Assembly (NCBI GenBank): GCA_951406725.2
Contig: OX597827.1
Location: forward strand, 66,216,001 to 66,280,000
DNA from: Octopus vulgaris
Lineage: Eukaryota
DNA: 64,000 nt
Direction of reading: 5' to 3'
The translations under genes were made by a program, and so were the position numbers. Position 1 is the stretch's first letter. Each line of letters begins with the position of its first letter. Shown here in pieces: positions 1 to 64,000 of this stretch. The notes beneath the pieces are model-generated. The model searched no databases and was not told the origin of the DNA. It saw only the letters and a program-made list of their open reading frames with translations.

Positions 1-399
1 ATATATGCTTATGTGCATATATATGTATATGTATGTATGTATACATGTATATCTGAATGTATGTATCTATCTTTGTATAAATGCATATATGTATGTACAT
101 ATGTATGTGTATATATGTATGTATATATGTATGTGTGTATATATGTATGTATAAAAATCAATAGACGAAATACCGCTGCATCGTAGCGTTTAATAGCACG
201 TACATATTATGTGTGATGCTTCAAACACATTTGGAGAACTATAATTGTATATGCATAAGCTCTCTCGCACACACGAACGCACACTCAAACATATACATAT
301 ACACATGCATATATATATATACACTTATATATGTATATATATATGTTTCTATATCTATATATGTGTACATATATATACAGATATATATATGAGTGTGTG

Positions 400-438
<39 letters not shown>

Positions 439-444
439 ATATAA

Positions 445-536
<92 letters not shown>
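1..536. repeat. Compound (TATG)n/(TA)n/(CA)n microsatellite
   Basis: Directly visible di- and tetranucleotide arrays; source of spurious YI/CV/HT ORFs. Confidence 0.95.
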
Positions 537-538
<2 letters not shown>

Positions 539-717
539 TCTAAATCACCATGTGTATGATACCCTCCTTTTACGAAAATTGAGATTAAAATTACTGGTGC
601 GTTGAATTCATACTATCAGACAGCAATTATTTTCCAAACCATATTTATGGAAAAGAAAAAAAAATTACAATGAAGTACAAAAATATACTGTTTTAGATTC
701 TCTTCTTTTTCATTACG

Positions 718-748
<31 letters not shown>

Positions 749-1127
749 TCACCATCACATAGCATGAAAAACTACAATATTAATTTATATCATATGTGTA
801 ATACTTCATGCTAAAAATTGAGTTAAGGTATTTTATGAACGATTAGGTCCAAAATTTGAATGCTATACATAGTCGAGTTTAATACATACGTCTCGTCACT
901 GTATGTGAGTTTGTTGCTCGTGGTCCACGGATCATTAATTAAAACTCTATGTATACTGCGTCTGGTGAAATGAAGAGAGAATCATACTTCTACTGGAGAC
1001 CTGGTTCCGTGTGACATACGCAATGCACAGTGTTGTGCCACACAACATATTTTTCGACCATAAACACAAACATTACATCACATGCCGCTGAAATATTCTA
1101 CCTTAAAAAATTTCGTAAGATGATCTA

Positions 1128-1171
<44 letters not shown>

Positions 1172-1232
1172 ACACACACATGCGGGTGTGTATTTGTATA
1201 TGTTTGTGCGCGCTCTTGTATATATAAAGTGG

Positions 1233-1588
1233 TGCTCCGTCGGTTATGACGATGAGTGTTCCAACTGATCCCAACGACGGAACAGCCTGCTCGTGAAATT
1301 AACGTGCAAGTGACTGAGGGCTCCACTGATATGTGTCTCCTTGACGTAGTTGATTCAGCGTGACACAGAATGTGACGAGGCTGCTCCTTTGAAATACAGG
1401 TACAACAGAAAGAGGAAGAACGACTGAGAGAAAGTTGTGGCGAAAGAGTAAAGCAGGATTCCTCACTTCCCCCTGCCGGTGCAAAGTGGAGCTTCAGGTG
1501 TTTCCGCTAAATAAACACTCACAACACAACCGGTCTGGGAATCGAAACCGCGAATCTGCTGCTCTAATCCCTGTGCCATTGCACTTTC
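1233..1588 (-). mobile_element. tRNA-derived SINE, family C (diverged copy)
   Basis: Reverse complement aligns by eye to the full copy at 47221-47602. Confidence 0.85.
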
Positions 1589-1591
1589 ACC

Positions 1592-1702
<111 letters not shown>

Positions 1703-1931
1703 GACACACACAAAGTACGGGGTTTAGTTCACAGGTGATCTAAACGATTAGGTACTCTAGGTATGTGCTGTAACGGATTACTAGGGGTCCAAGGTTATAG
1801 CCGAGACGGTAGTTATGGAGCCATTGCAGATTTCCAATGCAACGGATATATAATTCTTAAACAGGATGTTAAACATTAAGGCAAGGGAAGCATCTCAAGT
1901 CATATACAATATTATTACAAGAAGAATTCAA

Positions 1932-1989
1932 CATATTACAGCTGTTTCTGAGATATCCCCGAGTATGGGCTATTCCGTCATCAGAGACA
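1932..1989 (-). ncRNA. Minimal type I hammerhead ribozyme-like motif (C3:G8, partly decayed stems)
   Basis: Minus strand: tgtct CTGATGA cggaatagccc...gggatatctca GAAA CAGCTG TA atatg; canonical core and palindromic helix III; helices I and II imperfect. Confidence 0.55.
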
Positions 1990-3159
1990 AATTGGGGAAA
2001 AATATGGAAAATGAGAATAGTATATATATCAATAAGACGATAACATAGGAGAAAGAAGTAAAAGAATAAGTTGATGAAAAAAGAGAAAATAGAAAGAATA
2101 ATGTACATTTATACATATATATATATGTGTGTATGTGTGTGTTGATTGCTTGTTGTCTGGCGTTTTATCATCATCAATTACTTTTGATTTATTGAGAATT
2201 GTATGAATGATTGCCCTCACTGCCTATGACATTTCTCTATTCTCTCTCAGTATGTGCTAATGAAATCAGACAATTCATCATCTAGTAAATACTAAAACAT
2301 AACAGGCTTCTTCGTGGTTCGGTGAAAATAGAGATTTCGGATGTACTAACTTTACGTAAATGTATTGCGGAAAATAAAATGCAAGAGTCCATTTGTTTTA
2401 AATGTTAACCAGAGTTGCGAATAAAATATAGCTTATTGTTCCTCACGATCTATTAACTTTGATACAAACCAATGACTTCTGTAACAGTGTCTGAAATGAA
2501 AACTATTACATGAATTCAATAGTGTTTGGTCTTAAAATCATATTATAGATGGAACTGTGAGTTACCAAAGGCATTAACTGGTGAGGGATCTTCCAAAAAG
2601 CCATCATAAAATGAAAACCATCAGATGCTGTATTATTGGTATGGACATAAGTATGCTTGTTTGGAGGAGTTTTAGTTTTTAAAAAGCAATAAATATTTAT
2701 ATGAATACGCCTTCAGTATTAATCTGATTGCATGATAGCATTTTTTTTTATTTAAGATATTTATTAATCTATAATCATAATAATTTTATATTTAATATAT
2801 TCCAAAATTATTTTTCGTCAACAATTTAAGTACGTTCGGAAATATATCGTAATGATGTTCGCATCAAAATAACGGATCTTATTAAAACAGTGAACTCTAT
2901 GAATGGATAGCGATATAGCATCTTATATGAGAGAATAGAAATCAAACTAAAATGATGGTAAAATATTCTAATATACAATTACAAAATAAATAATATAACA
3001 CAGCGAAAAGTAATAAAACCGTAATTCGTTTCATTGTTATATATTGCTTAATGAAATTTCACTTAGATCTTCCAGAATCATTTTTGTCATCTTCAATTTT
3101 GTTTCTCCAGAACATCAAATATATTAATTACAATAATTTCCGTACAATTACACCCCACC

Positions 3160-3229
<70 letters not shown>

Positions 3230-3315
3230 ATATGTATATGACATTAATAAGTTTGAAATCATGTTTATTTTTAATACCAATGTACCTGAATAAATTTAAT
3301 ATTACTTACTAATAA

Positions 3316-3900
3316 GGCGGCGAGCTGGCAGAAGCGTTAGCACGCCGGGCAAAATTATTAGCGGTATTTCGTCTGCGTTACGTTGTGAGTTCAAATTCCG
3401 CCGAGGTCGACTTTGCCTTTCATCCTTTCGGGGTCGAGAAATTAAGTACCAGTTACGCACTGGGGTCGATGTAATCGACTTAATACCTATGTCAGTCCTT
3501 GTTTGTCCCCTCTGTGTTTAGCACCTTGTGGGTAATAAAGAAATTGGTATTTCGTCTGTCTTTACGTTCGGACTTCAAATTCCACCTAGGTCGACTTTGC
3601 CTTTCCGTGTCGATAAACTATGTACCAGTTACGCACTGGGGACGATGTAATCGACTTAATACCTTTGTCTGTCCTTGTTTGTCCCCTCTATGTTTACCCC
3701 CTTGTGGGCAATAAAGATATAAGAAACGTTAGCACGACGGGCGAAATGCTTAGCAGTATTTTTTTTACATTCTGCGGTCGACTTTGCCTTTCATCTTTTC
3801 GGAGTTTACAAATTAAGTACCAGTTGCATACTGTGGTTGATCTAATCAACTGGCCCCCTCTCCTCAAATTTCCAGCCTTGTTCCTAGAGGAGAGAAAAAA
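3316..3900 (+). mobile_element. tRNA-derived SINE family A, tandem/nested cluster (about 3 partial units)
   Basis: ggcggcgagctggcagaa head, gagttcaaattc B-box, repeated gtcgactttgcctttcatcc domain and cttgtggg(t/c)aataaaga tail. Confidence 0.9.
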
Positions 3901-4843
3901 TTAACTAACGTCGTGCAATGAGCTGGCAGGATGGCTTATGTGTTGGAAAACAATCTTTGCGACATTTTCCGCTGTCTTGAGTTCTATGTTTAAATGTCAC
4001 TGAGGCAAACTTGATGTTGCTAATATTGCTTCTACTTCGAAGAAAAACTGTCTACAATATTTTTTTTTAACGTTCTGTGTTTAAATTCTGCAGGGATAAA
4101 CGCAAGGCGTACATCTGGCAAAAATGTTTAGTGTCGATCAAAATGTGATGAGATTTTTTCGGGATTTGCTACGGCGCCGATAACGTCGATGTCATCTCAG
4201 TATTCCATCATTTCAAGCTCAATAAAACACAAAATAATGTCAAGGATTACCAATACTGTAAGGATATGGGAGCGGATATGTTGGAGCATTTGTTCCGACA
4301 TTCTTTGCTTTATTGTTCTTCTTGTTTATATGTTCTTTTTGTTTAGAAAATTAGTTTGATACCATTGATACCATCTTTTATAACAGAAAATTAAAGGAAA
4401 AAAAATCGTGTTCATAATAGACAGACAACGATTTCAGCTCTGCATATTCAGAGAAAATATTTTTAGTACATTAATCATATATTAAATGCTCAATTGCGTC
4501 TACAGGATCAGAAGTTATTTCGAGGAATTTATTTGAAAGAAAGCCAATATATTATGTGCCACAATTTAGTCCAATGTTTGAAAAGACATATTCTTGCCAA
4601 ACAACAGATGTGGCATATTATAATTTTCTATTTTCTCTTTGAATGTTTTCTATTTTCTTTATTTTGTCTTTTTATACACTTTTATTTGGTAATAACTAAA
4701 CAACAGGGAAGGACATGTCTCGTTTTAATAATTACGTATTATGAACGTGTTGTTAACACAAATTCTCATGGCTTGTTTTTTTAATTTGTAATTATTTGAC
4801 GATATATATTAGAGCTTCATTTCCATTACAACGTTTGTAATAA

Positions 4844-5053
4844 TCTCTCTCTATATAAACGGCAGTTTGTCTGTGTGTGTATTTCTGTGTGTCTGTCAGG
4901 TTGTACCCTCACCCTGACCACGGCTTTCAACCGATTCTGATGAAACTTGACACACACATAGCCCAATGTCATAATTCAAAACTAACGCAGCGAAAATTTT
5001 GCTTTATAGTTATTTCCCTTACGATCCTGAGCAACGCCGGGCGATACTGCTAG
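4844..5053 (+). mobile_element. Non-autonomous Helitron-like element
   Basis: 5' TC, 3' ...gagcaacgccgggcgatactgCTAG, inserted between A and T; 3' end shared with 30726-31633. Confidence 0.75.
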
Positions 5054-5187
5054 TCTTTAATAAAGAACGTGTGAGATATTGTTAGGTTTCGTTGCAGCTG
5101 ATTCACCTGTCAAGACTTACAAATTGTTCGGTATAGAGAGGCTTTCTTTCCACGTTTTTTCTTTAGTATACGGTTTTATTTCCATGT

Positions 5188-5417
5188 GGCGGCGCAATAG
5201 CCCAGTGGACTCGTGATCGGAGCGATCGCGGTTTCGATTCCCAGACACGGGTATTGTTTGTGTTTATTGAGCAAAAACACCTAGAAGCACCACGATTCTC
5301 CGGCAGGGGGTGGTGGTGACCCCTGTTGTACTCCTTCGCCACAATTTTCTCTCACTCTATCTTCACGCCATAGAAACCGGAAAACCGGGCCCATGAGCCT
5401 GGCTAGGCTTGAAAAGG
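5188..5417 (+). mobile_element. SINE family C head with alternative 3' tail
   Basis: ggcggcgcaatagcccagtgg...gtttcgattccc head; tail gaaaccgg...ggctaggcttgaaaagg shared with 52753-53026. Confidence 0.8.
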
Positions 5418-6493
5418 TCGACATTTATCGCTTTGTATGTTTTTTCCGATTTAACGTTTCTTCAAAATATACTAATGAATTCTACTATTTATTACTTGAT
5501 GTAAACTTTATTATACGGCTTAGTTAGGGCCCAGTTTTATATGAACTACTTCTTTATGGATAAGGAATCTACTATTTATTGTACAAATCTCTTCTTAGTT
5601 AAAAGAAGCTAAAATTGTCATACAAACTGCTGTTAGCTTGTTTGTGTCCAAACGCCTTCTAGAGTTTTCTTGTTAATTTCTTGTACACTCTGTCGTCCTG
5701 TAAGCCTAATTGATATCTTGTGTGAATATTTCATTTAGGGTTGATTTTTCAAATCGTATGATAATTCTTGGGAACGTTTTCCTGTCTAACCTCTTCCTTT
5801 TACTTAACGCTCCGATTATGATGTTAAATCAGTATTAATATGTGGGATGGATACAATAGGGAATTTATGAATATATTTATATTTGTAGTTGTGAGTTTAG
5901 ATGTTGGCGGTATTCACATTAATCTCTAGCATACTTTTTTCTAACATCCTCCGCTGGCATTAGCTTTTGAGTTTCAGTTTTCCTTAGTATTTTCGTCAGG
6001 TTTGCTCTCCTCTAATTTTCTGTGGATTACATTTGTATTTAACTGCTTTTTCTCAAACTTAATTAGTTCCCTTCCAGTAGATTTGGCACAGCTCTAGTTT
6101 CATAATTATCTTAACCTCAAGGTCTGTTTTTCTAAAGAATTGTAAATAGATTATTTTTCAAATGACGATTAAATCACTAAAAAGATACGTTCCGGTCACT
6201 ATCCATAGGAATACTATCGCATGTCTCTGTCGGGTTTCCGTTTCTGTAATGGCCTACACTTCACAGAAATGACTGGTCTGGCATATCATAAATTCAGGCA
6301 GCACCGACAGACTTGTTCTATATATTGTCCCGAATGCTCGAACATGCTACAAACACTCATCAATCCCTGTTCTCAAGAAGTTCATCTTTCTAAAATATTC
6401 TCTCTTATCGTACTGTTTCTGCAGGCGTTGATCTGCGGATAGTTTAAAACAAATATTATGGGCTTCACAATAATTAAATTCTTACATTAGTCT

Positions 6494-6587
<94 letters not shown>

Positions 6588-6745
6588 TATTGTAGTTCGC
6601 TTGAAGCATTGTGTATTGTTTATTGTGAAATGAAAGAACAGTGTAGAGTAGACTATTATAACTGTTATAATTCAATTATACAGCGTCTGATATAAGATTT
6701 TACCGTTGGAAAACAGATTATAGCAGTGACTCGATCAATTCATAG

Positions 6746-6792
6746 CGAAATCTGAAGAAGGAATAATTATATTCCGAAATATTATATCGGAC

Positions 6793-6793
<1 letters not shown>
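6746..6793 (+). ncRNA. Hammerhead-like motif in a ~210 bp island between (TA)n tracts
   Basis: CTGAAGA a GGAAT aattat ATTCC GAAA tattata TC; perfect helix II, helix I poorly paired. Confidence 0.45.
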
Positions 6794-6827
<34 letters not shown>

Positions 6828-6867
6828 GTATGTATGCATAGTATATATATATGCATATATATATATG

Positions 6868-6947
<80 letters not shown>

Positions 6948-8059
6948 ATGGTACGTCTACGTTATTAAACAATCCAATATTGTCGTAAACATGATCTCCA
7001 GGTAGCTTTTTTAATCATATATTATCTAAACTGTTATATGTTTTTCAGTTCTATCTAACAAGAGGTATGCAAAATCTTATACTCTACAATCGGTTAGTTG
7101 GCAAGATAAGAACAGTCTATGATCATTGAAGAAAGCTTTCAAAATAATTAGTATATCAGATGTTTCTACTTGTGTGTAGCGGACAGACAAATTCTTCCAC
7201 TAATATAGCTAATTTTAAATCTTGCTTGTGTTGAAAAACGACCTAAAAACTGCGAGTAAATTTAGAAGCAATATTGTCAGAAGGCATATATAGACAGCAT
7301 TCATGTTAATACAACGGTTAAAAAAATCTTTATTGTTAGTGCTCTCTCTCTCTATACAAACGCAATAAATTTCTGCAACGTTTCTGTAGTCGCAGTGTTC
7401 TTGGTTTGTCAACTTACGTCTTATATTTTAAATTAGTTTCTTCGTCTCGAAAATAGAATGTACTCTATTTAATCCCTGAATGTTGTGGTGTTATCAATTT
7501 ATATCCTTCAGTACCTTTCTCAATTTTCTTCGATTCCAAAATAGACATCTCAGAAAGAGTGACGCAACTGAAAAGGAAAAGAATTAGAAATTGACGTTGC
7601 CGGTTTCCTCAATACTTTATAGAAACGTAGATTATATTTTTTACGTACATGTATGTATATTCGCAATGAAAGATCGGCATAATAGCTCGCCAGCCACTAT
7701 AATTCTTTCTATTTTCTCTCACTGTTTATTTCTATGTTCCTTTCCGTTGAAGAGCGTAGGGTCGAAACGTAAAAGACATTCTCTCTCCCCCAGCGTTAAA
7801 CTAATACATCTGTTTGTTGTCTACACACCCGTTTCGTCTTATGATTTTTTTGTAAATTCTCACTATATATATATATATATATGTGTGTGTATGTATGCAT
7901 ATACATACATGCATGCATACATACACGTAGTGTCTGTACTATATTTATGCGTGTGACTCGCTTGTCTCTGCATGCGTAATTCTGTGAATGCTCTTGTTTT
8001 TGCGTATACGAGGAAGTGGACCACACAACCACGCAGAAACTGATGCACACATCCATACA

Positions 8060-8114
<55 letters not shown>

Positions 8115-8331
8115 ACACGTATATATATATATCATGGGAAGGTTCATAGTTTCTCCGAGATTTTCGCCAAAAGCTAGCCTTTGAAGATGAAAGCCAGTTT
8201 GCAAAGCCATTCTTTGATTAAATTTCTCAGAAATATCCTACTTCCTTACAGTAAATATTTGCTTGTAAACCCTGAAATAAGTACTTTGTTCTAGTAATGT
8301 GTGTTACTTTCATGTATTTACGACCACGTGT

Positions 8332-8468
8332 ATAATTATTATTGTTGTTGTTGTTCTTCTTCTTCTTAATATTATCATGATCATCATCATGATTATCATC
8401 TTCATCGTCGCCGTCATCATCATCATCATCTTCATCATCATTCATCATTATCATCATCATTATCATCA

Positions 8469-8552
<84 letters not shown>

Positions 8553-8556
8553 CATC
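8332..8556. repeat. Compound trinucleotide array (TTA/TTG/TTC/TCA)n
   Basis: Directly visible. Confidence 0.95.
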
Positions 8557-9659
8557 TCATTAGTACAAGTAATTTTAGTAGGGGAAGTGGTAACACACAC
8601 ATATATATACATAAAACGTATATGCTTAGTGTATGGGAAAGTAAAAGAGAGACAGATAGCGAGAGAACGGTGCGGCAGGATTTATATATATATATATATA
8701 TATTTATAGGTATGTGTATACTTGTATGTGTGTGTGTGTGCATGTGATCGATTTAATAGACAATTACAATATTTTAGTAGCCTTAGTCTGTATAAAATCT
8801 TGGTGAAACTACATTCTCAGATTTTCAGTAATATTGATTTGTATATAAACACTCGAAATAAAAGAGCTTGCGTAGGTTTAACCTCACCAAAGCTGATTAG
8901 ATCTATCTAAAGATTTATCTAGATTCCCAAATGATAATAGGCATATTTGATGTCGATATGCTTCATAAAATCGTAGAACTTGTTTAAAACTAATGGTAGA
9001 AATTACCTGCTAATCTATGGACACTGAATTGCTAGTTTGTATGTGGTCTTTCAAAGTTTTCTCATTTGTAAACCGTTGCGGAGTACGTATACGTAATTGA
9101 GTCATATGGTCTGTGTCATTTTGTATAATGTTTAGCTTAGGCAAATTGCTTCATATTCAATACCAGCTGATTAACGTTTCATAGTCGCATTTGAGTAATA
9201 TTTTACCCAACATGTTTTCTTTTGTTTATTCCAGAAGAAGTTGCGTTATATAAAAATATGATCTAGAGATATCGAGCAATGAGTTTCAAACATTTCTTCA
9301 AGTAAAGTCCCTTATAAAACTGTCTTATCAAATGTAATGCAACTCAGTTTTATTAACAGTAGAATGCACTTTGTGAAATATCTGTCCCCGTATTTTGTGA
9401 CGCGAAATAATATTGGTACCGATCCACTTATCGAAGTCCATATATCAACTCTCCGTGTGTATTGCGTTGTTTATCCCTATTGATCGATTTTTTTCCTTTT
9501 CCTTTTATTTTTTATCCCCTTTGTTTTGCTTTCCCCTTTCTTTCCTTTTGCGATCCCTTTTGATCGAAAACCAAACCCCCTTTTTTATCCCCAAAAGAAA
9601 AGCTCTACCTCGTAATTTGTCCCGTCTGTGTGCAACCCTGCGTGGCTAATAAAGAAACA

Positions 9660-10028
9660 TATTAATAGTTATCGCGAAGCTAATATGGCAGTACCGATTT
9701 ATAGGACGAATGATGTCGTTAATTAGCTCCAAGAGGCCATCGCCTCTAGCTAGCTATGTGACACACGAACCTGTGACTATTATAATCTTCGAACAGAGGA
9801 GGTCAGGCGTCAGCTAACTAGTTTCAGGGTATTTGCTCTTTATCAATACAGAACAGACGCCTGACCAGCAAGGGGAAGAAGCTGACCTCTTCTGTTCGAA
9901 GATTATAATAGACACAGGTTCGTGTGTCATATAGCTAGCTAGAAGCGATGGCCACTTGGAGCTCATCAACGGCAGCATTCGTCCTATATTTCGGGACTGC
10001 CATATTAGCTTGCCGATAACTATTAATA
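9660..10028. mobile_element. Foldback/MITE with ~148 bp terminal inverted repeats
   Basis: 9660-9807 is the reverse complement of 9882-10028 with scattered mismatches; TA-rich termini. Confidence 0.8.
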
Positions 10029-10077
10029 CCCATTACCGCTGCCGTAGTCTCCTTTACAGAAACTTAGAAAAAATAGC

Positions 10078-10145
<68 letters not shown>

Positions 10146-10156
10146 TAATAATAATA

Positions 10157-10389
10157 ATATTCAGACATTATAATAATAAAATATTCAGACAAATACATAA
10201 CAAAAACACCAGGACTTACAAACACATATAACATACAGAAAATTGCACTACTAGGCACTGCACACATCCTACGCAGAACACTTTCCATACAACAACCATC
10301 AGAGCATCACAGCAAATCATAGTACATACCTAAGGCACACAGAGCTGCGCCCGGTAGTGAAGTGAAAGCACGCTATAAAAATAAAACAA

Positions 10390-10393
<4 letters not shown>
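10157..10393 (+). mobile_element. Severely 5'-truncated copy of the R4/Dong-like LINE within (TAA)n
   Basis: Near-identical to about 22360-22581; (AAT)n arrays on both sides (10078-10158, 10393-10466). Confidence 0.92.
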
Positions 10394-10468
<75 letters not shown>

Positions 10469-10702
10469 TTTATATATATATTGATATTGCGGTCTGGTTT
10501 CCTTAAATGCATTGCGTAAATGTGCGCATTTGTATGTGCTGAACAGTGTATGACCCATGCTGATTAAGAAACCCGCATTATTGCATTACAATGGAACGTT
10601 TACGTAAAATGTTATATTTAGTAAGAAAATGATTTCAGAATGATGCAATCTTTTAATATGTTTTACTATTGATATATATATATAGTACTAAAATGCAGGC
10701 AA

Positions 10703-10827
10703 GATACCTTGGGCAAGGGGCAAGTGTCTTCTACTATAGCCTTGGGCTGACCAAAGCCTTGTGAGTGGATTTGATAGACGGAAACTGAAAGAAGCTCGTC
10801 GTATATACGTATATAAGTATATATCTG

Positions 10828-10906
<79 letters not shown>

Positions 10907-11145
10907 ATGTATGTAAGTATGCATGTATGTGTGTGTGTCTGTGTGTGAGTATGTGGACATATATATATATATATATATATGAGTGTGTGTGTGTATATTT
11001 GTGTGTCTGTGTTTGTCCCCCAACATCGTTTGACAACCGATGCTGGTGTGTTTACGTTCCTGTAACTTAGTGAGACCGATAGAATAAGTACTAGGGTTAC
11101 AAAGTATGAGTCCTGGGGTCAAATGACTGAAACACGTAAAAGAGA
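10703..11145 (+). mobile_element. SINE family B (5'-truncated, internal microsatellite)
   Basis: ccttgggcaagtgtcttctactatagcc...gtcaaatgactgaaac matches 28175-28568. Confidence 0.85.
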
Positions 11146-11337
11146 ATAACTGAGAGCCATGCAAGATTATCGAAAGAAATATCAGCGTTGAAAGCTTCAT
11201 CATCGCAATCATCATCACCATCATCATTGGCATCGCCTTCGTTGATGTCCTCCTCATCATCCCCTTCGTCATTATCACGTCCATCACCTCTTATCTGATC
11301 TCCTTCCCCACCCTACACCATCACCTTCTGCCCTTCC

Positions 11338-11616
11338 TGTCTTCTTCAAATTTTTCTTCTTCTTTTTCTTTTTCTTCCTTTTCTTCTTCTTTTTCCTCTT
11401 CTACTTCTTCTTTTCTTCCTCCTTATTTTCCTTCTTTTTCCTTCTTCTCCTTCTTTTCTTCTTCTTCTTCTTCTTCTTCTTCTTCTTCTTTTCCTCCTCC
11501 TCCTCCGTCTTCCTCTTCCTTGGTCTTAATTATTATGCTGTATGTTTAATAATAGCGCTTTTCTTATTTCGGTTGTTACAGTAGCAGCACAATTAGTAGT
11601 AGCATATACTATACTG

Positions 11617-11670
<54 letters not shown>

Positions 11671-11746
11671 TTATTACTACTACTGCTTCTACTACTACTA
11701 CGACGATGGGGGTAGTAGTAGTAGTAGTAGTTGTAGTAGCAGCAGC

Positions 11747-11799
<53 letters not shown>

Positions 11800-11830
11800 C
11801 AGTAGTAGTAGTAGCAGCAGTAGTTGTAGC
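11338..11830. repeat. (CTT)n-rich tract followed by (CTA)n and (TAG)n arrays
   Basis: Directly visible. Confidence 0.9.
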
Positions 11831-13479
11831 CACAACACCTCTCGTAGTGATTGATCGTTTTGTTTTTTTTTTTTATTTTGTTTTGGTTGAGTAAAAGAGA
11901 AAACAAGAAGAAAAAGGATATGCAAAATACACATTATTATGAAACCACAGGAAAATATAATACGAACCACTTCATCACGTGCATTTCAAATTTAATGGTG
12001 ACTGTTTTAAACAGAATCTCTTTCCCGTTCACATTCAATTATAAGACTTGCTTAAATTGACAGGTATAGCTAAACCTAGTTGGAAGATTAACAATCTGCT
12101 CGAGGTAAAACGCGTATACATACACACATGTGCATAAGCGAAGTACACATACACACGCACACACACACACACACACACACACGTAGATACACACACACAC
12201 ATTCATATACAGGTTTACACAGATGCAATGACATATAAATCACTTTCGACAACGAAAATTAAAATACAAATCTTGTGTCGAGGCTTTGATTGCGATCGTT
12301 CTTCAATGAGAAAATGTGGTGTGAATTATAAGGTTGATAATTTGGCTAGAATGTTTAAACCAGGTGTTGTATTTATTGCTTTGTGGTTTACTTTATGGTA
12401 GCTATGTGTTTTGTTGCAGGTGAGTGTTGCATTTCTCTTTAACGAAACGGAATGTGCTAATAGCGTTGGCTTCTCAAGGTACTAATTTGAAAATCATGTT
12501 ATTCGGTAAAAAGAAAGAGTGAACGAATCATGGTGCCTTGGTAATCAATCTATAGACAAGGTGTTAACACAATACGAACAAGTAATATTGATTTCTTGCA
12601 TTAGCGTAGATTACAGATGTATGGAAAAGGTCTACATATAATATGAATCGAAATACTACATGGTATATAATGCTTGGTAGAGATTTTATTCGTGAATCGA
12701 CAAAATGCATGATCTGAAAGCTGAGATTCATAGTTAAAAACAAATACTCTAAAATAGATGTATTGCTTATAATCGTTTTTATCGATCCATTTTGTAGAGA
12801 GTTATCACGGCAGATAGCAAATCACTGTGTTGAGATGCTTTGTTGAGTGGTTAAGTTATTTATTATTACAGTATATTGTCTGTAAATTGTTGGGATATTT
12901 CACGTTTAAATTACTTTCGGTAAATGCCATATCTGAGAGCATCCATAATGCTTTCAATCAATTCCAGTCCTTAAGTATGCAACAATAATATATTGCGCTT
13001 GACTATTCGATGTATAAAAGTTAGCGAAAAAGATAGACATGTACGTATTGAAATGAAATCGATACAAACACATGTCCAAAAACTACTTTTAGGAGACAGA
13101 TGATGGGAAAGAAAAAGAATTGGAGAAAATTGTCGAAAACACTAAGATACTGTAAAAAAAAATTACGTGAAATATGGGCTTCTTACAGTTTATTGATCAA
13201 TTATATTGAAAATGGCAATTTTTTAAATCTTTTACAGTCGTACTTTATTATTTAACTTTAGCACTACGTTAATATCAATAAAAATGCCGGGCCAGTTGCC
13301 AAAAGGAATAGAACGCCAGAATAATTGCGACAGTGTTTATTGATTTCATGTCTATGTTACAATTGCTGTGGAGTTTAGCTCGCCATGTATCAAATAGAAC
13401 TACGATCAAAAGATATTCAATATGCAACAGTAATTTTGTTTTTACGTCTGGAAGTGCATTAGCCAATGTCTCGTTCCTA

Positions 13480-13910
13480 TACGCAAGGCGGTGGGAGACG
13501 TATTTGCTAGCTCTGGAGGAGGAATAAAAAGGAACCGAGAAGGTTTCAAATACGTATGCTCTTCATCTCAACCATAAGGAAACATATGTCATTGTTGTAG
13601 GAAAAGAGAAAGTAAATGTTAATTTCAAACTTGAAAGTTAGCGGATCAAACAGGTTGAATAGTACAAGTATTTTGGAGCCAAAATCTCCAAGGAAACCAT
13701 TTGTAAGAAATATATTAGGACATGGCTAGCCATGGTAAGAACGTCCGTAGAAAATCATTACGTCATCTGAACCAATAAAAGTGTCCGAAGTAACCGAAAA
13801 CCAAAGCTACTGGCGAGCGCTGGTTTTGCCAATAGGCATTATTGTCTGCGACGCATTGAGTCTGAATAAGAGAACATAATGCGTTTGAAATTTTTATGTA
13901 TTGGCGAATG
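13480..13910 (+). pseudogene. Degenerate RTE-type LINE reverse transcriptase C-terminal fragment
   Basis: Manual translation gives ...RIKQVE*YKYFGAKISK...IRTWLAMVR...NAFEIFMYWRM, resembling the RTE thumb region (V..FKYLG...AFEMWC.RRM); multiple stops. Confidence 0.6.
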
Positions 13911-13911
13911 T

Positions 13912-14240
13912 TCAGTGGTTAGAGCGTCGAGCTTACAATCGTGAGGTTGTGAGCTCGAATCCCGGACCGGGCTGCGTGTTGTGTTCTTGAGCAAAGCACT
14001 TTATTTCACGTTGCTCCAGTTCACTCAGCTGTAGAAGTGAGTTGCGACGTCACTGGTGCCAAGCTGTGTCGACCTTTGTCTTTCCCTTGGATAACACTGG
14101 TGGCGTGGAGAGGGGAGGCTGGTTTGCATGGGCGACTGCTGGTCTTCCATAAACAACCTTGCCCGGACTTGTGTCTAGGAGGGTAACTTTCTAGGTGCAA
14201 TCCCATGGTCATTCATGACCGAAGGGGGTCTTTACCCTTT
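13912..14240 (+). mobile_element. tRNA-derived SINE family D
   Basis: tcagtggttagagcg A-box, gctcgaatccc B-box; aligns with 44882-45214. Confidence 0.85.
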
Positions 14241-14388
14241 TACAACTCTCTTACAAGCAACATCAGACAGATTGTACCACAAATACGTGAAAGAAGACAA
14301 CCCCTGAACATTGACTTACCCCCTCCACCAAAACTTGCTAGTCTGTATCAAAAATTTCTATCTGTTATTATTATTATCATTATCATCA

Positions 14389-14453
<65 letters not shown>

Positions 14454-14455
<2 letters not shown>

Positions 14456-15000
14456 AGTTGTTATTTCTATCATTGTCATTTCGGTTTGGTCTTATTCCTG
14501 ATAGGATTTATACATGTAGCTGGTTACTCCTGTAACCTTAGGTATCCACATGTTTTCAGCAGTCTTTCAAGTGCTTAGAACCCTCCTGATAATTCTTAAT
14601 ATTCCTATGAGACAAACGGTTTGAAGAAGATCATCTATTCCAATCCCCTTCAGCCTTTTTGATACTATTCCCAACGCAACAATCATTATAGGTACGACCT
14701 TTACAGTTCTCATGGTCCAAATTTCTTCCTATTTCAATTTTAAGGGGTTGAAATTTTTCTTCCTCTTTCCTTACGATTCCGGAATCAAACGAGCATGATG
14801 GGTCGATCTGTAAGCAACCTCGGCTTTCCTTCTCTCTAATGGTTATATGCGTTCTATTATTTTCTAATTTCTTGTCTGTATGAAATGTTAAGTCTCCATA
14901 AAATCTTACCTATCTCTTACTCCAATATTCTTCATGTGTTTCCAGCGACAAATACCAATTTGTGGCACAAAAATGCCTATTGCCAGAATTACCTCTCGCC
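14454..15000 (-). pseudogene. Diverged R4/Dong-like LINE 3' end (REL endonuclease remnant) ending in (TAA)n
   Basis: Minus-strand translation across frameshifts: KILW...TDKKLENNR...CLQIDPSCSFD...EEK...EIWTMRTVKVVPIMIVALG...LIGILRIIRRVL; abuts (TTA)n at 14365-14453. Confidence 0.75.
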
Positions 15001-15257
15001 ATTAGCCTTGGCTTTATCTTACATCGAACACTATGTCCTAATATCTTTCTCATAAATGATTTCCTCGGAGATTTTGGCTCCAAGTTGATTTTGTTGTTAT
15101 GTCAGTTTTCGTTGCTCAGCTTTTCCACGGAAAACCTTCTATCTACCAAACCTTTGTATCATAATCTTTCAGAAAACAGATATTTATTGCATGACACTTT
15201 TGAAAAAACATCTGATCACATACCATTTTATACCAATTTATACTATATTTTTCCCAG

Positions 15258-15753
15258 GGCGGCGAGCTGGCAGAGACGTTAGCACGCGGGCGAAATGCGT
15301 AGCCGTATTTCGTCTGCCGCTACGTTGTGAGTTCAAATTCCGCCGGAATTTCAATACATTAAGACGCAATACCCAGCAGTTGGTATTATATGTTACGCCT
15401 ATTCTTTATATAGAGTGACCCATGAAAGCCTCAATAAGACCGAGGGAAATTCAGGAGAGTTCACAACTGAAAGATGTAAACTGTTATATAGGACAAATAA
15501 TGGAGAGAACATATGTTGCTATATCAGCGAGCTGGCAGACACGTTAGCACGCCAGGCGAAATGCTTAGCAGTATTTCGTCTGCCGCTACGTTGTGAGTTC
15601 AAATTCTTCCAAGGTCGACTTTGACTTTCATCCTTTCAGGGTCGATTAAATAAGTACCAGTTACGCACTGTGGTCATATAATCGACTTAATCAGTCTGTC
15701 TGTCCTTGTTTGTCCCCGTCTGTGTGTAGCCGCTTGTGAACAGTAACGAAATA
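15258..15753 (+). mobile_element. Two SINE family A copies (head-only 15258-15345; near-full 15527-15753)
   Basis: Match to family A head and tail. Confidence 0.85.
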
Positions 15754-16518
15754 AAAACAGCTATATCAGCCGTTTGGCACATATTTTAATCGCAATCAGG
15801 GTGTATGGTACAGCAAATACAACTTCTATTTATTTGGAATTAATATTTTGATAAATCTTGAATACCTTCCTATTCTCTATTTCTTTGTTTCTGGTTTATT
15901 TAAACCACATGCTCCACAAGGAAGGGTGATCATTTTCATACCTGTAATGTTTCTTTCTTTTCTCTCACTAGTATGACATTTATTTGTATTAACAATCTTT
16001 TAAAAGACTCTTAGCACCGCTAGCTTTCGCCTGTTGATATTTCATTAGTGGCGTAGAAATAAAAGATGCCTTTTGCCGGCATTTAAGTAGTGTTCTAAGA
16101 TTAGAGGAAAATGAAAATGGAATATTTGTATTTCTTTTTCTATTTGTCTTCACTCGTCTGAGAAAGATTTTCCGTTAGAGAAAGAAAAGCAATGTATATC
16201 GCTTTGGTTATGGCATGAAATGTTTCATGTATTTTTGTTTCTGAAGGAATATTTTTAGCATCATTAGTCGTCTTTTTGTGTCACATCTATGAACATATAC
16301 CTCTTGACATACAAACTGGAATGTTACTTTTAATAATGGGTTGAGGGCAACAGCAATAACCTAAGAATTGTGCTGTGAAATAAAGAGCCTCGATTGTAAC
16401 GATCTCAATTTCTTTAATCAGTAGAATGCCAGTATGTGTGTGTGTGTGTGTATGTGTGTGTGCGTGTGTGTGTGTATGTGTATGTGTGTGTGCGTGTGTG
16501 TGTATGTGTGTGTGTGAA

Positions 16519-16830
16519 GGCGGCGAGCAGGCAGAAACGTTAGCCGGCCGGGTGAAATGCTTAGCTGTATTTCCCATGCCGCTACTTTCTGAGTTCAAAT
16601 TCAGTCTGTCTGTCCTTTTTTGTTCTGTCTGTGTTTAGCCCCTTGTGGGTAGTAAAGAAATAGGTATTTCGTCCGTCTCTATGTCCTGAGTTCAAATTTC
16701 GCCGGGGTCCACTTTGCTTTTCATATTTTCAGGGTCGATAGATTATGTACCAGTTGCGTACTGGGCTCGATGCAATCGATGAACTACCTTCCCCGGAAGT
16801 TTCAGGCCTTGTGCCTAGAGTAGAAAAGAA
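16519..16830 (+). mobile_element. SINE family A (rearranged dimer)
   Basis: Family A head, tail and second central domain. Confidence 0.8.
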
Positions 16831-16893
16831 TATGTATGTGTGTCTGAGTGTGTGTATGGACCAGCGTATATCTATCTAGCTCTCTCTCTCTAT

Positions 16894-16955
<62 letters not shown>

Positions 16956-17169
16956 GTCAGACTGTCTCTCTCTTTCTCTCTGTCTCTCTGTATATATACA
17001 TATATATATATATACACACACACTTATATATATACACATATATTCGCATATATCCATGTATGTATATATATATTAGTGTATTTAAAAGCTTTCGCACCGT
17101 CCTACATAACAAATTACCTAGATGTTAACGAATGCTCCAGCTCATTGATTATATATATATATATATATA

Positions 17170-17374
17170 TAAACTTAGATAAACTTAGATATGTTTCGAC
17201 CAAAGATTGGTCCAAGCCATGTCTAACTTAATAGCACCACCTGATAGGATTATTCGAATCCTGTTTAAGTCAAGTTTTGTTTATGGTCCATTCAAGTATT
17301 GAGTTCTTCTTGGGTGACCTGTATCCAATTATGGGTGGCTTATCTGGTATTCTTTGAAGGAATCTATCCAGACT

Positions 17375-17377
<3 letters not shown>
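17170..17377 (-). mobile_element. CR1/L2-group LINE 3' end fragment between (TA)n tracts
   Basis: Encodes RSLDRFLQRIPDKPPIIGYRSPKKNSILEW (LD.FL..IPD.P...NS motif as at 27814-28077); ends in tandem atctaagttt repeats. Confidence 0.7.
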
Positions 17378-17423
<46 letters not shown>

Positions 17424-17543
17424 GTGTGTGTATTGTGTATGTATGTATACATACATATGTGCATGTCTGTATTTAGATGTTATAACTGTTGGTTAGTCTA
17501 AAATTTTCAATATGTAAATAATAAACGTGTATATGAGTTTGTT

Positions 17544-17602
<59 letters not shown>

Positions 17603-18799
17603 TCATACATACATTCATTCATACTTACATACATTTCTCAATAACACCATAAGTAGACTACATCGTTCTGTTTACCTCTGCATGATTGCAATTGCCAATA
17701 ACCAAAATAATGGATTGGCTTGCACGTAATCAAAATTCCGCTGCTCAAGCCGTGTATGAAATGAGAAACATTAATACAACTTTTAAAATAATTATATATA
17801 TATATATATACACCATAATTTATGAAGTTATTATTTGCCCTATAAACTGACAGCTGTTGCTCTCCCGAAGCGTTATTGCGTATACTGCTTCGACTTAAGT
17901 TCAAGATGAGATTACGGGTAAATTTTCAAACAAGTCTATTGGGAATGTACAAGGTAGCATGTAATTTCAATACATACTTATAAAACCATGGAAAACAACC
18001 AATACACATAACTTAATTTAATAATATATAAAACCATGTTTTAGGTTTATATATATAAATTGGTTGCAAATTTTGGCACAAAGCCAGTAGGTTTGGAGGA
18101 TGGGGCGTAAGCCGGCTACGTCGACCCCAGTGCTCAACTGGTATTAACTTTTTAACCCCGAGAGGTATGAAAGCCAGATACATCCTCACCGGAATTTGAA
18201 CATAGATTGAACGCATTAATTTAAGACTTATTGCGATAATAATATACATATTGACTCAAAGATGGTCGTTGCTTCTTTTACTAAGACTAATGATAATCTC
18301 TAGCGTTCAGAACTGTAATCGCCAGTGATACCATTTGCTGCGATGTACCGACATTTTTGCTCTGTACAATGTATCACAAAATACGCCAACAAATCGTGTT
18401 TATTATATTTCAAGATTTCTACGATGAAGTCGGATATTACACTTGCCTTTAAGAGATCAGCGTTTATCTGAATTTATGAACATAATATTTTATGTTTTAC
18501 GGCTGCTATACTATATCAGATTGGCTTGAAGGTACACGTCTGCAGTGGCCAAAATATTATCAATAGGAAAATATTATTCGGGTATGTTTAAATTATTTAC
18601 GTGATATGTATATATATATATATGTATAAATCGAATGAATATATGAGCATGTTTCCGTGTGTGAATATTGCATTTTGAGCATGAAGCCTGAGAGTCGTCC
18701 GTATATTTACAAATTATAAAATGAAAGCTTCATACAATATAATTGGATATGGGTTAGAAGCGCAGGAGAGTATTCGCATTATTTAACGCAAAATAACTA

Positions 18800-18860
<61 letters not shown>

Positions 18861-19361
18861 GTAGAATATATGAGAAGGCCTTTTCAGAAAAAGTTGTTGG
18901 CTTTATTTAGAATATAAACAGAAGATAAATATTGTGCAAAGTAGTGAATTTTACGGCTTAGTGTAGGTCGCCCTAGACATTCTCAATGATTTCTACCCTT
19001 TGAACCATTTGCCTCCTATTTTACTCAGATTGTCTCTCTCCTTGCCATTCGATGTTTAAAGATCATATTTATATTTTTATAATTAAATATTAATACGAAT
19101 GTTATAAAAATAATATTGAGAACATTTCGTCTCTTGTGGAAGCATAACAAATTAGTTGCAGAAAAATTTTGAACCCTGGGTAAGAAACATTGTTCTACTC
19201 AGTAAATCATTGAGTCTCTCTCTCATTAATTCTCTAATTCCCTCCCTTTCTGTCTGTGTCCCTCACTATCTCTCCCCGCCTCTCTCTCTCTCTCTCTATT
19301 AACTGTTGGCATGCCTATATATCTCGCCTTCTGTCTCTCAGCAATAAACATATATATATAT

Positions 19362-19627
19362 TACGGAGATGAACTTGCATAGCGAGTGACCTGATCTGAG
19401 ATCGTGTGCTGAAACAAAAAACAATTACAGCGTAAAAAAAGTGTTTATAAGACATTTAAAATTACACAGAAACCATTAGATTCACTTCAACATTTAAGCA
19501 CGGAAGTTTTTCTGTGAACAGGTTGCGCGCTCAAAGTGACGAAAATATATTGGCAAATTAAATTTAAACGTTGAAGTGAATCTAATTGTTCTTGTGTGTT
19601 TTTAAATGGCTCATGAACACCTTCCAT
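19362..19627 (+). mobile_element. Penelope-type pLTR fragment with inverted 5' segment and G3:C8 hammerhead-like motif
   Basis: About 19441-19497 is the reverse complement of 19563-19620; core GTGAACA g gttgc...gtgac GAAA at 19514-19544; same family as 42781-42995. Confidence 0.65.
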
Positions 19628-19685
19628 ACATACATACATACATACATACATACATACATACATACATACATACACACTCACACAC

Positions 19686-19732
<47 letters not shown>

Positions 19733-20221
19733 TAGACATATAGACATATATACACATAGACGTGTATGATTATATAAACATATAATACGTAGGATACCAC
19801 TCGGTAGATAGGTCAAACTTGATTATTACTATTATCAATAATACTGGTTATAATACTTAACTAAATTTTAAATTGTACCGACGCATTGTTCGTTTTTGAA
19901 TGTCATTCGGGTATTCAGATGAACAAACTCGCACGGTTTAATGTGATGAATATTTTCAAGAATAGAGGAATCCAGTAAACTTTGGTTGACGATGCTTGAG
20001 TCCAAAGGTACAAAAGTTAAAATGAATTGATACAGATATCTGTTACTTGCATTTTAGTTTATACAACATAAGCCTATTTTATCATATTCGTGGCATTCAC
20101 CGTGCATATCTATTAATAGTGAGAAATTTGTGGTTTTGGAGTGTTAGGTTGCCTTTCTAACAAGTTGTATTCTGATAACCTATTTTATTTATTTGTATAT
20201 TTTACCCTATAAAGGTTGAAC

Positions 20222-22582
<2,361 letters not shown>

Positions 22583-22718
22583 AATAATAATAATAATGTT
22601 AATAGTAATAATAATACTTTTAATAATAAAAAGAATGGTAATAATTAATTAATTTTAATTATATATACATGGAAAAAGGTGAAAGGGACACAGCGAACAT
22701 GCTGTCTGGAGTAAAACA

Positions 22719-22751
22719 TCCAACGTTTCGGATTCAAACCTTTGTCGAGGA
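22719..22751 (-). ncRNA. Minimal hammerhead-like motif, U3:A8 variant
   Basis: tcc TCGACAA a ggtttgaatcc GAAA CG TT gga; helix I tcc/gga, palindromic ACGT helix III, U4C change. Confidence 0.4.
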
Positions 22752-23142
22752 GCGGAGTAAAAGAGAACAAAAGGAGAAAAAGTCAAGCAGAGATGATGAT
22801 GGCCGTCCACTTGTGACCGAAAAAGTCGATTGCTGGGCTTTAGGAACATTGCATGTTCTACGACTGAATTATATTGGTGGTTAATGAGCCCTGCTCTTCA
22901 CAAGCATACTCGGCGGCAAACACTGCAAGCTTTCTCCATTCACTACACTAGCAGTGTGCTTTCGAGCAGCTCGCTCAAATTTTTTGTGATGACTATGTGA
23001 CCTTTCCAAGGTGTCGACCCACACATTAACATGCTTCCTCCATCTGGGGCGATGACAGTCATCGCTCCCCTACTCGGTTTCATACACGTCGCAGGCTTTT
23101 AATGAGAAATGTACGCAGTCCTTAAATCGCAACCTTGGTTTC

Positions 23143-23234
<92 letters not shown>

Positions 23235-23338
23235 AAATACATAAATAATATACGTGTCCATTATACGAACATGAAACTTCCTTTCGGATAGCAGTAATGC
23301 TTGTTTGTATATGTACCTTTTTCCCACTCTCTCTTTCG

Positions 23339-23451
<113 letters not shown>

Positions 23452-23787
23452 TGTGTGTTTGTGCGCGATTTACTGCCGTTCATGCCTTTTAGCCATTGCT
23501 ACATTGCAATGCAGCAAATCTTAGAAAGACTGGCCATGAAGATGGATGCATTTGATACATGTTCCTATACAAATATTGCAATATAAATAATAGTTACGGA
23601 GAGATTACATTCCCAGAGTATATGCTGACGATATTTCAAGTTGCACATTTGTTATATCGTAAATGTGTGGTGGACGTTTGATGCATGGCTAAACAACATA
23701 TCTGTACCACTACAGCGTATGATATGAAACATATATTATACATTATTCTTTCGCCCTTTCTTTTTCCACGAAATATTTTCAAAGAAA

Positions 23788-23794
23788 ATATCCT

Positions 23795-23834
<40 letters not shown>

Positions 23835-23919
23835 AATATCCTCGCATATATATAAATATCCTAGCATATATATATATATATAAATATCCTAGCATATATA
23901 TATATATATAAATATCCTA

Positions 23920-23975
<56 letters not shown>
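23788..23975. repeat. Minisatellite of ATATCCT(C/A)GC units separated by (AT)n
   Basis: Five units visible. Confidence 0.85.
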
Positions 23976-23977
<2 letters not shown>

Positions 23978-24944
23978 CGACGCTGCATATGGAGACAGGA
24001 ATTTTCCTTCTGCATAAAATACAAACAGAAGGCATGATAAAATACATAAATTCCAATCAAAACTGCGACCATTTCCAAAACGGGAAAATAATGACTATAT
24101 TCAGAAGCTTAAATTACCCTGGAATGTAAGCATGTGTGGGTGGTTATATATGTATGTATGCATGATGTATCATTTATATACGTGAGTGCATGTCTTTCTG
24201 AGGAATTTATGCGTTTATATATATATATATATCTGTGTGTGTGTGTGTGTGTGTTTGTGTGTATGTATATATATATACATATGCATACATTTACATACAT
24301 ATATGTGTATAACCATGTATGCTGGTGTATGCATATATTTTTATGTGTGCTTCTGTGAATCTATCTGTGTTTTGCCATATTGCTAAAAGCTACATATTCA
24401 TTATACATATTTCATGGTTAAGAGTCGATCAGTTTCAAAGATACGAGCTGTTAGAATCGTTACCGAGCCGGAGAAATGTGTTCAAATGCCGCCTGCTTCG
24501 ACGTCGTCTTTCATCTTATCGGGGTCTATAAAATAAACACAAGTTAAGCACTATTTTAATATAATCGACTTAAACTCGTATTTGGTGGATCTCTGCCATA
24601 ATTCGAAACTAAAGGATAACAATTTTCAGAAATACAATGTGCTTATTACTCTTTGCATCACACATAAGATAGCACAATATGGGCGCATGTACAACATATC
24701 CCTACTAGGGTCCTTTATACTAACACCAAATTTTCTAGGTTGAAACCTTTCTAGGATCAGACAGTAGCAATACTTTGTCTTGTTGAAGGCTAAAGCCAGC
24801 CATGTCTATTTGAGGCTAAGCGATCGATTGGACAAACAAGGCATAATGTTAGAATCTACCGAATCAGTGTTTCCAAAGCATGATACTATTATTAGCTCAT
24901 TTTTAAAACAGGTTTACTACTAAAAAATTAAATGATTTAAGTAG

Positions 24945-25495
<551 letters not shown>

Positions 25496-25583
25496 ATTGA
25501 GGTAATCAGATCAGATGGTTCATATTTGTAGATATTTATTTATATATTACATTTTTTACATATATATCATATCATATCATTCG

Positions 25584-25634
25584 GATTTCGGATTAGCGCT
25601 TGCTCCCATTCTAGTGGGCTTTTCAAATCAAATC
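25584..25634 (-). ncRNA. Atypical hammerhead-like motif (U3:A8) in the Penelope 3' region
   Basis: gattt-gat TTGAAAA g ccca ctagaa tggg a GCAA GCGC TA atc-cg-aaatc; helices I and II plus palindromic AGCGCT helix III; A13C deviation. Confidence 0.5.
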
Positions 25635-25712
25635 AGTTGTGGGAAGTTTGAACATTTTATAGTTTTGTAGTAGTGGGTGAGGAGGAAGTGAGACAGAGAA
25701 AAAATGTGTGTA

Positions 25713-25745
<33 letters not shown>

Positions 25746-26555
25746 GTGCGTGTGTGTGTGTGTGTGCGCGTTTATATCTGAGAGTGAAGAAGTGTTATTT
25801 CCGTTGGTCTACTGGACCGCCTGTGGTTTTATAAGAACTTTGGCCGTCCATTTCGATGTCACTGAGTGTGTGTTGTGCGTAGGTTGGCCTGGCAAATGTC
25901 ATTTGGGGTCACACTTTCTATGATCATTCTGTGGAGGTGTGTGTGTGTGTGTGTCTCTGTGTGTCCGTGTGTGTTTTTGTGTGCGTGCGTGTGTGTGTGT
26001 GTGTATGTGTGTGTATGTGTGTGTGTGTGTGTCTGTGTGCTTGGAGAAGGGGAGAGAGACAAAAAGAGAAAAGGGAAAATAAAAAAAATAATAATAAAAA
26101 TAAAAAAATAAAAAAATATAGAAATATAAAAATAAAAAATAAAATATAAAATATAAAATATAAAAAAATAAAAAAATAAATAATAAAAAAATATAAAGAA
26201 TAAATAAAAATATAAAAAATAAAAAATAAAAAAATAAAAATAAAAATAAAAATAAGGGAGGAAGTGGAGAAGAAAAAATATTTTTGTGTGTTGATATTTA
26301 TACCAACACATATATATACACACACACAGACTTATACATAAATATTTGAAAAATCCTTTTTATCGGTTCAAAATGAACAACCAAATTATACCATCTTGAA
26401 AATTGTATATCAGGAAAGTTAAAATTAAAGTGACAATTAAAAGGTAAAGATGGAAGTGAATTATAAAGATAATAATATAATATGATGTATATAACAGGCA
26501 ATACACACATCTACACACACACAGATTTGTCCTTCAATGTATGTTGAGTAAAGTT

Positions 26556-27613
26556 TCAGCCATTTAATTTGGGGGAGAACTTAGCTATGAAATGTTTTTC
26601 CATATTCCTCCTGAAGTGGGTGTCGTTCTTCGGACACTTGTAGAAGGGAAATATCTTAAATTTTCCTTCTCCACATGTAGCTAGGTGTGTGCTTAGTGGT
26701 ATTTTGCGTAGTTCTTCCTGCCGAATATGTTGTCGGTGGATCCTGGCTCGCTGGCACAAAGAATTACCAGTTTCACCTACGTAATTCTCCTTGCACGTGG
26801 GGCAGGTTATGCAGTATATGACGTTCTGCGTCTTGCAGTTCATATCTGCATTTACTTTGAATATGACACCATTTTTAAATCTTATCTCTCTGTTGCTCTC
26901 TATGTATTTGTAGGTGGGGTTGCTGCAGGTCCCACATCTACCATCTCCGCACTCTTTTGCAAAGAATTCCGTTTTAGTTTCTGAAGAGAATTTCGCTCTT
27001 ATTAGGTGTTTTTTTAGGTTTTTGTCCTGTCGTCTACTGTTTTTTATGCTATATTTGTTTAATATGTTTTTCATTTTGGGGCTCTGTAAGGCTATTGGTA
27101 GGTTTGAATGTATGGTTTGGAAGATGTTGGTAACTCCAGGGTTGTGTGTGTTTATAAAAGGGATAGTGTTTTCTTTGTTTTTTGTTTTGGGTGTCCTGAG
27201 TTGTGTGATGTCTAGTTTTAATGCTCTTGTGATTCCATTTTCTATTAGTTTAAGGGGGTATTTTTGCTCTAGGAGGAAGCTTTTGAGTTCATCTAGTCTT
27301 ATTAATCGTATTTGTGAATCAGTTACTATGCTACATATTCGTCGTGCCATACTATATGGGATGTTTCTTTTTGTGTGGGATGGGTGGCAGGAGTGGAAAT
27401 TTAAGTATTGATGTATGTCAGTTTTTTTGTAGTGGATGTCTGTTGTGACGATGGAGTTGTCTATTTTGATGTTGATGTCTAGGAAGGGTAGTTCGTTGTG
27501 GCTGGTATCTATTGTGAAATTGATAGATGGGTGCAGCGTATTAAGGATGTTGTGGAATGTTTGTAGGTCCTCTTCTGATCTGTTCCAAAAGATGAAACAG
27601 TCATCGAGGTAAT
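26556..27613 (-). CDS. Penelope-like RT C-terminal half + Cys-rich linker + GIY-YIG endonuclease (5'-truncated, uninterrupted)
   Basis: YLDDCF, LPFLDINI, YKKTD..QYLNFHSCHP, CGDGRCGTC, NVIYCITCPTCKENYVGETG...QRARIHRQ, R..E..FI..F.P.LN. Confidence 0.93.
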
Positions 27614-27615
27614 AC

Positions 27616-27696
<81 letters not shown>

Positions 27697-27700
27697 TATA

Positions 27701-28170
27701 TTCCTTAGAGCGTAGGCGAGAAATATATGCCATAATGGAAGATCCTAGAAGGACTTGTCCCAAACTTTGGCATCAAGAGTTACACAAACACTAGAACTGG
27801 GCACCACTGCTTAGTGCCAAGAACTCCAAATTTGCCATCAAGATGGAGGACAAGATACTGTGACAGCCTGGGCTTCAGAGGCCCACAGCTCTTCAATATC
27901 CTCCCGAAGGACCTGAGAGACCTGCATGGGGAGGATGCAGATGTCTTTAAAATAAAACTGGATCTCTTCCTGTCAGGTGTCCCAAATGAACCAACTTCAC
28001 GGCAGGAGGTGCAGATGAGGGCAGCTGCATCAAACTCTCTCATGTACCAAATGGCATTTGCTAAAAAGCATTCGTGAAATAAAATCATGTAGCATCACCA
28101 AATGGCAGTGCCCCAGCATGGCCACAGCTCGTGAGCTGAAACTAGATAAAATAAAATAAAATAAAAAATA
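27701..28170 (+). mobile_element. CR1/L2-group LINE 3' end (ORF2 C-terminus, 3' UTR, (TAAAA)n tail)
   Basis: SLERRRE...WKILEGLVPN...RGPQLFNILPKDLR...FKIKLDLFLSGVPNEP...RAAASNSL. Confidence 0.85.
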
Positions 28171-28174
28171 TATA

Positions 28175-28568
28175 GGCGCAGGAGTGGCTGTATGGTAAGT
28201 AGCTTGTGTACCAATCACATGGTTGCGGGTTCAGTCCCACCGCGTGGCACCTTGGGGAAGTGTCTTCTACTATAGCCTCGGGCCGACCAATGCCTTGTGA
28301 GTGGATTTGGTAGACGGAAAATGAAAGAAGCCCGTCGTATATATGTATATATATATATATGCGTGTTTGTGTTTGTCCCCCTAGCATTGCTTGACAACCG
28401 ATGCTGGTTTGTTTATGTCCCCGTTACTTAGCGGTTCGGCAAAAGAGACCGATAGAATAAGTACTGGGCTTACAAAAGAATAAGTCCCGGGGTCGAGTTG
28501 CTCGATTAAAGGCGGTGCTCCAGTATGGCCGCAGTCAAATGACTGAAACAAGTAAAAGAGTAAAAGAG
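28175..28568 (+). mobile_element. tRNA-derived SINE family B, full length
   Basis: ggcgcaggagtggctgt..ggtaag A-box, gggttcagtccc B-box, internal TA/TG microsatellite, gtaaaaga repeat tail. Confidence 0.92.
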
Positions 28569-29692
28569 ATATATGTGTGTATGTGTGTGTGTGTTTGCGA
28601 GCGTGTGTGTGTGTGAGACTATGTATGCGTGCATATATATATATATAAAATAAGGAATACTCCGTCCTACTCTTGTCAATATTTTAATATGAATAGGAAT
28701 AAAAATTGTATCTACTACGCTTCACTATATCATCTGTTCTAATTCTACAAATGTAATTAATAATAGTTGTCATTTGTTTTTCCGATCTTTTTGTGATTGT
28801 TTTAAGTGCCTCTTGTGCCATATCAAAATAATAATCATTATTTTTGTTGAATTTCACGGATTATTACATTGGTTATATTTATGGCGGATGATGAGATTGT
28901 GCCGGATCATTTGAGATAGTTCCTGTTGCTGATTCTGTGATTGATAATTAATATTGTTACGGTACAATTATCATGGAATTTGGCTAAGGTGACCGACATT
29001 TGTGGCATGTTGAGCGACTGTGTTCGGGGAACAGGGTGAAAGACCATAACGCATTCTTTATTCTGTTAATTAATGTCATTAACGACACAAATGCATTAAC
29101 CATAATTTGAACTAAAGACATTATTCTTATAACACTAATTATTGTAACTAATTAATGATATTTTTCGTGAATGTCACACAATGACCAGATATTTACAGCG
29201 ATTGAAAGAAATTTTACATTAACAAAGAACAAATCCAAACGCACAAAATTCCATAACAACGATAATAACCACTGCACAGGAATTCTTCATTGTATCCTAC
29301 TCATCAAAACAACTCATATTTTATTTTAAAGATACAGTTAAAAATACAGCTTCATTTTAATTCATCGGAATGTGTTTCGATGTGTAAAGCATTGAAGCTG
29401 ACTGAAAATAACAATTAAATTTTAACACTTCGTGGTTTATTGAAATTTGTCTTCATCGTTACTTTCCTGTTTCTAGTTGTTATTTTATATATATACTGTG
29501 TCTCAATTGCCCAAGCTCTTGTCCAGCTATACATTTTGCACATTCTCACTAAGTGAAAAGGCATCACGGAAGTGTATATACTTAATATTTGTACATTCAG
29601 TGTGTTGGCAATAAATGATACAAGTTTTGAATAATACTTGAAGGGTTTTTCAGCAGAAGATAAAAACACATTGAGTAAAAGATTGTTCAACG

Positions 29693-29855
29693 GGCGTAGG
29701 AGTGGCTGGGTGGTAAGTAGTTTGTTTACCAACCACATGGTTCCGGGTTCAGTGCCACTGCATGGAACCTTGGGCAAGTGTCTTCTACTATAGCCTCGAG
29801 TCGACCAAAGCCTTGTGAGTGGACTTGGTAGACGGAGACTTGAAGAAGCCCGTCG

Positions 29856-29902
<47 letters not shown>

Positions 29903-30110
29903 ATATGTTTGTGTGTCTGTGTTTGTCCCCCCAACATCGCTTGACAACCGTGTTTACGTCCCCGTAACTTAGCGGTTCGGTAAAAGAGACTGATAGAATA
30001 AGTACTTGACTTACAAAAATAAGTCCAGAGGTCGATTCACTCGACTAAAGTCGATGCTCCAGCATGGCCACACCAAAATGATGAAAACAAGTAAAAGAGT
30101 AAAAGAAAAG
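29693..30110 (+). mobile_element. SINE family B, full length
   Basis: Aligns to 28175-28568. Confidence 0.9.
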
Positions 30111-30725
30111 AGAATCAAAGAAGAATATAATCTAAAGTCTGGCATATGAAGAAACCATACAAAATAAATCACATCCTTCCGTGTAGGATATACTAGCCAG
30201 TCGTTACATGTCTTACGATACGACAGTCACGCGTACCGCTGCTGTCAAACTGCTGTGGTGTGTTCAAAATTGCATCAACTGATAAATGTTGAGTGCCAGA
30301 ATGTTGTTGTCGATGAAGCAGGAACTCGTGTATTTCGCATGTAAAAGATTGACATCGAAATGCCTCATCAGACTGACTTTTCACTAGCTCGTACACATAA
30401 TTGTTACCTGCTTTTCAATGTGAATACAATTATTGAAAAAAAGTAATGTCATGCTGTGTATTGGACTATAATTACGTATATTATTATAGATTGGGCTAAT
30501 ATATGCTAAATATATGTTAAATACTGCCCATTGACTTTCGTCGGCCAACTTTCGTCTGGAAATGTTTCTACAGTTATCGGATCTATGTAATAAATTTATT
30601 CATGACAAGCATACATATGCAAATTTTATACTATAAAATGCTGCTCATATATTTAAGTCTTTAACCGATATATTTGCACAAAATGAGGCATAACTTTGGT
30701 AATTCCGTGTAATTTCAGAATGATA

Positions 30726-31633
30726 TCTATATATATAAAACTGTAGTTGTGTGAGTGTCTGTCCCCTTCGATTTAGATTCCTAACTACTCCCACATTTTG
30801 CGGTGCAGTTTAACCAAATTCGGGTATGTTATAGTCGTGATTCATATCGTGCCCGTCTGGGTATTAGCGCGCGTCTACGATGAGTTTACGATTTTAAAAA
30901 TAATTTAACATCATTTTTTATTCCATTTTAATGCATAATTTTTCGTGTGTCGATGGCGGCGGAGTTGGCTTCCACGCTCACATCTGCACCTGCTTGCTTC
31001 TCCCCCTTCTTCCCTCCCACGTGAAGCTGTGGGGAAGGGAGTGTAAGGAAATCAACGTCGTAAAGCGTTGTCAAGGAGACCAGCGTTCTTTTAGAACAAC
31101 GACTTCATGGCTTGAAGACACCAAAACAGAAATGGCTAAGAAAGCCCGAATTGGCATCTATAAGGGAAGTAACTCTCTAAAAATGCTTATATAGTTATTT
31201 CCCTTACAAACCCGAGCAACGCCGGGCGATACTGCTAGTCTTTATATATAAAAGTAAGGTTGTGTGTCTGTCTACTCCGATTTAGATTCCTAACTACTCG
31301 CACATTTTGCGGTGCAGTTTACCCAAAACCGGGTATCTTATAGTCGTAATTCATATCGAGCCCTTCTGCGTATTAGCGCGCGTCTACGATGAGTCTACGA
31401 TTTTAAAAATAATTTACCATCAGTTTTTTCCATTTTAATGCATATTCTTTAAATATAAGGGAAGTAACTCTCTAAAAATGTCTACGATGAGTCAACGATT
31501 TTTTTAAAAAAATTACCATAATTTTTTTCCATTTTTAATGCATTTTTTTTACTATTTTTTGGCTATAACTCTCTAAAAATGCTTTATAGTTATTTCCCTT
31601 ACAAACCCGAGCAACGCCGGGCGATACTGCTAG
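30726..31633 (+). mobile_element. Head-to-tail dimer of non-autonomous Helitrons (30726-31238, 31239-31633)
   Basis: Each unit runs TC...cccg-agcaacgc-cggg hairpin...CTAG; junction CTAG|TC; A|T target; no TSD. Confidence 0.85.
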
Positions 31634-32152
31634 TTGCAATATAAACGTTTTCAAATCCAATAGAAACCCTTTAACTACAGTAGCCTCTTTGTTGTCTAAT
31701 CGTCAAACGTTTTGTTACACAATAAATGTATTACATGATATAAAAAGGATCGCGTTTTACCGTACCAAAATAATTCACAATTCATTGAGCGAAAGGAAAC
31801 ATTTGAATTGCTCAACGAACCGCTCGGCAGTATATCACCTTTTCTAATAACTCCGATACAACAGGCTTATTTTATGAGTATTTGGGCAAGAAACAAAAAA
31901 CGAAATGGTTAAATACATTGAGTGCAAAAACTCACACAGACCTTGTTCTATGAACATAACAAAGATTAGCTGAAGGTAAATTTTCGGAGGTTACAGTGTT
32001 TCTGGTATAGGAATTCCGTAGTATGGATGACGTTTTCATAAGGAGGGTGTCTTACTAAAATATACTCCTTCTTTCAAATATTCCAAATACTTTAGCAAAG
32101 AAAGTGAGGAAACAGTTGTGCCATTATATTTTTACATAAATAAACATTATGT

Positions 32153-32445
32153 GGAGGCTCATGGCCAAGTGTTTAGAGCAGCAGACTCGCGGTTGAGGGA
32201 TCGCGGGTTCGAATCTCAGACCGGGCGATGTGTGCGTTTATGAGCGAAAACACCCTAACTCCACGCGGCTCCAGCAGAAGGTAATGGCAAACTTCTGCTG
32301 ACACTTTCGCCACAACTTTCTCTCACTCTTTCCTCCTACACCTTGCAGCTCACCAGGGACGGACCGGTATCCCGTCCAGGTGGGGAAGGAAACCGGGAAA
32401 CTTTCCCTTATGAGCCAAGCATGGCTTGAGATGGAACAAACAAAA
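32153..32445 (+). mobile_element. SINE related to family C (gaaaccgg-type tail)
   Basis: tRNA-like head ggaggctcatggcc...ggttcgaatctc; cacaactttctctcactct body. Confidence 0.75.
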
Positions 32446-32534
32446 AGCAAAACAAACACATCATACAGCAAAGCATTTAATGTTTAGGAAAATCTTTTCC
32501 GTTGATTTTCCTTGTTTCAACGGAAACGGAACTT

Positions 32535-32920
32535 GTGGTAAGTAGCTTGTTTACCAACCACATGGTTCTGGGTTCAGTCCCACTGCGTGGCATCTTGGGC
32601 AAGTGTCTTCTACTATAGCCCCGGGCCGACCAATACCTTGTGAGTGGATTTGGTAGACGGAAACTGAAAGAAACCGTCGTGTATATGTATATATATGTGT
32701 GTGTGTGTATGTTTTTGTGTGTCTGTGTTTGTCCCCCTAGCATTGCTTGACAACCGATGCTGATGTGTTTACGTCCCCGTAACTTAGCGGTTCGGCAAAA
32801 AGAGAACGATAGAATAAGTACTGGGCTTACAAAGAATAAGTCCCGGGATCGATTTGCTCGACTAAAGGTGGTGCTCCAGCATGGCAGCAGTCGAATGACT
32901 GAAACAAGTAAAAGAGTAAA
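32535..32920 (+). mobile_element. SINE family B
   Basis: Aligns to 28175-28568. Confidence 0.9.
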
Positions 32921-33263
32921 TACCCCATACACACGCAACACACGCACGCACACACACAGACACAAGAAGCATACATACATATATATGCATATACGAGTAT
33001 GCTAAGATAATTAAAAGCAAAGAAATTACAAATGCTAAAATATGAACCATGCAATGAATTATATTTTTTACGTTTATTTTGCAAAATAAACATGATAAAT
33101 AGAATTTATATATACATATATAAGTGGCGAGGTGGGGTGTATTTGTGTAGTATGTGTGTGAGTGTGAGGATGTGTGTGGGGGTTGTGTATGTGTGTTTGT
33201 GAGTGTATATATATATATATATATTTACACGCATAAATGTATATATATATATATATATATGTA

Positions 33264-33482
33264 TATTTCTTTACTAACCACAAGGAGCTAAACACAGAGA
33301 GGACACACAAGGACAGACAAAGGGACTAAGTCGATTACATCGACCCCAGTACGCAACTGGTACTTAATTTATCGACCCCGAAAGGATGAAAGGCACAGTC
33401 GACCTCGGCGGAATTTGAACTCAGAACGTCACGGCAGACGAAATACGGCCACGCATTTCGCCCGGCGTGCTAACGTTTCTGC
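33264..33482 (-). mobile_element. SINE family A
   Basis: Reverse complement of family A. Confidence 0.9.
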
Positions 33483-33523
33483 CATATATGTGTGTGTGTG
33501 TTTGAGTGTATGTACGTGTGCGC

Positions 33524-33561
<38 letters not shown>

Positions 33562-33744
33562 AAAGGGCTTAGTAAAATAAATTACTTCGCCGCATACTGA
33601 ACTCATTAGAAATAGCAGCTAAAAAACTTTTTTAAAGCTATTTCTAATACTTAAAGAAAATCTCTCTCATATATAGTGTTTGCTTAATTCAACTCACAAA
33701 AGTTTGGGGGTAATGACATCAAAAAATCAAATGCTAAGGTTATT

Positions 33745-33796
33745 TGAGTACGTACGTTTCAAGATTAGTTAAAACAACATTTCTATCTTCAGCTCA
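33745..33796 (-). ncRNA. Hammerhead-like motif (inverted copy)
   Basis: Reverse complement of 34404-34455. Confidence 0.65.
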
Positions 33797-34403
33797 GAAA
33801 TTCCTTGGTTTGGATTTGGAAACACTGAAAGTAAGAACATACCCTTTCGAAGATTCGCTCGTTACTAACAGTGCCAACAAACCCAAAATAAGCAAGTGAA
33901 GAATTTCTGTTCTCCCCTTTCCACCAGCGTGGGTTAAAATCATCAAACGCTATGCTTATTTCGGTAAAATCCGAAGCATTAATTAGAGGGAGATTTTCTT
34001 TAAGTATTAGAAATAGCTTTAAAAAAGTTTTTTAGCTGCTATTTCTAATGAGTTCAGTATGCGGCGAAGTAATTTATTTTACTAAGCCCTTTTATATAAT
34101 GTAATAATTTGAATTCGCCTTAAATGGTCCCTTTGCATACTGAACACTTGGTGAAATTGATTAATAATTAATTAATTTTACCCTCAATTGTTGAAATTAT
34201 AATTAATCTCCCTCTAATTAATGCTTCGGATTTTACCGAAATAAGCATAGCGTTTGATGATTTTAACCCACGCTGGTGGAAAGGGGAGAACAGAAATTCT
34301 TCACTTGCTTATTTTGGGTTTGTTGGCACTGTTAGTAACGAGCGAATCTTCGAAAGGGTATGTTCTTACTTTCAGTGTTTCCAAATCCAAACCAAGGAAT
34401 TTC

Positions 34404-34455
34404 TGAGCTGAAGATAGAAATGTTGTTTTAACTAATCTTGAAACGTACGTACTCA
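34404..34455 (+). ncRNA. Type I hammerhead-like motif, unit 1
   Basis: tgag CTGAAGA t aga...tct t GAAA CGTACG TA ctca; flanking aagg/cctt extends helix I; U-U at 10.1/11.1. Confidence 0.7.
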
Positions 34456-34948
34456 AATAACCTTAGCATATGATTTTTTGATGTCATTACCCCCAAACTT
34501 TTGTGAGTTGAATTAAGCAAACACTATATATGAGAGAGATTTTCTTTAAGTATTAGAAATAGCTTTAAAAAAGTTTTTAGCTGCTATTTCTAATGAGTTC
34601 AGTATGCGGCGAAGTAATTTATTTTACTAAGCCCTTTTATATAATGTAATAATTTGAATTCGCCTTAAATGGTCCCTTTGCATACTGAACACTTGGTGAA
34701 ATTGATTAATAATTAATTAATTTTACCCTCAATTGTTGAAATTATAATTAATCTCCCTCTAATTAATGCTTCGGATTTTACCGAAATAAGCATAGCGTTT
34801 GATGATTTTAACCCACGCTGGTGGAAAGGGGAGAACAGAAATTCTTCACTTGCTTATTTTGGGTTTGTTGGCACTGTTAGTAACGAGCGAATCTTCGAAA
34901 GGGTATGTTCTTACTTTCAGTGTTTCCAAATCCAAACCAAGGAATTTC

Positions 34949-35000
34949 TGAGCTGAAGATAGAAATGTTGTTTTAACTAATCTTGAAACGTACGTACTCA
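34949..35000 (+). ncRNA. Type I hammerhead-like motif, unit 2
   Basis: Core identical to unit 1. Confidence 0.7.
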
Positions 35001-35494
35001 AATAATCTTAGCATTTGATTTTTTGATGTCATTACCCCCAAACTTTTGTGAGTTGAATTAAGCAAACACTATATATGAGAGAGATTTTCTTTAAGTATTA
35101 GAAATAGCTTTAAAAAAGTTTTTTAGCTGCTATTTCTAATGAGTTCAGTATGCGGCGAAGTAATTTATTTTACTAAGCCCTTTTATATAATGTAATAATT
35201 TGAATTCGCCTTAAATGGTCCCTTTGCATACTGAACACTTGGTGAAATTGATTAATAATTAATTAATTTTACCCTCAATTGTTGAAATTATAATTAATCT
35301 CCCTCTAATTAATGCTTCGGATTTTACCGAAATAAGCATAGCGTTTGATGATTTTAACCCACGCTGGTGGAAAGGGGAGAACAGAAATTCTTCACTTGCT
35401 TATTTTGGGTTTGTTGGCACTGTTAGTAACGAGCGAATCTTCGAAAGGGTATGTTCTTACTTTCAGTGTTTCCAAATCCAAACCAAGGAATTTC

Positions 35495-35546
35495 TGAGCT
35501 GAAGATAGAAATGTTGTTTTAACTAATCTTGAAACGTACGTACTCA
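35495..35546 (+). ncRNA. Type I hammerhead-like motif, unit 3
   Basis: Core identical to unit 1. Confidence 0.7.
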
Positions 35547-36207
35547 AATAACCTTAGCATTTGATTTTTTGATGTCATTACCCCCAAACTTTTGTGAGTT
35601 GAATTAAGCAAACACTATATATGAGAGAGATTTTCTTTAAGTATTAGAAATAGCTTTAAAAAAGTTTTTTAGCTGCTATTTCTAATGAGTTCAGTATGCG
35701 GCGAAGTAATTTATTTTACTAAGCCCTTTTATATAATGTAATAATTTGAATTCGCCTTAAATGGTCCCTTTGCATACTGAACACTTGGTGAAATTGATTA
35801 ATAATTAATTAATTTTACCCTCAATTGTTGAAATTATATATATATATATATATATAAACATATTAGGTAAGATCATGAGAGACTACTCGACGTACTCAAG
35901 CAAAGTGCAAGTGTACTTTATAAAGGACTAAATTTTTTTTAAAAATCAATACCTTTCAAATAACTGCGTGTATTATATTCAGGACACTAATCTAATCTGA
36001 TAAACGCAGATGCATTGAAAGTTTTCCCGAAGCAAACGAGGATCACTTGTCTTGTTTCGTCCTCTACAGTTAATATAAACGCCATGACCAAAGTAAATAC
36101 TCATCGATTGGAAAACAAATAAAATGCAGCAAGAAATGAAATTGTCAAATATTTATTTTTCCATCAAGCGATTCATCGAAATTAAGAAATTATAAATGAA
36201 TAAATAA

Positions 36208-36374
36208 ATATACATATATATAAACATATATATATACATATATATACGTATACATATACATATATATATATATATGTATGCATATGTATATATATACATA
36301 TATATATATGTATACATATGTATATATATACATATATATATACATACATATATTTATATATATGTATATGTAAG

Positions 36375-36405
<31 letters not shown>

Positions 36406-36601
36406 GCATATATATATATATACATATATATATACATACATGTACATATATATAAATATATGTATGTATATATATATCTGTATATATATACATATGTATA
36501 CATATATATATATGTATATATATACATATGTATATATATATATATATATTTATATATATACGTATATATGTATATATATATGTATATATACACATATATA
36601 T

Positions 36602-36646
<45 letters not shown>

Positions 36647-36647
36647 C

Positions 36648-36685
<38 letters not shown>
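36208..36685. repeat. Degenerate (TA)n-rich array
   Basis: Directly visible. Confidence 0.95.
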
Positions 36686-37399
36686 CAAATTATAGCAAAA
36701 TCATTTTTTCTAAAAAAAAGAAAATAAAGAAAATAAGGCATTTGTGAATTTGGAAATATGTGAAAGTCAGTTATTGTTTGTGTAGGTGTGTTTTATGGTT
36801 TCGTTTATGTTTCTGTTGATTTCACCAGCACATCAGCAGCAACAGCAGCTTCACTAGGAGCAGCAGTAGTAGTTGTTGTTGTTGTTGTTGTTGCTGATGC
36901 TAAGATTGTTAATATTGTTGATCGTAAAAATCAACTATAATTTTTGACGTTTAAATATATTGATATTGAAGATGCTGTCACTGATTATGATGAGGATGAT
37001 GTTGATAAGGACGGTGGTGAGGATGAGGAGGGTGGTAGTGGTGAAGATGATGATGATGGTGGGGGAAATAATGGTGATCGTGTTGATCATGTTCATGATG
37101 ATTAAGATGAACGTAATGAAAATTACCAGGAAAAAGATGGCGGGGACGGCGACTCAAACGTCAACGTTAGCGACGTTGCTTCCGAGTTCCGACATTTATA
37201 ATGTAAATGTGAATAAAATATTAACAGGAAAAAAATCATTGAAGAAATACTGTGAAATATAAACAAAGCAAAAATTCACATTTTAACCAATACAAGGAAA
37301 AAATAATGAATAAAATAGACACACTCGTTATAGATAAATGTAACAGTCAGATGAATGAGTGAAAGAATAATCTATCATTGTAAAATGAATGATGAATAG

Positions 37400-37715
37400 C
37401 CTTCATTCATAATCCTTATTTGTTGGCAAAAACACTAGAGATAGTCGTTCTAGATCTTTACTTTCTAAGATCAAATCCATCTGAATTCTTCTTAACTATC
37501 ATTAATCTAGGGTTATAAGTAACATGACAGTAAAGTGCGAAAGGTTATTATATCGACTAATATGGTACTCCAGACATTGACAGTCTTCAACGTCCAGTTT
37601 GAAATATCGTTATTATTGTCATTTGTGCTGATATTATATTATTTTGATCCTTATTTTGATCGCTGAATCAATTAAATTTATAGGATTTGACACAATACAC
37701 TCACATACACACACA

Positions 37716-37760
<45 letters not shown>

Positions 37761-37779
37761 CGCGCGGGTGTGTGAATGT

Positions 37780-37811
<32 letters not shown>

Positions 37812-38152
37812 GACAGAAAGAGAGAGAGAGAGAGAGAGTGTGTGTGTATGTGAGTGTATTGTGTCAAATCCTATAAATTTAATTGATTCAGCGATCAAAA
37901 GTAAGGATCAAAATAATATAATATCAGCACAAACGACAATAATAACACAATTTCAAACTGGAAGTTGAAGACTGCCAATGTCTGGAGTACCACATTGGTC
38001 GATATAATAACCTTTCGCACTTTACTTTCATGTTACTTATAACCCTAGATTAATGATAGGTAAGAAAAATTCAGATGGATTTGAGCTTAGAAAGTAAAGA
38101 TCTAGAACGACTATCTCTAGTGTTTTTTGCCAACACATAAGGATAATGAAGG
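37400..38152. repeat. Long foldback (arms ~350 bp, spacer ~50 bp)
   Basis: About 37400-37759 is the reverse complement of about 37808-38152, including (CA)n(CT)n tracts. Confidence 0.92.
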
Positions 38153-38385
38153 ATCGCGGTTTCGATTCCCAGACAGGGCGTTGTGTGTGTTTATTGAGCG
38201 AAAACACCTAAAAGCTCCACGAGGCTCCGGCAGGAGGTAGTGATCCCTGCTGTACTCTTTCACCACTCTTTCTTCTGTTGGACTGCTCGCTTAGCCACCG
38301 GGGTGGCGTCGTTCGAAGGCTAAAACAATGTAAACGCATTGTGACCAGCGATGTGTAGCAACATCTGATGATCTGGTCGGTCACG
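38151..38385 (+). mobile_element. 5'-truncated SINE family C with a third tail type
   Basis: ggatcgcggtttcgattcccagac head remnant; tail ...catctgatgatctggtcggtcacg. Confidence 0.8.
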
Positions 38386-39511
38386 AAATAAAAAAATATA
38401 TACAAATATATATATATATACACATATGTATATATATACATAATTATATATACATAATTATATATATATATATATATACATATATACATATATATGTAAA
38501 TATATTTTTGTGTATGTGTATGTATGTATTTATGTATGTATATACATATATGTATTGATTCAATAACAACATGCTGTTGATACGATGCAATCATTTTATA
38601 TGTGTACATTCCTTATTATTCAATTGTACCTTATGTCCTTGTTTTTAAATGCATGTCCGTGTTTTTGTATGGTTGCTTGTACATATGTTTATGAACATAC
38701 CGTTAACTTATAATCCTCATTTCAAATTTGGTCGGTCGGATTTAATTCCCTTTTTGGCACCTTTTATGAATACTTTAAATACATATATAAATGTGCTAAA
38801 AACTCTTAAACCTAAATTTTGGTCTCATAAGTACACTTGAGTGTCTCTACTTCAAAATGTTCTGACGCATTCTGTTTAATACTTTGAATTTTCTTACACT
38901 GTTATTGACATTCTCACATACGTAAATGGGAGATGATACGTGTTCCGTATAATCAACCAATTTTATGCCTTTGTTGGAAGTAGCAATCCTTGAGAAATTT
39001 CTTACGTGGTGCCAATATCAATATTTTATTTCGTGATGTATATCATCAGATGTAAAATCAACACATTTTGATATTTATACATGTCATTTATACATGTCAT
39101 CTTCATCAAAAATTCCACCACATCTGAACAGAGACCCTGAGAAAAAGAAAGGCCTCGCTGAGTACGTTCTATATAAACGTTATCTGATGGCACGTTCACG
39201 CTGGGTCAAACTACCGGTTTGTCCATCCTATATACTGTATGAACGGTATCTGTGTTGCACATGCTAGTCCCCAAGAGAACTGACCTCCAGTGGGAAAACA
39301 CTTCCATCAGGATCGACAAGAACACAATGTCAGGTGTTTTCTCTAGAAATATGCGGATGCTGCTGTTTCAGATTTCAAAAATAAATAAACAAAGCAAATA
39401 CAGAGATATATATTGAGTATTGCACTTTCAAAAATATCAATTCTCAGACAGCAACCGCCAAGCAGGAAAGAACCTGGCTACAACAAACACAGAATCAAAG
39501 GAACCCGTGCC

Positions 39512-39723
39512 TATTTCTTTACTACCCACAAGGGGCTAAACACAGAGAGGACAAACAAGGACAGACAAACGGATTAAGTCGTAAGTGGTACATATTTAAT
39601 CGACCCCGAAAGGATGAAAGTCAAAGTCGACCTCGGCGGAATTTGAACTGTGAACGTAGCGGCAGACGAAATACTGCTAAGTATTTCGCCCAGCGTGCTA
39701 ACGTTTCTGCCAGCTCGCCACCT
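39512..39723 (-). mobile_element. SINE family A with degenerate ~17 bp TSD
   Basis: Flanks tcaaaggaacccgtgcc / tcaaaagaacacgtacc. Confidence 0.9.
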
Positions 39724-40439
39724 TCTCAAAAGAACACGTACCAGCATTCATGACCACTGCAAACAGCAGGAGGTACAAAGTGGCAAACATTCACATCTTC
39801 ACAAATGGTAGAATAGTAGCCAATGCTTTCACCTCATACATTTACTGAATCGGAGAAACCTTGTAACATCCCACTAACATGAAATTACATATTTGGGACA
39901 ACTAGTTGCATGTAATCATGTAATATGAATGACAGTTGCAGAAAAGCGTCTGACCACTGACATTGCAGATCATGAAATATACATATTGAAGAATATTGGG
40001 TTTCGAATGGATTAGAGAGAAAGACTTTATGGTGGGGATGCGACGCACATTCGGGAGAATGCTATCTGCTGTCTTGCTATCAGACTGAAAACTAGTTTGT
40101 GATCCAGTGATTAAGTGAATCAAAATAGGGATTTGTATTACACATCAGCCATAAGATACCCCAAATCATGGAGACTCATTCGAAGCGAACTTCAAGGTAA
40201 GGGAAGAGGTGTTAACTAGTCTATAATAGAGCCGTTGCATACTTCACTAAGGAGACTTCAACCTTCCTGTTGGAGAGTGGCCTGGTATGTCACCGCGTTT
40301 CACAAACCAAATAGTTAACCATCTAACAAGAGGTAAATCGTGCTGCGTAATTAATTCGCAAATACTCAAGCGATCGTCTATAATGCCAAGGTGACAACAA
40401 TGATTTCCTAGGAACATCAATTAGTAGAATTAACAATGT

Positions 40440-40616
40440 GGCGCAGGAGTGGCTGTGTGTTAAGTAGCTTGCTTACCAACCACATGGTTCCGGTTTCAGT
40501 CCCACTGCGTGGCACCTTGGGCAAGTGACTTCTGCTATAGCCTCGGGTAGGCTAAAGCCTTGTGGGTGGATTTGGTACACGGAAACTGAAAGAAACTCAT
40601 TGTATATACGTATATG

Positions 40617-40656
<40 letters not shown>

Positions 40657-40833
40657 CGATTATGTATCTACCGACGCTGGTGTGTTTAATTCCCCGTAAC
40701 ATAGCGGTTCGGCAAAAGAGACCGATAGAATAAGCGCTAGGCTTACAAAGATTAAGTCCTGGGGTCGATTTGTACAACTAAAAGGCGGTGCTTCAGCATG
40801 GCCACAGTCAAATGACTGAAACAAGTAAAAGAG
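40440..40833 (+). mobile_element. SINE family B, full length
   Basis: Aligns to 28175-28568. Confidence 0.9.
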
Positions 40834-41605
40834 TATATGGTCCAAGGAAATCATGCGCTGTTGCATACTCTTTGTGTCACTTCCCTTCTTAATGTTAAAT
40901 CTATGCATAGAACAAAGTCGTTGTGCAATAAAAACCCATGTTGTTCGCAGAATTAAGTAACCCTCTCAAGATATACAGCGTCAGCACATAATATATCGCA
41001 TTAAATTATCTACAACGCAAAAGACAATTATGAATGTTGAGGCAGTGAGTTGTTGGTTGAATCGTTTACACACCGGACAAAAATCTTTGCAACATTTCAT
41101 CCGTTTTGAACTGAAAATCCTATATATTCATTCCATGTCATTCCAAACCATGAATCAGCTACATGCAACCAGCTACATGCACATAACGAAATACATCATA
41201 ATTGAACTAAGCGAAACAGAGTTTATTGAGCGCGGTGTCGTTTGAAAAATCCCCTGACGAGACACATCTAAACTGATGGATGCACCAGAACCAGTTGTCC
41301 AGAATCTAACCCTCCAAGGGCCGACGCAAGTTGGGTCGAAAAGACCGTTGTGGTTAAGGAATCGTATGTCTTCCATTTTTTCTGTCTATCATTTGCTATA
41401 TACGCGACTAACACGGAAGAATTCCTGATATAAATTCAGTGGCATTTATATCTGTACTGTTGATGACATCAAGTAGCCAAGGACAGGGAACATGTTTCAA
41501 ACGGCATACTACCAGGTTTAAAATAATATACCCATGTTTAAAATAATTAATACATACACATATATACACGCGCGTGCAGAAACATACAACTATATAATTG
41601 TTCGC

Positions 41606-41835
41606 GGCGGCGAGATGGCAGAAACGTTAACGCGCCGGGCGAAATGCGTAGCCGTATTTCGTCTACCGTTACGTTCTGGGTTCAAATTCCGCCGAGGTCG
41701 ACTTTGCCTTTCATCCCTTCGGGGTCGATAAATTAAGTACCAGTTACGTACTGGGGTCGATGTAATCGAATTAATCCCTTTGTCTCTCCTTGTTTGTCCC
41801 CTCTATGTTTAGCCCCTTGTGGGTAGTAAAGAAAT
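41606..41835 (+). mobile_element. SINE family A, full length with perfect 15 bp TSD
   Basis: TSD tatataattgttcgc at 41591-41605 and 41841-41855. Confidence 0.95.
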
Positions 41836-42519
41836 AAATATATATAATTGTTCGCACATATATACACAAATATTCAGAGTTCGATATAAATAGAGATGGA
41901 GAAACTGACAGATAAATAAAGAGGTTGTTAGGTAGGTAGAAACAAAGAAGGAAAGAAAGACAGAAGGAAAGAATGAATAAAAGAAAGAAAGAAAGATTGA
42001 AGGGGATAAATGAATAAATAAATAAAGAAAGATAGATAGAAGGAAAGAAACAAAAGAAATCTATGTTTTCGTATGATCTTATGTTCGTTTGGTTCAAAAC
42101 CAGATACTTGATGTATGGCTTTCTCAATCTAGCATGACTATGGCATTTACAAACTGAAATAAATATGTCCGGTTACGAAACAACGAAGATGACTTATTAA
42201 TAGTCACAAATGCACAAGTAATAAATAACAAAATAATTAAACTGAAAATGCTAATATTTACTTGACTTTAACATTGCATAATCGAGGAATCGATTGATCG
42301 ATGAGTTTATTCTAACCATCAATGCTTTCCATTTCGTCGGTTCTTATCGATTGGATCTATGATCAAAGAAATTTCATTACCGTCTAGTATTGTTCTTGTT
42401 AAGTACACTGTGAAACGGACTCCGTTATCCGATGAGTAAATGGTTCACATGGGTTGTATGTTGTTAGAGAAAGCGTGAATAAAGAGAACTATCTATCTAT
42501 CTAGCTATCTAGCTATCTA

Positions 42520-42553
<34 letters not shown>

Positions 42554-42657
42554 GCTCTGTCTATTTATCTATCTATATGTGTGTGTATGCATACATAAAC
42601 ATATACATATGTATATATATAAGTGTGTGTGTAAATATATATGTAAGGATATATATA

Positions 42658-42775
42658 GGCGTAGCAATGGCTGTGTGGTAAGTAGCTTGCTTACCACACA
42701 CATTGTTCTGGTTTCAGTCCCAGTGAGTGGCACCATGGGCAAGTGCCTTCTACTATAGCCTCAAGCCGACCAAAG
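42658..42775 (+). mobile_element. SINE family B 5' portion, truncated at the foldback element
   Basis: Family B head ending at gccgaccaaagc. Confidence 0.85.
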
Positions 42776-42780
42776 CGTAA

Positions 42781-42997
42781 GAATCACTTCAACATTAAAA
42801 TTTAATTTGTCAAAATATTTTCGTCGCTTTTAGACCTCGGCCTGTTCACTGACAAACTTTCGTGCTGCACAGAGTTTTGTCAGTGAACAAGTCGAGGTCT
42901 CCAAGCGACGAAAATATTTTGACAAATTAAATTTAAATGTTGAAGTGAATCTAACGGTTTTTCTTAAATGGCTTACAGACACCTTCCACGCTGCAAT
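42781..42997 (+). mobile_element. Penelope-type pLTR fragment with hairpin (inverted) 5' end
   Basis: 42782-42858 is the reverse complement of 42874-42950; same family as the 19362, 60808 and 63014 copies. Confidence 0.75.
42876..42926 (+). ncRNA. Hammerhead-like motif with compensatory G3:C8 core (mirror copy at 42806-42856, minus strand)
   Basis: tttgtca GTGAACA a gtcg aggtctccaag cgac GAAA ATAT TT tgacaaa; 7 bp helix I, 4 bp helix II, palindromic AATATT helix III. Confidence 0.65.
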
Positions 42998-43072
<75 letters not shown>

Positions 43073-43073
43073 T

Positions 43074-43129
<56 letters not shown>

Positions 43130-43130
43130 C

Positions 43131-43169
<39 letters not shown>

Positions 43170-44134
43170 TGCATATCTCAATATACATATGCATGTTTTT
43201 TTTAATGTGTATGTGTCCAGAATCACATTTCTTAACCTCAAATAATATTGAATGTTATTAAATACATAAGCGGGAATCCCATACGACAGAAGTGATGCTT
43301 TATTTTCTTTGTATATATGGAAGTTATATAAAAGTCATGTTTGGGTTCTGACATATTACAGAAAATTTTCCAGGAAATGAAAATATTTCGTTGCCAACAA
43401 CCCGCTTTTAACGCCCCATTTTTGGAAAGGATCAGCGATATTTAATCATGTTGTAATTTTCTAATTCCTATTTATAACCACATTTTATTGCCACATTCAT
43501 GTTATCTCCACGTGTGCTATGCTAGCATTTACTTTTACAGAAAATTTTCATTTACCAAAAAGCTGAAACAAGCTTTATAGACACATTTACTATTTTATTA
43601 AATATTTACAGATAATCATCAGATTCGGTTAATTTGATTCACTTATCTGTTTTGTCTACGGGCAGGAGATTGAAAATGCTATTAAATTAACGATTCATTG
43701 ATTCAATTATATTTATTACCTGCAATAGGCTCATTGTTACCTTGAAATGCGCTTACTAGTTTATTAATCATCCAACCTTGTAAATGTCTATATCATTTCT
43801 ATTTTTCATATATAAATTTACTAGAATGTTTATTTGGAATAATTCTCTGAATTTCTGAATCGTTATCGCTAATTTATATTGCATTTGGCCTCGTAAAAGT
43901 TTCATTATATATCAGTCATTGGAAAGTGGCCATGCTGTGGAAGCGCCATGGAAGGTTTATCGGACGAAAAGAGATCAGTATTAATAATTAATGTCTGGTA
44001 CGTACGTATTCGAACGATATTATTTTTTTATGTTTTGTTTTTGATGAAGCGATATGTTAGGTAGACGTAAAGAAAACAACATTGTTTCTGTAGTAGTGAA
44101 GGGGGAACGAAGACAAGCGTCTACACGTAAGAAA

Positions 44135-44169
44135 ACATATATATATAGTATACGTACGTAAGTATATAT

Positions 44170-44208
<39 letters not shown>

Positions 44209-44242
44209 CATATATGTATATATATATGTATGTATATATATG

Positions 44243-44290
<48 letters not shown>

Positions 44291-44396
44291 TATATGTATA
44301 TATGTATATATATATATATACATACATATATATATATACATATATGTTCATATATATATATTATATATATATATATACATGATATATATGTATGCA

Positions 44397-44432
<36 letters not shown>

Positions 44433-44470
44433 TGTATGTATGTATGTATGTATGCATGTATGTATGTATG

Positions 44471-44504
<34 letters not shown>

Positions 44505-44533
44505 TGTATGTATGTATGTATGTATGTATGTAT
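44135..44533. repeat. (TA)n/(TATG)n compound microsatellite
   Basis: Directly visible. Confidence 0.95.
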
Positions 44534-44821
44534 AGCGGCGTACATACGCTTCTCCTCACCTTGTAATTAAGTATGTATCTAAATTCTGTACGACATTTTT
44601 ACGCCTTCTTTCAATCTCCCTTTTGTTTTCTCACTCAGCCCTCCACAATGTATAAACACTGAAAAGCGATGAAGAAAAGGGGACGACGTAAACGATTTTC
44701 ATCCCAGAGCCATTACACATTATACCTAGGAATCAAGGACTCGGCCTGGATTGCCTAAATTGAATATATATATCCTATACCAAACTTAAGCTATATATGT
44801 AAATGTGTGTGTGTATGTATG

Positions 44822-44881
<60 letters not shown>

Positions 44882-44882
<1 letters not shown>

Positions 44883-45214
44883 GCATGGCTCAGTGGTTGG
44901 AGCGTCAAGTTTACGATCGTGAGGTTATAAGTTCGATTCCCGGATCGGGTTGCGTGTTGTGTTCTTGAGCAAGACACCTCATTTCACGTTACTCCAGTTC
45001 ACTCAGCTGTAGAAATGAGTTGCGACGTCACAGGTGCCAAGCTGTATCGGCCCCTTTGTCTTTCCCAGGGATAGCATCAGTAGTGTGGAGAAGGGAGACT
45101 GGTATGCATTGGCGACTCCCGGTCTTCCATATACAACCTAACCCGGACTTGTGCCTCCGAGGGTAACTCTCTAGGTGCAATCCCATTGTCATTCATGACC
45201 GAAGGGAGTCTCCT
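44882..45214 (+). mobile_element. SINE family D, full length
   Basis: tggctcagtggttgg A-box, gttcgattccc B-box; aligns with 13912-14240. Confidence 0.88.
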
Positions 45215-45257
45215 CATATATATATATATATGAATGTGTGGCATTAGGAGCAGCACG

Positions 45258-45677
45258 GGAACGGCAGTTTTTAACATAATTTCTAGGTAACTAAAAAATT
45301 TTAAACTTCGTATACTGGTAAAATGCGTTTATTAAACATCTTTTTCTCTTGGCGCTTTTGCGAAAATTCTATATTTTGTAAGATATTTGTTGTTTTTTCT
45401 TCAATTTCTGCAATTTCAACCAATCAGTGACGTCTCTTGGGTTAAAAAGCATTCTGTGCTGTATGAATATGTCCCTCGTTTATGAAACAGATTGGGTTTA
45501 TTTACATTAGTGAAGAAAAAAAGATGCCCTTCCCCACCCCTAACCCTAACTAACCCTAACTACCCCTAACCCTCGAAGAGATTGAAATGCAATAGATCGA
45601 TTCTAGGGTCATAATTATGGGTGACAATTTCATATGACACCGCTAGAAAAAAACTGCCGTTCAAACTGAAAAGGTCT
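45258..45677. mobile_element. Non-autonomous DNA transposon (Merlin-like) with perfect 8 bp TSD and internal (CCCTAA)n
   Basis: TSD gcagcacg at 45250-45257 and 45678-45685; TIR gaacggcagttttt/aaaaactgccgttc; left end homologous to the 53984 element. Confidence 0.8.
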
Positions 45678-46662
45678 GCAGCACGTTTATGTGAGGCATT
45701 TTTTCTTCAAACAAATCAATAACAAAAAAAAAATCTTCTATTCTGATTTTCGTTGTATGGATGAATAAAATGATTGTCTGGAAATGACTTCCTAAATGTC
45801 ATAATGCATTCTATAATAACCTTTATATATTTTATATTTGTTGAACAACATCCGAAAACAATATAATATTATATTAGTTTATTTGCTTATGGTTTGTCTT
45901 TTGAAGGATAGAAAAGTATCTGATAAATATTCTTTTTATCTCCTCTGAACAAATCGTATTGTTTCTGTGCTGTCTAAAATATATGTCTCATTTCTCTCCC
46001 GCTCTCACTCTCTCTGTGCACACATACACATACTTATATATATGTATGTGTATGTATATATTTGAGGAGGATGTATATATATAGGTGTATGTGTATGTGT
46101 ATTTATCTGTGTGAATGTGTGTGGAAAAATATAAATTGTAAATAGTCATATGGAAGCAAGTTAGGTTAATTCCTTTATTCTTATTCAATGTTATAACATT
46201 GGCGCACGTACATATATAAAAAAAATTATACACATATATATACATGTGTGTATGTATATATATGTGTGTGTGTGTATATATTTATACACAGACGGAGGGA
46301 CTCATAAAGAGTGAGCGAAACAGTGCTCGTGAATAATGTTTGTGTGTGTGTGTGTCTCGGGGTGTTTTTGTGTCTGTGTGTGTTTGTGAGAGGGAGAGAG
46401 CGGGGAAAGATGGATGCAGCCGGGCAGTGATAAAGACGGATAGAAAACAGATAATGTTATGTTTCATATCTATTATGAATAATAAATTTGGTAACATAAC
46501 AAGCGATAATATAATTTCTTTATTTGTTTGTCTATGTTTACAATACACTTCACTACATTGGTGTGCGCCGGTATACTTATAAGTAGGAATTATATATTTA
46601 TGGGTGTGCGTGTATGTGTGTGCCTGTGAGCATTACTTATGTTCATGTTTACGTATGTATGA

Positions 46663-46702
<40 letters not shown>

Positions 46703-47220
46703 ACATGTATGTGTGGTGTGTAAGCTACAAAACGGTGACGAGTGACCATTTTGTAAATATGATTATAAGCATTCACTTCGTCTTGGTTATGGCAAATGGT
46801 ATAATCTTAGGGCATATGAGCACCTGACGAAAAAGGTGCATCGAACCCACACCTGGTTTTTGCAGCAATAGGTGTGCTGAACGATGACTTCAACGCAAAC
46901 AACTATTTTCTCCTTTAAATTTAAAAAGCATGAATTCATAGCAGGAAGCGTAAATTAAAAGGCGGTGACTACTGAAAATATTGTAAAGATACATATAAGC
47001 TTCCACGTTATCGTGGCTGTAGAGAATGAATAGTTAGTCATATAAGTTCCTGACTGCAAAAATAGATATTGATATATTTGGGAATCGAAAACACACCTTA
47101 TATATTCAAGATCATTGCGTTGAAGGATTACACCAATATATCCATCAAATTGTGTCCGTTAAATTCAGGATCTCTGGTAAAAGATGTGGTTTCGATTCCC
47201 TCGTGTACTAATGTTCATCT

Positions 47221-47602
47221 GGAGGCGCAATGGCCCAGGGGTTAGGGCAGCGGACTCGCGGTCGTAGGATCGCGGTTTCGATTCCTAGACCGGGCGTTGT
47301 GAGTGTTTATTGATCGAAAACACGTAAGGCTCCACCAGGCTCCGACAGGGGATGGTGGTGATCCATGCTGTACTCTTTCACCACAACTTTCTCTCACTCT
47401 TACTTCCTGTTTCTGTTGTACCTGCATTTCAAAGGGCCGGCCTTGTCACTCTCTGTGTCACGCTGAATATCCCCGAGAACTACGTTAAGGGTACACGTGT
47501 CTGTGGAGTGCTCAGCCACTTACACGTTAATTTCACGAGCAGGCTGTTCCGTTGATTCGGATCAACCGGAACCCTCGTCGTGGTAACCGACGGAGTGCTT
47601 CC
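47221..47602 (+). mobile_element. tRNA-derived SINE family C, full length with TSD
   Basis: A/B boxes; TSD aatgttcatct on both flanks. Confidence 0.93.
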
Positions 47603-47777
47603 AACCAATGTTCATCTGTTTTATTTTTTCTGTTGGGCGTGTATATCCACTAATATTAGACTATTTTCTATAGTCAATATATGATGGAACATTATAATTG
47701 CACACACAGACACTAACGCAGATACACACACACGCAATAACAAGCACACACATGTGTATATATATATTATATACACA

Positions 47778-47808
<31 letters not shown>

Positions 47809-48076
47809 ATCATGTATTGGGGGCGATGTGACTGGATAGTCCACTCGCACAAAATTTCAGGCCTTATGCATATATACATACATATATGTACATACCTACA
47901 TCTATATGTATATATACATGCATATAAGGGTACAGGACATCAAAAAAACATTGAACACAATGTGAAACGAAAACATTAAAAAAAATATGGAAACGAACTA
48001 TTTTTCAAACAACGAAAGAACAGAGTAGAAAACATACAACACGAGGAATATTTCCCTTATATATATATACAATCAA

Positions 48077-48302
48077 GGCGGCAAGCTGGCAGAAACGTTA
48101 GCACGCCGGGCGAAATGCTTAGCAGTATTTCGTCTGCCGTTACATTCTGAGTTCAAATTCCGCCGAGGTCGACTTTGCCTTTCATCTTTTCGGGGTCGAT
48201 AAATAAAATATCAGCTACGCACTGGGGTCGATGTAATCGACTTAATTCCTTTGTCTGTCCTTGTTTGTCTCCTCTATGTTTAGCCCCTTGTGGGCAAAAA
48301 GA
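48077..48302 (+). mobile_element. SINE family A
   Basis: Full head-to-tail match. Confidence 0.92.
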
Positions 48303-48599
48303 AAAGAAAAATATATACATACAATGAAAAGGCACTATCACTCTGAAATTTCATGCTTGTCCCAGCTATTCTAGGACACAGTAGTAACGATTTCATCGAT
48401 AAACCCGACCCTATTACCTTATGTTTTCATTGTCCTATTTACCCGATTGGACTCTAAAACCATAAATATCTTCTCGTAGATGGCACCCAATCTGCAAAAA
48501 CATCAGCACTCCCCTGAAAGTATTTTAAACGAAACAAGGAAAAAAGTGACCTTTCATTATTCAAAATCTATTAAGAACAAAAAGTTGAAGAATATATAT

Positions 48600-49013
48600 A
48601 TTTCTTTATTGCCCACAGAGGGCTAACCACAGAGGGGACAAACAAGAACAGACAAAGGGCTTAAGTCGGTTACATCGACCGCAGTGCGTAACTGGAACTT
48701 AATTTATCGACCCCGAAAGGATGAAAGGCAAAGTCGACCTCGGCGGAATTTGAACTCAGAACGTAACGGCAGACGAAATACCTACTCCTTTACTACCCAC
48801 AAGCGGCTAAACACAGAGAGGACAAACAAGGACAGACAAAGGTATTAAGTCGATTATATCAACCCTAGTGAGTAACTGGTACTTAATTTATCGATCCCGA
48901 AGGGATGAAAGTTAAAGTCGACCTCGTCGGAATTTGAAATCAGAACGTAACGGCAACCGAAATACCGCTAAGCATTTCGCCCGACGTGCTAACGATTCTG
49001 CCACTTCGCCGCC
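48600..49013 (-). mobile_element. SINE family A tandem dimer
   Basis: Two consecutive reverse-complement units. Confidence 0.9.
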
Positions 49014-49696
49014 CTAAAAATTCCGCCCCAAGTAATACTGCGAGCTACTTGTAACGCAGTCGAACTCGGAACTATAACTCTCCTCCAACTCTACCACTGT
49101 CGCCAAAGTAGCTCGCTTAAATATGAAATATATAGACTTCTTAGATGCCGACCACAGAGCTATATAAGCAATACTTAAGGCTTGTTCGTTACAAGACAAA
49201 AGTCTGACATCTGTTGAAATGAAAAGGTACATTAATAACTATATAGAAACGTATTAACGCGCTCTCACAAATATAATGTCCTGCTTTTTTCTTTATTGTG
49301 TAAAAGTAGTATGAACGAAACGAAACTTAATGAACAATAAATGAGGTAAAAGTGTGATGTAGAAAACATTTGCCGAAACGAATGAAAATAAAAAAGCATT
49401 TGATGAAAAGTCTACTGAAAATATCAACTTAATGACATAGCGAGTGCAGACATTATCAAAGAGAGAAAACATATACGTTATAAGAGAAGGCGAACGAAAT
49501 ACAATTTGCGACGCACTTCTAAAGAGAGTGATTAAATATGAAGTGATACGAAATTACCCACAGCAAAAAATATAAACGCAAATGCCATTTTTCATGTGAG
49601 CAGTTTCGCTCATAAAATCAGTCAATAAGTATATTCAATAATGAAAATTACGTGCGTATGTGTGTGCTGTGTGTGTGTATGGTGTCTCTGAGTGTA

Positions 49697-49745
<49 letters not shown>

Positions 49746-49827
49746 TGAAAATCTACATGCCCCCATGCATTATAAATTTGTATATACATGTATGTATGCA
49801 TGTTTATATATGGATATCTATCTCTCC

Positions 49828-49880
<53 letters not shown>

Positions 49881-50090
49881 CAACTGCAAATGAGTGTGTG
49901 TGTAGTGTGTGTGCGTGTATTGATTATAGCGTTTATTCATGAGAATCGACAATGGTTTAAATGCTTCATCGCCGTGCACTCTTGACAGCGTTTGAAGTAG
50001 GCATATACCTGCTTTCTTTCAACTGGGGAAGAAACTGACAAGCAAAATAGTCGGCTCTTATAGGGTCTGAAATCCCGTAATCTTTATATA

Positions 50091-50144
<54 letters not shown>

Positions 50145-51728
50145 AAGAAATATATGGAGGAAGAATTCAGTGCCTGTTTTTACAAAACAGAATTCTGAAA
50201 ACTTTTCATAGAAGAAATATCGTTTGAACTCATTCGATACTCTTTTTAAGCTAGGCAACATTCTTCAGCCATGCTTGGAGCTGAATAAAAACTTTAGCAC
50301 ATTGCTACGAGCCGTATTTTCCTCGGGTTTCCTGAGGTGTGTGACTATTGATTTTTTTCCCCTCGCATTAGCATTTAGATTGCTCTGTGAAATATAATGC
50401 GTATATTCACATTGTTTTAACTTAATCGTGCATTATTGCGCAGCTTTCATATTCCAATGATGTAATTATTATTATTTTGTTTTAGAATAACATTCTAGGG
50501 CAGCTGTAAGAATTTCAACATTCAGGCCAGATATAGCCGGTTTAAAGATATAACCATTAACGTCTTCACAGAAAGTTATGTAATTAACTTTTTTAAGAGG
50601 AGTATGAACAATGATAACGACGCGCTTGCGAGAATACGACTTTGTGAGGAGCTAGCATACATATAATACTCGTCACGCGCCCTAGGTAACGTTGGTACAA
50701 TTTACATGTAAGTGACAAGATTTTAAATAGCCTTATCAATCTCGTGTTTTCATGAACATGACTATAATATACAACAAATTCTTTAACAAACACAACGACA
50801 ACTTCATCAGTTTATGCACCGAAACGTACACTTGCACACACCTAACTGCAATAATAATATCCTTATTTTCAGATGGCATCCAATTCCTCGGCACTTTTTT
50901 CATATATTTCCAAAAGTATTGGAACGTTTACGTGTATTTTTACTTATCCTTTAAAGGAGGTTTTAGATAATGTTACAACCCCTATCTTATTCGTGTTGAT
51001 ATCTAAGTTATTTAACTTTGTTCATCCAAAAATTTGACAACTAGGAAGGCATGCTGAAATAAATGAAATTGGAATAAATTCAATGCTGTAGATGAATTGC
51101 AACTTCAAGATGAAAAGTGGAACGGAAATTGCAACAACCTGAATATACCACACAAATTTGCTACACGCATATTGCATTTAAACTGGGACTAATTTAGAAG
51201 TTTCTATAGCATTATTGTTGTATTCATATAATGGTTTCAAGAGAAGAAATAGTGTGGATGTGAAGGTTAGCAGGCACACGGGTTCAAAAGAAATCGTAAG
51301 GGGGGAAAAAACCAATAAAAGAGATAGTGTTGAGAGAGAAATAAAATTTTGTGCATCTGACTCTATAAAAGCCTTAAAATATTCTGTAATTGCGGTCGGA
51401 AAAAAAAAGAAAATTAACCATAGATTGCACTGAAATTACTGAAGTGAATGTAAAAGAGGTAAAGGGCGGGCTTCTGCTACGTTTCGCATCCAATAACGAG
51501 GTATTTATCACGAAAGTGAGGAGAGCTAGGACACGTTCTGTGTGACAAGTGGCACGGAAATTCATGTATCTTGATTACACAGACACACACACAAACACAC
51601 ACACACACCCCTCACTCACACGCCCACATTCACACACGCACACACTAATAATATCATACATAAGTGTCTGTGTGATATTATCTTATAGAATGCATGAACA
51701 AAGCTTCTCTGCGGATGTACTACTCTGA

Positions 51729-51774
<46 letters not shown>

Positions 51775-51897
51775 GTATGCTATCATACATACATATTTAT
51801 ATGTATATATATATATATGTATATATATATACATACACCTATGCTATAATATATACATATGTATTTATGTATATATATAGATATATATGTGTGTGCG

Positions 51898-51948
<51 letters not shown>

Positions 51949-52752
51949 TGTGTACACATATACATGTGTGTGTATGTGTATGTGTATCGTAGTGATGTGG
52001 CTATATAGCATATATACACATACGTATATACGCATAAATATGTTTCTAAGCAGAGATAGGTAGATATATAGATAGAATAAGATGACGCATATATATTAGT
52101 ATGCAGAAATTACAAATAATCTATTTACAAATTTAGACATACTGTCCCATACACAATTTTATCTACATACAATCTCTATCCTCGGGCATCTTTCGCTTGA
52201 GCTTTGAACATCTGTGTCTTGATGCTCGATAATCTTATAACAATTGTTCAATCCACTCGTATTAACGCTTATGGTATTCACGCATGTGATATCATTGAAA
52301 TTGCTGTTTAATTGATATACTTAATCTGAACATCTATATTTGTCCCTCAGATGTCCTCACTGCGAAATCCTCCTTAGTCATGCGCGCATGTCATTGTTGC
52401 CCATCTTATCTCATTATTACACACACCATCGCTCTTTCTCCTCCCACTTTCTCTCTGCCTGTGTGTGTGTGTGTGTGTTTGCTTGCTTCTCTCTCTTTGT
52501 CTGTCTCTCCCTCCGTCCCTCCATCCAGCTCTGTCAGGCACATTCTAAGTACGATATTCGCAATTATATTTCGAGTAATTTTCATTACTCTGCATTATTT
52601 TCATATTTTGCTTATTCCTCGTGATATTCCTTGTGTTCTACATTCCACCAGTTGCAAATCATACGTAATGTAGGTAATTTTCCTATCAAAATCATTCTCA
52701 GATTTTTTTAACCCTCGCTACCTCTTGCAACTCTCTTTCTTTCTTTCTTCGT

Positions 52753-53026
52753 CCTTTTCAAGCCTAGCCAGACGCATGCGCCCGGTGTCCCGGTTTATAT
52801 AGCGTATGTGTTGTCCCCAGCTGGACGTGACGCCAGTCCATCGCCGAGTTACTCAGGAAACTTGTGGCGAAAGAGTACAACAGGGGTCGCCACAACCCCC
52901 TGCCGGAGCCTATGGGGCCTTAGGTGTTTTCACTCAATAAACAAACACAACCGCCGGTCTGGGAATCGCAACCACGATCCTCCGACCGCGAGTCCGCTGC
53001 CCTAACCACTGGGCCATTGCGCCTCC
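52753..53026 (-). mobile_element. SINE family C head with gaaaccgg/ggctaggcttgaaaagg tail
   Basis: Reverse complement head ggaggcgcaatggcccagtggttagggc; tail as at 5188-5417. Confidence 0.85.
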
Positions 53027-53171
53027 AGTGGAGGAGCGTATAATTTTGCTCATGATCATAATGTATATAGAAACACAATATATACATATCGGGGTCACAA
53101 AACTATAGTCCTATCAGTGAATTGGTGGAATACTAGATGCACAGTTTTCCTTGTTATATATATTATTTGGA

Positions 53172-53268
<97 letters not shown>

Positions 53269-53983
53269 CTTGCAATATCTATCTTTCTATCTATCTATCT
53301 ACAGTAATTCCCCGCCATATCGCGGTTCACCTACCGCAGTTTGCCTTTATTTAATCTTATGTCAATTCCTCCTTGGTATTGCTTTGCATTTATAATAAAA
53401 TAAATATATACAAATATACGCCTACACACAAAATCACACTCAAATAGTCTCATACAGTTACACGCATACATACACACACATTCTTGCAGAGAATTAGCGT
53501 CAAATTTTTCACTTGATATTTATTGGAACGCTAAAATCTTCATAGGGCAAGTTCACTGTGAAGGAGTCCGTAGTGACTATAGCAGACTGACACGTCAGCC
53601 TTAGGAAACCAATTATATAAATACAGATATCTTCAAGAAGTCATATATTTCTCAGCGTCCACCCACAATAACAAACAGAAAGATTATGAACCTATGACCT
53701 AGAATATAGTTTTAACTGTTTATGCATGTATCCACCGTAAAAATTCTACATATTCATTTTCAGGTCTATTAGAACTAATTGAGAAACTGGAATGATTCCA
53801 CTGTAACATCAACTTCAATATATAACAGCTAAAGAAGGAAAAAAATAGATTGCCTCTTCTAGAATATTCTCGTAGACTGATCTTCTAGTCTTGGTGATTC
53901 GTCACCCATCCTGGAAATATGTGTATCCATCACATAAATGTGATAATTTACTATGATAATATATTAGCAACCCAATCTCGATG

Positions 53984-54652
53984 GGATCTTTTCCTTTTGA
54001 ACGGCACATGTCAACACAATTTCTAGTTAACTAAACACTTTAAAACTTCATATACTGGTAAAATGTGTCAAAATAAAACATTTTTTTCTCTTGGCTTTCT
54101 TGAGAAAATTGTAATTTGTTAGTTTAACGTAGTTTAATTTTTCGAATTTTAACCAATGAATTGCCTCTAGTGAGCTAAAATCATTTGCTGCGTCTAAAAC
54201 TGAGACAACATCCTGTCATTAACCCTAACCCTCACCCTCTATAGAATTATTTTGTTTGTTAATTGTTTAAATTATTTACCACTGCTTTCGTTTTAGCCTT
54301 TCGTTTTTTTTCTGAATTTTTATCCTTAAATTAATTTAACAATTAAGAAAAAAAACAATTAAGAAAAAAAAAACCCCAAAGGATGAGGGTGAGGGTGAGG
54401 TTTAGGGTTAGGGTTAGTGACAGGATGTTGTCTCAGTTTTAGACGCAGCAAATGACTTTAGCTCAATTAGAGGCAATTGATTGGTTAACATTCGAAAAAT
54501 TAAACTATGTTAAACAAACGAATTACAATTTTATCAAGAAAGCCAAGAGAAAAAAATGTTTTATTTTGACACATTCTACCAGTATACGAAGTTTAAAGTG
54601 TTTAGTTAACTAGAAATTGTGTTGACATGTGCCATTCAAAAGGAAAAGATCC
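53984..54652. mobile_element. MITE (Merlin-like) with ~255 bp TIRs ending in telomeric-type repeats
   Basis: GGATC...GATCC termini; 8 bp TSD tctcgatg/tcacgatg; arms end in aaccctaaccctcaccctc / gagggtgaggtttagggttagggtt. Confidence 0.88.
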
Positions 54653-55076
54653 TCACGATGTATATATATATATATATAATTTTAGCGTAAAGCTATATTC
54701 AGTTAAAAAGATCGTAGTTAAAGTGTTGTACACTTTTCATTAAACATTAAAGACAGATTTAACATTTTTCGTATTTGAAATCTAAATGTAATGATTCGCC
54801 ACAAATTACTTTACCCGAGTCTCTAATTAGTAATTGAATTCATTAAAGTGTTTTTAATTAATACTTTGAAATTATGGCACAATAGAAGCACATTTTACGA
54901 AAACGTTTAGTCAATAAATATTTACCCAATGGTATTTATGTACATCGGCCTAGAAATGATGGAATGTAAAGTGGGACCCGGCGAAATTTGAACCCTCACA
55001 TAAAGCATCAGTCGAAACACCGCTAAAAATATTGTCGGACTCGTTAACAATTCTACCAGAAATAATTTTTGTATAT

Positions 55077-55279
55077 ATTTCTTTATTGTCCACAAGGGGG
55101 TCAAACAAAGACAGACAAAGGGATTAAGTCGATTACATCGACCCCAGCGCGTAGCTGGTACTTTATTTATCGACACCGAACGGATGAAAGGCAATTCGAC
55201 CTCGATGGAATTTGAACTCAGAACCTAACGGCTAAGCATTTCGCCCGGCGCGCTAACGCTTCTGCCAGCTCGTCGCCTT
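55077..55279 (-). mobile_element. SINE family A
   Basis: Reverse complement of family A. Confidence 0.88.
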
Positions 55280-55697
55280 ATATTTTTATATAATAACAAC
55301 GGTCAGAACTAAATGTTTTATGGTAGACATACGAATCATTCATTCTTCAAAAACAAAATAATTAAGGGGGGAGAAATCAATAGATAGTCAGCGTAACAAT
55401 ATATAAAATTAAATAGAAAAGATATCACATTATTGAGTATGGATATAAAAGTTGTTACAGAACCACTTGGAGTATTATATAAGATAGTAAGAAATTTGGC
55501 ATAATTTAACACATTTCAAAAGGCTAATAACCTACAGGTTATCCATTTGGTTTATTGTCAGGAGACGTGAGAAATTCTATAGTCGCAACGGCTGCTATTG
55601 CAACGTATTAAGACAATCGAGTTGAAACAGAAGGCTTCAGTCTAACAACGAAAAAGGCTACTGACATTTCTCGGCGACAATGGAACACGTTTCATCT

Positions 55698-56569
55698 GGA
55701 AGAAGGAAGCACTCCGTCAGTTACGACGACGAGAGTTCCGGTTGATCCGATCAACGGAACAGCTTGCTCGTGAAATTAACGTGTAAGTGGCTGAGCACTC
55801 CACAGACACGTGTACTCTTAACATAGTTCTCGGGGATATTCAGCGTGACACAGAGAGTGACAACACTTTTCATTAAACATTAAAGACAGATTTAACATTT
55901 TTCGTATTTGAAATCTAAATGTAATGATTCGCCACAAATTACTTTACCCGAGTCTCTAATTAGTAATTGAATTCATTAAAGTGTTTTTAATTAATACTTT
56001 GAAATTATGGCACAATAGAAGCACATTTTACGAAAACGTTTAGTCAATAAATATTTACCCAATGGTATTTATGTACATCGGCCTAGAAATGATGGAATGT
56101 AAAGTGGGACCCGGCGAAATTTGAACCCTCACATAAAGCATCAGTCGAAACACCGCTAAAAATATTGTCGGACTCGTTAACAATTCTACCAGAAATAATT
56201 TTTGTATATATTTCAAAGACAGACAGACAGACAGACAAAGGGATAAAGTCGATTACATCGACCCCAGCGCGTAGCTGGTACTTTATTTATCGACACCGAA
56301 CGGATGAAAGGCAATTCGACCTCGATGGAATTTGAACTCAGAACCTAACGGCTAAGCATTTACAGGTACAACAGAAACAGGAAGTAAGAGTGAGAGAAAG
56401 TTGTGGTGAAAGAGTACAGCAGGGATCACCACCATCCCCTGCCGGAGCCTCGTGGAGCTTTAGGTGTTTTTTTCGCTGAATAAATACTCACAACGCCCGG
56501 TCTGGGAATCGAAACCGCGATCCTACGACCGCGAGTTCGCTGCCCTAACCACTGGGCCATTGCGCCTCC
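55698..56569 (-). mobile_element. SINE family C interrupted by a ~500 bp copy of nearby DNA
   Basis: Halves 55698-55863 and 56361-56569; TSD acacgtttcatct at 55685-55697 and 56570-56582. Confidence 0.9.
55863..56361 (+). repeat. Direct duplicate of 54730-55241
   Basis: Near-identical except an internal deletion and (GACA)n expansion near 56213-56238. Confidence 0.93.
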
Positions 56570-56611
56570 ACACGTTTCATCTAACCTAATCAGATAAGAT
56601 GCGGTTCTTGA

Positions 56612-56962
56612 TTTATTCTTTTATTTGTTTCAGTTATTTGACTGCGGCCAGGCTGGAGCACCACCTTTAGTCGAATAAATCGACCCCCAGGACTTATTCT
56701 TTGTAAGCCTAGTACTTATTCTGTCGGTCTTCTGCCGAACCGCTAAGTTACGGGGACGTAAACACATCAACATCGGTTGGACAAACACAAACACTCAAAT
56801 ACACACACATACACAATATATACGACGGGCTTATTTCACTTTCCGTCTGCCAAATCCACTCACAAGGCTTTAGTCGGCCCGAGGCAATAGTAGAAGACAC
56901 TTGCCCAATGTTCCACGCAGTGGGACTGAACATGGAACCGTATGGTTTGTAAGCAAGCTACT
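56612..56962 (-). mobile_element. SINE family B
   Basis: Reverse complement of family B. Confidence 0.88.
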
Positions 56963-57489
56963 TATCTCCTGCACACACACACATATATATAGTGTGTGTG
57001 TATGTGTGAGAGAGAGAGTGAGAAAGAAAATGTCACAAATAAATTATATTCCTGTATGTGAAGTATTTTCAAAACTTTAGTCTTTTTAGTTTTTTTTTTA
57101 AATAATTCACATTAATTCGATCAGATTAATTTCGAATCGATCTCCTCCTACTTACGTGTTGTAGCTTTTGCTGAGTTACTGTTATTGATATATTTCCGTA
57201 TATGACTGGGTTTCTTTCATGCGTGTGTGTTAGTGTTATTGTCTTGTTGCTATGTACTAGCATCTTACTGTGAATTATTAATTACTTTTATGAAGTAACT
57301 TTATTTTAAAAGTTTTTTTAGTTTGTATTTTATTTATTTTATTTATTTTAGTTATTGCACTTCTTAATATTTGTTGTCGCAGAAGTCAACCCCAGTTGCT
57401 AGGTCTTAAGTCAGATATTTAAATTATTGGTTTCTTTGCTCAAGCCACTCTCAAGTACGAAAATGAACGAACGACGTACACTGCGCGCA

Positions 57490-57528
57490 CATGCACACAC
57501 ACACATATACACACACGCATGCATACAT

Positions 57529-57561
<33 letters not shown>

Positions 57562-57591
57562 TACATACATACATACATACATACATACACA

Positions 57592-57661
<70 letters not shown>

Positions 57662-57670
57662 TACATACAT

Positions 57671-57701
<31 letters not shown>

Positions 57702-57722
57702 TATACATACATACATACATAC
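57490..57722. repeat. (CA)n/(CATA)n compound microsatellite
   Basis: Directly visible. Confidence 0.95.
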
Positions 57723-58198
57723 GAGTATGTATCGTACGAGAGGGAGCAGAAAAATTCCTGGTTTGGGTAAAACAAAATAGAGAAAGGTCATTGAATTATG
57801 ATTTTATTCAACATATTTCTCTCTCAGATTCAAACACTTATTGCAGTGATCCTTCAATTTTATCTAAACGTTAGAAAAGAACTTGGAATACTGGGCATTC
57901 AACGAGGCCTTTCGCAGTACTCTTAAAGCCAGAAACCTTTCAGTAAACCTCGTTTAGTATGTTACTGTCATGGAGTTTCTTAGAGTAGTAGAAAAGGAAT
58001 ATTTATCTCCTATTTCTAAATTCGGTATGTGGTGAAGCAATTAGCTGAACCCTAATTATAATTATGTTTATAATTATAAAATATATGTATAATTTTACCT
58101 ATAAAGTTTAATTTAACGCACCGATCTACTTGTTAAAATTATTAGTTAATTCATTGATTACTTTATTAATTTAGATGATAAATTTTACCCTTTTATCA

Positions 58199-58259
<61 letters not shown>

Positions 58260-58821
58260 TTTTATGTGACTACTACCAGAGAATTTCCATGCTGATATTC
58301 AGCCGCAAGGTGTTGGCTGTTCCGATGATATCGTAGGAGAAGCTCAATTTGCTGCGCCGAGAGACTACAACATTAACTGTGTCGTTTCTAACTAGTTTAA
58401 TAACCACACAGTGACGACATCGTTTGAATTTTGAAACTTAGTATATACGTATTTATTGATGTTTTGAGAAAAATAAAAAAAAGTATTGTGTTGGCATTTA
58501 TTTAAAATACTTATATGTTTTCTTGTACTGGGAATGAAATATATTCCATAAAATGTTTTAAAAAATATACCGAATGGAAATTTAAGGAAATCTTAAAGTG
58601 AAACAAAAAAGAATAAGAGAATGAAATTACAAAATTCAAGACAGGAAGAACTTTATATAAAATATTCACTTCACACACTTCGATGCACATACATTTCGGT
58701 GACATAAGTTGAAACAAAGTATGTGGCTTTAACACCTACTCTTTTTTTATTCTAAAGTATTCTATTCCAGTTCAGTTTTTATGACAAATTATTTTATTCA
58801 AAACAATTTTATTTTCGTCAG

Positions 58822-58889
<68 letters not shown>

Positions 58890-58895
58890 ATATAC

Positions 58896-58930
<35 letters not shown>

Positions 58931-59085
58931 ATTGAGTAGTTGAATGAATTATCTTATTATGGATAATTCGGTTAACCGATACCTGGGTAGCAAATTCACG
59001 TCAGAAAAACACAGTTGAAGTTACATGCCTAGGGCAGAGATCACGTGCTATCGTCTGGAAATTTGTGTCTTTTTTTAAATACAAA

Positions 59086-59335
59086 TAAATGAAAGAATGG
59101 AGTTGAACGACGAATTAACAAAATTCCTTTATTTTATTTTCGACATATGTTTCGAAGGCTGCATATTCCTAATTTCGAAGGAATAAGGGGTGCATTATGC
59201 CGCCTTCTCATCACGAAAAGTAAGGAACTTATGTCAGCATCAAGATGCACAAAAACTTTTAGATGACTGCCCACGGACAGTCATCTAAATAAAATGAAGG
59301 GATTTTGTTAATTCGTCGTTCAACTCCATTCTTTC

Positions 59336-59340
<5 letters not shown>
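59086..59340 (-). mobile_element. Penelope-type pLTR fragment with ~50 bp inverted ends and internal hairpin
   Basis: 59086-59136 is the reverse complement of 59290-59340; ends in (TA)n. Confidence 0.7.
59137..59219 (-). ncRNA. Type I hammerhead-like motif (C3G substitution)
   Basis: ttttc GTGATGA gaaggc...gccttc GAAA CATATG TC gaaaa; all three helices intact, palindromic helix III, GUC triplet. Confidence 0.7.
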
Positions 59341-59376
<36 letters not shown>

Positions 59377-60807
59377 CATATTGCATCGGGCCGACCATTC
59401 CCTTGCGAGTGGATTAGGTAGACGAAAACTGAAAGAAGGCCGTCGTATATGTATATATACATTTATTATGCACATATATATATGTATATATATATAGTGA
59501 TTTATGTTTGAGAGATATAAACGTTATGGACTGCAAACATACAAAAAGTATAGGCTTAGCTTGTTTTCTGGATGCGCTGGTTCATAACATTTGGAGACGA
59601 CATCTTATAACACAATGTGTTAAAACAACCGTAAATCATAATGAATTCGATATTTGATTTTACCCGTGATGTACCGGAACATACACCGAATCAAAACTTG
59701 TCCCTATCTACAGGGAACCAATCAACACAAACATATACATACATACAAAATATGAAAACACACACGAAAAAATAACAAGACGTCGTCAAATTTATTACCA
59801 ATCAAAACTTTGGCAGTTGCCAGTAAAGCTTGTACACAAAATATCTTCCGATTCCACCCCCACTAAAAATAAAAGTACGTGAAAAGAAAGAGACTAGAAC
59901 ACGAAGAACACTACGACAGAAATTGTGAAAAAAAGCACTTATTCTTTGTCACTCAATTTTTTCCCTCTCTGTCTTACCCACGTATTTTATATAAAAAAAC
60001 TCTATATATTATGATTTTCCATGATGTTATGATTCTTTATGATCATTTAACTTCATATGATAAATCCCTGAGAAACTCATTGAAATTTCTGTCAGCATTT
60101 GAATATTTTAAACTCTGATAAAAACCACTTTGTTTTATATATGTTTTAATTCATTGCTAGCGAAGACATTGATGAAACTAGTTTGGTATGTGAACAAATT
60201 TATTTAAAAACAACTACGCATTCAAGCGTGTTTCAAACCCCAAAACAAATTCTCGTACAATTTCTCCTGCGAGGAATACACAACTTTCCCTATATATATA
60301 TTAGTTATAACATACAGTATACATTTAAACACATAAGGAATCCACTCGTGGGATTCAACGCGCTAGAAAGAACAGCTTGGTTCTATAATCACAAAATTTA
60401 GGGATAGAATTCGACAGGAACGAAATAAAAAAATAAAAACATTTTACCATCAAGTTTCCTGGACCAATTGGTTTCTGATTTTAGTTTGGCAAGTAAATAA
60501 CATTTACTCGCGAGGTGAAATCCTCTTCAGCAGGAACACCTTGGGTTAAATATATAAACACGAGGCGATAAAACTATGTGCCTCTTGTTTATACATAGTA
60601 ATTTTTTACAAAATTTACTGCGCATACGCAGCCCTTTGCCGGCAGTAAACGTGTGCCAACTTTTAAAAACCGAAAATTATCCAAAAACTTACAATACTTA
60701 ATTATATGAAAGGGAAATGGAAATTTATTAAAATTTTCCTTTCCAGTGGCCTAACGTGTAAACATTTAATCCAAAGACTATGTATTAGTCATAACATACA
60801 GTGTACA

Positions 60808-60896
60808 TTGACAAATTAAATTTGAATGTTGAAGTGAATCTAACGGATTTTGTATGTTTTGAAATAGCTTATAAACACCTTCCACGCTACAACTGT

Positions 60897-60900
<4 letters not shown>
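60808..60900 (+). mobile_element. 3' fragment of the G3:C8 hammerhead-bearing family, running into (TA)n
   Basis: Matches 42919-42997; duplicate begins at 63014. Confidence 0.8.
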
Positions 60901-60934
<34 letters not shown>

Positions 60935-61129
60935 CTGGAAACAGAAATTTCAAAATATAAACCATGAAGTAAATGGCTGGGTCAAGTTTATCAGACTAAT
61001 CTGTGACAGAACAAAATATTTTTTTTAAAGATAGATGGCGCTAGGGTGAATGCTTTTCTTCATTTACTTTTGAACCTGTAGAAATTTTTACATTAAAATC
61101 TGAGTCAAATTAGTAACTTTCAAAAGTTT

Positions 61130-61478
61130 CAGTAATTTGACTATGGTCATGCCGGAGCACCGCTTTTTTTCGACCAAATCGACCCCAGGACTTATTATTT
61201 GTAAGCTTCTTGGCCAAACCGCTACGTTACGGGGACGTAAACACACCAGCATCGGTTGTCAAGCGATGTTGCGGGGACAAACTCAGACACACAAACATAT
61301 ATATATATATATATATGTATACGATGGGCTTCTTTCAGTTTTTGTCAACGAAATCCACTCACAAGGCTTTAGTTGTCCCCAGGCTATAGTAAAATACACT
61401 TGCCCAAGGTTCCACACAGTGGGACTGAACCCGAAACCATGTGGTTCGTTAGCAAGTTACTTACCACACAGCCACGCC
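61130..61478 (-). mobile_element. SINE family B
   Basis: Reverse complement of family B. Confidence 0.88.
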
Positions 61479-63099
61479 TACGCCTACGCATTTGTTATAA
61501 TTTTAATAAGTTTTTACGTTTATAATTTACATTTCTACTATAGTTCCAAGTAATGAAGTTTTTCAAAAATGCGTCTTGGCGAACACATTCCTTCCTGTGC
61601 CTGACTGGTACTTTTTTTTATTCTTCTACGAAACGATAATCACATCTTGGTTTGTTTTGTTTTTTTTTGTTTTTTTGTGGTGTGGGGTCTACCCTCTACT
61701 AAGTCGTTGTTTATATTTCTGTATCCGGCGGCACCATTCTTAATCTACACGAAAGCCTTACAATAGAGTTCATTAGGAATCTACAGTGTCTTTCTTCATC
61801 CGCAGTAGGGAACTTCCTCCTATTCCATTTCCTCTTTTGTTATGATGGATTTCATTTATTGGTTCACCTGACTATCCGTTTTCATTCTCGAAGTTTATAA
61901 ACTTTCCTCGCAGAATCTCATACCCCCTAAACATATCGACTGATCCTCTCATCTGTTCTTCTTTTCCTCATTTCTTTCTTTTTACATTTTTCTTTTTGTC
62001 TCTTTATTAGCCACAAGAGCCCAAAATAGACGGGGACAAAAAAGGACAGACAAGACACCACAGAGGGGACAATACAAAAAAACGAATATGAATGAGATGA
62101 TTATATGACAATGAGGTTATGAATGGCTGCATGCACCCCTCATCACATTCAGTACCATTAATCTTTTTTTTCAGTCCATTTTTATCATGTATATAACAAT
62201 TATCATGTTACATACCATTGCAAGTATTTGAACTGTTATATTCATGCTCTACAATTGATCTTCTATTTTCCAATATTTTTTAAACATAACATAAAACACT
62301 TTACTCTTTCGTTTTTTTCTCTTTTTCCTCCTTTTTCTTTTCTTCTTTTTCATGTCAATTTAACATACTTACTTTCATTTTTCTCTCTTTTTCCTCCTTT
62401 TTCTTTTCTTTTTTTTTTCCTGTCAATTTAACATACTTTCATTTTAATAGTACTTCATCAACGGTTCGATTTCTATAAAATCCACTACGGATGGCAATTC
62501 TTTGAAATCCACACTTAATCCTGGTGGGTCAATACTATCTCCACGCATTTCTTCCAGTTTCTTGTAATTTTCCTTTTCGATCACTATCGCCTTTATATCA
62601 TCTGCATATATGAATGGTAGTACTTTCACTCTTACTATTTGATTAAAGTTGACTATCTTCTTCTCTGTTTCTACATTTTTTTCATTCTTCTTTTATCATT
62701 CCATTTTCCCCCATTGCTTCCTCGTTTTCCTTTCATTTTATCATGTCTTCTTTCTCTATTCATTTCTATAAACACCTTTTTCCTCATATATCACACTGGC
62801 ATTAAAACTATGTGCCTCATATCAAGATCATAGTAATATTATTCTGCTAATCTCGTTACGCCCTCTTTGCCGGCAGTAAACGTTCTATTTTAAAAACCGA
62901 AAATTATAAACTTACAATACTAATTTCCATGATTTATTAAAATTTTTTTCAGTGGCCTAACGTGTAAACATTTAATCCAAAGACTATGTATTAGTCATAA
63001 CATACAGTGTACATTGACAAATTAAATTTGAATGTTGAAGTGAATCTAACGGATTTTGTATGTTTTGAAATAGCTAATACACCTTCTACGGGTATTTGT

Positions 63100-63135
<36 letters not shown>

Positions 63136-63330
63136 CTGGAAACAGAAATTTCAAAATATAAACCATGAAGTAAATGGCTGGGTCAAGTTTATCAGACTAA
63201 TCTGTGACAGAACAAAATATTTTTTTTAAAGATAGATGGCGCTAGGGTGAATGCTTTTCTTCATTTACTTTTGAACCTGTAGAAATTTTTACATTAAAAT
63301 CTGAGTCAAATTAGTAACTTTCAAAAGTTT

Positions 63331-63678
63331 CAGTAATTTGACTATGGTCATGCCGGAGCACCGCTTTTTTTCGACCAAATCGACCCCAGGACTTATTATT
63401 TGTAAGCTTCTTGGCCAAACCGCTACGTTACGGGGACGTAAACACACCAGCATCGGTTGTCAAGCGATGTTGCGGGGACAAACTCAGACACACAAACATA
63501 TATATATATATATATATATGTATACGATGGGCTTCTTTCAGTTTTTGTCAACGAAATCCACTCACAAGGCTTTAGTTGTGCCCAGGCTATAGTAAAATAC
63601 ACTTGCCCAAGGTTCCACACAGTGGGACTGAACCCGAAACCATGTGGTTCGTTAGCAAGTTACTTACCACACAGCCAC
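63331..63678 (-). mobile_element. SINE family B (duplicate of 61130-61478)
   Basis: Near-identical to copy 1. Confidence 0.88.
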
Positions 63679-64000
63679 GTGTAATTTTAATAATGTTTAT
63701 AATACATTTATAAACAAGTTTTATGTTTATAATTTTACTTCTACGAAACGATAATCACACTTATTTGTTTTGTTTTGTTTTGTGGTGTTCTACCCTCTAC
63801 TAAGTCGTTGTTTATATTTCTGTATCCGGCGGCACCATTCTTAATCTACACGAAAGCCTAATAAAAAATCAGAAAATATTTTGTTTTTTGAATTTTTTGT
63901 GTGATTTTAAATTGGTTCACCTGACACTCTCAGATCATCATTCTAAGTCTTATAATTTTTTTTTTTATCTTTCTTTATTCCTCTCATCTGTTTCCTCTTT

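What the first reader, a model, noticed from the sequence alone, without database searches (positions are those of the whole stretch)
42781..42997. Natural G3:C8 swapped-core hammerhead present twice as a head-to-head hairpin
Seen: the core reads GUGAACA instead of CUGANGA, so both partners of the 3-8 pair are swapped. It has a 7 bp helix I (tttgtca/tgacaaa), gtcg/cgac helix II, palindromic AATATT helix III and a UUU triplet. The same core occurs in the mirror arm (42806-42856) and in an independent copy (19514), so it is a family trait rather than decay. A standard CUGANGA search would miss it.
Basis: partly seen in the sequence, partly recalled or inferred. Interest (0 to 1): 0.8.

Follow-up and report, generated by a model that had tools for sequence, protein, structure and literature searches.

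The report
Swapped-pair hammerhead in Penelope retroelement
A jumping gene with thousands of copies in this animal genome carries a hammerhead-type RNA motif in which two paired core letters have traded places, and it likely still cuts itself slowly, while the mirror-image hairpin it sits in here is the element's usual insertion pattern and is predicted to block the motif.

Summary
It is the 5' leader of a Penelope-like element (PLE: RT plus GIY-YIG), 56 nt before the start codon. G3:C8 is the family state: 5,820 exact matches, 0 for C3:G8 in the same context; 46 of 52 sampled arms. Sister PLE families in the same genome carry the homologous motif with C3:G8 and double changes in helices I and II, so the swap is natural covariation. 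The hairpin is not a ribozyme dimer: 32 of 52 independent loci are head-to-head, and read-through RNA buries the motif. The mirror arm and the 19514 copy are decayed. Against a strict need for the pair: an unpaired G3.G8 sub-lineage (about 150 copies) also spread, and inserts do not start at the cut site (1 of 78). Cleavage is untested. I found no paper reporting natural G3:C8 (8 searches; Lunse 2017 unreadable); this scan noted G3:C8 before in protist PLEs and phages. New variant of a known kind.

The parts
42863..43000 (+). Right arm: 5'-leader/pseudo-LTR fragment of the PLE, family positions about 2-147 (no tail)
   Evidence: 89% to natural family copy L016:1491-1694
42876..42882 (+). Hammerhead helix I, 5' strand
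   Evidence: 7 of 7 pairs with 42920-42926
42883..42889 (+). Core box GUGAACA: G3 at 42883, C8 at 42888, A9 at 42889
42890..42890 (+). Extra unpaired base between A9 and G10.1 (A here, G in 89 of 97 sampled arms)
   Evidence: trait described in PMC4209133
42891..42909 (+). Helix II (4 bp here, 5 bp in the family) and its loop; G10.1-C11.1 present
42910..42919 (+). G12 A13 A14, palindromic helix III AAUAUU (42913-42918), U17; predicted cut after 42919
   Evidence: self-duplex only -0.2 kcal/mol
42920..42926 (+). Helix I, 3' strand
42968..43000 (+). First codons of the PLE ORF (remnant); in tandem copies L176 and L182 this frame runs on into the RT protein
42772..42869 (-). Left (mirror) arm, family positions 2-99; hammerhead remnant 42806-42856, G3 at 42849, helix II broken; 3' part missing where it abuts another repeat
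43001..43169 (.). (TG)/(TA)/(GA)/(GATA) microsatellite next to the right arm, the usual target type of this family
42658..42779 (+). Fragment of a different dispersed repeat (SINE-like, label recalled) abutting the left arm
   Evidence: its 3' part has at least 5 other copies in the window
19497..19626 (+). Second, older head-to-head insertion, plus arm; swapped box at 19514-19520, fold decayed
19354..19497 (-). Minus arm of that insertion, family positions 72-204, with the tail
60808..60899 (+). 5'-truncated copy starting at family position 58, next to the predicted cut site; no core box
63014..63090 (+). Duplicate of the 60808 copy inside a local 0.9-kb duplication (one event, not two)

Best explanation
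This is the 5' leader of a Penelope-like retrotransposon carrying a minimal type I hammerhead motif whose 3-8 pair is naturally reversed (G3:C8), which likely self-cleaves slowly and only as a dimer or with the element's protein, and the head-to-head hairpin is likely a by-product of insertion that is predicted to block the motif. Shown: the motif, its copy number, its place 56 nt before the start codon of an RT + GIY-YIG ORF, C3:G8 at the same place in sister families, and two fixed 3' ends (about 147 and 204) split between the two arms. Inferred steps: (1) transcription starts about 20 nt before the box, where 5' ends pile up; (2) helices I and II fold; helix III has 1 bp as a monomer and needs a second copy (the next tandem unit or another RNA) pairing through AAUAUU, or protein help; (3) G3:C8 gives the Watson-Crick pair that holds the ribose of residue 8 as general acid (established hammerhead chemistry, recalled), at reduced rate; (4) a cut after U17 would separate the 5' end from the ORF, trimming units or regulating translation, but is not needed for insertion; (5) the RT-EN protein nicks both strands of an AT-rich target and starts reverse transcription at two internal sites on mostly uncut RNA, giving diverging arms, one with and one without the tail. 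This particular locus is probably a dead copy.
For: Motif and fold. Family state: 5,820 exact G3:C8 matches, 0 C3:G8, controls 0; 46 of 52 arms from independent loci G3:C8, 0 C3:G8. PLE: pLTR runs into the ORF in L176/L182; DKSG, YVDD and CxxxCxxC read in the ORF; GIY-YIG passes the Pfam cut-off (24.6 bits vs 22.6); Atlas first hit 0.97 to an HTH_animal/RVT_1/GIY-YIG cluster. Covariation: a sister PLE (68-70% aa in the RT part; 36% in the N-terminal part) has C3:G8, a double change in helix II and two in helix I; 6,128 homologous non-G3 motifs vs control 7, about 87 of the first 100 listed C3:G8 and 20 of 100 fully canonical CUGANGA (hand count); 12 of the first 100 of 126 rows are a diverged G3:C8 lineage with other N7 and loop II. 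Lineage-level changes avoid core and helices II/III (0 of 26 positions) but hit loop II and flanks (11 of 67; Fisher p 0.03), and both helix I changes keep pairing. Insertion pattern: 32 of 52 loci head-to-head, 25 of 32 with one arm ending near 147 and the other near 204; same asymmetry in 6 of 9 longer loci. Literature: C3G/G8C partly rescues a PLE hammerhead, which needs the protein and is dispensable for insertion; both strands are cut and extended; two RT start sites make the tail (PMC11167929).
Against: No cleavage data. About 150 copies are G3.G8 (37 of the first 100 of 423 rows), about 9 times the reciprocal transversion (7 of the first 100 of 236), and one is a tandem pLTR-ORF copy (L193): a lineage without the pair spread too. 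The very young, abundant sister family has C at position 9 (about 60 of 100 rows), so core letters are not strictly kept in this clade. 5' ends do not pile at the cut site (1 of 78 arms; 4 of 30, no more than an even spread would give). The helix III self-duplex is very weak (-0.2 kcal/mol). Pfam RVT_1 did not hit the RT. The p of 0.03 is driven by loop II and rests on two subfamilies, with passenger copies not collapsed.
Confidence: 0.72

Rival explanations
1. The motif descends from a hammerhead but no longer cuts; it is kept as a structure (protein-binding or promoter/leader element) or just carried along, and G3:C8 arose by two tolerated changes.
For: G3.G8 sub-lineage spread; sister family with C9 is young and abundant; no insert pile-up at the cut site; hammerhead mutants of a lizard PLE insert normally (PMC11167929); PLE minimal hammerheads cut poorly in vitro (PMC4209133).
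Against: Two transversions that exactly restore a Watson-Crick pair at the only core pair known to allow swaps; G3:C8 kept across lineages that differ in N7, loop II and helix III; no lineage-level change in 26 core/helix positions.
Confidence: 0.22
2. The head-to-head hairpin itself is the functional unit (two hammerheads acting together, or a regulatory dsRNA selected at this locus).
For: Very stable 189-nt hairpin; such hairpins are common (32 of 52 loci) and could feed small-RNA silencing of the family.
Against: Only one arm is sense in any transcript; the duplex leaves helix I at about 1e-44; the left arm is decayed and truncated; junctions differ from locus to locus and the 147/204 asymmetry is the PLE insertion signature (PMC8557442).
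Confidence: 0.04
3. It is a MITE or other DNA-transposon inverted repeat and the hammerhead likeness is chance.
For: Short, high-copy, often palindromic, TA-rich targets.
Against: Arms diverge from variable 5' junctions, 20 of 52 loci are not head-to-head, the sequence runs into an RT-EN ORF, sister families hold the canonical core, chance control 0 of 300.
Confidence: 0.02

Closest known systems
Minimal type I hammerheads of metazoan Penelope-like elements (Cervera and De la Pena 2014, PMC4209133)
   Same: Type I layout in the pLTR; extra base between 9 and 10.1; G10.1-C11.1; tiny palindromic helix III implying a dimer; motifs in opposite strands close together; many solo copies.
   Different: 3-8 pair is G3:C8; that paper reports C3:G8 and U3:A8 only (text parts 1-2 of 4 read; none of 9 'GUGA' hits in supplement file 2 is a core box). 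Helix I is 7 bp.
Natural U3:A8 core covariants (Perreault et al. 2011, PMC3088659, section 8 read)
   Same: Both partners of the 3-8 pair changed, pair kept.
   Different: Purine and pyrimidine are reversed here (two transversions); not listed in that section.
PAc/Poseidon PLE of Anolis and its engineered C3G/G8C hammerhead (PMC11167929, main text read)
   Same: Hammerhead at the pLTR-ORF junction, two RT start sites inside the ORF start giving the tail, AT-rich targets; the lab double mutant equals the natural state here.
   Different: Here the swap is natural and fixed, the ORF starts 56 nt after the cut site, the tail is about 57 nt, and the protein has a CxxxCxxC linker (Neptune/Nematis type by PMC8557442; clade not tested by a tree).
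5'-UTR type I hammerheads of chrysoviruses (PMC13725137, abstract and passages)
   Same: Type I hammerhead a short way before an ORF.
   Different: RNA viruses, cleavage shown and tied to cap-independent translation; nothing of the kind is shown here.

Membership tests
Type I hammerhead (PLE minimal form) | Helices I and II around the core in type I order | tested here: met
   7 bp and 4 bp (5 bp in family); mean pair probability 0.78 for the right arm alone, 0.94 and 0.96 for two family copies
Type I hammerhead (PLE minimal form) | Literal box CUGANGA | tested here: not met
   GUGAACA; 0 C3:G8 matches in family context
Type I hammerhead (PLE minimal form) | Watson-Crick pair between 3 and 8 | tested here: met
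   G3:C8 in 46 of 52 arms; C3:G8 in sister families; exception: about 150 G3.G8 copies
Type I hammerhead (PLE minimal form) | U4 G5 A6, A9, G12 A13 A14, A15.1-U16.1, H17, G10.1-C11.1 | tested here: met
   All present in the right arm; 30 of 52 sampled arms keep all 13 scored core letters
Type I hammerhead (PLE minimal form) | Extra base after position 9 and palindromic helix III | tested here: met
   A42890; AAUAUU 42913-42918
Type I hammerhead (PLE minimal form) | Match to an Rfam hammerhead model | tested here: not met
   None at E up to 10 for the window arm or L176
Type I hammerhead (PLE minimal form) | Site-specific self-cleavage after H17 | not testable with these tools
   Genomic 5' ends show no pile-up at the site (1 of 78), which is neutral because PLEs copy uncut RNA
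Penelope-like element (EN+) | Single ORF with PLE-type RT and C-terminal GIY-YIG | tested here: met
   671-aa frame in L134 with YVDD, DKSG upstream, GIY-YIG above cut-off, Atlas 0.97; RVT_1 itself not hit
Penelope-like element (EN+) | Pseudo-LTR in partial tandem before the ORF | tested here: met
   L176, L182, L193 and both sister copies
Penelope-like element (EN+) | Inverted 5'-truncated copy and a tail at one end only | tested here: met
   25 of 32 head-to-head loci; 6 of 9 long loci
Penelope-like element (EN+) | Intron in the leader (some PLEs) | tested here: inconclusive
   A branch-point/polypyrimidine/AG-like stretch precedes position 1 in 735 copies, but no common upstream exon is seen in inserts and no such joint in contigs; an initiator reading fits as well
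Neptune/Nematis clade of PLEs | Cys-rich linker between RT and EN; clade placement by RT tree | tested here: inconclusive
   CxxxCxxC read in the ORF; no tree with reference elements was made
Retrozyme (non-autonomous, non-coding tandem with hammerhead) | Short non-coding direct tandem units, no own ORF | tested here: not met
   The unit is the leader and first codons of a coding PLE
MITE / DNA transposon | Fixed terminal inverted repeats on every copy | tested here: not met
   20 of 52 loci not head-to-head; ends asymmetric and 5'-variable

The most novel reading that the evidence does not exclude
One genome holds a natural evolutionary series of one PLE hammerhead: canonical C3:G8, C3:G8 with C9, fixed G3:C8, and a G3.G8 (and rare U3.G8) offshoot that is either the preserved half-way step of the swap or a reversion. 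G3:C8 is an active, selected ribozyme whose cut 56 nt before the start codon switches the RNA from capped template to translated message, which would make the open question of what PLE hammerheads do directly testable with natural alleles.
Probability: 0.25. Interest if true: 0.72.

Novelty: new variant of a known kind. Interest (0 to 1): 0.46.

Why it matters
The reversed 3-8 pair was known to me and to the papers I could read only as a laboratory rescue mutant; here it is fixed in a recently active animal retroelement with thousands of copies, next to sister families with the standard pair. It shows that CUGANGA-based searches undercount hammerheads (relevant to PLE clades called hammerhead-free on the basis of such descriptors, PMC8557442) and it offers natural alleles (C3:G8, G3:C8, G3.G8, C9) for testing whether PLE hammerheads need to cut at all. 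It does not change hammerhead chemistry, and the hairpin at this locus is ordinary.

Tried and rejected
Rfam over the whole window: the 150 rows shown of 236 were microsatellite-driven miRNA matches; targeted scans gave no hammerhead. Within-family conservation of core vs flank: nearly flat (0.97 vs 0.95), uninformative. Pile-up of insert 5' ends at the cut site: suggested by the window copy at 60808 and by 10 of 30 starts at positions 55-69, not upheld in the unbiased set (1 of 78). My first count of 83 arms held repeated copies of one passenger insertion and was replaced (34 passenger loci collapsed to 1, one overlapping locus dropped; L221/L222 are near-duplicates, both kept). Extra G before AG at 5' ends as a sign of a copied cap (11 of 23): confounded by inverted-arm microhomology, not claimed. 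A general G3:C8 pattern with ACRUU helix III gave 24 vs control 24: no further large family. Sequencing runs: no RNA holder listed; the four runs laid are contigs and show no starts, ends or splice joints; nothing is concluded on expression. PDB sequence search: nothing relevant. Pfam on the whole ORF and RT part: no RT hit. No earlier scan notes on this genome or sequence. Papers not held: Lunse et al. 2017, Przybilski and Hammann 2007, Martick and Scott 2006, Lee and York 2008. Flanks and ORFs of the CUGAAGA sister family, of the diverged G3:C8 lineage and of most G3.G8 copies were not read, so their PLE context and order of descent stay open.

Full report
1. Observation. The window lies in a 2.8-Gb animal assembly (G000:C14), probably a mollusc (Atlas neighbours; octopus-like repeats by recall, not tested). 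Bases 42772-42960 form an inverted repeat (86.8% over 189 nt; -113.3 kcal/mol, z -21). The right arm has helix I (7 of 7 pairs), GUGAACA at 42883-42889, one unpaired A, a 4-bp helix II closed by G10.1-C11.1, GAAA, the palindrome AAUAUU and U17 at 42919. A strict scan finds this one site in the window and none in 300 resampled windows. The mirror arm has the same box, but its helix II is broken (probability 0.00), and the 19514 copy has lost two helix I pairs and U16.1. Rfam has no hammerhead match.

2. The family. Positions below count along natural copy L016:1491-1694. The genome search returned 51 matches from 40 scored of 816 candidates, at 88-91% for full-length ones. Exact patterns give 5,820 G3:C8 matches, 0 with C3:G8 in the same context and 3,791 for a downstream 25-mer, all with control 0. 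A blind 400-kb sample held 2 hits, one near-complete. These counts overstate independent insertions: of 86 loci taken from the first 100 listed 25-mer places, 34 are one hairpin insertion carried inside another repeat. After collapsing them and dropping one overlap, 52 loci remain: 46 of 52 arms that cover the motif are G3:C8, none C3:G8, and 30 keep all 13 scored core letters. Contigs of four runs under four organism labels list no variant at 10% or more across the core among the rows shown (12 rows not shown), and three show the G3:C8 box in loose-end letters; this speaks to presence in DNA only.

3. What the family is. Copies that reach further upstream (735 exact matches) lead into microsatellite-rich 3' sequence and the end of an ORF. 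[quoted passage not shown] In L176 and L182 positions 1-204 run straight on into this ORF, whose start codon is 56 nt after the predicted cut. So the repeat is the leader and first codons of a Penelope-like element, that is its pseudo-LTR plus tail.

4. The hairpin. 32 of 52 independent loci are head-to-head, with differing junctions; in 25 of the 32 one arm ends near 147 and the other near 204; 72 of 78 arms end at one of these two places. Six of nine longer loci show the same asymmetry around ORF fragments. Inverted 5'-truncated copies and a one-sided tail are described PLE traits (PMC8557442, passages), and the purified lizard PLE protein cuts and extends both strands and starts at two internal sites that define the tail (PMC11167929, main text). 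In RNA read through the hairpin only one arm is sense and helix I has probability about 1e-44. The arrangement is therefore not a ribozyme dimer; the dimer that such motifs need comes from direct tandem copies or a second RNA (PMC4209133, parts 1-2 of 4).

5. Is the swap a kept pair? For: a sister PLE (68-70% aa over the query, frames to 1,312 aa) has the motif at the same place before its ORF with C3:G8, one double change in helix II and two in helix I, though its helix I is shorter and has a mismatch. A pattern for homologous motifs without G3 gives 6,128 matches vs control 7; of the first 100 listed about 87 are C3:G8, about 60 with C9 and 20 fully canonical, the latter sharing N7, the extra G and four of five helix II pairs with this family (hand count). 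Twelve of the first 100 of 126 rows are a diverged G3:C8 lineage with C or U at position 7 and a loop like the sisters'. Between the older (104 arms) and younger (23 arms) subfamilies, lineage-level changes hit 0 of 26 core and helix II/III positions, 2 of 14 helix I positions (both keep pairing), 5 of 9 loop II and 6 of 58 flank positions (p 0.03; passengers not collapsed). Against: of 423 copies with G3 but not C8, 37 of the first 100 are G8, about 150 copies, against about 17 for the reciprocal transversion (7 of the first 100 of 236); L193, a tandem pLTR-ORF copy, is one. So a lineage without the pair also moved. The abundant sister with C9 points the same way: cutting may be weak or dispensable for mobility. 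Insert 5' ends pile at positions 1-5 (36 of 78) and not at the cut site (1 of 78; 4 of 30), so uncut RNA is the usual template, as reported for the lizard element.

6. Mechanism. Shown: anatomy, copy number, ORF link, covariation between families, insertion geometry. Inferred: transcription start near position 1, folding of helices I and II, completion of helix III in a dimer or with protein (self-duplex only -0.2 kcal/mol), slow cleavage after U17 through the reversed pair (the engineered C3G/G8C partly rescues a PLE hammerhead; the general-acid role of the ribose at 8 is recalled), and a role in trimming or translation rather than insertion (5'-UTR hammerheads drive cap-independent translation in some RNA viruses, PMC13725137, abstract and passages). 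I put about 0.72 on this reading, 0.22 on a non-cutting descendant. This locus itself is probably inert.

7. Comparison and novelty. It works like, and by all testable features except the literal box and an Rfam match belongs with, the minimal PLE hammerheads. Natural U3:A8 is in print (PMC3088659 section 8; PMC4209133). Eight paper searches showed G3:C8 only as a laboratory variant (PMC11167929; PMC3884650 passages); none of 9 GUGA hits in supplement file 2 of PMC4209133 is a core box (file 1 not searchable). Lunse et al. 2017, the paper most likely to list such variants, was not held, so priority is not settled. This scan's earlier notes record G3:C8 motifs in protist PLEs and phages (unchecked AI notes, not tested here), none on this genome.

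8. Verdict. Real, a family trait, a new variant of a known kind; the hairpin is ordinary. Interest 0.46: modestly surprising to a specialist, useful because one genome supplies natural alleles for asking what PLE hammerheads do.

Noticed in passing
L147, L149, L160, L162 and 30 more of L140-169/L200-255: One head-to-head insertion of this family (same junction, same flanks) rides inside a carrier repeat of about 1.5 kb that ends in a GC hairpin plus CTAG (Helitron-like, label recalled); it makes up 34 of 86 sampled loci, so exact-match counts overstate independent insertions.
   Followed up: partly
L256-L259; G000:C1:59395069 and many others: A very young sister PLE family with many near-identical copies and open frames up to 1,312 aa; its hammerhead has C at the normally fixed A9.
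   Followed up: partly
L193:196-245, L107; listings: G3.G8 sub-lineage (about 150 copies) and 5 U3.G8 rows in 100; step on the way to the swap or a reversion, not resolved.
   Followed up: partly
L064, L065, L075, L093, L004, L177 (C3:G8); L099, L135, L137, L186 (U3:A8): Other minimal hammerhead families in the same genome, so three kinds of 3-8 pair occur side by side.
   Followed up: no
window 33551-35830: A 546-nt unit in tandem (about 3.4 copies, about 99% alike) with a 445-nt perfect inverted copy at its start, between TA runs: PLE-like insertion geometry of another, very young family; near 34047-34085 a degenerate hammerhead-like string.
   Followed up: no
L176:128-153 and 735 genomic matches: Stretch just before family position 1 reads like a 3' splice site and also like an initiator; 36 of 78 insert 5' ends lie at positions 1-5.
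   Followed up: partly
window 60550-61480 and 62790-63680 (approx.): Local duplication of about 0.9 kb, 92% identical, holding the two truncated family copies.
   Followed up: partly
window 3363-3717 and 48604-48966: Two-copy tandems of 176 and 184 nt, probably SINE-like repeats.
   Followed up: no
L102:1-1150: C-terminal part of a different PLE ORF (GIY-YIG-like) lying directly upstream of a 5'-truncated copy of this family: nested insertion or chimera.
   Followed up: no
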